Shown piece by piece: positions 1-64,000 of a stretch of 64,000 nucleotides of DNA. The notes beneath the pieces are model-generated. The model was given only the letters and a program-made list of their open reading frames with translations, ran no database searches and was not told the origin of the DNA. Made by a program: the position numbers and the translations under genes. Numbering within the stretch: the stretch's first letter is position 1; each line of letters starts with the position of its first letter. The stretch comes from Octopus sinensis (lineage: Eukaryota): NCBI RefSeq assembly GCF_006345805.1, contig NW_021832425.1, positions 1 through 64,000 of the forward strand. The letters are read 5' to 3'.

Positions 1-35
1 ATTCGAGGGTATGGCGGATTCGAGAGACTTTACTG
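1..35. mobile_element. Right end of a pogo/Tc1-type MITE
   Basis: ggattcgagagactttactg followed by TA (36-37). It truncates the adjacent integrase. A similar end (ggattcgagagagtttacgg|ta) lies at about 40088-40108. Confidence 0.45.
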
Positions 36-1028
36 TATTTGTATAATATTTGGTCCAAAATGTCCATCCATCTCGAAGATTGAGATTCAAAAAGACTTTT
101 TCCTAACCAGCGTTTAAGCGTCTGGTTAAATCGTTCGATCTGACCCTGGCTCTGAGGGTGTCTTGGCCTACCATAAATTGCCGTCACACGCCAATCTTGA
201 TAAATTTTTTGAATTTCGTTATTTCGAAATTCTTTTCCATTATCTGTATGCATAATTCTCGGAGGACCAAAAGTTCTGAATAGTTTTTGAATAATTGGAC
301 AAATCGGAGGAAAAGTTGCTAGGCGACGTGGGGAGCCTCGAGAAGTGTCATGGTTATTCCAACAAATTGGAATAGCTGTCGTTCGCGGCAATGCACACTC
401 CATCATGCGTGCAACCGCAAGTGCCTTTTAATCATTGACTAACTTATTTCAATAATTAAAGAAAAAAAAAATTGGACAAATGATCTTTGAATTTTTCTTT
501 TTAATTCCAAAAGACCAGGCAAATTTAGTGAAACAATCAATAATATTCAATTAATTCCATCATTATAATTGGATATCTTCTCATGTCTATACAATCCATC
601 ATGTATCGATCATATTTATCGGTAATATCTATTACATTTAAACTGTCTGTGGTTTTCAGAGAATTAAATGCAGAACACGATTGACAACCATTTACAAAAT
701 CTCTAATTACGGACTGTTTAATTCCCATGTATTTTGTCGAAATCAATTGTCGCATTTTGAAAATCCCAGGATGTCCTTGTATATGCTCATCATTTAAAAT
801 CGCTCGAATTTTTTCTTTTTCGAAAGAGCATAAAAACTTCTTTGGATTTTGGTTTGAGTTGCTTTTATAATATAATTGATCTTCGATAAGAAATAGCTTA
901 TCGCATTTTCTTCTAATAGATCTCTTAATGTGGTCTTCTGCATTTATTGGGTACTTTTTAAATCGTAAATAATCTTTTACTTCTTTCAATTGATTTTCCG
1001 ACTCAATTTTTAGTATCCTAACCATCAG
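36..1028 (-). pseudogene. Ginger/GIN-like DDE integrase (transposase) pseudogene, intronless
   Basis: HHCC zinc motif (HIQGHPG...CQSC), then IDCFTKFAW, FGPPRIMHTDNGKEFRN and GRPRHPQSQGQIERFNQTLK. Frameshift near 540 and a retro-insertion at 305-469. Confidence 0.85.
305..469 (+). mobile_element. 5'-truncated CRE-like non-LTR retrotransposon 3' end
   Basis: Encodes REVSWLFQQIGIAVVRGNAHSI*, has an A-rich tail and a 12-bp TSD aattggacaaat (293-304 / 470-481). Confidence 0.85.
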
Positions 1029-1172
1029 ACAAGAAAACGGAAACGTTTAATGATAAAACAATAATCATAAATTAAAATAAATAAATATTTTTTTAATTAA
1101 TTCCGTAAGATTTTCGGTTAAATCAATAAAAATCATAAGTTTTACAAATGATTAAAGATTATTAATGTAGAT

Positions 1173-2432
1173 CAGCGGTTCTCAACCTTTTTTAGACTGG
1201 GGACCACTTTTGCACTATAAAATTTTGTGGGGACCACCTTAAATAAAATAAACATTTTTTGGTATTAGCGCACAATTTTTGGCCTCGTCAGGGCCAGGTT
1301 TAGACATGTTCGAATATTTATTATAAAAATAACATGAACATTATGAAAATAACAGAAAATTTAATAGTAATTTAGTGAGATTTCTGATCTTGTTTGCTCA
1401 GAATAATTTTACTTATATCAGGCTCTATGTTCGACAAAGCTACTCGCATATCATCTTGTACCCGTAGTCTATTTCTATATTTTGTTTTTAGAAAAGTCAG
1501 ACACGACATCGCCATTTCACAGTGATAAGTAGTGGGGAATGCAAGTATTGATTCCAATGCAGTTTTACTCAAAATGGGGAATTCTTTCGCCATCTGACAC
1601 CTAACAATAAAAAGTAATTAATAATGAGAATACCAAAAATCTAATAATGAAGTACATTTGAAAATAATCTGAGCAGACTGATTACATTGAAGTTCAATCA
1701 AGCTCTGCTGAAAATTGAGTTCCTGATATTCTTTAAATGAGGTCAAGAAAGGTTGAACGATCCAGTTTGGAATTGGGTCTTCAACAGGAAAATAATCATC
1801 AAATTTTGTCTTGAGATTTTCCAGATGTTTGATTATCAGACTTAGAAGAACATTATCCGGTGGGTTGTGTCCGAGATGATATTCAAGCATTGGGAACATT
1901 GATGTTATTCCTTTTTTTATTTTCATTATTCGTTCTTTTGACATTAAAATATTCATGTGAGGAAGAATTTTCTGGGTGTACAGACTCTTTGTGGCGCCTA
2001 AGTTGAGAAGGCTTCAGTGAATTGTTTCCCAAAATTTTATGGCAAATCATGCATTTTGCCTTTATTTCATTATTTGGGGCAATGAATTTAGTGAATCCAA
2101 ATTGTACGTAAGAATCCGACCAAAGACGACGATTCTTGTTAACCACAACTAGAATGATAAACCACGCTAATCAAATCAGATTAATTTCAATGTTTTTGAT
2201 TTATACTTAATTGTACAATTAGTTTTAAATTTAATATATTGTTATTTTTCGAAAATTCCTGGGGACCACTAAAAATTTTCTGGGGACCACGATTGAGAAC
2301 CGCTTGATTAATTTCAATGTTTTTGATTTATACTTAATTGTACAATTAGTTTTAATTTTAATATATTTTTATTTTTCGAAAATTCCTGGGGACCACTAAA
2401 AATTTTCTAGGGACCACGGTTGAGAACCGCTG
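1173..2432 (-). mobile_element. hAT (Buster/ZBED/FAM200-like) internally deleted transposon
   Basis: TIR cagcggttctcaacc at both ends, 8-bp TSD atgtagat (1165-1172 / 2433-2440). BED finger CMIC..LRRHKESVH and C-terminal FPTTYHCEMAMS..KTKYRNRL; catalytic core deleted near 1895. Confidence 0.95.
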
Positions 2433-2551
2433 ATGTAGATCATCACCCCGGACGATATAAACTGCCCGGACGATATATATACGACATTCATTAATAACAG
2501 AAATACAGAATTTCATAATCGAGTGCAAATTAAAAGAGAAATCGGCCTGAA

Positions 2552-2965
2552 TGCTTAATAGACATTAGTCCCCTACTGGGATTGAACTGGCCTATAAGAA
2601 TCAACCAGGAATCGCTATACAATAGATGCAGAACTGGCCCTCTGAGTTGGAAATCGTCAATATGCGGTGGAGGTTATTTGGCCATATTCTACGAATGGAC
2701 ATGCTTGCCCCAGCTAACATAGCAATGGAGGGCTACTTCCTGAAAGAGGGATCGACTTCCGTGGACGTCCACGTTTACGCTGTGACACTTGACGGAGACC
2801 TGAAATGTGTGAAAAAAAGGCTAAGGAGTGGTGAGGATCTGGACGAGCTGACCTCGCTCACGACAGAGGAGTTGGAGGAGCTGGTTCAAGGATTGTTTTT
2901 AATGCTGCACGAGAAAATTATACTAATATGATTCTACGTATGTTGCAAATAATAATAATAATAAT
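2552..2965 (+). mobile_element. 5'-truncated RTE-clade LINE 3' end
   Basis: RWRLFGHILRM and GEDLDEL motifs, (AAT)n tail, 13-bp TSD aaatcggcctgaa (2539-2551 / 2966-2978). Confidence 0.9.
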
Positions 2966-3399
2966 AAATCGGCCTGAAAGATGCCGGGTCTCCTCTTGGT
3001 CTTCCAGGCTTCAGTATCGGTCTTATTAGGGCATGTTTTCATATTGACGGAATCACATTGTTGTTGATTGAATAGTTGAAAAGATGTTAGGAGCCTGACT
3101 CTTTGACACCAAGGTTTTTTAATAGAATGACCGGGATTTTATCCGGGCCGTGAGAATACGATGATTTTGTGGAGTGCAAGGCAAAGGTGAGCAAAGCAAG
3201 CTTTCTTAGCTGGTGTGTAGTGGGGTGAATATTTTTGTGGAGTGGGGTGAGCAAAGCAAGCTTTCTTGGCTTTTCCCGATGTTGGACTCTGGACCCAACG
3301 CAAGTGCGGAACGGACGGGGAACATTTTTTGTAAGGAATTGAATCGGGGTGATGTGCTTCTGGTTGCTAAAGTCTTGGTCTTTTGACAGTTGGTCCTGT

Positions 3400-4060
3400 T
3401 GAATGGCTAAGAAGACCTTTCCACCTTCCTTAAATAGGTGGTCAAGTGGGCTTGGAATAATATTGTTCAATTTGGAAATTGTCGTCGTTTGAGACTGCGA
3501 ATGGCAGCCCGGACGTCACCCACAGCTAGTTTGACACAAACACGATCATTCAGGGTGTCCTCCTGTGAGGTGTTCTTTTGTTATTGGGGAATGCTTGCGA
3601 TAAACATGGGGCAAGGTTGTTATTGGGTGCGAAGATTCTGTTGATGTTCTCTTTAATCAATTCTGCGAGAGGATGTGGATTTTCCCAGTGCGGATAAGGG
3701 TTCCGTGCGCCAGTGGGGCAAAACTGATTAGACGAGAGCATGCTACCCAACTATTAGACGTGAGACGTTGATGAAGGAAGTAAGACATTTGGAAACTTGT
3801 ATCTTTGCTGACTTTGGATTGCGATTGGAAATTTTCAAAGAACTTCGAAACCAGGACAGTTTGAAGAGGAATGAGTTGACGTCCAATTGACTAGGACTAC
3901 CTTGTTAAAAAATGGGTACTTTGCCATACACAATAAATGCTGAAGACGTCCATGTCTCCTCCTTTTTAACCATTAAACCCATCTGTTCCACACCATAAAA
4001 CACATCCCGTAAGAACATCTTCATGTGAGTGGCAATGTCTGGCAACTCTCTCTGCCTTAC
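3400..4060 (-). pseudogene. Decayed 5' part of a CRE-like element
   Basis: DTLNDRVCVKLAVGDVRAAIR matches DTLxERVNRKLLEGDVRAALR of the 27.7-kb copy. RLISFAP...LAELIKENI also aligns. Possible degenerate PHD finger at about 3930-4050. Confidence 0.55.
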
Positions 4061-4143
4061 TGCTTCTGAGTCACCAGACACCAGTTTTTATGTGACATTC
4101 TCTCTATTCAACGCTGTATTTAGAACCCTCGTGTCGTCATTTA

Positions 4144-4282
4144 CAGTGCCCCCAAAAAGTCATAGCACCACTTAATAAATTTTAGTATTTTACGTTTTTA
4201 CCCATAAAATATGAAGTATTTTGACTTTTAATTATTTTTTTGAAAAATTAAAGCATAACTCACTTTAAAATTTGAACGAACC
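4144..4282. mobile_element. Tc1-like left TIR remnant
   Basis: TA|cagtgcccccaaaaagtcatagcacc start; no partner TIR seen. Confidence 0.4.
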
Positions 4283-4284
4283 TA

Positions 4285-5734
4285 CAGTGGTGGTGAAAAA
4301 AACCGGTTTTGCAGTCACTAAGTTTTTTTAGCTTATAGCTATTAATTTTCCAAATGAAATAAAGAGTTTGAAGTTGATTATATGTATAATTTTTTCACTT
4401 TTGAAAATTTCAATAATCGGAAAATTTAAAAATTTGAATTTTAGCATGTGAATAAAAAACCGGTTTTAACAAAAAGAGTTAACAAAATCAACAGTTAGTA
4501 TGTTGTGTGGTATCCTCGATTAATAAATAGCTCGTATAACCTTTTAGGCATACTATCAATTAATTTCCAAATATTTTCAGATGGCAATTCGTTCCAAATT
4601 TTTTATTAATTTACTTCGAGATCAAGTTTATTTTTGCAAAATCTAGTGAATAATTTTGCTTCATCATGCTCCAAACATGTTCCATTGGGTTCATGTCTGG
4701 AGATTGCGGAGCCCAATCAAGAATTGGAACTTTATTTTCTTCAAAAAACTTGATTGTCAACGCAGATTGATGACAGGGAGCCAAGTCTTGTTGGAAAGTG
4801 AACTGATTTAGTCCCATTTTTCGCGCCGAAACAAACAAATTATTCGTTATTACATTTATATATTTAGCGGAATTGAGTGCTCCATTAACAAAAACTAAAT
4901 TGCCAACTCCTTGAAAGAAGATACAGCCCCAAACCATAACAATACCTCCACCAAATTTTACTGTCGGTGTTATATGACTCAATTCATAACATGAAATTTT
5001 TTTTCGATAACAGTATTGCCTTTTTTTAGTATGAAAAATCTGAAAAGATGTTTCATCAGAGAAAATAATAGTTTTCCATGCGTCATTGTTCATCCGAATA
5101 AAAATTTTTGACAATTCACATCTTTTTATTATGTTTTTCTTCGAAAGCAACGGTTTACTTTGACATACTCTTCCGAAGAGAAAATTTGAATTTAAATAAG
5201 TTCCAATTGTCTTTCTACAGACACTCTTACCAGTTAAATGTTTTATTTCATTTCTTAACGTGTTAGAAATTTTGTTGGATCGCACTCAATAAGATGTAAT
5301 AGGATTTCAATGTCTGTTTTCTGAAGCTTTTTATGACGTCCGGAATCAGAAATCCTATCAGCAGTTCCATATTTTTTGAATTTTCGAAAAAAATCTCCGA
5401 TTGTCGATTGTAAAGTATTTAGATGTTTTGCGATATCTTTTATCGTCAAATTTAACTCAAAAAGAGCAAGGATCTTTCCTTTAATTATTGCATTTAACAT
5501 TTGCTTATAAAACTTAAAATTCAACAAATAAAATATCATTCAATAAATCAAACCGGTTTTTTATTCACACGCAAAAATTTAAATTTTCAAAATTTTAAAC
5601 GATTAATGAAATTTTTATAAACAAAAAAATTATAAATCTAATAAACTCCAAAAAGTTCAATTCAGTTGGAAAATTGAATGCTATCTGCCAAAAAAACTTA
5701 GTAACTGCAAAACCGGTTTTTTCCTCCAGCACTG
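4285..5734 (-). mobile_element. Tc1 transposon (DD34E), near full length, frameshifted
   Basis: TA TSD and imperfect TIRs of about 190 bp with internal aaaaccggtttt direct repeats (IR/DR type). Motifs FSDET, QQDLAPCH, SPDMNPMEHVW with 34 residues between the second D and E. ORF split across 5539-5255 and 5285-4611. Confidence 0.95.
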
Positions 5735-6059
5735 TATATTTTTGTACTAAAAATTGACTTTTTTAATTCTTAAAAAAATATGCCGAATAAAATGAGGCAT
5801 TCAAAAATATCTATCAAAAAAGATTAAAAAATTGCTCATTTTAATTATTCAAATGTATTGTTTTTATCTGTAAAAAATCCAGTTCAATTAAAAAGACAAA
5901 TTTGTAGGATACAGTCAAACCTCTAAATCTCGCCATTTTTTGGGACCGACCAAATCGTGGCGATGTAGGCTATTATGCGTCTTTTTTCATTGAACGTCAG
6001 TCTAGTACACTTGCGCATGTTGGATGAAGCGTGGTTAAAATCTTAATAATAAAATGGTA

Positions 6060-6112
6060 TTGTGTGTGTCTGTCTGTCTGTCTGTCTTTGTGTCTGTCTG
6101 TCTGTCTGTGTG
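6060..6112. repeat. (TG)/(TGTC)n microsatellite at the Helitron 5' end
   Basis: Direct sequence; also present at 60405-60440. Confidence 0.9.
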
Positions 6113-6134
6113 TGCCACCAACTTCAAATTGGCA

Positions 6135-7300
6135 TACGATGTCCTCGACTTACATGATGAGGTCCTTAAAACCTTCCCCCCCAAAAAAATTAAAAAAAAA
6201 TTTTCTGCATTTTGGTTAAAATGAACAACTACAATGTCCTCGACTTACATGATGAAGTCCTTAAAACCTTCCCCCCAAACAAATTAAAAAAAATTTTCTG
6301 CATTTTGGTTAAAATGAACAACTACAATGTCCTCGACTTACATGATGAAGTCCTTAAAACCTTCCCCCCAAAAAATTAAAAAAAAATTTCTGCATTTTGG
6401 TTAAAATGAACAACTACAATGTCCTCGACTTACATGATGAAGTCCTTAAAACTTCCCCCCAAAAAAAATTAAAAAAAAAATTTCTGCATTTTGGTTAAAA
6501 TGAACAACTACAATGTCCTCGACTTACATGATGAAGTCCTTAAAACCTTCCCCCCCAAAAAAAATAAAAAAAAATTTTCTGCATTTTGGTTAAAATGAAC
6601 AACTACAATGTCCTCGACTTACATGATGAAGTCCTTAAAACCTTCCCCCCAAAAAAATTAAAAAAAAATTTTCTGCATTTTGGTTAAAATGAACAACTAC
6701 AATGTCCTCGACTTACATGATGAAGTCCTTAAAACCTTCCCCCCCAAAAAAATTAAAAAAAAAATTTTCTGCATTTTGGTTAAAATGAACAACTACAATG
6801 TCCTCGACTTACATGATGAAGTCCTTAAAACCTTCCCCCCCAAAAAATTAAAAAAAATTTTCTGCATTTTGGTTAAAATGAACAACTACAATGTCCTCGA
6901 CTTACATGATGAAGTCCTTAAAACCTTCCCCCCCAAAAAAATTAAAAAAAAATTTTCTGCATTTTGGTTAAAATGAACAACTACAATGTCCTCGACTTAC
7001 ATGATGAAGTCCTTAAAACCTTCCCCCCCAAAAAAAATAAAAAAAAATTTTCTGCATTTTGGTTAAAATGAACAACTACAATGTCCTCAACTTACATGAT
7101 GAAGTCCTTAAAACCTTCCCCCCCAAAAAAAATTAAAAAAAAATTTTCTGCATTTTGGTTAAAATGAACAACTACAATGTCCTCGACTTACATGATGAAG
7201 TCCTTAAAACCTTTCCCCCAAAAAATCAAAAAATTATTTTCTGCATTTTGATTAAAATGAACAACGCGAATGTCCTCGACATTCATGATGAGGTCCATTA
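6135..7300 (+). repeat. Tandem array of about 13 units of 92-96 bp
   Basis: Unit aatgtcctcgacttacatgatgaagtccttaaaacctt(C)n(A)n..ttttctgcattttggttaaaatgaacaactac. Units differ mainly in homopolymer length; the last unit is divergent. Confidence 0.97.
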
Positions 7301-7514
7301 AAAAATCTCACGTATTAAGAATATCCTTGATGAAAACGACAGCGAGAATATTAACAATGATGAACTCCCAATTATTCGCGATAAAGAAATTCAATTCATC
7401 CTATGTTTTTCTCTTTAAAATTAAATGCATATATCATTATCGACCATGAATCAAAATTAAAGCTATTATCATATTTGACTTTGACAGAATGTGCAATCAC
7501 AGATTGCACGACTT

Positions 7515-7712
7515 TGAATAGAGTGTGCAATTAACAGATTTTGAAAAACCACTTTGATAGTTGAAACCACATTAGCACAATCATTAACACAATTTACCAC
7601 CAATTGACGCACGACCTTGAATAGAGTGTGCAATTAACAGATTTTGAAAAACACTTTGATAGTTGAAACCACATTAGCACAACCATTAACACAATTTACC
7701 ACCAATTGACAG
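7515..7712 (+). repeat. Second Helitron-internal tandem repeat (about 104 bp, 2 units)
   Basis: gtgtgcaattaacagattttgaaaa..ccaattgac repeated; 3 units in copy 2. Confidence 0.85.
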
Positions 7713-8086
7713 CGCAATCAGAAGAATTTGCGTAAAAAATTAACTATTTACTTGAGTTTTTCGTAAAGATAGAATTTATTTTCGGTATGCCTCTTTTCCT
7801 AAACTTTTTTATTATTCAAAAATAATTTTTTAAATAGATAACCGAAGGAGGAAAACGAAGCTGAAGAAAAAACGGTCAGCTTAATAAGGTAATTAATTAA
7901 ATCTTTTTTGTGTGTCGCTTTTTTGTGTGTCGCTTTCTTGCCTGCCGCATTTCCGCCTGCCGCATCTCCCCCTGCCCCATTTCCGCCAGTAAAAAACAAA
8001 AAAAGAAAAAAAAAGAAATTACAAAGGAAAAATGAAAAAATTAAATATAAAAAAAAATAAACCACAAAAATGAAAAAAAGTGTGCA

Positions 8087-8281
8087 ATGACAATAAACAA
8101 GGCCCAGGGACAGTCATTAAAGGTAGTTGGGTTATTTTTAGAGAGTGAGTGCTTTTCACATGGACAGCTGTATGTGGGATGCTCGAGGGTAGGCAGAAGA
8201 AGAAAATTTATTCATATATGCCAAGGAAGGACGGACGACAAACATCGTTTATCAACAGGCGATAGAATAGGGTTACATTAA
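8087..8281 (+). pseudogene. Helitron PIF1 helicase C-terminal fragment
   Basis: [15 protein letters not shown]....[13 protein letters not shown] motif. Confidence 0.9.
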
Positions 8282-9718
8282 ACCAGGTAGTTTTATACAT
8301 CTACATAAACTATAGTTGTTTGATGAAACAGGCCCTCCGCAGGAGCTAGGTCGCGGTGAGCGAAGCGAGCTGCCGAGCTAGTATTTTATATTTAAAGTCA
8401 GTTTAACCAAAAAAATTTTTTTTAATAATTAAAAATAGTGGCGAGATTTAGAATTTGGCGAGCAATAGAGGTTTCTTTAGAAATTCTCAATTTTTTTGAA
8501 AAAATGTGGCGAGCAATAGAGGTTTGACTGTATTTCTATTTTAATGTTAATAAATAATTGTTATTTAAATGTTTAAGCAAGGTCAAATCATTCAATTGGG
8601 AAATTAAAATAATTCTGTTTGTGAATATGATTAATAAATAGGGTGAAAAGTATGTTATGGATGTTAGAGTACGGCTGTTCGATTCGAAAAGGAAGCAACT
8701 TTCCGCTGGGGTAAGTCTCGTCACCGTTCCCCATCCATGAGGAGAGTCCTTCTGACACGACACAGTTGTAGAAAGGGGATATCCTGCTTTCTCCGATCAC
8801 TAGGCAGAACTAAGTTAAAAAAGTTAAAATTTAATAATAGTAAATATTTTATTATAAATAAATGTATATTAAACAACGTTATTTGGTTAAAAAGTTAAAA
8901 TTATAAAGTTAAAAATATTTTAACCTTATAAATCAACATATTTTTAATTAGTTCTTAAATTATACTTGTCGAGTTAATTTGATCAAACCTGTTTATGTTG
9001 TTTTTTTTATTTTAAACTACGTCTTTAGCAGAAAAAAGCAATCAGAAATGATAGGAAAAGCCGAGACGGGCCTTTTTAGCAACAAAAACGACTGTCACAG
9101 ATCTCACGAATAAAATTTTTTGTTTTTCCCGTCCATTGCGGACGTTTCGACTAACATAGAACTGAACAATTTTCCGAAAGATAAGTATTTTTTTTCTTTA
9201 TGCGTTTTTGGCGCCGTTGGTTGGATGAAACGGATTCGAACCGGTCAAGATAATGTCGACGGTAAAAAGATAAATTTTAAAATTTCTTGAAACCAAAAAT
9301 TGGTTTAAACTTGATAAAAAGTGAAACTGTAAGATATAAATAAAAAAGTAATCTCAAAGTCTGAATTGCTGAATAATCCATTGATGAACAGCAGTCGGAA
9401 AGTCGTTGTTAAAGTTTAAAAATCACCTGGAATTTTAGAGAAACGGAAATAGAATTGAAGCATTCCCTAATTTGGAAATTTATCAAGTGAAATCGGACTT
9501 CACTCAACGGAACAAGGTTCTCCTAATTTTGTTATTTGAGGATGCGTCTTTGATTGATGCAGCCTACATTTTGGCGTATTCTTCAAACATTTTGTACTTA
9601 AAAAAACTGGAACATACTTTTTCGCCACTGAAGAAATGTCTGCAGTCATGTTAAAATCTCTTTGTAGATTCTTTTAGTTTTTATTTTCTTAGGCTATGTG
9701 ACACAGATTATTTGATTG

Positions 9719-10788
9719 TCACCCTGTGCTGACATTTTCTTCCTCTTGGCCAGATCCTCGACTAGATTCAGATGCATGCATTGCATTCAAGAAAGACTCG
9801 TGATCAATGAAAATTTGTTTGTTTACCTCACTTGGCTCCGAGTGTATGAAATACAAAGTACAAGCATTCACAATGGCAGCTTCATAAGGGGTGTTGATTC
9901 TGGTTAAAAATAATCTCTTGTCTACAACTAGAGACACTAGTGTAGACAAGAATGTATAAAAGGCGGGAAGTTTGGATGCCGACAAAATACTTGATGACAC
10001 CAGCCCCAAAGCATCCTGATAGACGATGGGTACAAGGTTAGAGTTATAATGGCGGAATATTGTCCTTACTTGGATGGACTCGTCAATTAATTCTTGGGTT
10101 CCCAAGCAAAAATATATAATGTGGCTGCTTTCTTTCCACTTCTCACATAATGTACAGACCCTCTCTGCCAGAGCGTTGGACCGATTAAATAAGGTAACCA
10201 AGCCCAATCTGATAGGCGAGTGACGATATACATTTGGAGGAAGCAATGTCATATCCAGGATGGCTCCGATTTTATCCAATTCGCACCCCTGAGAGTACGA
10301 TGAGTAAAAGTGTGACATCCCATACGCATCAATCCTGTACTTCCTATCCATGTTCGGTGGAAACAATGCTTGTGCCGCTTCCTTGTATCTACTTATCACG
10401 CGCTCTTTATCGGCTGCGCTGCTGTCCTTAATGGCGTAATAACGGATGGAGAAGAACTCAAGCATCATTGCATATACAATCTCATTGTAAATGTTCTTGA
10501 TAGTTTGAGGATTATCTTCACCGGTTCGAGCAGTTAGTTGCCGTAATTCATGAGCACGGCGTTTGTATTCAAGCCAATTCTACCGTCTGAGTGCCTCGTC
10601 GTAATTTCAATATTATTCATTGAAATATAATGCAAATCACTGTGGACCAAGAATTTGTATGTTAACAATACCAAGGCGTTGATATTGAGGACATCTTCAT
10701 TGGGTACACAATTCAGCAACGCGGATGCACAGACACTAGACTGATAAGTTGTAGATAACGCAATAGTATCAATGGACGAGCAAAACAT
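9719..10788 (-). CDS. Orphan protein-coding region, function unknown (one frameshift or micro-intron near 10580)
   Basis: A 286-codon stop-free frame (10579-9719) plus an upstream 84-aa ORF, with higher GC than the flanks. No family recognised. Confidence 0.55.
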
Positions 10789-11413
10789 CCCAGAAATAGA
10801 ATAAGTTATTTGACATATATTATGTCACGAGCCTAGGTTGTTACCGAGCCTAGGTCGTGACATTTCGCTTATTTTCTATAAAGATTAAAATTAATTTATC
10901 CCTAATCCTAATAAAATTATTCTTAATATTTAAAATTAATCTATTAAATATTAAAACAAAAATATCCGGATAACCATACATCTGTAATTGTAATATATAT
11001 AAAGGCGTGTTTCTTGTGTGTTACTTATGTCGCGTTCTTTTGTAAGAGATATGGATGAGTATCGATTGCGTGTTCATGGGTGTTCATCAGTCAAAACATT
11101 CATTTAAAATTGGAGATAAGGTAAACTCAAATTATTCTAAATTGTAGATAAGGATTCAAAAGGACTATGGTACCAATCCTTCACTTGCACTCAAGAAATT
11201 CGAAAGTCCATACGGAGAAGTTTGTACAATAAGTGAAATCCTCCCGCATAATATGGTCAGAGTTGAAATGGACGATGGAACTACTAAGAAGACGCTTATG
11301 AAAAGAATTAAAAAATTTAAATAACATAATTTGTCTTGATTATTTTGTTAATAAAAAAATTTAAATCCTAATTAGCAGAGAAACATTTATAGCCGAACAT
11401 TCAAATAGACAAA

Positions 11414-12001
11414 TTATATTAGCACTGTCATAGGAACATAATGTAATTTAAACTAATTAAGTTCCCACATGTGCCACATATGAGACTATCTTTTCGGTCA
11501 TAATTTTCCATGATGTGCGGTTGTATGCTATACTCCTGAGAGTATCTAGGTCGTCTCCATTTTTCAGTTGTCTTTAACGTTCTTCTTCAGTCTTCCACTT
11601 TGTGGGGCGTAGACATTTATAATGCTGATTATTCGATCCGTGTTGGTCAAAGTTTTTTGTCTCAGTTGTAGTACACACATATGCGGTCGTTCACACGGTA
11701 GTATTTGTGAATTGAATTCCAAAAGGTCTTATGAATGCCAAACCCCTGCCCATAATGACGTGATTCTGATGGAAGGAGAATGATTCGATACTCGTTGTGT
11801 ATCTCATCTAGCCCGCCTTTGACCTTCGTTCTTCTTGAAGCATCCGATAGTTGCACCATATGCATTCAGATCCCGGCATAGGATTTTTCGCTTGGATAGG
11901 TCAGATAGTCCTCTGACATTGAATGATAGCAAAGTAAAATCTCTTTGTAGCCTCATATGTGATTAAGACTTTGTGCAATAGAGTTGCGTCACTAACTCAA
12001 C
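11414..12001 (-). mobile_element. Internally deleted (bipartite) RTE: 5'UTR + APE N-terminus fused to the C-terminus/3'UTR
   Basis: MRLQRDFTLLSFNVRGL...IINVYAPQ joined to GDDLDTLRSIAYNRTSW; 12-bp TSD caaatagacaaa (11402-11413 / 12002-12013). Confidence 0.85.
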
Positions 12002-12282
12002 CAAATAGACAAAATTTTCGAATAAAAATACATTTTCTGCGTATTTTTTTTATTTGAAGCATTTTGAATTTTTCTTATTTGAACAAAATAGCAATTCATA
12101 AATTAAAATATTATTTTTAGTTAGGAAATCGATTTTAAAGCACAGACTAGTTGGCATTAATTTTAAATTTTATCATCGCAAATATTGGCATCCAATTCCA
12201 TTTTAAGTATTTGTCATTTTATAATATTTATTTTGACAAAGTCGATTTTGAAATTTAAATTTGATTAATACAAAAATAAAGT

Positions 12283-12860
12283 CAACAAACTAATAAATTC
12301 TCCCAGCGAGACGGAGGGAACAGCTGTTGCCACGCATGACAGCCAGCAGGATCCTCTGAATGAGGAAAGTAAATTCCCTAGGGTCCTTGGACCGCGAAGA
12401 ACAAAGATGTCCCAATTTCTTTAGGGAAGTGAGGGTCCCGGAGCCAAAGACGCCGGAAGTCTCGACAACGATTGGCCAAAACCAAAAGTCATCCATCAAA
12501 GACTGATATTTCCGGCACTTCGAAAGCTCAGCCTTATTAGCACGAGACCCAGCAAGAGAGGCCGATTCGTTGATGAAAGACTTTGAGAAGGTATCCACAC
12601 AAGTGGAATCCCAGACCAAAGGTCTCCCAGAATAAAACGAGAACAACGTAGAGCCGTCCGGCCTTTTCCCGTCACCACGGTCGAGACCCTTAGGCTCAAG
12701 GACAGAAGGGTAGCCGGCCTTTTCGAGTGAGTCGAGAATGATTCTGTTAATCGCCGAATGGCGTGGAATACGACCCGCGCTTTTCTTGCAGGAGAGGGCA
12801 TGGAGCCCGTATACGTCCATAGTAGATCCGCACCGGCAGGGGTGGGGGGAATTGAATTCA
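12283..12860 (-). mobile_element. CRE-like 3' fragment (RLE endonuclease)
   Basis: HALSC..SAGR..RH and RPDG..WDSTC..PIVVETSG motifs; nearly identical to about 62200-62770. Confidence 0.9.
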
Positions 12861-13324
12861 AATATTTTTTGAATTTTTTTCTAAGTCCATAAGTGTAACG
12901 ACCTAGTCTCGGTAACACCTAGGCTCGTGACATATTATGTCTCCGGTTTTTGAGCGGACCCGGAATTATAAAAGTAATATTCTTTTTAAAAATAATTAAT
13001 AAATATGTATTCCCTCTCTCCTCAGACAATAGGAAGCCTTCATCTTAATGTCCTTGAGGAATTCAAGAACCATTCGCTCGCTTTTATGCACCACATCTCT
13101 TACCTTCCTTCCGGTCTTAGCGTGGCGTTATGGGGTCCACCATGTCATTTGGAAAATTCCAATCGGATATGGCAACGCTCAGGAGGCACTTAATGCCTAC
13201 CGAAAAAGGACTTCTAGATCTCAGACCCTGGAACATCGTCGTCTCAGGCCGATCATGCGGGCAGGATCGAACCTTTCAGTAGGATCTCCCTCGTTTGGAT
13301 CGGCGATTACGGGGATTATTATAA

Positions 13325-16300
13325 TTAAGTCACAAATTTCTTTTTTGGGAATAAGATGGGTAATCCCTGTGTAGAACCACTCACCAGGTGAGTACTTTCC
13401 ATATATGATATCCGCGACTTTCTTACAGAGGTCATCGTGGACCGTAGTAAACTTTTTCAAGAAAAAATCGTATACGTCATCGCATCCACAGGCCCTCCAA
13501 TTTGGCAGCTGATCTCAATAATGGTGTCTTTTCCAAAATCAGCAGTTGTGTCCTCGGCACCAGTCAACCGGTTATCCAATAAAATCGAGTCCCCAACGGG
13601 CTCATGTTTTACCCAAACACTCTCCCAGAATGAGAGACACTGACTCTGAGCAAACATAAATTGTGTATTTTTCTTTTTCTCAGTCAAGTTTCTATAAAAC
13701 TGCCTTCGGTTAAGTTAAAAACACATATTGTCCCTCCAGAATTTTTTCCTTGTTTCATTGGTTGCCAATTTTTTTGCAACAATCCTCACCTCATCCTGGA
13801 TGCAGGTGACAATTCTGAATAAATCTCCTTTTTTGGTCTTCCGGTATCCATATTTGCTCAAAATGTCTCTCAATTCGTCGCTGAATGATTTTCTCGTTTT
13901 GTCATTATTAGTTAGTGGTGCTACCAACTCGAGTTCCTTCCTAAGTTTGTCAAGCTTCGCGTTCATAATTCCAATCCATTCACTTTTTTTAATGAGTCAA
14001 TGCATCATATGCTCGTTGGCCAGCATAGAGGATGTCGGCAATCTCATTGAGATTAGCCGGTTTATTTGCTCTCATAAATTCCTCTTAGTGGTCTGAAACT
14101 TTTAATTGAACGCCCTTGTTATATGAGGCCATCCACCGTGAGGAATCCTTCCAAATCTTTGTCTGGCAGAATGAACCACTTCTGTGGCCCACTGAATCTT
14201 GTAGGAACTTTAAATTTGACAATGTAGAAAATTACTTTATAAGTTTTTATAAAAAATTCTATCCGACAATCAACTTGGTACGAGGAGACAGTGTCAGGGT
14301 GCTAAAGAACAGGCCCTTATTAACCAATGCCTAAATAAAGAGTATGGAAATGAGCTATACTCTGCATAGATTGATATCAAGAAGGCTTTCGATTCTGTTG
14401 ACCACGACTTTCTATTTCATGTGTTGGAGTGCTCTGGGATACCTTTATGGATTGTTAACTTTGTGAAAAGGACTGTACGAATGTGGACTGTAAAGCTCCA
14501 TGTTGACGGAAGGAGAATTGGTTCTGTAAAGTTGAGCCGAGGGATTTTACAAGGAGACTCATTATCCCCGCAACTGTTTGTTATGGTGATGGACCCACTA
14601 AGCAGGATTCTTAATGCCATGTTTCCAAAGGTTCAGATTAATCAACAGGACCCAAATATGTTGACCTATTCTACTAATCATTTGTTCTTCATTGTCGACC
14701 TAAAGATATTCGCTCTTAAAGAAGATGTAGTAATTAAAATGATGGAAGCTGTTGATGGATTCTTTAAAACTGTTGGCTTGGAGATGAATTCAGAAAAGTC
14801 AGCATCAAATGTCAAATCTTTATCTTGTTGTGAGACTTTGGAAGGAGTCAAAGGATATCGCTACTTGGGTGTACTGGAAGATGCAGGAAGTAATGTTCTT
14901 AAGAGTAAAGTAATGGATTCTATCCTTGGAAATGTAAAGGAAAGGATAACCATGCTTTCCAAGACGAAATTAATTTATTCCACGCTATAAATGAATATTC
15001 CATTTCTCTATATAATTATTACATCGGACTCATTAATATTGAACCTCATAAATTTGATTGTATTGATCGTCAAGTACGACAACTTCTTACGACTCTTAGA
15101 CTCCATCTCAAACCTGCAAATAAAGAGAGGTTATATTTAAATCGGAAATCTTTTGGGAGAGGACTTGCTTCAGTTTCTTTCAGAAGTAAACTGATACTCT
15201 TCCAGTTCATGAAAAGTTTAGAAAGACAGTCGACAGTATGCTTACAAAGATCGGGAATCCTGCGTGTGATACAAACAAATAAATGGCATATGGCCACAAT
15301 TGCAGGATTTCTCGCCTCCAAGTATGCAATTCTCGACATGGAGAATTTGGGTGTTGAGTTTATCAAAGATGCTCAAAGAAAATATTTGCTTAAGAACATC
15401 AATTGTAAAATGCTACATTCGGTTCTATTCAAATGCATGGACGAACAAAATGTTGATCTAGCCACATCCTTAGAGTGGTTATCTAAAGGAAATAATGGTC
15501 CACGGAGTGAAGCATTGTACTGTCTCTTGCAGGATAGGAATTTGTTCTTCACATCCATGGGATCTTTATGCAGTCACTGCAAAAAATGCAAGAAAACAAT
15601 TGATCATTTGGCTACGCAGTGTGGGAAAATTTTAAACAGTGATTATCTGCGGAGACACAATGAAGTTGTAAAGTGCATTCACCTTCATTTGTGTCGAACC
15701 TACGGTATTAAGAGAGAAAGCAAATTAAAGACTCATTCTGTTCAGTCCATAATATCGACGCAGAATGTTGAAATCAGAGTCGATATGTCAATCATGACGG
15801 AATCTAAAGTTCAATCCAACAAACCAGATATCTTCGTGTATGACAAAACCAAACAAGAGATAACCTTAATCGAAGTTGGCATCACGTCACAAGATCGCCT
15901 CAAACAAGTCTAAATCGAGAAATTTCATAAATATGATCTGCTCGCAAACGAACTTTCGATACTTTATGATGCAAAGGTAAAGATTATCCCGGTTGTCTTG
16001 ACGTGGGACGGTGTTGTTTCGAGATACTTCAAAAACTATATGGACAAATTATCGATCGAAAAAGCCACAAGAACTTATATTCAATCTGTTGTTTTAAAAA
16101 GGACTCTAGAAAGCATGTTAGTTGAACACAGACATGGAGTGAGAGTATCTGCCGAAGAATACGCCTCTGCTGCTTACCAGCTTGCAGAAGTGGCATGCTG
16201 CCGTGACACGCCGGTGAAAGATATGAGACAAATAGAAAATCTATCTGGCTGGGAGATGAAGAGTGAGGAGGAACTGGTTGCAAGCTCTTCTCCTAAAAGG

Positions 16301-16352
16301 AGGAGAGAGATTCCAATGATCGGGACTGAGAATCTAAATTAAATAGTCTAGC
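13325..16352 (+). mobile_element. R4/HERO-like RT-RLE non-LTR retrotransposon with inverted 5' half
   Basis: Minus strand about 14208-13330 encodes the N-terminal region to YTGITHLIPKK. Plus strand about 14210-16342 encodes NQLGTRR, IDIKKAFDSV, GILQGDSLSP, a CCHC finger, KPDIFVYD and LIEVGIT, with stops and frameshifts. Confidence 0.85.
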
Positions 16353-16439
16353 TTAAGTTAAATTTCTCAGGCTTTGCGCTATATCCAACTTTGTGGTTGC
16401 CCTACTAATGACACACCCGCCGCGCCCCTACAGAAAATG

Positions 16440-16765
16440 TGCGGGAACAAGGAAAGAACGTCAGGAAAATATGAGGACCGAGGAAATAACTTTTTTAGTA
16501 ATTGTTTTTATTTCTATCACCAGATCTTTAGCGGATTTTGCACAATTAGCTTCAGAAAGTTCGACCAATATTTTGACTTCGTTTTTGTCAAGTAATGTTG
16601 GTAATCCAGATCCACCTTTTCTAAAAATGGTCCCTTCGGTAATGTATTTCCGAACAGCATAAAATACAGTGATTTTGAAAAAGCAAGGATATCAGAAATT
16701 CTTCTATAGGAAATATTTTCTTTATAGTAGAATATAATTTGTCCCTTAAAAATAGAATCCATTAG
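16440..16765 (-). pseudogene. Tc1 transposase N-terminal (HTH) fragment
   Basis: ISYRRISDILAFSKSTV...RKGGSGLPTLL (frameshifted). Confidence 0.65.
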
Positions 16766-17019
16766 TATTTTATAAAATAAGTAAAAAAATGACTCTTAAC
16801 TATAATAACGAGAAACAGAGGGACTTGAAGCGATTAAAAAAACGCATCCAGGAGAGGGTGGCACAAGCGAGATAACTTTACTAACGTTATTTTTCGGTTT
16901 GCTTATTAATAATAACAAAAATGACTATTTATTACATGTCCGGATTTTTTTACTAAAGGTGCAGATAGATTAAATAACCACAGCTTGAACAACGTCGACA
17001 AAAGGTTCTAAATGCCCAG

Positions 17020-17330
17020 GCTTTCGTTCGGTTCTAAAGTCCACTAATCTGGATCTTGCAGACGGCAAGCGTCTGGATGGAATGACGGTCTTTCCATTCA
17101 AAAAAGGAAAGAATCTTGTATTAGGCATAAGCTATACCGACAGATTTGCTCCAAGAGCTTGATTCAATCTGGTTCGTGTTCTGGCTTAAGGGGGGCAGGA
17201 GAAACCAAACGGAAAAGTACGCGTCCATTACTGAAACATAGAACTTTGTCCAGATTGCGGTGAAGATGAGAGGTGTGATTGAGCGGAATAGGAAGAGGAT
17301 TCTGTCTATAATTATATAAAAGATATGAAA
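17020..17330 (+). pseudogene. Degenerate CRE-like RLE fragment
   Basis: LDLADGKRLDGMTVFPFKKGKNLV. Confidence 0.7.
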
Positions 17331-17463
17331 GAAAACGATTGACCATCGAAAATAACCTAGGTGTAGCAGAGAATATCCGAAGCATTTTTGGCAAGTAAAT
17401 GGTTAGTATTGCGGGACAGCCAATGGCGAATTCGAATTTCTATATGTCGAAATGTGGAAAAAA

Positions 17464-17536
17464 TGCCTCGAGTGGGGGTCGAACCCACGACCTTAGGATT
17501 ATGAGACCTACGCGCTAGCCACTGCGCCACCGAGGC
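17464..17536 (-). tRNA. tRNA-Met: tRNA-Met (CAT), elongator type
   Basis: GCCTCGGTGGCGCAGTGGCTAGCGCGTAGGTCTCATAATCCTAAGGTCGTGGGTTCGACCCCCACTCGAGGCA folds as a cloverleaf. It has the T31:T39 pair typical of eukaryotic elongator Met and is followed by an oligo-T Pol III terminator. Confidence 0.97.
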
Positions 17537-18299
17537 TCCTTTTTTCTTTACTAATTTTTTGTCCATGTGGTCTTGATCTTTTTTATTTTAAATTGTGTAT
17601 AAGCCATTTAATATTTTTGAATATCTGTTCGATTACGATTATAACGATTTTTTATACGCCTCTGTTATGTTTAACTTAAGTTCAATATCCTAATGACGGT
17701 GGTTAGAATATCCGTGACATACCAAGCCCCTGGGCCTACATAACTTGGGTTATTCTGTCAAATAGTAAGAGATTCTGACATTTTTGTAGAACTGCGCTAA
17801 AACCTATATTACAAATTTTTTGGTCTCCAAATTATTTACATCTAGCTTATCGAGTAAGCAAGCTTTCATATACCAAGATTCTACATTTGTCGCAGATTTT
17901 TCTCTGTTTTTTTTCAACCCAGCTAGGTCAAAAAACTATTCAAATTCGCTGAATAATAAGAATAAAACATTTTATTTTATTATAAAAAAATAAAAATTAA
18001 TAAGAATAATAAGAAAAGAAGGAGAATCAGCTTGAGAATTGATACTGTATGGCATTTATTTTTGGTTAAAACTGATTTTTATCATCTGAAATATCCAGAG
18101 TTATCCACTTTCTGGTAATCACTAACATAATAATCGTGAAAAATCGATTTTTATAGAACAATAAAAAATAATCGACGGTAAAACAATTGGAATTTAGTGA
18201 AATAAGTGTCGGTTCAAAAATTTTACTAAAATAACAACTTTAAAATATAAAATAACAAATAATAAATAAGATGGCAATCAGATCATAATCGATATTATA

Positions 18300-18450
18300 C
18301 ATTGAAAAAGTCTCTCCTCTCCAGTTTAAGTTTTAAATCACTTTTCTGATCTCTTTCAAGAGTACCTTTGCCATCTCATCAAGAACACCACTCGTTTCAA
18401 ACTCAAGTGGAACGAATTCCACACTGTACGGAAAGAGCCGTACTTCACTT
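18300..18450 (-). pseudogene. Degenerate CRE-like 3' fragment
   Basis: VEFVPLEFETSGVLDEMAKVLLKEI. Confidence 0.6.
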
Positions 18451-19454
18451 GCTTTTAAGAGTTAGACAGAAAACAGATATGTTCAAAGCGTCGCGACAAA
18501 AGGAGAATAATCAAAGAATTATCTGGTGATCAAAATAACAATTTTACAAAGAAAAATTTAATGTAATACACAGTAATATCAATTTTTTGTAGAATAAATA
18601 TAAGATGAAAAAATCAACAATTTTTTGTTAAAAATAAAAATAAAAGCTCCATATACCAAATATAATATTAAATAAAAAAATAATAAAAGTAGGACTAGCT
18701 AGCACGATGTTTAATTATTAATGCGGATCAAAACATAACAAAATAAAACCCCAAAACCAAAATTTAATATTTTCAAATTTGGTTACGGAAATTTGATAAA
18801 AATAATTAAATATTGTGCTATCAGATATATTCAAAATACAAATATTAAAAAGTATATGTGAGTTGATTCAAAATAGAATAGAAAATAATAACTAGCCGAT
18901 ATTTTGTTCATTAACCAAAAGTATTCAAATAAATTTATTACAAATACGTTCAGCCATTTAAAAATTATTTTATAAATTTAGAGCTTTTAGTAATAGTTAG
19001 CATTTTATAAAATGAAAAATTTTCTTGCTTTTTAAAATTTTTAATCCTCGATAAAATGTTTATTTGATTGATATATTCTTACACTGAAATTTCACTGTAA
19101 CTAAAAATCTAAGCGAGTTAATTAACTCCAACTTCTCTTAGGAAGCCAGCAGCTATAATGAAACGGGCAGCCAGCCTCAAGAAATCCCGAGGATCTCAGT
19201 CGGAAGATGAAGACGGCGGGTCTGGAAAGAGACAGAGTTAGCTGACGTCATAAACCACAGTTTGAAAGTTTGGAGTTTCATTCTGCTAATATGGCACTAA
19301 TAATTTCATCCCATGGGATGAAAAATTATGAAAAACTTTGACTGCTAGTAGAGATGGTCAAAGGACATGATATGAGACAACTAGTGATAATCCAAAAACT
19401 TACATTTTGCAATTATAGGAATCCAAAACTTAAAAAAGCAAATGCTAATATTTT

Positions 19455-20800
19455 ATACGACGCCTCCATTGGAGGCCCGGCCGATAGTGTTGTAAATGAC
19501 CTAAACAATGTGGCTCCGATACTGGCTTCTATAGGCCTTACCGTGAACCCACAAAAATCAGAGATTTTCAATATTGGATACGACCATGCACTCTTTACTC
19601 TGGAAATCCAGCCCCTGTTCGACCTTCATCTCCCAGCCATACGCACCGTTCTGCCCGAAGAACTTACTCTTCTCGGTACGCCTCTATTCTCGTCCGGAAT
19701 CCCATCTTTCCTCCGCGCTAAACTTCTTAATATGGAAAAATCATTCGACACTCTTAAATCCATCGACGCCCATGTGGCTTTCTTTCTACTGAAGAACTTT
19801 CTTGCCTTTCCTCGTTTGGAGTACGCACTTCGCACTTCTCCCTGTTTCCGATTCCCGGATGCAGTCGGAGAATTCGATTCGCTGCTCAGGAATACTCTCG
19901 TTCAAATCTCAAACGTACATTTTGACGAAATGGGCTGGAAACAGGCTATCCTGCCTATCAGGCACGGGGGTCTCGATTCCAAGCCCCCTCTGTCCTCTCC
20001 TTGCCATGCTTTCTTTCTTCCTCTCACCGATGCATGCCTCTCGTAGTCCAGATCCTTCCTCCTCCCTCTGGATCGCTCACGGACTCAGAGCTTTCATACG
20101 GCACATTGTTGTGGACAGATTGCGGTCTAAATACTCCCGTTGACCTATGCCTTATCCGCGAGTGGACGGAGATCAGCAGCTCTCAGTCTTTCCGGTACTT
20201 ACTGTCTCACGGAGACCAACACCGGCGTGCTTGTCTGTTGTCTGGAGCATCTCCAAAATGCTAACTATTACTACACCCGCTCTCCTGCCGCAAATGCCCT
20301 GGGAGGTTCCCCAGGCACGGACAACTTAATTCCATAATAAAGCGTCTGCTCGAGGCAACCGGCATCCCGTGCCAGCTGGAGCCCTCTGGCCTTAACAGGG
20401 GCGATGGCAAGAGGCTGGACGGCGTCTCGCTCTTCCCGTTCAAGTGCGGCAAAGCGATCGTCTGGGACGCGACATGCTCTGACACTTTTGCGTCAACATG
20501 CCTTCTCGCGTCCGCGATCGAAGCTGGCACAGCGGCGAGGAGGGCAGAGACCCGGAAGATAGACAAGTACGCCTCGCTCGCCGACAGATTCCTCTTTGTG
20601 CCTGTTTCAGTCGAAACATCAGGCACATTCGGCCCAGCCACGCTACGTTTTCTCACCGAGAGAGGCCGTCACCTCGGGAGGATCAGAAACGACCCTCGCG
20701 AGGTCAATCGGCTTTTTGAGCGCGTCTCAATAGCCGTACTCAGGGGGAACAGTTTCTCTATTCTCTCTGCGGCTAGTAGCTGACTTCCTTTTATTAAATA
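19455..20800 (+). mobile_element. 5'-truncated CRE-like element
   Basis: YDASIGG, FPRLEYALR, RPDGVSLFPF, WDATC and RVSIAVLRGN motifs across frameshifts. Confidence 0.9.
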
Positions 20801-20907
20801 ACTAACGTTTGATTAATTCATAAAAACAATTAAGAAGACTGTCTTTTCATGGGGTGAATCAAAATGTCGTATAAATGTCTGTTTTTATAAATCTATTGAT
20901 GTTAATA

Positions 20908-21880
20908 TGTGACATGGGCGGCTGGATACGCATGGGCAACCGGTTACATTTTTGACCTTGTAGATGTCAATTATTACTCATTGAATAACATCGATCGCAT
21001 CTTGCGAGGTAACTCGCTTGCAATCCGAGGTGCAGCCACTGCTGACACTTAATTAGCTATTTTGAAGAACTCTTACTTGAAAGAATAATGCATTTTAACA
21101 AAAAATATTAAAATTGATCATTTTTTTAGTCTTGCCATTGGTACCGTCCATATCTCTTTAGCATATTTTATCTATTAAATAAAAATGAATTTTCAATTGA
21201 GTCTAAATTTGAACAAATCTCTGAATTTTCAAAATGATTTTTAATATTTTTTAAAACATAATTTGATAATTATAACCTGCATCAACAGTGTTTATTTCGC
21301 TTATCCCTCGACATCTTTCGAAAGGACTCTGATTTGAAAATGAGTGTACAGCCTTGTTATAACAGTACACTGCTTTTTCGAGAATTTCCAGCCACTTTTT
21401 CATCTGTGTCTATCATTTTGGAAAGTTTTCGAGTGATGGTTTGATTAAAACGTTCTGCAATCCCCTGTGTACAGGGATTGTTTGGTCTTCCATGTATCTG
21501 AACTACATTGAACTCTTCGCATAGATCTCTCAGAGACACATTCTTTAATCTGAACCATTATCTGATTGCAAAATTTTGCAAGGTCCATATAGGTAGAAAA
21601 GTGATCTTAAGTTGTTGCATACTTCTTTTGAAGATTTATGAAAAAGTGGTCTGACAAATGCAAATCTGAATAAATTTGAGAGACCTACTACCAACCTACT
21701 ATAAAATCGATGAATATTAAAAAAATTTTTAATTATTATTTACGACTGAAAACATTTTTAGATCTACAAGATCTAGCTGAAACCTACATTCGAGAGAAGA
21801 AGCAAAAATATGATGATTCATATCACCAACCTACATTAAAAATTAAAAAGAATTAAAACTTTCAACGGACAGGCAAATTT
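20908..21880 (-). mobile_element. Ginger-like element with intron-containing integrase, decayed
   Basis: Terminus tgtgacatgggc at 20908. Motifs FQLDLVDLK, FAFVRP, GPCKILQSDNG, HGRPNNPCTQGIAERFNQT. GT-AG introns at 21859-21831 and 21695-21666. Confidence 0.75.
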
Positions 21881-21884
21881 ACAA

Positions 21885-23050
21885 CTCTAATGTTTCCTTT
21901 TTCTTATATGTTTAGTTTGTTTTTTTCCGATCATACTATTCAGAGTGCTGAATCCTCTTTCTACGTAGTATGATTTAGGAAAACAAAATATTATTGGCAT
22001 CATTTTTTCTCATGATTTTGGGAATTTCATTTTTAAAGATTTTTCTTCCCAGAATTTTGTCAGGTTTTCATTTTTGTAATTTTATTTTGAGTTTTTCGTT
22101 GTTTTTTATTTCTAGTAATTCTTCTTGAGATTCATCATCAGAATCTTTTATGAATTTTGCAGGAATTAAGCAATTTAAATTCTTCCTGAAATCTTAAAAA
22201 ATCAACAATAGCATCAAATAATATCAAAAATCTTTAAAGAAATTACCCTTGGATAACCATCTTACTTTGGTATGTAAAAGTAACCTAACATAATTTTCAT
22301 TTTGATTAGTGGGGTATTCACGAAAAATACGATCGTACTTCCTGTCTACTTTAAGTTCATTGATAACTTTGATAACAATTGCATTGATCCATTAAATTCT
22401 TCAAATAATTTTTGTGCAATTAATGATGCCAATGTAAAATACAATGAATTGAAGTAAAATATTATTTAAGAATAAATAAGATTCAAACATTTTGAATATT
22501 GAAAATACTGTAGTATCCATGATTAATGATTTTGCAAATGATAACTCTTCTTGCAAAATAAAATCATCATGTAAATATCTTTATAAAAAGTATTTATAAG
22601 AAGTAATAACTTACATATTCCATAAAAATTGAGTGGTTATCAACGAAAATTGATTTGTCATGTTGGACTGAAAACTGGCGTTTTCTGAGAAGTAAAACTA
22701 AGGATTGTTCAATTTCATTAAAAATTTCATCTAATCTTCTTCGTATAGTGTCCTAATTAATATGTAAAATATGTAATTAATATGTAAAAAAATTAGTGCC
22801 GCAAGCAAAAAACCAGGTTTTAAATACAGCCAGAACAAAAAAGGTGGAAAACGTTGTTTTATACCGCCAAATAATTAACTTTCTTAAGGTGTATTCTTCT
22901 TTAAGCATTCCTAGATAATTTCTCGCTCGTTGTGAAGTCAGCTAACTATTCAAAAGCTTGCAAAAAGCAAACCTGATCCTTTTTCAATTAGCATATCTTT
23001 CTTTCCAATACCAGTTATTAATTCTGCCTGTCTATTGGCATTTGTTTGGT
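21885..23050 (-). pseudogene. Decayed hAT (ZBED5/FAM200-like) transposase
   Basis: LLLHTKVRWLSKG at about 22250-22290 and SYYVERGFS at about 21950-21985. Confidence 0.7.
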
Positions 23051-24404
23051 TTTGAAGACTTTATTTTTAGTTAAGTAAAAAATTTAATTTCTAATAAAAG
23101 ATTAATAGTGAGTCGTCATTTCTAACATTTAAATGGAATTCAAAAATGAAACTAGGATAGTTATCATGAATAGAGTTAAAAAATGTTAAGTTTTTTAAGG
23201 TGTTAATAATTAGATTTATCAAATTGATAAACTTAACACGCCAGGGTTATTTCAACTCACCCTATCAAGTATGAGGGCATCATGATCGTTAGAGTAAGGC
23301 CCGACATAATCAATTATTAATTGCATTACATAATTCGAAATAATTTTCTCTGTGCTTGGATTTAAATTGTTAATTAACAATCAATAAAGTTTCAACAAGA
23401 AAACTTCTAGTCAATTACAAAGAAAACTTCATTCTTTTCTAACAAAAAAATCCGAAAGTCTTCTCAACAAACTGGAAAGTCAAAAAAATTCAAAAGAGAC
23501 CTTTCACCTTATTACGCCTAAGCACAACCAAGCAACCTTAAATGCGTTTTCATTGTTCAAAATGTAAGAGTCAGGTTACCAGACGTCTCATTGACTGAAA
23601 GAGCAGTCCAGACAGAGCACAGGACCTATTAGTCGAGGCGCTAGATCTTCTTTGTTCGTTTATCAGTCAGGGGACACAGCCCAGAGGATCTGTTAATCAT
23701 AGCTTACATTGACTTGTGGAATTGTCACGTTTGAATTTAAAATTCATTTGCCTTTTATTTGTTGAGGCTAATTTTCGAATATGCGACCAACTACAGCATT
23801 CACTGTTTAAAAAACAAAGCTGACTCGACATAGAAAACACTCTGGTTTTTTAATTATTCTCTGTCATGTATGTTCGGAACACTTTTAAGAAGTCTATTGT
23901 AGATCCACTGACTTTCAGAGCACTTACAATCTATGAGTTTCATGGACGTAGAAAAACTCAGGCTTTATAAAAAAATAGTTTATTTCCAAATTTAAAAAAC
24001 AGTAATCAAAAAAAATTAGTCATAATAATTGTAGAGGATTAATTGTTCCTCCTGATCATTGGAAAATTGCTGAAATAATTGGTCCAAAGACCTCTCTTCC
24101 GCAAAACAATATAGATCTTCAATCTCGTAAAAATCCTCGTTTTCTATAGTCTCAATCTGTTCCATTTTTTGATTCGGTGGATTTAACCCGTCCCGATACA
24201 GTATTTATACTTGTTAATTAGTGAAAATTACGTTCGCTGTTAAATTTCTTTCCAATACTTCCTTTTTTATCTTATAAACAATATTTTGTGATTTAGCAAT
24301 TAATTAAAACTTTTTTTTACTTACGACCTCCAATTTTTATTAATCCTAATTTTTCACTGATTGCGACTGATTTTAATATTCAAGATCAAATATTTTTTAA
24401 TGAT

Positions 24405-24600
24405 GCATTGCTTTTGGGCAATTGCCATCGAGACTTCCTGTGTTTTTGGGGCCAATACGCTTGCTCATCTTAAAAAGCTTGGCCGTCTGTGGACCTATCG
24501 CTCCAGAGATCCCAGGAAATTTATATTCCTTATTCAGAGGATCTCGCTGGCTGTTTTACGCAAGAATTGTCTTTCAATCCTGCAAGTCAGTACTTAATAG
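24405..24600 (+). pseudogene. CRE-like 3' fragment, same subfamily as 12283-12860
   Basis: FWAIAIETSCVFG...RDPRKFIFLIQRISLAVLR. Confidence 0.75.
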
Positions 24601-26009
24601 CTAGGTTTTTTAACAATTTCCTTGGGTTTAAATAAATAATTGTAAGTTTTTTTAATTAATATGTCGAAATATATTTGAGTTTGTAATCTGGGAGAAAAGA
24701 TTTGAGTAATTATGGTTCGAAAGTTAATATTGATTATAGAAAAATCGTTGTTGTTCTGGAATCATAATTATGTTCTCCTTTTTAATTATGTAATTTGACC
24801 AGACAATAACTACATTTGATTTTAATAATTTCTAAAAACTCTTTTATCATTGAAGATATTGAAATTCAAAAATGCTTTTTTGAGTCGACAGGTTACAGCG
24901 ATCAAAAAATTTATTAAATAGTTAATTAAATGACAATATTCTTAGTATGCACAAAGATAAAGCTCACATACATCATTTTGGTCCTCTTCAATGATTCTGA
25001 AAACATTCGTATGTGTGTATCCCAACAATCATCGCCTAATTCAAACACCAAAAGAGATATTTTTCAGAGTTTTTTAAGGGCAGATACAGCACATAAAACT
25101 CTATGCATTATATACATTAAATTCGGAATTATCCTGCTTTAAGACTAAACATATAAATATTAATTTCAATCTGATTATATCGTATATTTACCAAAAATGT
25201 AAATTTTAACGCTGGTCTCTCATGGAGAGTCTCAATAGCGCAAAAAAGGGGTATGCAGTGAGGTATGCACTGTGGTGGTGTCAAAGCTCCGGTAAACATA
25301 CGGGTTTAATGAGTTCCGTGGACATTATTTCATATTTTTAAACTGGATGTTTAATACTTTTAATAGTATTTTGTAACACCATCTTTTTTACGACATCACG
25401 CTGGCTGGTATAAGTTGGCAAATAATTTCTGCTTTCTAGACTTTCTTGTAATATTCCGAGAATATACATTTAACTGCCAATTCAGTTGAGTGTGAGCTTC
25501 AAAAAACGTGGATCAAAGAATCTAAAGCCATTTGATTTCAACTCACGCAGAGTCAAGCCATTTCCATGCTTTTTGTAGGATTGATTTATAAGAAAGTTTT
25601 TAAGAATCCTGAACAGATTATACATACTATCTCTGACAACTAACTACTTATAATTGGACAATTGAAAATGAATATTTGAGATTGCATTAGTTTTCCGTTT
25701 GCATAATTTCAAATATATATTGGACGGAAAATTTTTCATTTAACTTCATTCACCAGGGCAATCATTTTGGGTACAATGAAGCTCTATGTAGGGGAAAATT
25801 TTTTATAGTAAAAAGAGCGATCATTCGATAAGTTGTTAAAGAATGCAAAAAATAATGAGTTTGGATAATAAATAGGAGTGAGTGAGACACATTCTAAAAA
25901 CTGGTTTTTATACAATCAAATAAACCTCACTCACTAGTGAATTATATATATTTTCGAGAGATACCGTTAGCCGTTTCAAAGATCGTTCGAAAATTTTTGA
26001 AAATTATAT

Positions 26010-27690
26010 AAATAATCTGTTGAAAGCAAGTCAGAAAAAGTCTGAGCTAACCTTTTCACAACTAACAAAAGACTGGGGAATTTGTCGATAAATGTGACCA
26101 TGGAAGGGAAATCAATTCCTCCAAATAAAACTTAAAGATACTAGGGATCACTTTTGAGACCTTTCTAAGCTTTACTCCCCATACGGAAAACGTGTTGACG
26201 AAATGCAATAAGAAACTAAACTTTCTAAAGCATTACTTGGAAACTTGGAAGACGCCAAAGGAACTGACGGATTAGAGTCTCTATACCAGGGGTCCGTAAG
26301 CTTTTTGGGTTTGCGGCCGCATAGCATTTTTTTCCTTCTCTTCTACGGCCGCACATTTTCTGCATTATTTTTCGATATTATATAGTAATTTTTTTTAAAT
26401 TAAAAAGTGACCCATAAGTTGCCCTCAAATTAATTGTATCTTCAAATTTTTTAATTTGTGAACAAAGTGCTTGTTGGTGAATAATACAATGTGTACATTG
26501 TACACCAATAACTGATTTATTGTTATACTCTTCTAAGACATATTCAGTTAGGCGTGTAACAAATCCTTGTTTTCTACTCAACATTGCTGGTGCGCCATCT
26601 GTGCATATTCCTCTTAGACATGTCATGTCCAATTTGAATTCCAAACAACATTGTTTAACTATTTCAAATATATCTTGACCCCGTACATTTCCAGGTAGTG
26701 ACTCCATGGATAGAAAATCCTCATGTATTTCAAAATCGAAGGATAGAGTACGAATAAATATGATCAGCTGAGCAGAATCACATATATAATTTGACTCATC
26801 AATGGCAAGTGAAATAAAATAAGTAGTTTGAGAATTTGATTTTTGTAGGAGTGATAGATTAAGATGCTCGGCAATATGAAACTGTCGGCGCTGAATTGTG
26901 TCACGTGAAAGTGGAATTGCTTCAAAGTTATGCTCCTTGTCTGGATCAATCCATTTAACTGATTCCATGATACATCTTTTCACAAGTTCGCCGTCTGAAA
27001 AAGGTTTTCCAGCAGATTCAAGGATATGAGCAACTCGAAAGGATGCTTCAACTCTTGCATTTGCCACATTTAAAAAAGTTTTTAAACATTTTTTTGTTGT
27101 CTTAATTTGTATTTCAAATTTTCGACGGAATCTTCTCTTGAACATTTGGACTTGACAACTAGGTGGTCTAAATGTCTTTGAAAATGTTGTTTAGCATTGT
27201 CCGGTTTATAGTTTTCACAATCTCATGGCACAATAAGCATTGCATACTGAGCATTATATTTAAGATTAGTTACTCGATGACCTAATTGTGCCCACGGCCG
27301 CACATTCATCGACTCACGGCCGCACTTGCGCACCCCTGCTCTATACACTCAATATATTAAACCGACAATTGGTTACGGATGTACAGTATGGGGAAGCAAA
27401 TGTCAAAAAAATCGACAATATTCAAATGGAGATTGTAAACCTCCTAGCGAATGTCACGGGGAACAAAATTCAACCAAAGGGACTAGAAGAAATTGTGAAA
27501 GAAAACAGTGAAGACCTCAGGAAAAAAGTCCATGTTCGGGATCCCCGACCTCTTAGAGTCTAAGACTTAGACAATGCACTCTAGAACACAGAGAAAAGAT
27601 GCAAAGGTATCTGAAAGAGGCTGGGATCATCTGAAATAGTTAATTATGGTTATGACGGTGTTATTGGTCCTAATAAATAAATAAAATATA
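26010..27690 (+). mobile_element. L2/Jockey/I-group LINE 3' region, interrupted by a hAT
   Basis: KILGITF..FLSFTPH..KCNKKLNFLK, then LYTQYIKPTIGYGCTVWG after the hAT; ends in an AATA-rich tail. Confidence 0.7.
26287..27338 (-). mobile_element. hAT (GTF2IRD2/SPIN-like) internally deleted transposon
   Basis: TIR caggggt(c/g)cg(t/c)aag, 8-bp TSD ctctatac (26279-26286 / 27339-27346). Motifs SLAIDES, ICTDGAPAM, HCIIHQQAL. Confidence 0.93.
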
Positions 27691-27754
27691 ACTCCACCCT
27701 AATAGTCTTGTTTATTAATTTACGGGTTAAAAAGATTCGAAAATACAACGATAA

Positions 27755-30700
27755 TTATCTCCTACAAGTTCCTCGTGCGGTTGTGGCAATGCACGCAAGT
27801 ACGGGCTCTTCTGCTCGATTTGCGGGAACTTTTTCCACCTCGGATGTGTAAGGATGTCCCGGCAGGCTGCATCCTCACTCAGTTTATGGAACTGCAATGT
27901 ATGTATGGGCTTTGGCCGGAAGACCCAGGCGAAAATATCGAATGAACCTGTCGTCTCTAGCGAGCCGTTGGATTTCGACAATACGGATTCTCTCCTGCTT
28001 TTCTTGTCTGAGCAAAGGAAGGCCAACAAGATTCCACTTAAGATCCCGAGACCCGTCCGGATCCCTGCAGCTATATGCCTGGCTTCCGCTATTGACGATG
28101 CACTCACGTCCAACGACCAAGAGGCCTGGCTCAAACTCTTCGGTTTCGCCCCGCTTGCACTTGGCATACCTTACACTGAGTCAAAGGAGCCACATCGGAA
28201 CACTAGAGAAAGTTCCATGCATGGAAACTCACTTTCCTCAAAAATGAAGAAAAATATCCACGATTTCCAATCACGATCTATTAACAAAACGAAATTTTCA
28301 AAAGCAAAACATCCGGACGCCGATCATACGCTCTTTCGGAATTGCCCAGATACACTCTGAGAGAGAGTAAATCGTAAACTTCTTGAAGGCGACGTCCGGG
28401 CGGCGCTGCGGGTCGTTTCCAGCGACGATACCGTCCTGGCTCCAACACCTGAAGTCCTCGAGCAGATCAGACGAAAACATCCATGTCCGCCGGAAGATTA
28501 CCGCCCATTCGTGCTCCCGGGAGATATGCCAAGGACAACTGTTACTGAAGGCGAAGTGCGGCGCAGCATTTCGTCGTTCGCGGCGAGCAGCAGTGGAGGT
28601 CTCGATGGCTTGCGACCAGGCTACATCAAGGATCTCACGGCTGGGGCTACTGCGGAGGCGGGCCGCAACCTTGTCAAAATCACAAGATGGTTATGCGTAT
28701 TTTGAACGGGGATATCCCTCCTCTCGCAAGGGAGCTTCTTTTCAGCGCACATCTACTTGGCTTCAAAAAACCCGAAGGTGGGGCCCGCCCTATCGCGGTC
28801 GGGAACTACTTCAGAAGGCTAACAGCTAAAATTGCATGCAGTCTTGTCTGTCCGAGAATATCTGAAGAATTTCCCCCTTCCAACTCGGAGTTGGGGTAAA
28901 GAACGGATGTGAGGCGGCGGCGGTGCATGCCGCAAGGTGCTTTTTCACACAGAAAAACGAACAAAATCCAAAAATGGGAGTCAAGCTTGACATCCGCAAT
29001 GCCTTTAATTCACTGCGGAGGGATCAAATTTTCGAGACTGTAAGCAAACGAGCCCCGGAACTCATTCCACTCGTCTACCTGGCCTACGGAACCAAGTCTT
29101 CACTCGTCTTTGCGGACAAGATTATCTATTCGGAGACTGGAGTCCAGCAAGGGGACCCGCTTGGTCCACTTCTCTTTGCGTTGGCAATTGACGAAACTGT
29201 ACGTTTCATCAGCGCGGAACTGAACCTCTGGTATCTTGATGATGCCACGATTGGAGGGCCGTGGGGAAAAGTTTTTGACGTTCTGTCACAAGCCGTGCCT
29301 GTACTACGAAAACTCGGACTTGATATAAATATAAAGAAATCGGAGCTGATAAATATCACATACTCGGAAAGTGATTTTATCAACGTGGTCAAGTCTTTCG
29401 AATCGATATTACCTGGGATTACTGTCTTACCTCGGGAGAGGGCATACTTTCTTGGGTGCCCACTTGGCGAAAAGGAACTGCGGTGCCATCTGCTGGAAAA
29501 AAACAAGGGTCTTTCTAGAGTTACGGAGAAACTCTCCTTACTCAATGCTCATACTGCATTCTTCCTTTTGAAAAATAGCATTGGCTTGCCTAAACTCCAA
29601 TACGCTCTCCGTTGTTCTCCCTGCTTGGAACATCGAGACATTCTACAGACACTGGATAGGACTTTGAGAAGTTCAGCTGAATCGCTCTTGAACATCCACT
29701 TTGACGAACCTGGTTGGAATCAATGCAAGCTTCCTACACGCATCGGAGGAACGGGTCTCAGGTCGGCGCTGGATTTCGCATTCCCGGCATATCTGTCATC
29801 GCTTTCAAGCTGCAGTCATCTCGTCCAGGAAATCCTACGTAACACTACTGGACTCTCCTTGGACACAGTATTTGACAAGGCTTGCTTGCAATGGAAGGAA
29901 GCCGGACTTTCAATCCCAGATGATGTCTCGAGACAGAATTGTTGGGACGCAATATCATGCAAGGCTGTCGTTGATGACCTGAAGCGGGAGTTGAACCAAC
30001 ACCGGCTCGTCTGTTTGCTATCCGGGGCACAGCACGGGAGTGGTGCGTGGCTCCACGCATTTCCATGCAGTTCATTCGGTACGCTTATGGACGACGATTG
30101 TGTGAGAATCGGTGTTGCACAACGCTTGGGTCTTGACGTCTGTCAGGAACACAGATGCCGGTGTGGAGGAATAGTCGATTCCAAAGGACTACACCCTTTG
30201 TCTTGCAAGAGGAGTGCAGGTCGCGCTCCCCGCCATGCCGCACTCAACGACATAATACGACGGGCCCTCGAGAGCGCAGGATTTCCAGCACACCTGGAAC
30301 CCGTCGGGCTTGACCGGGGAGATGGCAGAAGGCCCGATGGGATAACTCTTTTCCCGTACTCCCAGGGAAAATCACTCGCATGGGATGCGACGTGCGTAGA
30401 CACGTTCTCCCAGTCCACGATTCTTCGGAATATTCATTCGCCCGGTTGGGCTGCTAATGCAGCAGAAAAGGCGAAGATATCTAAGTATTTGGAGATCGGA
30501 AAACTTTTCCGTTTTGTCCCAATCTCGATAGAGACGTCTGGTGTAGTGGGATCCAAAACCGCGGAATTTCTCAAGGAAATTGGGGCGATGCTGGCTAAAC
30601 GAAGGAGGGACAGTCGCGAGGGGTATTGGCTTCGCCAACGTATCGGAATTGCAGTTCTTCGTGGCAACACGCACGCGATACTGGCTGCCGGAGCGTGACG

Positions 30701-30760
30701 ATTTATAATACTTTTCAGTGACATTTTGTAATCTTTTAATCTCTTTATTAAAAAAAAAAG
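27755..30760 (+). mobile_element. Near full-length CRE-like non-LTR retrotransposon: PHD finger - RT - RLE
   Basis: PHD-like CGC..CSIC..FHLGC..WNCNVC at 27776-27904. RT motifs GVQQGDPLGP and WYLDD, C-terminal CxC..HPLSC and RPDG..WDATC, A-tail. One TGA (28358) and two frameshifts (about 28685 and 28875); the 591-aa 3' ORF is open. Confidence 0.92.
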
Positions 30761-32159
30761 ACAATTAACTTAATTTTAACACTCATTTTTCAAAGCATTT
30801 TTATTGACTTAAAAAATATAAATTGCTCTTAAAAAGTCAATTTAATTGACTTTAAAATCGATTTGATAATATTCCATTAACTGCTCATTATTATAGCACA
30901 TCCCGTAGGGACATAAACAGAGTCATATTGCTACATATGCCAATTATATTGTTTGAGGTGGTGACGTTCCTTTTTTGCACTATGTCTAATACACACATAA
31001 TTTAACTATGTCATGAACTTTAGTTTGCACCAACAAACAGTTTTTATCATATCCACTTGAGATAGAGATAGTATAAATATTTTTCTCGAAAATTTCATTA
31101 TATTTAGAAAATTTTTTGAAGTCAGAGTGGAATGAATTTGACAATGATTTAATTTTATACATAATTCGTCTAAGAGGAGTACAGCAAATCAAACTGATCT
31201 TCAATTACTGAAAAATCAGATAATCTTCGAATGAATTTTCGATGTAATGGCAATGTAAGGCCATTAATTGGAAACTGTACCTATCTGTTGATTTATTATT
31301 TTTCTATTCGATCAAAACTGATGGACATAATCAGCCTAATTTGTTTGGGGAACAGTCTATAAAGGAGATTTTATAATTTTGGAATTTTGTAGTACATATA
31401 GCACAAAAATAGATATTGTTACGAAGAACTTTGTTCTTTTAAAGTAATTCACGAGAATTTGTTCCACTTGAGGCAAAACAAGATTAGACAAGTACTTTTT
31501 TAAAGAGTTCAAGAGCAAACCAATATTATTTATTTTCTACCACTCCAAAATAACGATAAATATCTAATAGATTAATTAGTTTAGCAGGTCTAAGTTATTT
31601 TCAAAGAAGAAAAGATAGTATTATGTTTATGGTAGTAATGTAGCCTGGCGGATTGCCAAACTGTTTCCCCGGATAATGGCAATTAGTTTAGCATCATTCT
31701 TTAATAAATAATAATTTTTCTCTGATTTCTCTAAATTCTTCTCTTAACCAGGCAATTTAAATTTTCAATCCCTTATCATACATTCCAGAGTTTTAGGAAA
31801 AAATTTCAAATCACTATGCAACCCCTTATTGAGGCGACCCCGGACGTGTGGCACCCTCGGGTTTTGGGGTACTTTGATTTTTTAGGAGTTTTTTGTTTTT
31901 TCTTAAAAATATAAACTCTGTTATGGGGCATGCTTTTTCTTATAAATTTACAATGGAAAAATATCTAAAATATGTCTCAAATTTATTTTTAACATGCAAT
32001 AAAATATTTTAAATTTTTTAGTTTTTTTTGAAAAACACATATTTATGCGCTTTTCCATGAAATCGAAAATTCAAAACCAAAAAAACTGAACAAATTTAAT
32101 CTACCTAAATATATTAAAGAAAAAGTTTCATTTTTTCAAATTCGTTCAAATTTAATCAT

Positions 32160-32810
32160 TTGTAATCTCGCTGCAGAAAAAAGGCATAATGATTGGCATG
32201 TATAAATCTGGAAAAACATACAGAGAAATACAAGATATCACCGAAAGTTCTTTTGGCAAGATATCGAAAATTGTCTGAACTTACTCAAACAACTGCTTAA
32301 CGGACAGAAAAGCTGGGTCGACTATCGTTGCTTAATCGTTAAGAAATATTTCAAATAAATGAGTTTCGAAAAGTGGATGTCATTTCAACTGTGTAAAATA
32401 TGCCAAAACTTTTACAGAAAAAACAGGAGCTTAAACAATACGAAATACAATGAACAAATTGGTCTGAATGCTTTTCCGCCCACATAAAGGCCACTTCTCC
32501 TTCAACAACATTAACTCCGATGATTGACCCTATGCCAAACATGGAATGATCCGAAATAATGTTCTTTGGCAATAGCAAGGCGCTTTCTTCAAGCAAATAA
32601 TATCTAATTGGTATCATGGACTGCACAAGCGCCAGATTTAAACCCTATAGAGAATGTTTGGGCCTTTGTTAAAGAAAAAATCGAAGGAAGAGAATTTTTG
32701 AAAAAGGAACATTTATTTGCAGAAATAGCATCCATTTGGAATGAACTTAAAATAGAATACGCAAAAAGTCTTATTAATAGCATGATAGGCCGAACGAATA
32801 CTAGATTTAA
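32160..32810 (+). pseudogene. Internally deleted, decayed Tc1 transposase
   Basis: IGMYKSGKTYREI (HTH) and QAPDLNPIENVW. Confidence 0.8.
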
Positions 32811-32879
32811 TTAGAGCTAATGTGAAAAAAGTCTTACGAAACATCGATGTTGGAAAACTTTTTTAAAACTTATGATAAT

Positions 32880-33770
32880 TATTTGGAAGCATATTTTACC
32901 AAGGATATCTTCAACTGCAATGAGACTGTATTATTTGTGAAAAAAATCTGACTGTAAATCCTGCGTAATTAACTGATACTTGTGCTGGTGTCAAAAAATA
33001 AAGTAATGTAAATGCTTAGATAACAAGTTATAAGTTATATTTTAATGCATGGTTGTATGTAATAAATGAAAGATAATATGTCGCTCGCTGCGCTCGCGAC
33101 CACTCAATTTCTACATGCGATCAATCAAACAATTTATAAATTGACAAATACCCAGGCTGGTATTTGGGTTTAAATATATTCGATAACAAAAATTAAAATC
33201 GATGCCAAAGCAGAATGTGCTTTAAAACCGATTTCATAAATAAAAATAATATTTTAAAATTTATAATTGATATTTTGAGAAAAAATCTAAATGCTTCATA
33301 ATTTATTAAAATGTCAAAACAAGAATCTTCTGAAGGAGCAAGCCTGTCTGCACAGTTCATTTTTGATTAGAAGACCTAATTTTAGAGATTGAAACGACAA
33401 ATAGCAGTGAGATCTGTCAAATTATTACCCCCCTCACAACCTAAACCAAATTAGCGTTCAGTATTCATTGATTTTACTTTTTCTATTAAGGTCTACTTAT
33501 AAATTATTTTTGGGGATTCAATGGAAAACTTAAGTTATTTCAATTTTAATTTTAAATCATGTTAAAATTTTAAATAATTTAATAAATATATTTGTTGATG
33601 ACAGGCTTGTTAGGTGTCAAAGTCGCGTCTAGCGCTCGGTCGCTCGCTGCGCTCGCGACATAATAAAAGAAATATTTTATTAATTTTAAATAATGCAGGA
33701 TGTTATAAAGCAGATGATTATTCTAATATAAACTTTGTATATCTGCCTAAAAATACTACTCCGCTCCTTA
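32880..33770 (+). pseudogene. Decayed pogo/Tigger DDE transposase, split by an insertion
   Basis: KDIFNCNETVLF, FNAWL, and after the insertion ILLILNNAGC..NINFVYLPKNTT. Confidence 0.7.
33079..33660. mobile_element. 582-bp non-coding TGT..ACA element with hairpin termini
   Basis: 5-bp TSD taata (33074-33078 / 33661-33665); both ends carry gtcgctcgctgcgctcgcgac. Confidence 0.85.
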
Positions 33771-34599
33771 AATAAATAAATAAAATAAGTCAGCACTCTC
33801 CATTTCAACTATTGTTACTTCAAGTTTATGGGGATAAGGATCCCATGCAGAAGAAAAATCTACGTGACTGAATTTCATACTACTTTAATTATCCAACAAT
33901 ATCTTCCTTGTTTTGCAAAAAAATTTAATTTAAAAAAAGCAAATTTAATTGAATTCCTTTTCAGATGTTTAGAAAATCGAATTCAATGTAGTGATTGAAT
34001 CCATTTTCATATCACATTGGATAATGATTTTCACAATTTTTTTGTTTTTAAAATATACAAAATAATATCGAGGAGAGAATTTATTTCTTCATTTTTTCAA
34101 ATTTTTAATCAATATTTGTTTAGAGCAAAGTATTTCCGATTAGTATTTCGTTGATTGAATCCTGTCAATATCTTTGCAGTTCGGAATGTCTAATCATATC
34201 TTGCTGTACATGACATATCTAAATTTATAAACTGAAAAAATTACTTTTTTATTACAAAAAGTATGGTCGTTGCCTCGAAAGGACAGTAATTGCTGAAAAT
34301 AAACGAGGAACTTTTGTCAAATTGTTGTAAAAGCACAATTCATGCGTTTTCATTATAAAACATAGTTAAAACACCGACCTCAGTAATATCAGATACTACT
34401 GTTTGAATACATCAGTAGAGATCATAGAGGCCCCATTCATCACGTTGAAAACCACAAAGGTACGCTTACATTGAACTACAACTTTAAAGATATGGAGTTT
34501 CTCCTAAATGTTATTTATCCATTTAAGTAATCTACAAGTTTTCCGAACTCTAAAAAATACTAGGCAAAAATTTTTTACATCGATTCACACACATAATTA

Positions 34600-34840
34600 T
34601 TTGTTAGTTAGTTAGTTAATGCACGTTCGCGTTGCCAGTAAACTAAGTTTATGGTTTCGCTTGTGCCATGTTTTTAACTATTCTTGTTGTTGGCCCCTTC
34701 CATCCCTTCCGTCGTCTTTCCCTCTTTCCGATTTCGTCAAGATCGTCTGCATCTTTCAATCGGCCTCCGATCGTAGCATATTCCTTTGTAATTTATATAC
34801 ACAACATGTAATCGCTCTAAGGTTCTTAGGGTCAATATAG
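34600..34840 (-). pseudogene. RTE 3' remnant with (TAAC)n tail
   Basis: RLKDADDLDEI..RKGW resembles the RTE C-terminus; (GTTA)n on the plus strand at about 34603-34618. Confidence 0.5.
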
Positions 34841-35222
34841 TTCGTTTTATTTAAAAAATTAAATAAAAAACTATTGAAAATTAAATTTTGGAAGTAAAAT
34901 AGTATTACTAATTCAAAATATCAAAGTCACGTGTATTAAATATTTGGAGAGGGCAATAGTAATCCATCCATTATTTATTTTTATTATTCCGACTACCTGC
35001 TTTACTTAAATTGAAATAATTTGGTGGCAAACATGTTTTTTAGCAACAGTAAAATTACGGAACAAATGTGGAAATAAAAAAATCGTTAAATTAAAACTTA
35101 TTTCCGAAATAAATTTATTCAAAATTACATTTTCATGGAATTAAAATTAAAATCAATCGAATAATAAGATAATTTCAAATTAAATTCAATAAATAATTCA
35201 AAAATTCATAAAATACTAATAA

Positions 35223-35458
35223 TCAGTACTTCCCCACCTGATCTTCTCCTTGGTCGGTAGAAGGAGCACAAACTGGAGGTGGATCGGGTTTGTCAAAATC
35301 CACGTTGGGTTGCGGAATTGTTTTTTTAATTTCAGAATCCTTGAGAGGAACTGTTGTTGGAGAAGTAGTTTTCGATTTTTCCAAAGCTTGTTTTTTGAGA
35401 GTTTGTTCTAGAAGTAAATGCATTTTCACAGTTCCACATTCATCCGAAGGTGAAGACT
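35223..35458 (-). CDS. Probable terminal exon of an unidentified host gene
   Basis: Open 78-codon Pro/Thr/Lys-rich frame that begins after a tttag acceptor; upstream exons not resolved. Confidence 0.35.
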
Positions 35459-36221
35459 AAAATTATTATGTATATTTTTATATATAAATAGAATCAAATT
35501 AGTGATAACACGATATCGAATAACTACTACCATTTGATGTAATCAAGGAATAAATTCAAATCGTCAATATGCTATTTAATTAATCAATTATCTAACAAAT
35601 ATTTTTTTTTAATTCAATATAATATAATTAATAATTAGTGTCGATAATAAAGAAAAAAATAATTATAAATAATTAGGAACTAAAATAATGAAAAAAAAAT
35701 GGAAGTGATATGGTCCATTAATCCGTCAATATTAGATGTAGATATCAAAAATTTGACATCCCTATATCTCGTTTCTATTTCTATAATAACTCTGAATTTT
35801 GTGACTTTAATTACTTTAATCCTCATTTTAAATAATTTAAATTAAATCCCTCTCATCTAAATACAATTTTTATTTGAAACAAAGACAATAAAATCCTTTT
35901 GAAATCGTACCTGTAATATAAAGCTCCGTAAATAAACATAAAAATAGTGTTTCAAATCTGTGAAAATTTATTACCAAAAAATAGGTGAAGGAATTGTGGA
36001 TATATTCAAATTTGCAGCCTCATTTTAAAAATACTAGAAACTTAAATAAAAGATAAAATGTTTTAATTTCAACATTTTCATTATACGATATCAAATAATT
36101 ATCATTTGATGTCATTATCACGAATCAATTTTAAGCAGATTAACCTAAAACAAAAAGTATATGTATAATTAGCAAACCGATTAATCTGAAGTAAAAAAAT
36201 TCAGAAAACTTAACGAAAACG

Positions 36222-36426
36222 AAGTTCGTCGAGATCATTTTTAAAAGTCTCAAGTCGTCTTGCTGTACAACCGGTAGGGTTGTTCTGGGTCGTCCTCGGA
36301 ATTTTACTGGCTCAAAACCGCGGAAGCTGAAAATCGTTGGTACAGAAGGTCGTGTCGTGTGTGGCACATGTAGGAATATAACTCTTTTCTGTTTATGTCC
36401 CTACGGAATGTGCTAAAATAATAATA
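36222..36426 (+). mobile_element. Short RTE insertion with 5' inversion
   Basis: 10-bp TSD aacgaaaacg (36212-36221 / 36427-36436). The left part encodes FRGRPRTTLP..DLDELR on the minus strand; the right part is 3'UTR plus a (TAA)n tail on the plus strand. Confidence 0.88.
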
Positions 36427-36720
36427 AACGAAAACGTGACTGTGCATGTCTCATCTAACCAAGCGAATATCCACATTGATGGGGTAAATATTCATTCGTT
36501 TGTTGTCCCAGCTTCCGAACCTGCAGGTTCAAGCAAAATAATACTTTAAATGTTTTTGAGAGACTTTTTGTCGGAAATAATACTCGTAAAATTTCTTATT
36601 GGGAATAATTTGATTCAAAGAAATGTGATTAATAAGGTTTTGTGGTTTCGTGAAATTTAAATAGATTATAATTGAGTGATTATTTTTAATTAGCAATTCT
36701 TAACAAAAATCATCGGTAAA

Positions 36721-38399
36721 ATGTCGGAACAGTTGGAATTACAAGTAAATATTCATTTTGATTGTTAGAGTATTCCATGCGAATCAAAACTTATGAAATT
36801 AACATTGTTTGTAGTTGTTATGGGATGTACCTTCCAGTTCGGCCATGGGATCTCCGTTATTGACGGAATTGAACCAGTAAATCAGTAAAAAATAAACTTC
36901 TAGTTCATCAGCGATCTCATTTCCTCTGTTCTCACTCACCGTTACTACATATCAAATACAAAACTATCATGGACTACAAATATTGTGTATACTGGAATGG
37001 CCAGCGTGTTTGTCATTGGCACAATGTTGGGGGCACTCAGAGCTATGCGACTTACAGAGAAATTTGGTCGCCGGAAAGGACTCATAATAAGCAATATTTT
37101 GATGACATTTGGATCAATTTTACAGGGCATTTCAAAATACATTAATTCTTTTGAAATTATCTACTTTGGACGATTTATTTGCGGCGTTGGAAGCGGTTCT
37201 ATTATTTTATGATTGCTTAGGACTAATAATGCCTCTCTCAATAATGTATATCATGGAAATCTCCACGAGAAAAAACAGAGGTAAAGCTGCAGTACTCAAT
37301 CAATTATTCGTCTCGGTTGGGATCACATTTGCCGAACTTATCGCATTCAGACAAATTTTTGGTTGAAAAACTAAAATATTTAAGGATCTCAAAATCTTTG
37401 GCCTTTGTCGTTTGTTATCACGATTGTCCCATCTGTTATGGCGATTACCATTCTTACATTTTGCCCAGAGAGTCCACGTTGGCTACTAATGAAAGGACGA
37501 GACACAAAAGCATATGAAGGTTTTCAAATTTATTAAAAATTTTACTTAGCGCTTAGAAAACTTCGCAAAAACGGAAATTTAAGGCTTGAGTTTGATGAGT
37601 TAGTGAACGAACAAAACTCAACAACTTGTAAGCCTGTCAGCATTTGGACTGTTCTCAGGAAAAAAGAATTCCGTTATCCAATTAAAATAATTTTCGTCGT
37701 ATTTTTTGTCCAGCAGTTTTCAGGAATAAACATGGTATTTTACAATAGATGTTAAAATTAGACAGATTTTGGCATTCTCGAACAATATATACAGAAATGT
37801 GGGTCTTAGTGACGAAAACGTACAATATGCAATCATCGGATCTGGAGCATCTCTTCTTCTATCTTCTTGCATTGCTGTGAGAGCCAAATAAAATGCTAAT
37901 ATTGTTTAGGCTCCTTTTATTGACACTATTGGTAGAAAAAAATTGCTGATTTACCCATTAGCCATAATGATTTTGATGCTAATAATGGAAACGATTGCAC
38001 TCGTTTATAAAATCTACATTCTAGCGATTGTATGCTTATATATCTACATGATGTCATTTGATATCAGTCTTGGTGTCATTCCCCAATCACTCATGGTCGA
38101 ATATTTCCAACAGGACGCTCGTTCGGCGGCTTCCTCTATTGGTGTTTTTATATCATCATCTTCCAATTTTGCTGCGTTGTGGTTGTTTAAGCCAGTTATT
38201 GAAAATGTATTTTATTTTATGGATTAAAAACTTATAGGAACAAATTAAAAATTATGTTTTTGTAATTTTTATAGTTTTATGTTCTATAAGTTTGGTATTT
38301 CTCCAAATTTATGTTGTTGAAACTGTAAATCGTAAATTCGAGGATATAAATCGAGATTTAAAAAAACATTTAAACAATCATAATACTAGTCAACTGTAA
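36721..38399 (+). CDS. GLUT-family (SLC2A-like) facilitated sugar transporter, about 8 micro-introns
   Basis: FQFG..ISVI, KFGRRKG, YIMEIS..KNRG, CPESPRWL, QQFSGIN, DTIGRKKL, EYFQQDARS and VETVNRKF motifs, joined by GT-AG introns of 23-33 nt. Confidence 0.93.
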
Positions 38400-38807
38400 C
38401 TTTAATATGTTTTATTCAATAATGTTCTTAGTTTCTAAAATGTACTTATCTATAAAAATTATTGTTTGTACAAACCATAAATCAAAATAAACTAAGTGTA
38501 AAGAAACTTTATGAAATCAATTGAAAGTTATTATTTATAAAATTAAAGATTCCAAGTTCTTTTCCAACGCCCGATATTTTTGAAATCTCATTTGGGAATC
38601 TCTATTAAATAAAGTTTTTATTCCGACTTTGGGTTTTTCTGGGCCTTTACGGAAAATGCTAAAAGACAGAATTGGGTCTTTGATTTTGAAATTCATTGCT
38701 ATTTGCTTTATGGAAAATAGTCACTTTACCAACTGTAAAATATTTAATTTTTAAATATTTTAATCAAAAAGGTTATAATAAATAATTTTAATTAAGATCA
38801 TTTTGTG

Positions 38808-39806
38808 ATGCCTAGTCGTAACGGGAGGAGTGATAGACCACGGTAAAAAATCATTAAAATAAACCAGAATTTGCACATTCAGTACTTTAAACCAGGAAAA
38901 CTCATCAGACGAGGAAACAAATCGTCCACAGGAGTTTTTTGCAGGCGGACATCGTGGTGGAAGTGGGATAAATGTAGTTGGACGAGATTCTGGACGTACT
39001 AATAACCTGGTCCAAACGTTTATGCAACAAGCCAGTCGATTTTCTGCAAGAGAAAATACAGATTCCTACCCTGGCCGTGGATATACTCTACAAGAAGGGG
39101 AATCAACCCCACCAGACACCCCACAAGTTATTTTTAACCATTCAGACACATTTAGAGCTACGTATTGACACTGTGGGACAATGGTTTTACATTGAACAAC
39201 AACAGTGACACCTTGAGAGAATATTCAAATCCTGATAATATTTTATTTATGAATTCAATCATGAATGGGTTAAATTTTAATTAATTTTAAATTAATTAAA
39301 TTTAAATTAATTATTATAGTGAGGTCCCCGAAGAGCTAATTGATTCACAGTCACCTGGTCCAGTGAAGGTTGAAGTTCGAGACCGTCATGGGACTAAATT
39401 TGAGCCCCCCAAATCAGAGCAAGTTATTTTTGGTGAAGGACACTCTCTTGCTGATGACCGAACTGAGCAGAATCTTCCGAACCTTCAAACAGTGCAAGAT
39501 CCTGTCATTTATGACCCTGAGTTGCCCTCAATACAAGTGGCGTTGAGATTGGCCAATGGGACCAGGTTTGGCAATTTTTATTATTTTAGAGTTTTGGCCC
39601 GTTTTAACGCAGTGCAGACCGTTTCTGATGTGCGTAGATATATTAGAGAGTTGTGGTAGTGTTAAGAGGATAGGGAATATCCGGAGTTTTTGGATGTGCC
39701 TTTTTATGTGAGTACTGCTAGGGGGAATAACCCTTTGGATGACTCACTGGTGTTGGGGGAATCTAAATTGGGGGGATGTTTGCTAATTATGCATAAAATT
39801 AATTAA
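38808..39806 (+). CDS. NSFL1C: p47/NSFL1C-like p97 cofactor (SEP + UBX domains)
   Basis: Spliced product contains EFFAGG, LTLWDNGFTL..LREYSNPDNILFMNSIMNGEVPEEL (SEP), FGEGHSL, and LRLANGTR.LARFN..QTVSDVRRYI (UBX). Confidence 0.88.
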
Positions 39807-40655
39807 TTTTCTTTCGTTTTACTTTATTTCGTGTTTATTTTTATCTTTAGATTGTTGAGATGTGAGTTTTGATAATGTTCTATTGATTCAAAAAGGGCAG
39901 AGTAGTCAGAACTATAACTATAATTGCTAGAATTCAGAAATTGGCCACATATGTGTTAAATAATGATGACATGGTTTATTAAATAATACAGCAAGCCACA
40001 TTTCAGTCAGGAACCAAAATGGCGGATTCGAGAAATGGGCGAATTCAAGAATTTCCCTGAGAAATTTGTATTTTTATTTAAAAATGGGGGATTCGAGAGA
40101 GTTTACGGTATTATTGTTTCACTGTCTTTGGTAAGACCTAATTTAAATCTGAAATGGTATATATATTCGAACTCGCTAATAGTTTTCTAACATTAGTAAA
40201 TGGACCTGATTGAACGAGAACATGTTTGAGACATAACTACAGAGGCACTTTTTGAGACTATTGGCATATAAAAAAGCTATTTAGTTTCTGCCAATCTCAT
40301 ACATAGCTAAACTAAATACGTTTTTTAAGAAAATTCCTTACAATTTTAAATTTATGTCAGATTTCTAGAAATTTCGGGCAATAAAAACAATTCTCAAAGG
40401 AATATCAACAGATTGGTACTTCAGTTTAGTTTTATTGACTATCAGTATTTTCATCCAGACTGTGCTGAACAAATTGACCATCTCAGATTTTTGTGGGACT
40501 TTTTTTTTCTTATAGCTAAAGATCAAGTTGAGAATTCAATTTTTTTATTTTTTTATATTAACTATTTATTTTTGTGATTATACTCTATTTATTAACTTTA
40601 TAATACATTTATTTATTTGAATATTAAATAAATTTAATTTATAATTCCACCATAC

Positions 40656-42193
40656 ATGTTAGAGTCGTTTCCTGTTGATCAGGTACTATTTAAACTAAAA
40701 AATTGATAGCTACTATATATGGGACTGTTATTTCTAAGTATCCCCCTAGGAATTCTCTACCGTTTGATTGTACTTAATAAAACAAAAAACAGGCAAATTC
40801 GTCAAATTACATCAATTATTATCGGTTTAGCATTCCTAATCATCTGCTTTGGCAGGTTTATTAAAAATAAAAAAATACTAGTAATTTCATTCACATAATT
40901 ATGCAATCATTGATTACATATATATCCATTTTTTACATTTTTTCAAAATCAAATCAGCTGTTTCCGTCATGTGTTATATCATTTGGATATTTGATGGTAA
41001 TACACATTTTAAGGGCTCGAGAAGATTATGGAAATTATAAATTAGACATTTCTGGGTTTTATTTTTTAACATTCTAAAGTCCTTTAATGATTTCTACCCA
41101 GAAACTCACATCTCTGGCCCTCGCATACTACGACGGATTTTATTTTGAGAAAGTTGACCATCAGAAACAAAAATTTTCAATCGAGTTGATTTTAAAGTTA
41201 ATTTTAGTAAAATCCCTTCTATTACCGAGTTTTTTGCGTATATTTTGAACTTTCATGGAATTTTGCTCGGGCCGTTTTGTCATTTTGTCGAATTCAGAGA
41301 ATTCATTGAACTCGAAGGAGTTTTTTTAAATTGTAAATAAATTTAAAAGAAACAACCAAGTAGCACAAAAAACGTTTTCCGAAAAGTTTTTTTTGCTTGT
41401 CTGTTTGTATTACCACTTATTTATTTTCAGCCAACAAATTCTGACTGGATTCTAAGTTTTTTGTGGTTATTTTTTGTAGATAAGAGTAAAAACATTAAAA
41501 GTCTTTCTGGATTTTTATATTTTCACATTTTCGCTTATTTTATGGGTTTAGTTTATCGATGTCGTTATTACTTTGTATGGATTTTATGTGGGTTTTTTGT
41601 ATGATTTTTTTAGCTGACGCGGTTCACAATTCAGTAGGGTTTGGATTTGATCGCAAGACAGGAAAATGGGAAGAGCAAACCAACGTAGATGTTTGGGGAT
41701 TTGAGGTATCTCATGTTCTTTAATCACAGTTTGCCTCTTCTTTGAGGATGGCAATCTCCTGTTGGAATAAGCGGACGGTGGAGTGGCTCCGTTATTCGGC
41801 TCACAGCCGAAATATTCCGTTTTTACGGAATTTTGTTGTTTTTTTAATTAGCGCGGTTTGGCATGGCGTGTATCCTGGATATTTTATATCATTCGGGACT
41901 ATCTATATGCTTGTTAATACTTCCAAACAAGTATTTTTAGAAATAAGTTTTTTAAGATTTATAAGAGTACTTTTGGATGGAATTCTAAAATTTCTAATTT
42001 TATTATGACTATATTTTCTATGATTTCGATTACTTATATGTACATTTCGTTTATTGCCGTTTCATTTATGGGTTGTTTGGATGTTTATTGGTATTTTGTG
42101 GTTTTTTATTAAAGGTCGGTTGGGTTTTGGCTGCATATTGTTTCATTCTTGATGCTGGTTTATGGAGGAATTTTCGGTTCGTCGAATAAATGA
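40656..42193 (+). CDS. MBOAT1/2-like lysophospholipid acyltransferase, micro-introns
   Basis: DYGNYKLDISGPLMISTQKLTSLA, GILLGP, WNKRTVEWLR and SAVWHGVYPGY (catalytic His). Start codon tentative. Confidence 0.9.
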
Positions 42194-42914
42194 CATTTCC
42201 TTATTAATATGAATCCATAACTTTCCTTTAATAGAACTTGACTCGAATAATTTCAACTGGTTCCCCATATGGGGATTCGAATCTGTTTAGCTTAAATTAA
42301 AAATTTGTCAATAATCTTTTAAAACTTGAACAATCAAACTTATGTCATTCCAAATTGAAAATCGTATTTTTATTGATGAATATTCATTTTTTCATTTATC
42401 CGTTTATAATAAGACGAATTTAAATTCGGTGAATAAAAACTCAATACAAAATTATTATGATTTAAGTTTTCTAGGATACTTTATACAACATTTACTAAAA
42501 CTTCAAAATATTTTCTACACCGAAATCCTCAGATGATAATAAATGAAAATCATCCGAACTCTCACTTTCTTTAAAATTAAAAAAAACTTAAAAAAGTTAT
42601 ATTTATGAAGAACGGTGTTTATGCGAGAAACTCATTTCAGTTTACTTTCATTATCCATGAAAATAACAAGTTTGTGCTTTTCAAATCTTTCGTCTTTGAG
42701 TCATAAGCCTACATCAAAACAATTAATTTGGGGGATTTTTTCGTTAATTTATGTCGCAGTCCAGAGCTGCGGTACGCCAAGGCTGTGGGATTTTGAAAAT
42801 ATTAATAAATTTTAATAAAAATCACATTTCTGAACTTCTTTAGTTGATCTTTTCAGTAATTATCTAAAAATTTAACTTTTTCTTTATTTATTAATTGTTT
42901 ATACTTGATTTTGC

Positions 42915-43015
42915 ATGTTCCACGTGTCTTGCCGCCGAACCGAGCTCAGCAACTGCTGAAATCAGATTATGACCTGAGAATGTGTCGGTGCATGTCGCGT
43001 CCCAGAAATCGTAAT
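42915..43015 (-). pseudogene. Tiny CRE-like RLE fragment
   Basis: WDATCTDTFS. Confidence 0.6.
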
Positions 43016-43315
43016 TTACGAAAATCAACATAGCATAAAATCAGTGATTGAACGTAGCGTTTTATGATTTTATTTAAAAATTCACGAAAAATGGTTAATC
43101 ATCAGATGGATTACTAAGATTGAAGTCTTGTAAAATAATCGGAGATCCAATTATGCAAAAAATTAATTTAGGATTTGGCAAATCTCATTTGTAGATTTGC
43201 CAATGCCACATTTTCCCACACCGAATTTAGAACAAGTATCTTTAATTATATTCAAAAATAATAACCAAAAAATAATTTTCATTTTCTCAGTCCATCAAAA
43301 ATGGTAATAGATGTA

Positions 43316-43970
43316 CAGTGCACGACAAAAGTAACGGGACAAGCCAAAATTTCCATTATTTAAGTCATTTTAAAACTTTTTTCACATAAATCACCCTTTG
43401 TACATTAATTACACGAAAAACAATTTTTTACATTTTTAATTTAATCTTTTTTTCAATTGTACATTAAATTTAAAGCATAAATAATTACGAGGTGCGACAA
43501 AAGAAACGGACAGTTAAAAATAATCAAAAATTAGTATCTAGAATGCCTCCTTGGCATATACACTGCGTAACTTCTAGCCTTCATTGATAAAATATATATT
43601 TTTCTTGTATTTTTTCAAAAATCGTGATCGTCGATTTTTTGGTACAAGTAAGAGTGCTAATGCGTCTGATAGACATTCCTTGATTTTTAAAGGCAATTAT
43701 TTGTCCTTTAACAAATTGACATGTGTTTACCCCTAAAAAAAGGTTAAAAAAATGTAATTTTGGCGAAAAAACTGAAAAGTGTCCGGTACTTTTGTCACCT
43801 ACATTTTAAGTGTGCTTTAAATTTAATGGATTATTCAAAAAAAAAGAAATTGAAAAAGTAAATATATATTTAATGAATATTTAATTAATAAGAAGCTATT
43901 TTAAAAAAAGCATTAAAATTGGCTAAAATAATGGAATTTCGGCTTGTCCGGTTACTTTTGTCGTGCACTG
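43316..43970 (-). mobile_element. Tc1-derived non-autonomous element (655 bp)
   Basis: TA TSD; TIR cagtgcacgacaaaagtaac..ggacaagcc of about 50 bp; inner direct repeats. Confidence 0.9.
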
Positions 43971-44741
43971 TATAGTCGAATTAATTCGTTAGACTAAACA
44001 TGTTAAAATTAATAATGGGTTAGTTTATTCACAATAGATTGCGATTCCTGTTTTCATTCCTCCTCAATTTTTTTCAAACGAGAGAATTTTAATAAATTAA
44101 ATTAATAATTAACCAGACAATAAACAAATTTAGAAACCACACTATTATTTCACTACGTCTTTCAGCATAAATCGTAAGTAATAATAAATTATATAATTTT
44201 TCATATCCGAAGTGATTTAAATTGTGTTAAGTCTAATTTGAATCAGCAAATATCAAACTTGAATGTATTTTAGCTTTAATTTAGCTTCCTCATAACAAGA
44301 AAATCGCAACTCTCGACTGTTTTTAATAATGTAGGCTGGGGATTCCATGAAACGAACACTTTCGGCATATCGTTGATTTTTGCCCTTAATGAATATATGA
44401 AGTCATGTGAAAATCTTATTTTTTTCAATTGTTTTAATTCCAATAGAACCATATTTTATAAATAACATTTAAAAAAATCTATATAATAAGTTTTAGTATT
44501 AATAATTTCTTCAAATGAAAAGTTTCCTGAAAAAATTTTTAAAGCATTGACCTCGTAGGTCTGTACTGGTACAATTTATATTTTATCAGGCTTACTTTCC
44601 AGGATAAACGAAAGACAATTGACTGTATATAAAAGACTTATCAGCACCCAATATTATTTTAAGTCTAAGAAAATATCAAACGTAAATTATTTTTGTTCCT
44701 AAATTACATAATCAAGCTTAATAAAAATTATTTTCATAACA

Positions 44742-46011
44742 CTATTCTACACTACGACCACGTGACCGATAGATATCAAGATTGACAACCTGAATGTGGC
44801 TTTCAAAAAATACAACCTGGTCAGTCAAATCCCCAGCGAGCCCATTTAATGACAGCCCCGAAACCCTCTTGAATAATAACTCCTCCGCCAATTCAACATT
44901 ATTTTTAACTAGTTCAAGTTTTCTCGAGGCAAAAAACTAAACTAAAAAACTACAAAAAATACGGCCACAACATTTCGGACATCGCCTAACAAAAATTCGA
45001 GTGCGTTGGGATGCGAAGTCAGGACCGCTTGCGCAACATCAACAACCCAGATGTCTCCTTTATAATACAACAAATTGTAAGCATTCAAATCGGCATGTAC
45101 AAGCTGACACTTCTTGTACAAATTCTCCATCAACTGGCCCGTTTTTTCGTAGGCCAATGACAATTTCCGAGGAGTTAAAGTAACAAATTTCAATGTAGGA
45201 GCTGCCATGTAATTATTTCCCACCAAAGACATTAAAAGCACATGTTTTTTCACACAAATAGGCCTCGGACACAAAATACCGCTGGCATGTATTCTTAAAT
45301 CATAAACGGAAGACTAAACCTTTTCAAATTCATAAATTCCTTGTATGCCCAAAGAGTTACAAACTTGGTTTTTTTCCGTGATGTGACTCTACTACTGCGT
45401 AATAGTGCTGTTACGTAACCAATGAATTCGATGATCAAAGTGAAGGAAAATGTCTCTCCCTTTGTAGTCAGAGTGAGCCGTCATCAAATAAATCTTGGCC
45501 GCAAGCTCAGAACCTGTGGGAGAACTTGCATAAAAAACGGAAGCCTCCTTTCCGGTTGAAAAGCAGTTCAAAATTGAGTCCAAAGTCCCATTTGATTTGA
45601 ATTTTGACAAAATAAAATTTGTTTGTTGATTTATAACTCGATTCTATAAATAAAAGAATTTTATTTTACCGATTTATCGTCAGAAAAGTCCTTTGAAGGA
45701 CGCTTAAAATTCGGTCCTCGAAGAAAATTTCCGCCCGAGGAGTTTGCTCTGGTCTGAAATTTTAATTAATTTTTTTTTATAACTGAAGATTTCTGTTTAT
45801 ATTTCTGTCTCTCATCTTCGTCATCATATTGATCGTAGTCGTCATAATCTTTGGGTTTTATTAATATTTGATTGAAACAATATGATTTAGAAGATAAACT
45901 TCTTCTTGAACGGATTAAAATGTCTTCTTCGTCGAACTGTTTTTGGAGGATTGTTGCTAATTGTAGATCGGAGCTTGTATCTTGGTCTGTATTTTGATTA
46001 TTTGATTCCAT
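44742..46011 (-). CDS. RIOK3: RIO kinase 3, micro-introns
   Basis: N-terminal SDLQLATILQKQFDEE (RIO3-type), STGKEASVFYA, HADLNAYNLL, VDVAQAV, HPNALEFL and ELLFKRVSGL. Exact ends tentative. Confidence 0.85.
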
Positions 46012-46194
46012 AAAATTAGATGTCAACGTAGATAACGTTAACAATATTGAAATTTAAAATGTTATTCAATTAACTTGTAGATATACTTTTTTAATTTAGT
46101 TATTGATATTAATATTTAAAAGATAATTTCTTATGTGTATGATTGAAATGATAAAAATATAAAATAAAGACTCGGAATATTAATTCCCCAGGTT

Positions 46195-46445
46195 GGCCTG
46201 CTGTGCAGAGAAAAGGCAAAAATATCTAAGTATTTAAAGATCAGACAATTTTTCCGTTTTGTCCCAATTTCGATAGAGACGTTGGCCTAGTGTGGTCCAA
46301 AACTAAGGAATTTCTCAAGGAAATTGAGGCGATGCTAGATAAACGAAGAAGGGACAGTCGCGAGGGGTATCGGCTTCGTCGACGTATTGGAAATGAAGTT
46401 TCTCGTGGCGACACACATGCGATACTGGCTGCCATGCGTGACAAT
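46195..46445 (+). pseudogene. CRE-like 3' fragment, same family as 27755-30760
   Basis: Nucleotide similarity to about 30445-30700. Confidence 0.85.
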
Positions 46446-47104
46446 TTATATTTTTTATTTCAAATAATTGTTTTGGTTTTAAAACGCCGACTCTTCAGTC
46501 GATAAAAATATTTTTTCCTAAGAATGGTTTGCTGTTTTTTCATTTTTGTTTCAAAATTTGATAATGAGGAACAAATTATTTTTCATTTTTTCTGATTTTG
46601 AATATCTGAAATTATTTAGTAAAAAAACGCTGTATTTTATTAATAAAAATTAATATGGAAGTGAGCCACGCGGATTATCATAGCTTTTGAAAAAAACTTT
46701 TATTCCTATTCATTGAGGGAACAGTCAAGCAATCCACTTTTTCTATCAAAAATATATTTAATCAGAAGAAATCGAATAATAGTTGTCAAGTTAATTTTAA
46801 ACTATATTCAGAAGTAATGTTATATTTTTTTGAATTTAATTTATTTGTCAGCTCATACTTTTAATTTGACAAAATTTATTTGTAATCAATGATGTCTAAT
46901 GGCCATTCTAATTAAGTATACAAAAAAATTTAAAAACTAAAAAAAAATTAGTTTTATAATTTGCTAGTTTTAATCTGTATAACTAATTAGAAAAGGCTGT
47001 ATTCTGGGAATGTGCGTAAAACGTAGGTCAATAAACATTTTGAAATAAAAAATGAATATATACTGTTTAAATTTTTTTTCAAAAATTAATCATTCAACCA
47101 ACGA

Positions 47105-49140
47105 TGATAATTAATTATTCTTTTAGCCGAGGGGAGGGCCAGCGGCTTGACTAATCGACAAACTGTTCCCCCTGAAAACGGCGATAGAGAACCGGTGGAA
47201 AAGCCAGTCTACCTCCCGAGGATCGTGAGTGCGCATGAAGATTTTGGCCCCGACTTTGCGGAGGAAGTTTTCCGTCTTCGGACAAAGAGCACCCGTCGTC
47301 TCCACCGCAATCGGCAGCACGAAAAACTTAACTGAAGAGCTGGAGTATTATGTAAGTTTTTTATCTTCGGCTTTCTTAGCTGCGGATTTAGCCTCCAGAG
47401 CACACGAAGTTAGGTGTGAGGCCGAGAATGTGTCCCAGCAGGTTACAAAGGGTCATTCCGTCAGGGCGTTTTCAGTCACCGCGGTCAAGATCTGGTGGTT
47501 CGAGGACTGAAGTAAATCCCGCCGAGTCAAGAGCCCTCCGTATGACGTCATTCATAGTTGACTGCCTCGGAAATCGTCCGGCACTCCTCCTGCACGAGAA
47601 AGGATGCAGACCGAAAAAGTCAACGGAGCAGCCACAACGACACACATGCAGGGCACATTGCCTTAGCCCAAGGCGCATGGAGATTCCAATGTTTACCGAT
47701 TCGTCATCGAGGAGGCTGCCAGATGAGGCGTTCGGGAATGCGCAAAGCTAAGATCCACCAGCTGAGGATGCTGCTGAAAGTAGGCAAGCGCGGCGATGTT
47801 GGTTTGACGATTCGAATAGCGGTTTGAAAGTTTGCTTGCATTCTATTAGATCCCAGGCTCGCTGAGACATTTGATCCTCCGAAAGGTCAAGGCCTTGTTC
47901 CCTCCAGGCTTCGTTGAAGTAAGCCACATTTGTGTCAAAGGAAAATTCAGAAAAGAATCGTAGAATTCAGAGAAGGACAAAAAAAAGCAGAGAAAAATAA
48001 ATTGCAGAAAAATAAATTTCATGAAAGGAATAATGCTGAGTGTGAGTCCAATTGTCCGATACGTTGGAAAAAAGATTTCTTATTGCGTGAGGCTGCATCA
48101 ATGGAATCGCCAGCCACCGGGGCTCCGAGGATAAAAAGTTGGTTAATGGGAGTAGATTGCGCTCCCGGGATGAGATCACGAAAAGAGCAGACAGCGTCTT
48201 TGAAGGTAGATTGCGAACACCCAAAGTTAGAGATTTCGCATTTAGAGAAATTCAAACTGAGTCCAACTTTCTCCAGGGCCGGAACAATTTTTATTATGTT
48301 TTGCAGAACGATGTCCGGAGGGCCTCCGAGAGTGGCGTCATCGAGGTACCAGAGATTAAGTGGGAAGATACAAGTTTGGTCACCTCAGAAATTCTAAGAC
48401 ACAAAAGGAGAAGCACCAAAGGATCTCCCTGTTGAACTCCCGTAGCAGATGGGATAGTGTCGGATCCGAAGATAAGGGAGGATGGTTGCCCGTATGATTG
48501 GAAAGTTAGGTCAAATAATGAAGGACAATACTTAGAGAAAGCCTCCAAAATCGGTCCCTTCAAATACTGTTGAATGCATTTCTGATATCTAGTTTGATCA
48601 ATATGTTTGGAGGTGGGTATTTCTTACATGCATCTGAGAATGTGCGGATAGCATGAACTGCAGATTCGCATCCTCCAGGGACGCCGAGTTGGCCTGGGCT
48701 AAGCCTTGCAGCGATGGAGGGGATATTTTTCTTGCATGCGATCTTGACTGCAAGCTGAAGGAAGACAAAGCCAACCGCAATTTGACGGATCCATCCGGAT
48801 TTTTTTGCAAAGGGCGATGAGATTGGCTGAGAAGAGTATGTGACGAATAGCATCCGGCAGATTTCCTTGATGAGTTGATTTATTAGGAAAGTAATTGATT
48901 TGAGCAGACGTGTACCGGGCTCACTCACGGTGTGAGAAATTAGGTCCTTCAGATTTCCAGGGGCGGAGTCCATCGGCCCCTCCGCTGCTGCACTGGGCGA
49001 AAGAGTGGATCCCGATAGAAACATATTCATCCGAAAAAGATAAGTGCGGTTGTTTGGCCGGGTGGGGACAAACGCGTAGGTCCGAAGGTGGGGGTGGATG
49101 TTTTTCAAGTAAAGCTTCGAAAACTGATCGGGAAAAGTAT
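47105..49140 (-). mobile_element. 5'-truncated CRE-like element (another subfamily)
   Basis: KLDIRNAFNSI, GVQQGDP, HPFSCRRSAGR and PIAVETTG motifs with frameshifts. Confidence 0.9.
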
Positions 49141-49149
49141 GCGACGTTC

Positions 49150-49472
49150 ATAGATTTTAAAAGAACTATTCAAATATTTATCGAAAAAATAAAGTTATAT
49201 AAATATAACTTGGAAAAAAGAAATTATTATAACATTCCAGAATTTAAACCAATCATTTTGTCATATACATTTAATGATGAAGATATTAAAAACTTTTGCA
49301 ACAGTTATTCAGTATAGAAAAAGATTGATTCTCCGATTCCAAGATATTACTGAGATTATATTACTTAGTATTGTCTGTTGTATATAAAATTTTTTAAAAG
49401 GGTCGATTAAATATAAAGGGGGTCAAAAAAATCAAGGGGTCTACGAGTAAAAAAAGGTTGAGAACCCCTTCT
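49150..49472 (+). mobile_element. hAT right-end remnant
   Basis: ggttgagaacccct TIR-like end and a short transposase-like remnant. Confidence 0.5.
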
Positions 49473-49834
49473 TTACACTACCAACTGACTCGACGTCACT
49501 TATGGTATTTTTTGATATTTCCTTGACCTACTATAAATACCGCAGGAATTACTCAGAGATTTTTTCCTATCTGTTAAAAAATACGGATTCCTAAATGTTC
49601 CAAGATATCGAAAACTTTATTTTAATGATTTGAATTCAACTCTGTAGATGAACTTATTTTGACCCAAACCTGGAATAAAGATCATTCACACATACAAATA
49701 TATTTTGTGACATGGGCAACAATGTCGCTATGGGCAACCTGTCCTTTACGTGTATCCACGACAATCGCAGAAAAAGTATTAAATATTGAATTTCTATGGT
49801 TGATTTAAAGAATAAAGACTAATTATTTATCAAT

Positions 49835-51780
49835 TGAACTAATTAATGCGTCCTCTTACTCGATTCTCCTCCTCTTTGAGCTAAAACCAATCTCTTCGAT
49901 GGGCACACTCATCCATCTCACAGGGTTGGCCTTTTCTGTGGTCGTTCTCAAGTTCGACTCAATGGCCTCACTTGGCAGAGCCTCTTCCGTTGTTCCATTT
50001 GTAAAACGTGTCGTTTGGCACTTCGGACTCCCTAGCTGGATTGTGAATTTTGTGAAGAACCTTGTAACGAAGTGGAGAATAAAGCTAATTCTGAATCATA
50101 TGTTTCAAGCACCTGGAACAGAAAAGTCGTGATCTACCGAATCGAACGCTTTCTTTACGTCAATCCAGGTAGAAAACAAATTATTTCCGTTTTGCTTGTG
50201 AATGCACCGGTTAAGAATTGCTTTTTCCTTTGCCCCTTGACACATTCGCCGAGTTCCCAATTGATTATCGGCAATCAGATTATATGCCTCAATATAATCT
50301 CCCAACTTCCTGTTAACACATTTCGTTGCAATAGACATACAAGTAATTGGTCTCAAATCTTCGGGTCCTTGACAAATATCTTTCTTTGGGATGAGATATG
50401 TGATTCCAGTGTAGAACCACTCATCCGGTATGTATTCACCATGGATTATCTTGACTAGTTCTTCACACAAGTGATCATGGATTGAGGTCATTTTTTTAGA
50501 AAGAAATTATACACTCCATCACAACCGCTAGCTCTCCAGTTTGGGAGTTGTTTAATTGTTTCAAGGATGCTTTCTTTACTAAACTCTGCAAATGTATCTT
50601 CTGCCCATGTCACTCTCTTGTTAATATGTAACACATTATCGCTCTTCTCATTTCTACTCCATATTTTTTCCCAATATGTTAAACATTCACTGTTATTAAA
50701 CATGAACTCTGCACTCTTTCTCTCATCATTTAAGCTGCGATAGAAACACCGCCGATTCAGTTCAAAAAACCAATTCTGTTTCCGAAATTCTTTTCTTGCA
50801 TCATGGAGTCGAAGTTTCTTCTCAACAATCTTTATTTCGTCTCCAATGCAAGCATAAATTCTTCCAAGTTCTCCTTTCTTTGCCTTTCGATATCAATATT
50901 CACTCAGCGTATCCCTCGTTGCATTATCAAACTTCAAGCTTCCTTTTTGATCAATAAGTGTATTAGTCTGTTCGTATTGTTCTTTAAGTTTAATTAGTTT
51001 TGCTTCCATTATTCCTTTCCAGTTGTTATTCTTACGAGAGTATTTTGTGAGAGCTTGGTATTTCAGCTGTGCAGCATAAACGATATCGGTGATATCATTC
51101 AAATTGACAGGAGGGTTGGTCCTTATATATTCATTAATCACTGCATTTATTCCAGACAATATTCTTTTTAAGTAGTTGATATGGGTTTTTGGTCGGCTTT
51201 CGTTTTTTTCGGGAGATAGATTTTACTTGCTCTATTTGGTAAGAAAATTCAATTGAGCAATCTCTAAAATTAGAGATTTCAGTCTTGTGATTCTTTTCTT
51301 AATCCATTGGAGAGTTAGACTTTGTTCCCGTCATCTTAGCCAGACTCTTCACATTCGCCACAGATTTGGACGTGAGGAACTTTTCGTTAAAAGCCTGAAA
51401 ATCATAGGCCATCCACCACGTGGTATTCTTTTGAATCTTGCTCGAGAAACGTTAACCACTTCATTCGCCCATTTGATCATGTCCACCTGCGTTACTTGAT
51501 CGATGATAGCCCGTAGAGTTAACAGATTAGCAGGACAATCCGGTTGCGACACCGAATTTGGAAGGGGAATATCAGATTCTTGCGTTCCAAGCTGCCCACG
51601 GACCACACGATCTACGTTATTATTGGTTTCTCTTTCATTATCTTCCGTAGATAGGTCCATTGGAAATGTTTCATTGAACCCAGTAGAAACAAACATACAC
51701 GTAACAAACAAGAATTTAATATTTTTTTAAATATTGAATATAGCAATTATATATGAAAGAGTGTAGTAATCAATAATTCT
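49835..51780 (-). mobile_element. R4/HERO-like element, rearranged (internal deletion and small inversion)
   Basis: N-terminus to DVKKAFDSVDHDF (51711-50122), the next roughly 100 bp inverted (50005-50100), then the extreme C-terminus (49990-49860). Confidence 0.8.
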
Positions 51781-52381
51781 AATTAAAAATTTTTTTTTTT
51801 TTTTTAATGAAAACCAACCAATAACTACAAGTTAATTAATTAAAAGCTTCAAGTGCGGGAAGCCGACGCGATCGAGAAGTTCAATTAAAAATTGGAGCTG
51901 AATTATCTTTTAAAAATGCCTTACCCAAAAGTATTTTAATTTTAACAGAGTGGTTTCCAACAGTTGTTTATGCCTGGGTTTAAGGGTTACGTCAGAAATA
52001 TTAACGAATACAATCAAATTAAAGAAACGTTAATCGGGATATTCCCAGAGGATATGAATGCCCGAAGCAAACGACGGTTAGCCAAAAAAGCTTCCAATTT
52101 TTGTCAAAAAATGATAAGTATTAATTTTTTAATTTAAAGACTTTATTTGAAAGGGAAATTGAAAAACTAGTAATTCCTTCGGACTGTCTGGCAGAGATGA
52201 ATACCCATGCTCGTTCTCTACACTTGATGTCTCACGGAGGCGTCAACAAAATTGAATTTCTCTGTCGCCGACATTACTTTATCGTGAAAAGTGAAGTCAT
52301 AAGAAAAGTCATATCAGAGTGCGATGTCTGCAATTTTTCTCTTCCACTTAAAGTTAAGTCTGTTTTAGTAATGGTTTGGAC

Positions 52382-52890
52382 CAGGGGTTCTCAACCTTTT
52401 AGCTCAAGGGCCAAATCGATAATTAAGATTAGCTTCGCGGGCCGCACAAAAAATATTTTATATATTTTTATATTTTCCATTTTACTAAATATTGATTCGC
52501 ATAAATGTGTAGATTCATATATGCATTGTGTGTTATATTTTTGAATTTGTCTTGAGGAATTAATTCGTAAAAATTAATAATGGACGCATTTTTGAACAAT
52601 GCCGCCAGTTCTATATCATGTTGTAAATTAATGAGTTCTAGCTGAAACTTTGCAGGCGCATCCTTAATTTCCACGCTGAATGGAGTTGCGAATATTTTCA
52701 TTAAAGGAAGGAATTCTTTAAAATTCTAAAAATTAAATTTATATAAATGTACCCAAAACGTGCTTCAAATGATTAATGAAATCACCAATTATGGATATGT
52801 TTAACCTTAAGAATGAATAATTAAATTTAAACATTATTAAAAAATTAAAAAAGTTAGTTACTCTAGAGGGGCCGCAAAAAAAATCCTGGG
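52382..52890 (-). mobile_element. hAT (GTF2IRD2-like) fragment inside an integrase intron
   Basis: TIR caggggttctcaacc at 52382 and FATPFSV..FQLELINLQ; the other TIR is missing. Confidence 0.75.
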
Positions 52891-53329
52891 GGTCTAAACT
52901 TTAGACCGTGGATGAAACTAATCATGTTTTCGCCTCTGCACCGAATGAGCGGTTTCAAATTGATCTTATTGATCTGAAAATGTTTGAATACGTTAACGGA
53001 GGATACAAATGGATTCTATCCGTTATTGACGTCTATAGTCGGTTTTATGATTATAATTATCATAGTTTTGCTTTTGCTGGGCCAATAATGAATAAGTCAG
53101 GAGTCGAGGTTTCAAAAAATCTGGAGTCCCTATTTCATCTTAATGGTCCCTGTCAGATTCTACAATCGGACAATGGGACAGAATTCAAAAATATTGACAT
53201 TCGAGTTCTTTGCGAGAAGTTCAAAATTCAGAGGTATAGGTCGAAATTCATGATTAGGCCGAATTTTCAAATGGTGAGAAAACTCTCCATTATCACATAC
53301 TCAATTCAAAATTCTTGCCCACTGCACTC

Positions 53330-53540
53330 TCAAACTTGAACCACTCAAACCCCGAAGACTGCAAGTTCATAGTTAAGCTGTACGCATTTAAGTATCAAGA
53401 AAGTCAGAAGACAAGCCATCCGGCTAGCCCATGGTTTAGAATGGCGAGAGGAGCTTTCGGATGCCCAGGAATTGTCCCTCAAAGGCTCCTGAGGTCGTTG
53501 TGCTTCCTCAAGGTATTGAACGTCTCAAGACCTTGAGAAC
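53330..53540 (+). pseudogene. LINE 3' fragment, same family as 58390-59130
   Basis: Nucleotide match aagaaagtcagaagac..cccaggaattgtccctcaaagg. Confidence 0.8.
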
Positions 53541-53559
53541 ACACAATCCTCTGGAGACG

Positions 53560-54050
53560 AGATGGCTCCTCCAGAACGTGTCCCAAGCAATAGTGAGGGG
53601 AAACAGGATCGCCATCAGTTCTTCTTCTTTACTTATTTAAACTAAAAATAAGTGTCCCAGATAGAGGTCATACTGTATCAGTACATCATTAAAACAAGTT
53701 GAAAAAGTTTTATGGGTGCCGAAGCGTGGAATGCCTTCCGAGTGGGCTACAGGTGGTACCTCGCAGCAAAACCTGGGGAGAAAAGCATCCTCCATACGTT
53801 GAAATACCATTGCACTCCCGCCTTGGCGAGCGTGTACCCCAGGACAGCGAGGGTGCGGAGTAAAAGGTCTTCAGGCGTGTAAAAGGTCTTCAGGGGCGAG
53901 GGTGCGGAGTGTTTCGAAAAAGAGTGGATGATGTCCCAAGCGAAGTCGTGCAAGCTGGACACGGAAGTATCTGTCGAGTGATTGCTCTGAAGGATGGACT
54001 GGTGGCGGAGGAGAATCAAGGAGTTTGTTATTTTTAAGCATCCTTATAGC
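53560..54050 (-). pseudogene. Possible decayed CRE-like 5' region
   Basis: PLKT..LRTLA..VWRMLFS..FAAR loosely parallels IPLKIP..AWLKLFGFAP. Confidence 0.35.
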
Positions 54051-54139
54051 ACGAGTTGAGATGTAATCGTGAATTAATTACAAAGAATCCAAAACTCAGG
54101 CCTCCGCACAATAACTGGCTGCCTACAAAGTGGACACCT

Positions 54140-54680
54140 TCATTAAAAGACATAATACTATAACATAACAAGCCCGATTTGTTTGTCTTTGACAAGAAGA
54201 ACAACCGGATATTCCTGATTGAGGTTGGGATAACATCTGCCCCAAACCTACAACAAGTGGAGGTAGAAAAACTTAGAAAGTATGACCTTCTATCAAAGGA
54301 ACTGGAGTTGATATATCATGCCAATGTGAAAATAGTACCGATTGTATTAACTTGGGACGGACTTGTCACTTCAAAATTCCAACAATATGCACAATCGTTG
54401 AACATCAATGAGAGAACACATGCGTATATACAATCACTCACTATCAAAAAAACCCTTGAGAGCATGATTGTTTCCTATAGGAACAGAATTGAGCCATGCC
54501 AAAGGACTCTCGAACTGGACAAAAGAATAAAAGCTATTTATCGACAAATATATATGACCATAACTTCGCCACTGCCTGTCAGCACTTCCCAAGGAAAGAA
54601 ACTGGCATCCTTACCTGAGGGAATATCTGAATAGAGGAAGTAATGAACAGATTGAGAAAATTATACTTTAATTAATACTT
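54140..54680 (+). pseudogene. R4/HERO-like RLE 3' fragment
   Basis: HNKPDLFVFD..LIEVGIT..EKLRKYD..IVLTWDG. Confidence 0.88.
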
Positions 54681-54722
54681 AATTGATTCATTAAATATAT
54701 TATTTTTCAAAAAAAAGAAAAA

Positions 54723-56340
54723 CTATGCAGCAAAAACAGAAGAAACTTCACCCCTCGTATCCGGCCGAAATGGAAAAAGCCCCTTCTTGTATGCAATGGC
54801 CAAAAACATCACAACAAAAACCACAATCACAGGCAAAATACCAGAAACAACAAAAGTCGTTTTTGCGACACGTTTTTGCGATTTTTCTATTTGCTTCTGC
54901 ATTTCTACTTTTCATTAAAAACATAGAAAACTAGAAAAATCAAGACAAATGGAGAAGGGCTTGGAATACCCCACAGGATTGACCGCCCACATTGTCACGT
55001 TGTATGTCCCCGATTCATTCAAAAATTTTTCCAAGTCAATCTGAGACATCAAACCATCAACGGTCAAATTTTTAGTGTTTTTCTTAAAATTCAAACCAAT
55101 TTAACAACCACTGACTTCACCCGAAGAACGAAGGAAGAAACGGGAACCTTCTCGGACTGGACCCGCCACCAAACCACACTTTCATTACTCCCCATATTTA
55201 ATACTCTGGCCACATCTTTTGTACAAAAAACAAAAATACCAGCAAAAAAAAACCTAACGAACTTGGACGTGCTTTCTATCTCTTCCTTCGCCACGCAAAA
55301 AGTAAAAATCGAATCATTCACGTTTTTGCCACTCAAAACTGCTGTTAGTTCAAAAACGTCGAGGGATCCGTTTATTGTTGTCTTTTTCACCACCGGATTC
55401 TGCTTTGTGGATATCTCAACATACCAGTGATTTATCCAAGTCGACCGATACTAAATCCGGGGTTATGACTGTGTTGGCCTCTATTATACACGTGATGTTG
55501 TTAGGTTGTCCGAGCATGAGGATCCTCGAGTCGAAGTGGATGATTGGTCCAACTAGTGGATAGAAATTGTGGAATACAGTTCACTATAAGCCTGATGGGC
55601 TTTGTTTTTATCAGCATATTCCCCAAAAATACCAAAAAATAGTAAATCCCTTGGTCACTGACTTCTGTAGTACGAATGAGGAGACCCCATTTGGTCTTTT
55701 CGATTCTTGAGTGATCTGAACATATTTTTGAATAAATTTGGTTACAAGACTCATTTTCGAAATGTTGGCCACCCTTAATCCATTTTGTGGTATATTTGCT
55801 GCCATTTGTGACGAAACAAGCCAAATAAGATGTCTTTAGATAGTCCACAGTCACCGTTGGATTACAGTGTTTAAATTCCATGTGAACACCTTTTTGAAAA
55901 ACAATTTTGAAACATCATAGTTATTGAATACAAATATTAAGTTACGTGCAAAATATTAAACACAAATATTTAAATATAAATAATTTGAAATACCTGGCGC
56001 ATCTAATATAAATTTAGCGCGGAAATCATTGAGGACACATAAGTACTCTCCAACAGTCTCAGGACCGACATTAATTTTGAGCATAATTCCCCCAGGGATT
56101 ACAAACTGTTCATAATTGTCATTTCTACACTCTACTTATGTTTACACAACCCAGGAAGAATCTCTTTATGTGCCCTATACCACTTCACCTCCCCTGGCTC
56201 ATCGGTCTTACAAACTGTGGTCACTTCCTCCTTATTTGTGACTAAACTTGCGGGGAAGACCGTCAGTCTGCACTGCGTCAGTCCTACGAATGTACCCACC
56301 AATTACCAATGAATGTCAGAAAGAACAGGGACAATTCCAT
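54723..56340 (-). CDS. Type I membrane IgSF protein: signal peptide, 3 Ig, 1 FN3, TM, short tail
   Basis: Start MELSLFFLTFIG. Ig1 VC..VKWY..GEYLC; Ig2 LAC..KWIKGG..LLI..SDQGIYY; Ig3 ITCIIE..TFC; FN3 YNVTMWAVNPVGYS; TM FVVSGILPVIVVFVVMFLAIAY. Introns of 22-26 nt plus one of about 104 nt. Confidence 0.85.
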
Positions 56341-57029
56341 TCACACGTTTTTTGCAATAAATCGTTTATAAATATTATTTTTGCGATTAACTATCGATTG
56401 TCTGTTTTTTCTCAAGTCGTTACTTAATTTAGGAATTTGACCAATGCTTAATTATCCGGCAATCTTATTTCTAGCTTATATTAATTGATTAACTTCTAAT
56501 CAAAATAAACAACGTTTATCAAAATTAAACTCAGTAATTCTAAACATGTAATTCAGTACTATAAACTATGCACTCTTATAGTGCACCCTCAAAGCTATTC
56601 AGACAGTCCTCCAAATCGGGAATTCCCTCAAGTTAGTCTATAGCTGATAATAAAACACGTGCAATAAATCGATCTTATTAAAGTGGGCTATCAATTAAAT
56701 ACTTCACATGTACATCCAATTAGGGTCAGTGAATAGCACTGCAATGTTTGTGAATGATATCGCCGTAGTGTTTATGCAGTAATTTAAAGGAGAAGGGCGA
56801 ATCATCTCGACCAGGCTTGCTGTCCTTCAGCAGATTGGCCGAATTGACCAAATTGGTGTAGCGATATTCACTCAGGGCATTGAACCAGGAGGGGGAGAGT
56901 GCAGGACACTCGGGAGAAATGAGAAAACTGGACTCGTCTGAACTAAATTGAGTCAATAACCTTGGAAAATAATTCGTATGAATTCCTTGTGTTGGGAATA
57001 GTAGACAATCACTCTATGACCCACCAGAA

Positions 57030-58070
57030 AGAGAACTCCATCCTTCAATATTAAGATGGTATGGTAGACAAATCCACTTTGCTAGCTTCAAAATATGTCA
57101 CAAAATATTGCCGGGATTGGAACGGGTCAGGACTCAAAATCCCCGAAGACACAACGAAACAAAGGAACTGGGATAACATTGTCTGCTCCAAAATTTCAGA
57201 AGGGCTTAAAAAAGAAGCAAATCAACATCGCCTTGCTTGCCTGGTGTCAGCCTCAAGTGGAGGGAGCGGAGCATGGCTTGGTGCAATCCCTTGCCCAAAT
57301 CTCGGGACTTTTTTGGACGACGATTCTTTGAGGATTGGAATCGGACAAAGACTTGGACTAGACGTTTGCCAGGAGCACCGATGCCGCTGCGGGGAAACGG
57401 TCGATGCGAAGGGATTGCACCCGCTATCCTGCAGGAGATCCGCCGGAAGAGGACCACGTCACGCCGCTCTGAACGACGTGATCGTCAGAGCTCTGAAGGC
57501 TGCAGGCTTCCCAGCACAGCTTGAACCAGTGGGTCTCGATCGAGGTGATGGAAAGAGACCTGACGGGATGACTCTTTTCCCTTTCAACTCCGGACGATCT
57601 TTGGTCTGGGACGCAACTTGCGTCGATACTTACTCAAGCACGAATCTCCTTAAATCGGTTCAGACACCTGGAGCAGCTGCCTCAATCGCGGAAAACCTTA
57701 AAACCAAAAAATTCCTTCCTCGGGGACCGCTACAGATTCACCCCTGTTGCGGCTGAGTCATCAGGAGCTGTTGGCCCAGCGACTGCCGAGTTCTTGCGCG
57801 AACTCGGAAAGAATGCTCGCCACAAAGAAAAATGATCCTCGTGAAGGAGTATGGCTAAGACAAAGGATCGGAATAGCCATACTCCGAGGGAAACTCGTTC
57901 CATACAGGCAGCGGGCTTCTCAATTGATTTCTCAAATCAATCTCTTCTCTGAATTTATTATAGGCCACGCGATACTTATGGGCAGCCGTTACATTAACCT
58001 TGAACTAAGATTAACTTTAATTATTTTCATTTTATATTTGAAAACTCTTCTTTTGTACATAAAAAAAGTA
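57030..58070 (+). mobile_element. 5'-truncated CRE-like element
   Basis: 231-aa ORF with HPLSCRRSAGR, RPDGMTLFPF and WDATC. Confidence 0.9.
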
Positions 58071-58389
58071 ATCCGAAACTAAACTTCATGAACGGGAAGC
58101 TGACGCGGTCGAGAAAGAATTAGAGCGTACTATCGCGAGGGATATCCGCTCGAAAAACCATCTTGATTCGCGGACGTCACCTGTGAGAGCAGACATGCGG
58201 GACCCGATCTCCTGAACAAAGCCACAAAGAATAAAATTTAGTTATTTTTTAGTCTAGTCGTACTACAGTCGATAATTCTCCTTTCGATTTTTTTATCTAT
58301 TAAATTAAAATATTTAAAATTACCTTGACACGATTATTCGATAAAATATTAATTATTTCTGCAGCAGAATAATACGGAGACTCAAACTT

Positions 58390-59130
58390 ATCTAGTCGCA
58401 ATGAAGTCGCAAGGGGGTCTTTTCTAAAGTCAGAACAGTCCTTCGCGGGGTCCCTCAGGGCTCTGTGCTGAGTCCCACGCTTTTTAATGTCTTTATGGCA
58501 TCTGCGCCCATGCCAGTCAATGCTCGTACTGAAATGGTAATTTATGCAGACGACATCATCCTCTGGGATCACTCGATGAAACCTGAGTGTGCGTGTCGTA
58601 GGCTACAGGTTGCTGTGGATGGACTTGTAAACTGGTGTAGGAGTAGGGGTCTAAAGATGCGTGCGGATAAGTGCAGTGTTTTCAAAGTCTGTAAAAGGAC
58701 GAGGGGTTACACTAATTACGCTCCTAGGTTATTGCTGAACGGGTCAGCAATTGCTGCAGTTGATCAGATGACTTATTGGGCGTGCTCTTAAGCCGTCCGG
58801 TAAGTTTGATGATCACATTGCACGTACGAAAATGCGTGCAATGCAGCGATTAGGCGCGTTGCGTGCTTTCCGGCTGCGGAGAGGTGCTTGGCTACGTGTG
58901 TTTAACGCCATGGTGTTACCCGTGTTGACCTATGGCGTACATGCTTGGCACTTCTGTGAGGACCGAGAAAAGTACGTTGACGCGCTCAAGAAAGTCAGAA
59001 GACGAGCCATCCGACTAGCCCATGGCTTAGGATGGCGAGTGGAGCTCACGGACACCCAGGAATTGTCCCTCAAAGGCCTCCCTGAGGTCTTAGAAAAGAT
59101 AATGTCTGGGTGGCAGGTAAGACGGTAGTC
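58390..59130 (+). mobile_element. L2/Jockey/I-group LINE RT 3' half
   Basis: GVPQGSVLSPTLFN, YADD, VLPVLTYG. Confidence 0.85.
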
Positions 59131-59399
59131 TTAGTTTGCGGCTGAGAGGCGAGCGTGTGTGCGGGACTGAAAAGGCAGAAATGCCGAAGGTCTTAATTAT
59201 ACCCTCACTAACAGCCTTTTATTTTAAAATAAAATTTTTCCTTCCTTCCTTTTTTAACTCGAACCTATTTATTAACGTTTTTAATTGATGCTTTGTCTCA
59301 TATGCTAAAAGTATACTTACTATTATGAACATTCATCCTCCTGTCAAAAGCTTTGTAATAACTTGAACTTTCATTAATTGGGTCGATTTTGAAAATGAA

Positions 59400-59479
59400 T
59401 CTCTCCGCAGTTAGAAACACATTTTCAAGGTCAAAAATGTAACAGGGTGCCCATGCGTAACGAGGCCGCTCATGTGACA
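59400..59479 (-). mobile_element. Ginger-like terminus fragment
   Basis: tgtcacatgagcggc..gcatgggcaccctgttacatttttgaccttg matches the 20908 terminus. Inner boundary unknown. Confidence 0.65.
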
Positions 59480-60200
59480 CCTTATATCCATGTAGTGAGG
59501 CTTTTATTCTTTCTAGAACAATTAGCGATAAGATTTTGCACAGTAATTTGAGTAGTTGATTGGTCTTAAGCAATTTAGCTTTCCTCATTCTTTCTCTGTT
59601 TTATCTAAGGGAATTGATTTTGATTTTCCGATTCCAATGTTAATTCTAGAGTGTTCTTTAAAAGTTTTGTCCAAAATATGAGTAATGAGTTTATAAAACT
59701 TTTCATGAGTGTATTTTACGAATTCTGCATTAACATTGTCTAGGCCTTGTGCTTTTAAGTGGTATAGTTTGGACACAACTTTTTTAACTTGCAAAAAAGT
59801 AATTTCTGGTAATAGCTTTCTTGGAATTCTATTAAATGGATGAAGTGCTTCCTCTTTTTTAAAATTGAATTATTTTTCGAAGTGATCAGGTATTATGTCT
59901 GTACGTTGTTGTAAATGGTTCTTCCAAGTTCGTCATGAACTGTTAGATTTTCGGATTTCTTTTTTTACGCTAGCATCTTTACCGCTCCATACATTTTCTC
60001 TCCGTGCTTGTACTTTCTCACTTCTTTTGCAAGGTTATGTAGGTCTGTTTTATGGTTTTCTAAAATTTTTCTTGATTTCTCGTTCGACTTTGTTTTTTAT
60101 TTTGAACTCAGTTGGGTTCACTTGGTTGTGGGTGTTCATGTATTTATGCATTTTGTAAATGAGAGAAAAGATCTATTTGAGAATCGTAAGTTTTGGGAAT
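59480..60200 (-). pseudogene. Decayed RTE (pre-RT and RT N-terminus)
   Basis: KAQGLDNVNAEFVKY..LRPIN..KILSLIVLERIK. Confidence 0.8.
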
Positions 60201-60464
60201 TGCCTCATTTGTGTGATTAGCAGCTGAAAGCGGGGATGCCCTTCCAAACGGGGGTCTGGTTCAAACTATTGAATTGTAGGTTATTTAATTTAAATTTTTG
60301 GTTTACTTTGCGAACAAAGAACTCTTTCACATCTTACAAAGTGTTTATATTGCGATAATACAATAAGTTGTGCTTTTTTGCTCTATCTTAATATAAAATG
60401 GTATGGTGTGTTGTCGTCTGTCTGTCTGTCTGTGTGTGTGCACACCAACTTCAAATTGGCAATA

Positions 60465-61335
60465 CGATGTCCTCGACTTACATGATGAAGTCCTTAAAAC
60501 CTTCCCCCCAAAAAAAATTAAAAAAAATTTTCTGCATTTTGGTTAAAATGAACAACTACGATGTCCTCGACTTACATGATGAAGTCCTTAAAACCTTCCC
60601 CCCAAAAAAATTAAAAAAAAATTTTCTGCATTTTGGTTAAAATGAACAACTACGATGTCCTCGACTTACATGATGAAGTCCTTAAAACCTTCCCCCCAAA
60701 AAAATTAAAAAAAAAAATTTTCTGCATTTTGGTTAAAATGAACAACTACGATGTCCTCGACTTACATGATGAAGTCCTTAAAACCTTCCCCCCAAAAAAA
60801 ATTAAAAAAAATTTTCTGCATTTTGGTTAAAATGAACAACTACAATGTCCTCGACTTACATGATGAAGTCCTTAAAACCTTCCCCCCCAAAAAAATTAAA
60901 AAAAAATTTTCTGCATTTTGGTTAAAATGAACAACTACAATGTCCTCGACTTACATGATGAAGTCCTTAAAACCTTCCCCCCAAAAAAAATTAAAAAAAA
61001 TTTTCTGCATTTTGGTTAAAATGAACAACTACAATGTCCTCGACTTACATGATGAAGTCCTTAAAACCTTCCCCCCAAAAAAAATTAAAAAAAAATTTTC
61101 TGCATTTTGGTTAAAATGAACAACTACAATGTCTCGACGACATGATGATGAAGTCCTTAAAACCTTCCCCCCAAAAAATTAAAAAAAAATTTTCTGCATT
61201 TTGGTTAAAATGAACAACTACAATGTCCTCGACTTACATGATGAAGTCCTTAAAACCTTCCCCCCAAAAAATCAAAAAATTATTTCTGCATTTTGATTAA
61301 AATGAAAACGCGAATGTCCTCGACATTCATGATGA
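60465..61335 (+). repeat. Tandem array of about 10 units of about 94 bp (same unit as 6135-7300)
   Basis: Direct sequence. Confidence 0.97.
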
Positions 61336-61805
61336 GGTCCATTAAAACCTTCAAGGCAAAAATCTCACGTATTAAGAATATCCTTGATGAAACGACAGCG
61401 AGAATATTAACAATGATGAAACTCCCAATTATTCGCGATAAAGAAATTCAATTCATCCTATGTTTTCTCTTTAAAATTAAATGCATATATATTATCGACC
61501 ATGAATCAAAATTAAAGCTATTATCATATTTGACTTGACAGAATGTGCAATAACATTGACACGACTTTGAATAGAGTGTGCAATTAACAGATTTTGAAAA
61601 CCACTTTGATAGTTGAACCACATTAGCACAATCATTAACACAATTTACCACCAATTGACGACACACGACCTTGAATAGAGTGTGCAATTACAGATTTTTA
61701 AAAAAACTTTGATAGTTTTGATAGTTGAAACCACCATTAGCACAATCATTAACACAATTTACCACCAATTGACGCACGACCTTGAATAGAGTGTGCAATT
61801 AACAA

Positions 61806-62790
61806 TTCCTTTGGTGGGCTTGGGCTCCGCTCGGCTCTCGACATTTCTCTTACCGCTTTCCTTTCATCGTCTTCAGGATTGTATCTCTTGTCCATAAGAT
61901 TCTTGAAAAATCGCCGGATCTCGTTTGGACTCTGATATTAATTCTGCACTTTTGCTTTGGAAGAAAAAGGGCTTGAGTTCCCTTCTGATAGGTCCCTCCA
62001 ACGTGAATGGGATAAAATTCTCAGTAAGCATCATGCGGACTCGTTGGAGGCTCTCCTGAACCAGCACAGACTGGCTTGTTACCGTGCACCAGCCAACCGC
62101 ATTCTGGCTCTTGGCTTAACTGCTTCCTTCGACCCATTTGGACACTGTCTTGACTCCGACGCCCCCGTTTTGGCATTTGCCTCCGCCTCGACTTCCGATC
62201 TGTAGTCCTCACCCCTGCCGGTGCGGATCTACTATGGACGTATACGGGCTCCATGCCCTCTCCTGCAAGAAAAGCGCGGGTCGTATTCCACGCCATTCGG
62301 CGATTAACAGAATCATTCTCGACTCACTCGAAAAGGCCGGCTACCCTTCTGTCCTTGAGCCTAAGGGTCTCGACCGTGGTGACGGGAAAAGGCCGGACGG
62401 CTCTACGTTGTTCTCGTTTTATTCTGGGAGACCTTTGGTCGGGATTCCACTTGTGTGATACCTTCTCAAAGTCTTTCATCAACGAATCGGCCTCTCTTGC
62501 TGGGTCTCGTGCTAATAAGGCTGAGCTTTCGAAGTGCCGGAAATATCAGTCTTTGATGGATGACTTTTGGTTTTGGCCAATCGTTGTCGAGACTTCCGGC
62601 GTCTTTGGCTCCGGGACCCTCACTCCCTAAAGAAATTGGGACATCTTTGTTCTTCGCGGTCCAAGGACCCTAGGGAATTTACTTTCCTCATTCAGAGGAT
62701 CCTGCTGGCTGTCATGCGTGGCAACAGCTGTTCCTCCGTCTCGCTGGGAGAATTTATTAGTTTGTTGACTTTACTTAGTAATTAATAATT
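61806..62790 (+). mobile_element. 5'-truncated CRE-like element inserted in Helitron 2
   Basis: GGLGLRSALD through LLAVMRGNS; about 13 bp of target lost, no TSD. Confidence 0.9.
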
Positions 62791-63064
62791 CAAATATAAC
62801 TTTGATAGTTGAAACCACATTAGCACAATCATTAACACAATTTACCACCAATTGACAGCGCAATCAGAAGAATTTGCGTATAAAAATATTATTAACTATT
62901 TACTTGAGTTTTTCGTAAAGATAGAATTATTTTCGGTATGCCTCTTTTCCTAAACTTTTTATTATTCAAAATAATTTTTTAAATAGATAACCGAAGGAGG
63001 AAAAACGAAGCTGAAGAAAAAACGGTCAGCTTAATAAGGTAATTAATTAATCTTTTGTGTGTCG

Positions 63065-64000
63065 CCTCATATGGGATTAAGACTTTGTGCAATAGAGTTG
63101 CGTGGATTCAGGCCTGGGCGATCAACTGCAGATGTAGTATGGGGACATAGATGGATCTGTGCCATATCTCAGAAATTTAAAATGGCGACCACAATATTGG
63201 GCATTGATATGAGCAGGGCATTTGATACAATCCGCAGAGACAAGCTAATGGAGATCCTCAAAACCATTCTTGACAATGACTCGATCAGAATGGTTCGAGC
63301 ACTACTTATAGACACCGAGTTAACGGTGAAGATCGGACCCGTACAATCAAGATCTTTCAAAACAAGCATTGGAACGCCCCAAGGTGATTCAATATCACTG
63401 TACTATTCATTGTCTATCTTGAAGCGGCACTAAGAGATCTGAGAAAACTAGTGAAGACTACTTCAATAACTGAAGTGATATATGCCGACGATGTAGACTT
63501 TTGTCTCATGATAAGTCGACACTCGAAGAACTGCTGAACATTGCTCCTCATGCACTGGAAAAATGGTTCTTAAAAGTGAACATAGAAAAAAACCGAATAT
63601 GTAACAATCAACCGGGAGGCAAATAGAACAGACGAAAAATGGCGAAACTCGAAAAAAGTTGGAACTCTTTTAGGAGATAGTGAAGACATTATGAGGAGAA
63701 AGATGCTATCGACTGTTGCACTTAACAAACTGCGGACCACTTGGCTACGAAACCGCGAGGTTGGAACGGCCTTACGTGCCAAATTATACAATGCTTTTAT
63801 TAAACCCATACTTTTGTACAACGGAGGAACATGGGGAATATCTGAGTCTGAATCAAAATCTCTTGATGCATTCCATAGAAGACAGTTAAGAATTCTTATT
63901 GGCATCAACTGGCCAAAGAAAATCAAGAACTCCACCCTATACAATATCTGCAACAGCAGACCCGTCAGTGTGGACATTACCGAAGCACGTTGGCGCCTAT
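63065..64000 (+). mobile_element. RTE-clade LINE (RT) preceded by an inverted 5'UTR piece; runs off the window
   Basis: GFRPGRSTAD, IDMSRAFDTI, GTPQGDS and YADD. 63065-63103 is the reverse complement of the family's 5'UTR/start seen at 11949-11989. Confidence 0.9.

Follow-up and report, generated by a model that had tools for sequence, protein, structure and literature searches.

LINEs with a restriction-like endonuclease (RLE; R2, CRE, NeSL and R4) have become known chiefly for their site specificity, choosing their targets via N-terminal C2H2 and Myb domains, and work to turn them into gene-insertion tools is under way. In R2, the N-terminal fingers make contact with the target DNA. PHD domains, on the other hand, were reportedly described in LINEs of the CR1/L2/Jockey group by Kapitonov and Jurka in 2003. 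Within transposons at large, they are on record from ORF1 of CR1/L2 elements, from Chlamys Penelope-like elements, from Rehavkus and from several Chlamydomonas elements (PMC8557442; PMC4120745). A general genome-targeting role has been proposed for the domain in the CR1/L2/Jockey LINEs, for which there is no functional study (Metcalfe and Casane 2014, PMC4120745); nor is there any binding experiment on record for LINE PHD fingers (PMC4120745). CRE elements are specific for spliced-leader genes or telomere repeats (PMC3636483; PMC4640811), and among molluscs CRE-type LINEs have been reported almost solely from cephalopods (PMC10294476).

The locus considered here lies in a 64,000-nucleotide stretch of Octopus sinensis DNA (the whole of which is called the window below), where a predicted PHD finger precedes the reverse transcriptase (RT) and RLE of a CRE-like element. 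This PHD-RT-RLE architecture is visible in public protein data and is apparently undescribed. Searchable papers, a scope that leaves Repbase and Dfam outside, yielded no description of a PHD finger in an RLE LINE, and the literature on PHD domains in LINEs returned papers on CR1/L2 ORF1 or on unrelated transposons.

The decayed element and its finger

The element (Table 1) is a dead, near-full-length copy of a single-ORF, CRE-like RT-RLE non-LTR retrotransposon. Its GC content is 0.51, against 0.30–0.35 in the flanks, and a family profile spans positions 17–980 of 984 on it. An intact relative of 968 aa (P0004) aligns colinearly with the window copy by tblastn, with aa 19–297 matching 27788–28672, aa 304–367 matching 28687–28878, and aa 365–965 matching 28869–30689. 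The preliminary description had called this a single-ORF RLE element, and that assignment is borne out: RT, CCHC knuckle and restriction-like endonuclease are joined in the ORFs of the relatives, and the motifs are present in the window copy. Against the PDB, the family profile finds R2 proteins at 1e-21. In one alignment of the relatives (A3), the endonuclease residues D848, D864 and K894 do not vary, and P847 and E891 hardly do (P0004 numbering). The 3' UTRs of two relatives, on contigs L001 and L002, are 60–130 nt long and likewise end in short A runs.

How far has the copy decayed? The TAA at 27752–27754 and the lack of an in-frame ATG before the finger are both as first described. The finger had also been placed in frame with the N-terminal region of the RT apart from one TGA, and in frame with the tool-called ORF at 28923–30698. 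The former holds across the TGA, beyond which two further frameshifts follow; the latter does not hold, since both frameshifts intervene. The frame of 27755 is itself terminated by a stop at 28703–28705. The decay thus exceeds one TGA, with two frameshifts, no ATG and the loss of the first zinc ligand as well. Taken alone, the window copy is no more than a common dead repeat; what is of value is the architecture of its family.

Table 1. Features of the element and of related fragments, in window coordinates.
Feature	Position	Strand	Remarks
CRE-like RT-RLE element, decayed	27755..30759	+	5' boundary within 27564–27766
PHD-type (C4HC3) zinc finger, predicted	27767..27904	+	first ligand Ser; pattern of the preliminary description at 27776–27904
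Linker and conserved helical N-terminal domain	27905..28594	+	motifs conserved in alignments A1 and A3 of the relatives
N-terminal domain motifs	IPLKIPRPVRIPAA 28031–28072; GDVRAALR 28388–28411; KHPCPP 28475–28492	+	
In-frame TGA	28358..28360	+	breaks the N-terminal domain
Frameshift 1	28673..28703	+	frame of 27755 to frame of 28687; tblastn and profile matches switch frame
Frameshift 2	28865..28899	+	frame of 28687 to frame of ORF 28923–30698; tblastn and profile matches
Reverse transcriptase core	28595..29560	+	Pfam RVT_1, E=1.5e-12 on the 591-aa ORF
RT motifs	GGLDGLRPGY 28595–28624; ARPIAVGNYFRRL 28783–28821; KLDIRNAFNS 28983–29012	+	
RT motifs, continued	GVQQGDPLGPLLF 29139–29177; YLDD 29232–29243	+	
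CCHC zinc knuckle CRCGGIVDSKGLHPLSC, before the endonuclease	30156..30206	+	Cys/His columns invariant in 54 relatives
Restriction-like (PD-(D/E)XK) endonuclease	30207..30695	+	RRPDG 30327–30341; WDATC 30381–30395; AEKAKISKY 30462–30488
Stop codon, short 3' UTR and A10 tail	30696..30759	+	stop 30696–30698; A10 30750–30759
5'-truncated 3' fragment of the same family	46172..46450	+	blastn, 85% nucleotide identity to 30425–30707
Decayed fragment of a related element	3488..3877	-	profile positions 86–218; IPKxAR and GDVRAAIR motifs

Within the 64-kb window there is no second full-length copy of the family by blastn, tblastn or profile search. An exact-match query of public assemblies with the window ORF gave no hit, and an O. 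sinensis locus that holds a relative at 57% identity has been rearranged and 5'-truncated and does not have the finger. Nine 3' junctions could be compared among related copies in the window; their flanks are AT-rich but otherwise unrelated and lie amid other transposon remains. No motif beyond AT-richness is common to the nine (a small sample, in which a loose preference is possible), and nothing points to spliced-leader genes or telomere repeats as targets. The candidate target-site duplication of the element, a 7-nt A-rich AAAAAGA at 27729 and 30755, is not distinguishable from chance.

The in-frame translation from 27755 contains SSCGCGNARKYGLFCSICGNFFHLGCVRMSRQAASSLSLWNCNVCM, that is, C-G-C-x9-C-x2-C-x4-H-x2-C-x12-W-x-C-x2-C. 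This C4HC3 pattern, as first reported, is the single match to the regular expression over all six frames of the window, and it appeared in none of 300 shuffles that kept local composition, so that a chance match was rejected. The Pfam PHD profile (PF00628) scores the window finger at E=1.6e-4 and 22.1 bits, just under the gathering score of 24, over profile positions 4–47 of 47. Its relatives fall on both sides of that threshold, with P0023 (30.3 bits) and P0029 (26.8) above it and P0007 (19.8) and P0004 (13.7) below. A finger profile built from 20 relatives has this site as its sole match in the window (iE 8.8e-14, 40.1 bits).

In the alignment with the relatives, the window Cys at 27776 is ligand 2 of the family, so that the C-G-C of the pattern consists of ligand 2 and a loop Cys. 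The position of ligand 1 is occupied by a Ser codon (AGT, 27767–27769), one substitution from TGT, and the window copy is left with seven of the eight consensus ligands. Over the 21 sequences, seven of the eight ligand columns do not vary, and conservation of ligand 1 is 90% or more, in relatives that have 18–39% identity to the window finger. An AlphaFold2 model of the window finger (pLDDT 87.2) was compared with the PDB by Foldseek; the best matches were Alfin-like PHD fingers (TM 0.80, rmsd 1.1–1.3 Å), followed by PHF8, BPTF, KDM7A, Pygo and PHF2. Over the Alfin-like, PHF8 and BPTF fingers, TM ranges from 0.75 to 0.80 and rmsd from 1.1 to 2.3 Å. The family finger profile, set against PDB PHD fingers, matches PHF8 best, at 3.5e-10. 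By these profile and fold predictions, the window segment is a genuine PHD-type zinc finger.

A second, degenerate PHD had been supposed at 3930–4050, where a WTSSAF stretch was thought to retain decayed Cys codons. This turns out to be a fragment of a rhabdovirus-like L polymerase instead, by both Pfam and PDB matches. In Pfam, the minus-strand ORF at 3905–4081 that contains WTSSAF matches Mononegavirales RdRp with a score that clears the gathering threshold (E 3e-7 to 5e-7), and among PDB entries it aligns with L polymerases of rhabdoviruses (6ueb, E=8e-5, residues 739–798). The family PHD profile has no match at 3930–4050, and a search for homologues of the 58-aa ORF by word matching found no relatives. 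A decayed relative does lie near that site, as had been proposed: the minus-strand fragment at 3488–3877 matches the N-terminal region that follows the PHD in the family, and no PHD is found upstream of it.

Relatives and clade placement

Is the finger a part of the element at all? The window has one copy that bears the segment, with no ATG and with a stop just upstream, as might be expected if it were a chance neighbour or a host exon captured by this copy alone. Against this, dozens of intact relatives, which come from independent contigs and organisms, have the same fusion, the alignment is colinear and the ligands are conserved. P0004 runs colinearly with the window copy, starting within the finger and continuing to the nuclease C-terminus, in agreement with the original view that the finger belongs to the element. 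Since the fusion is conserved among the relatives, host exon capture in the window copy alone is rejected; the chance-neighbour and captured-exon readings are refuted by the comparison and keep a negligible probability. The PHD finger is, as judged from these alignments, an inherited part of the element protein.

The intact relatives were found with an RT-RLE query and not with an N-terminal one; the N-terminal 316 aa of the window element, used as a query, brought up just two relatives, each of them a truncated gene model that lacked the finger. At least 20 of the 65 long relatives have an initiator Met, a short leader, PHD, RT, CCHC knuckle and restriction-like endonuclease in one ORF. The full motif begins 6–67 aa past the Met in 20 of the 65, and other relatives start within the motif. 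Contigs L001 and L002 each have a single ORF whose Met lies 9–18 aa ahead of the finger. A separate ORF1 bearing the PHD was also considered and is rejected, the relatives having a single ORF. The PHD-RT-RLE layout recurs widely across animal and marine-metagenome sequences, and the family as a whole comprises 8,414 clusters (50% identity) matching at E≤1e-30. The N-terminal position, surveyed in part by a regular-expression census of 72 long representatives, is taken by a C2H2 finger in P0085, P0087, P0100, P0101, P0107 and P0113, and by a CxxC..HxHG finger in P0083, P0096, P0102, P0105, P0108, P0120 and P0121.

A model of full-length P0004 (pLDDT 91.2, pTM 0.85) has R2 proteins as its best structural matches (R2Tg and R2Bm; 880–990 columns, E 4e-23 to 1.5e-18). 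The predicted PHD (aa 10–58) is tethered to the helical domain by a linker at aa 61–70 with a pLDDT of 39.

In a neighbour-joining RT tree (318 columns, 200 bootstraps, group II intron outgroup), the window copy and 17 relatives are monophyletic with 98% bootstrap. With references machine-read (OCR) from a supplement and lacking HERO, NeSL, R4 and Ambal, this clade is sister to SLACS/CRE1/CRE2, against R2 and BLAG, again at 98%. Pairwise scores are 69 bits for SLACS and 73 bits for CRE2, versus 25–56 bits for R2 elements, and a relative from a barnacle bears the submitter's name 'SLACS'. With the references used, the element falls in a clade of great size, mostly from animals, whose sister group is trypanosomatid CRE. 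The preliminary label "CRE-like" stands insofar as the RT groups with SLACS/CRE1/CRE2 and not with R2. Strict CRE membership is not established, because the family is a sister to the trypanosomatid elements, does not have their C2H2 fingers, and displays no site specificity in the window.

The CRE grouping might conceivably be an artefact of the missing reference clades, the element being a member of HERO or another endonuclease-type clade. Many HERO families are non-site-specific (PMC4640811), HERO-type LINEs too have been reported in cephalopods (PMC10294476), and HERO, NeSL and R4 are among the sequences that the tree lacks. We nonetheless regard this placement as unlikely, given the bootstrap value of the SLACS/CRE1/CRE2 grouping. 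A further point against it is the (K/R)xWLxL ending that R2, Utopia and HERO have in common in the last RT block (PMC7650587), which CRE and the window family do not have; they end in ...ILGQ, ...IANI or ...LLNI instead.

Possible roles of the finger

What would a PHD finger do in such a protein? Our preferred reading, to which we assign a probability of roughly 0.6, is that of a PHD-tethered RT-RLE element of a CRE-sister clade in which the finger is a swappable module that, as a best guess, binds something other than a histone mark. The element would be copied by target-primed reverse transcription (TPRT), in which the endonuclease would nick the target DNA and the RT would extend from the nick, templated by the element RNA. 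The N-terminal finger would take the place of the C2H2 (and Myb) modules that hold an R2 or CRE protein on its target. Because a PHD, C2H2 or CxxC...HxHG finger is found at exactly the same position before the same helical domain, the finger may be seen as an exchangeable target-engaging cassette. A basic PHD without a conserved methyl-lysine cage could bind DNA, RNA or the acidic surface of the nucleosome in a largely sequence-independent manner, and such binding would lead to dispersed insertions, rather than to reading of H3K4 methylation.

The preliminary description had proposed that the finger reads a histone mark (for example H3K4 methylation), steering insertion by chromatin state and not by DNA sequence. 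The best matches in sequence and structure do bind H3K4me2/3 (PHF8 at 3.5e-10, along with PHF2, BPTF, Alfin-like, TAF3 and Pygo), and the insertions in the window look dispersed. However, readers of the H3 tail, itself basic, are normally acidic, and all 21 transposon fingers are strongly basic, with a net charge of +2 to +9 and 0–3 Asp/Glu; the aligned stretches of PHF8 and PHF2, the nearest solved readers, are acidic. Nor are the positions equivalent to the methyl-lysine cage of PHF8 and BPTF conserved. An aromatic residue stands two positions ahead of the His in just 6 of the 21 fingers, the octopus-like subgroup being one that keeps it, and the Trp conserved ahead of the last Cys pair presumably occupies a structural position and is not part of a cage. 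A general chromatin-targeting role has been proposed for LINE PHD domains (PMC4120745). The proposal is weakened by the variable cage positions and the charge, and histone-mark reading is, in our estimation, possible but rather unlikely.

Alternatively, the finger may have no part in choosing targets and may serve in RNP assembly, RNA binding, nuclear import or contact with host proteins. Its basic charge suits RNA binding, PHD recurs as an accessory domain in many unrelated transposons, and the PHD domains of CR1/L2 ORF1 may act likewise. The finger occupies the exact place of its relatives' C2H2 fingers, however, and the flexible tether predicted ahead of the helical domain would fit a binding module that reaches out, both of which argue against a non-targeting role; we hold such a role to be distinctly improbable.

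The preferred reading, a swappable finger that probably binds something other than a histone mark, has a bolder variant, in which the family is an undescribed CRE-sister clade and the PHD version tethers TPRT to nucleosomes or chromatin state and not to a DNA sequence. This variant we consider doubtful. Should chromatin tethering prove true, the family would provide the first case of an endonuclease-type LINE guided by chromatin, and it would offer a natural template on which to retarget R2-like insertion tools. In any case, a large animal clade (the 8,414 clusters above) with a variable N-terminal module, a PHD finger in many members, constitutes a natural experiment on the evolution of target choice within the RLE body plan, with a specific domain to put to the test. 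The known range of PHD in LINEs is widened as well, from the apurinic-endonuclease type (CR1/L2 ORF1) to the older endonuclease type.

Comparison with known systems

The CRE clade (CRE1, CRE2, SLACS and CZAR, with the relatives Cnl1 and MoTeR) has the same single ORF, running from RT through CCHC to a PD-(D/E)XK endonuclease, and its RT is the closest to the window family among the references used. It differs in its N-terminal C2H2 finger, where the window family has PHD (some relatives in the family's clade do have C2H2), and in its hosts, which are trypanosomatids or fungi and not animals. The window family lies outside the trypanosomatid CRE crown group. R2 (R2Bm and R2Tg, with solved TPRT complexes 8gh6, 9nl3 and 9dou) is predicted to be alike in architecture and fold over about 900 residues, and by analogy the TPRT mechanism is presumably common to both. 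R2, however, carries N-terminal C2H2 and Myb domains and inserts into 28S rDNA, whereas the window family carries PHD or another finger, is dispersed, and has an RT that groups apart.

Like the window family, HERO and BLAG combine dispersed, non-site-specific insertion with an R2-type protein in animals. In BLAG, the number of N-terminal zinc fingers has been exchanged by recombination (PMC7650587). BLAG nevertheless groups with R2 in the neighbour-joining tree and carries C2H2-type fingers. The LINEs of the CR1/L2/Jockey group resemble the window family in having PHD as an accessory N-terminal module, located in ORF1 or, where the element has a single ORF, at the 5' end of that ORF, but their endonuclease is of the apurinic type and their PHD is mostly on a separate ORF1, whereas that of the window family is fused to the RT-RLE protein. 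Finally, the H3K4me2/3 readers (PHF8, PHF2, BPTF, Alfin-like and TAF3) have the HxxCVG(L/I) core and an aromatic residue before the last Cys pair in common with the transposon fingers, which differ from them in being strongly basic, in having a conserved N-x-R-K loop and in not keeping the cage positions.

A PHD finger fused to the element body

Translated in frame, the stretch 27755-30760 begins LSPTSSSCGCGNARKYGLFCSICGNFFHLGCVRMSRQAASSLSLWNCNVCM..., and the pattern C-G-C-x9-C-x2-C-x4-H-x2-C-x12-W-x-C-x2-C, proposed in the preliminary description for 27776-27904, can be read directly from it. A general expression for C4HC3, the zinc-ligand pattern of PHD fingers, has this finger as its single match across the six frames of the window, and none in 300 shuffles preserving local composition. 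The Pfam PHD model aligns over nearly its whole length (E=1.6e-4, 22.1 bits; gathering score 24), while a profile of 20 relatives' fingers has its sole match in the window here, at an iE of 8.8e-14. An AlphaFold2 model of the 57-residue segment, with the relatives as its alignment, has a mean pLDDT of 87.2 and superposes on solved PHD fingers, first on Alfin-like AL3 and AL1 (TM 0.80, rmsd 1.1–1.3 Å) and then on PHF8, BPTF, KDM7A, Pygo and PHF2. The C4HC3 observation is real, and the fusion of the finger to the element is genuine.

For the reverse transcriptase (RT)-endonuclease ORF of the window copy (28923-30698, plus strand), 764 relatives reach E<=1e-10; many are 960–1030 aa long, and several already show precomputed PF00628 and PF00078 hits. 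Among 65 relatives with 850 aa or more, 20 have the full motif, starting 6–67 residues past the Met; several more start within it, their gene call being truncated. P0004 (968 aa), the best of the intact relatives, is colinear with the window copy, which is matched by positions 17-980 of the 984-position family profile. The contigs encoding P0004 and a second relative, P0007, have one ORF each, with a Met 9–18 residues ahead of the finger, 490–1000 nt of upstream sequence, and a 3' UTR of 60–130 nt with a short A run at its end. The fusion is therefore inherited: the finger is kept in other full-length relatives and belongs to the element, not to a chance neighbor.

PHD fingers are known from ORF1 of CR1/L2/Jockey-group LINEs and occasionally from the 5' end of a single ORF; for LINE PHD fingers, functional work has not been reported (PMC4120745). 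They also occur in Chlamys Penelope-like elements, Rehavkus DNA transposons and several Chlamydomonas transposons (PMC8557442; PMC9977147). A search of the full-text literature, with Repbase and Dfam outside its scope, turned up no CRE/R2-type LINE described as carrying a PHD finger. Because of that scope, and since the fusion of PHD and RT in CRE-like relatives is already visible in precomputed Pfam annotations, the combination can be called undescribed only provisionally.

Decay of the window copy and its surroundings

The window copy is a fossil, a dead member of its family. It had been described as carrying the finger in frame with ORF 28923-30698 apart from one TGA; the TGA is there, but two frameshifts also intervene, and the finger is therefore out of frame with the ORF. 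As had also been stated, there is no ATG between the upstream TAA and the finger, none following the TAA in frame. In the alignment with relatives, the first Cys of the window finger is the second ligand of the family; the position of ligand 1 holds a Ser (AGT, 27767-27769), one substitution from TGT, and the TAA lies four codons upstream of it. The RT, CCHC and endonuclease motifs fall in columns that are invariant or nearly invariant across 54 relatives.

Coordinates of features of the window copy and of related fragments in the window
Feature	Position	Strand	Remark
P0004 aa 19-297	27788-28672	+	alignment to window
P0004 aa 304-367	28687-28878	+	alignment to window
P0004 aa 365-965	28869-30689	+	alignment to window
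In-frame TGA	28358-28360	+	also in preliminary description
Frameshift 1	near 28673-28703	+	
Frameshift 2	near 28865-28899	+	
YLDD (RT motif)	29232-29243	+	recognizable
CCHC knuckle	30156-30206	+	recognizable
Endonuclease motifs RRPDG, WDATC, AEKAKISKY	window copy	+	recognizable
CRE-like N-terminal fragment	3488-3877	-	decayed; family profile 86-218, both conserved N-terminal motifs
RT-endonuclease fragment	285-419		
RT-endonuclease fragment	12314-12853	-	
RT-endonuclease fragment	17010-17352		
RT-endonuclease fragment	19447-20777		
RT-endonuclease fragment	24406-24591		
RT-endonuclease fragment	42903-43007	-	
RT-endonuclease fragment	47144-49154	-	longest; no extension before profile position 220
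RT-endonuclease fragment	57094-57893		
RT-endonuclease fragment	58089-58220	-	
RT-endonuclease fragment	61807-62743		

No second full-length family copy was found within the 64-kb window, the sole other family copy being a 3' fragment at 46172-46450 (85% identical). A 7-nt A-rich repeat at both presumed ends cannot be told from a chance match. Two ORFs just upstream, 26378-27145 (minus, 255 aa) and 27288-27563 (plus, 91 aa), delimit where the 5' end must fall; neither had a Pfam hit at E<=0.01, and visual inspection suggests a hAT-like transposase fragment and the C-terminal portion of another LINE RT.

At least 10 further fragments of the same superfamily lie in the window, all 5'-truncated or decayed and none retaining the finger. 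Another family of the superfamily is represented at 12120-12360 (minus) and 62690-62920 (plus), where the 3' ends are near-identical (...GGAGAATTTATTAGTTTGTTGACTTTA...), the flanks unrelated and the orientations opposite; this pair would help define the 3' terminus of its family.

The degenerate second PHD proposed at about 3930-4050 proved to be something else. The family PHD profile has no match in the minus-strand ORF 3905-4081 (58 aa), which matches the Mononegavirales RNA (L) polymerase model PF00946 (E between 3e-7 and 5e-7, passing the gathering score) and aligns to residues 739-798 of rhabdovirus L polymerases (PDB 6ueb, E=8e-5). The ORF thus appears to be a short endogenous viral fragment, and its WTSSAF sequence is ruled out as a decayed finger by the profile, Pfam and PDB results. 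No further L-like sequence was found on either side. The decayed related copy suspected there does exist, as the CRE-like N-terminal fragment immediately downstream, in the same strand and frame and without RT continuation, so placed that the L-like fragment occupies roughly the position of the finger. This arrangement (3488-4081, minus) could be a template-switch chimera from retrotransposition, or a coincidence. About 500 nt upstream of the L-like ORF begins a Tc1/mariner-type transposase remnant, recognized by eye (about 4600-5099, minus; ...WKTIIFSDETSF...GGGIVMVWGC...FQQDLAPCH...LDWAPQSPDMNPMEHVW...).

Clade placement and probable exchange of N-terminal fingers

The full-length P0004 model (pLDDT 91.2, pTM 0.85) best matches R2 proteins in target-primed reverse transcription (9nl3, 8gh6, 9dou), with about 900 columns aligned and E down to 4e-23, followed by LINE-1 ORF2p and group II intron RTs; the sequence profile agrees with the match to R2. 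The RT references were SLACS, CRE1, CRE2, five R2, BLAG1 and one group II intron, machine-read from the supplementary alignment of PMC7650587, with some errors likely. Against these the window RT scored 69 bits with SLACS, 73 with CRE2 and 25–56 with R2 elements. A neighbor-joining tree of 318 columns with 200 bootstraps unites the window copy with 17 relatives (98%), and this monophyletic group joins the SLACS/CRE1/CRE2 clade (itself 100%) at 98%, as opposed to R2 plus BLAG. The (K/R)xWLxL ending of the last RT alignment block, common to R2, Utopia and HERO, is absent in CRE and in the window family, which may be a small extra pointer. With a reference set of CRE, R2, BLAG and group II intron sequences, lacking HERO, NeSL and R4, the element appears to be CRE-like and sister to trypanosomatid CRE, and the evidence goes no further. 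Its clade is a very large animal one related to CRE. A barnacle relative carries the submitters' name "SLACS", and in a mollusc-wide survey CRE-type LINEs were almost confined to cephalopods (PMC10294476), consistent with the Octopus sinensis and cuttlefish relatives found here.

When 1.84 billion representative proteins were searched exhaustively with the profile, 8,414 clusters matched at E<=1e-30. The top 150 include 72 long proteins, in which simple motif patterns assigned a strict PHD motif to 10, C2H2 to nine and CxxC...HxHG to five; 42 were unclassified by these patterns and six were almost without an N-terminal extension. The C2H2 finger (relatives P0085, P0087, P0100, P0101, P0107 and P0113) and the CxxC...HxHG...C finger (P0083, P0096, P0102, P0105, P0108, P0120 and P0121) occupy the PHD position, directly ahead of the conserved helical domain with the IPKxAR motif. 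The latter type has no match in Pfam and may be an undescribed finger. PHD bearers are present in all three subgroups of the RT tree, and the two C2H2-bearing sequences in it nest among them, with low internal support. With three kinds of finger at one position, the N-terminal finger thus looks like an exchangeable cassette, of which PHD would be one of several interchangeable versions.

Most PHD-bearing clusters come from marine-metagenome contigs. In one cluster, nine members are full-length at 972 aa, and five of these lie on separate contigs of about 3.5 kb, hinting that the family was active recently. Another, from the psyllid Diaphorina citri and annotated only as "hypothetical", has a more canonical finger. 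This different type (e.g., ...MIQCDGCDFWYHFSC...) is seen on the same body plan in P0140 (the D. citri protein), P0143 and P0161, and suggests that PHD fingers were acquired more than once in the superfamily.

What might the finger bind?

The preliminary description took the finger for a histone reader, suggesting that insertion is directed by chromatin state. Its closest solved relatives do point that way: the finger profile scores best against H3K4me2/3 readers (PHF8 first at 3.5e-10, followed by PHF2, BPTF, Alfin-like and TAF3), and the fold search concurs. However, the positions aligned with the methyl-lysine cage (the residue before the first Cys, the loop residue at the PHF8 Tyr and that two before the His) are not conserved, the last being aromatic in six of 21 fingers, including the window copy and three of its closest relatives. 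Moreover, each of the 21 fingers is strongly basic (net +2 to +9, with 0–3 Asp/Glu), and they share a nearly invariant N-x-R-K loop, whereas Asp and Glu abound in the aligned stretches of PHF8 and PHF2. That the finger reads a histone mark is thus plausible but rather unlikely, not being favored by the sequence features. Our best inference is that the finger would hold on to the target, most likely DNA, RNA or the acidic surface of a nucleosome, and would do so largely irrespective of sequence. In the P0004 model a low-confidence linker (aa 61-70, pLDDT 39) connects the finger (aa 10-58) to the body, as might be expected of a tethered binding module.

Nine 3' junctions could be compared among the related copies of the window; they have only AT-richness in common and lie among other transposon remains, which fits dispersed, non-site-specific insertion. 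In this the window copies would differ from the characterized CRE elements, which insert site-specifically (PMC3636483, PMC4640811).
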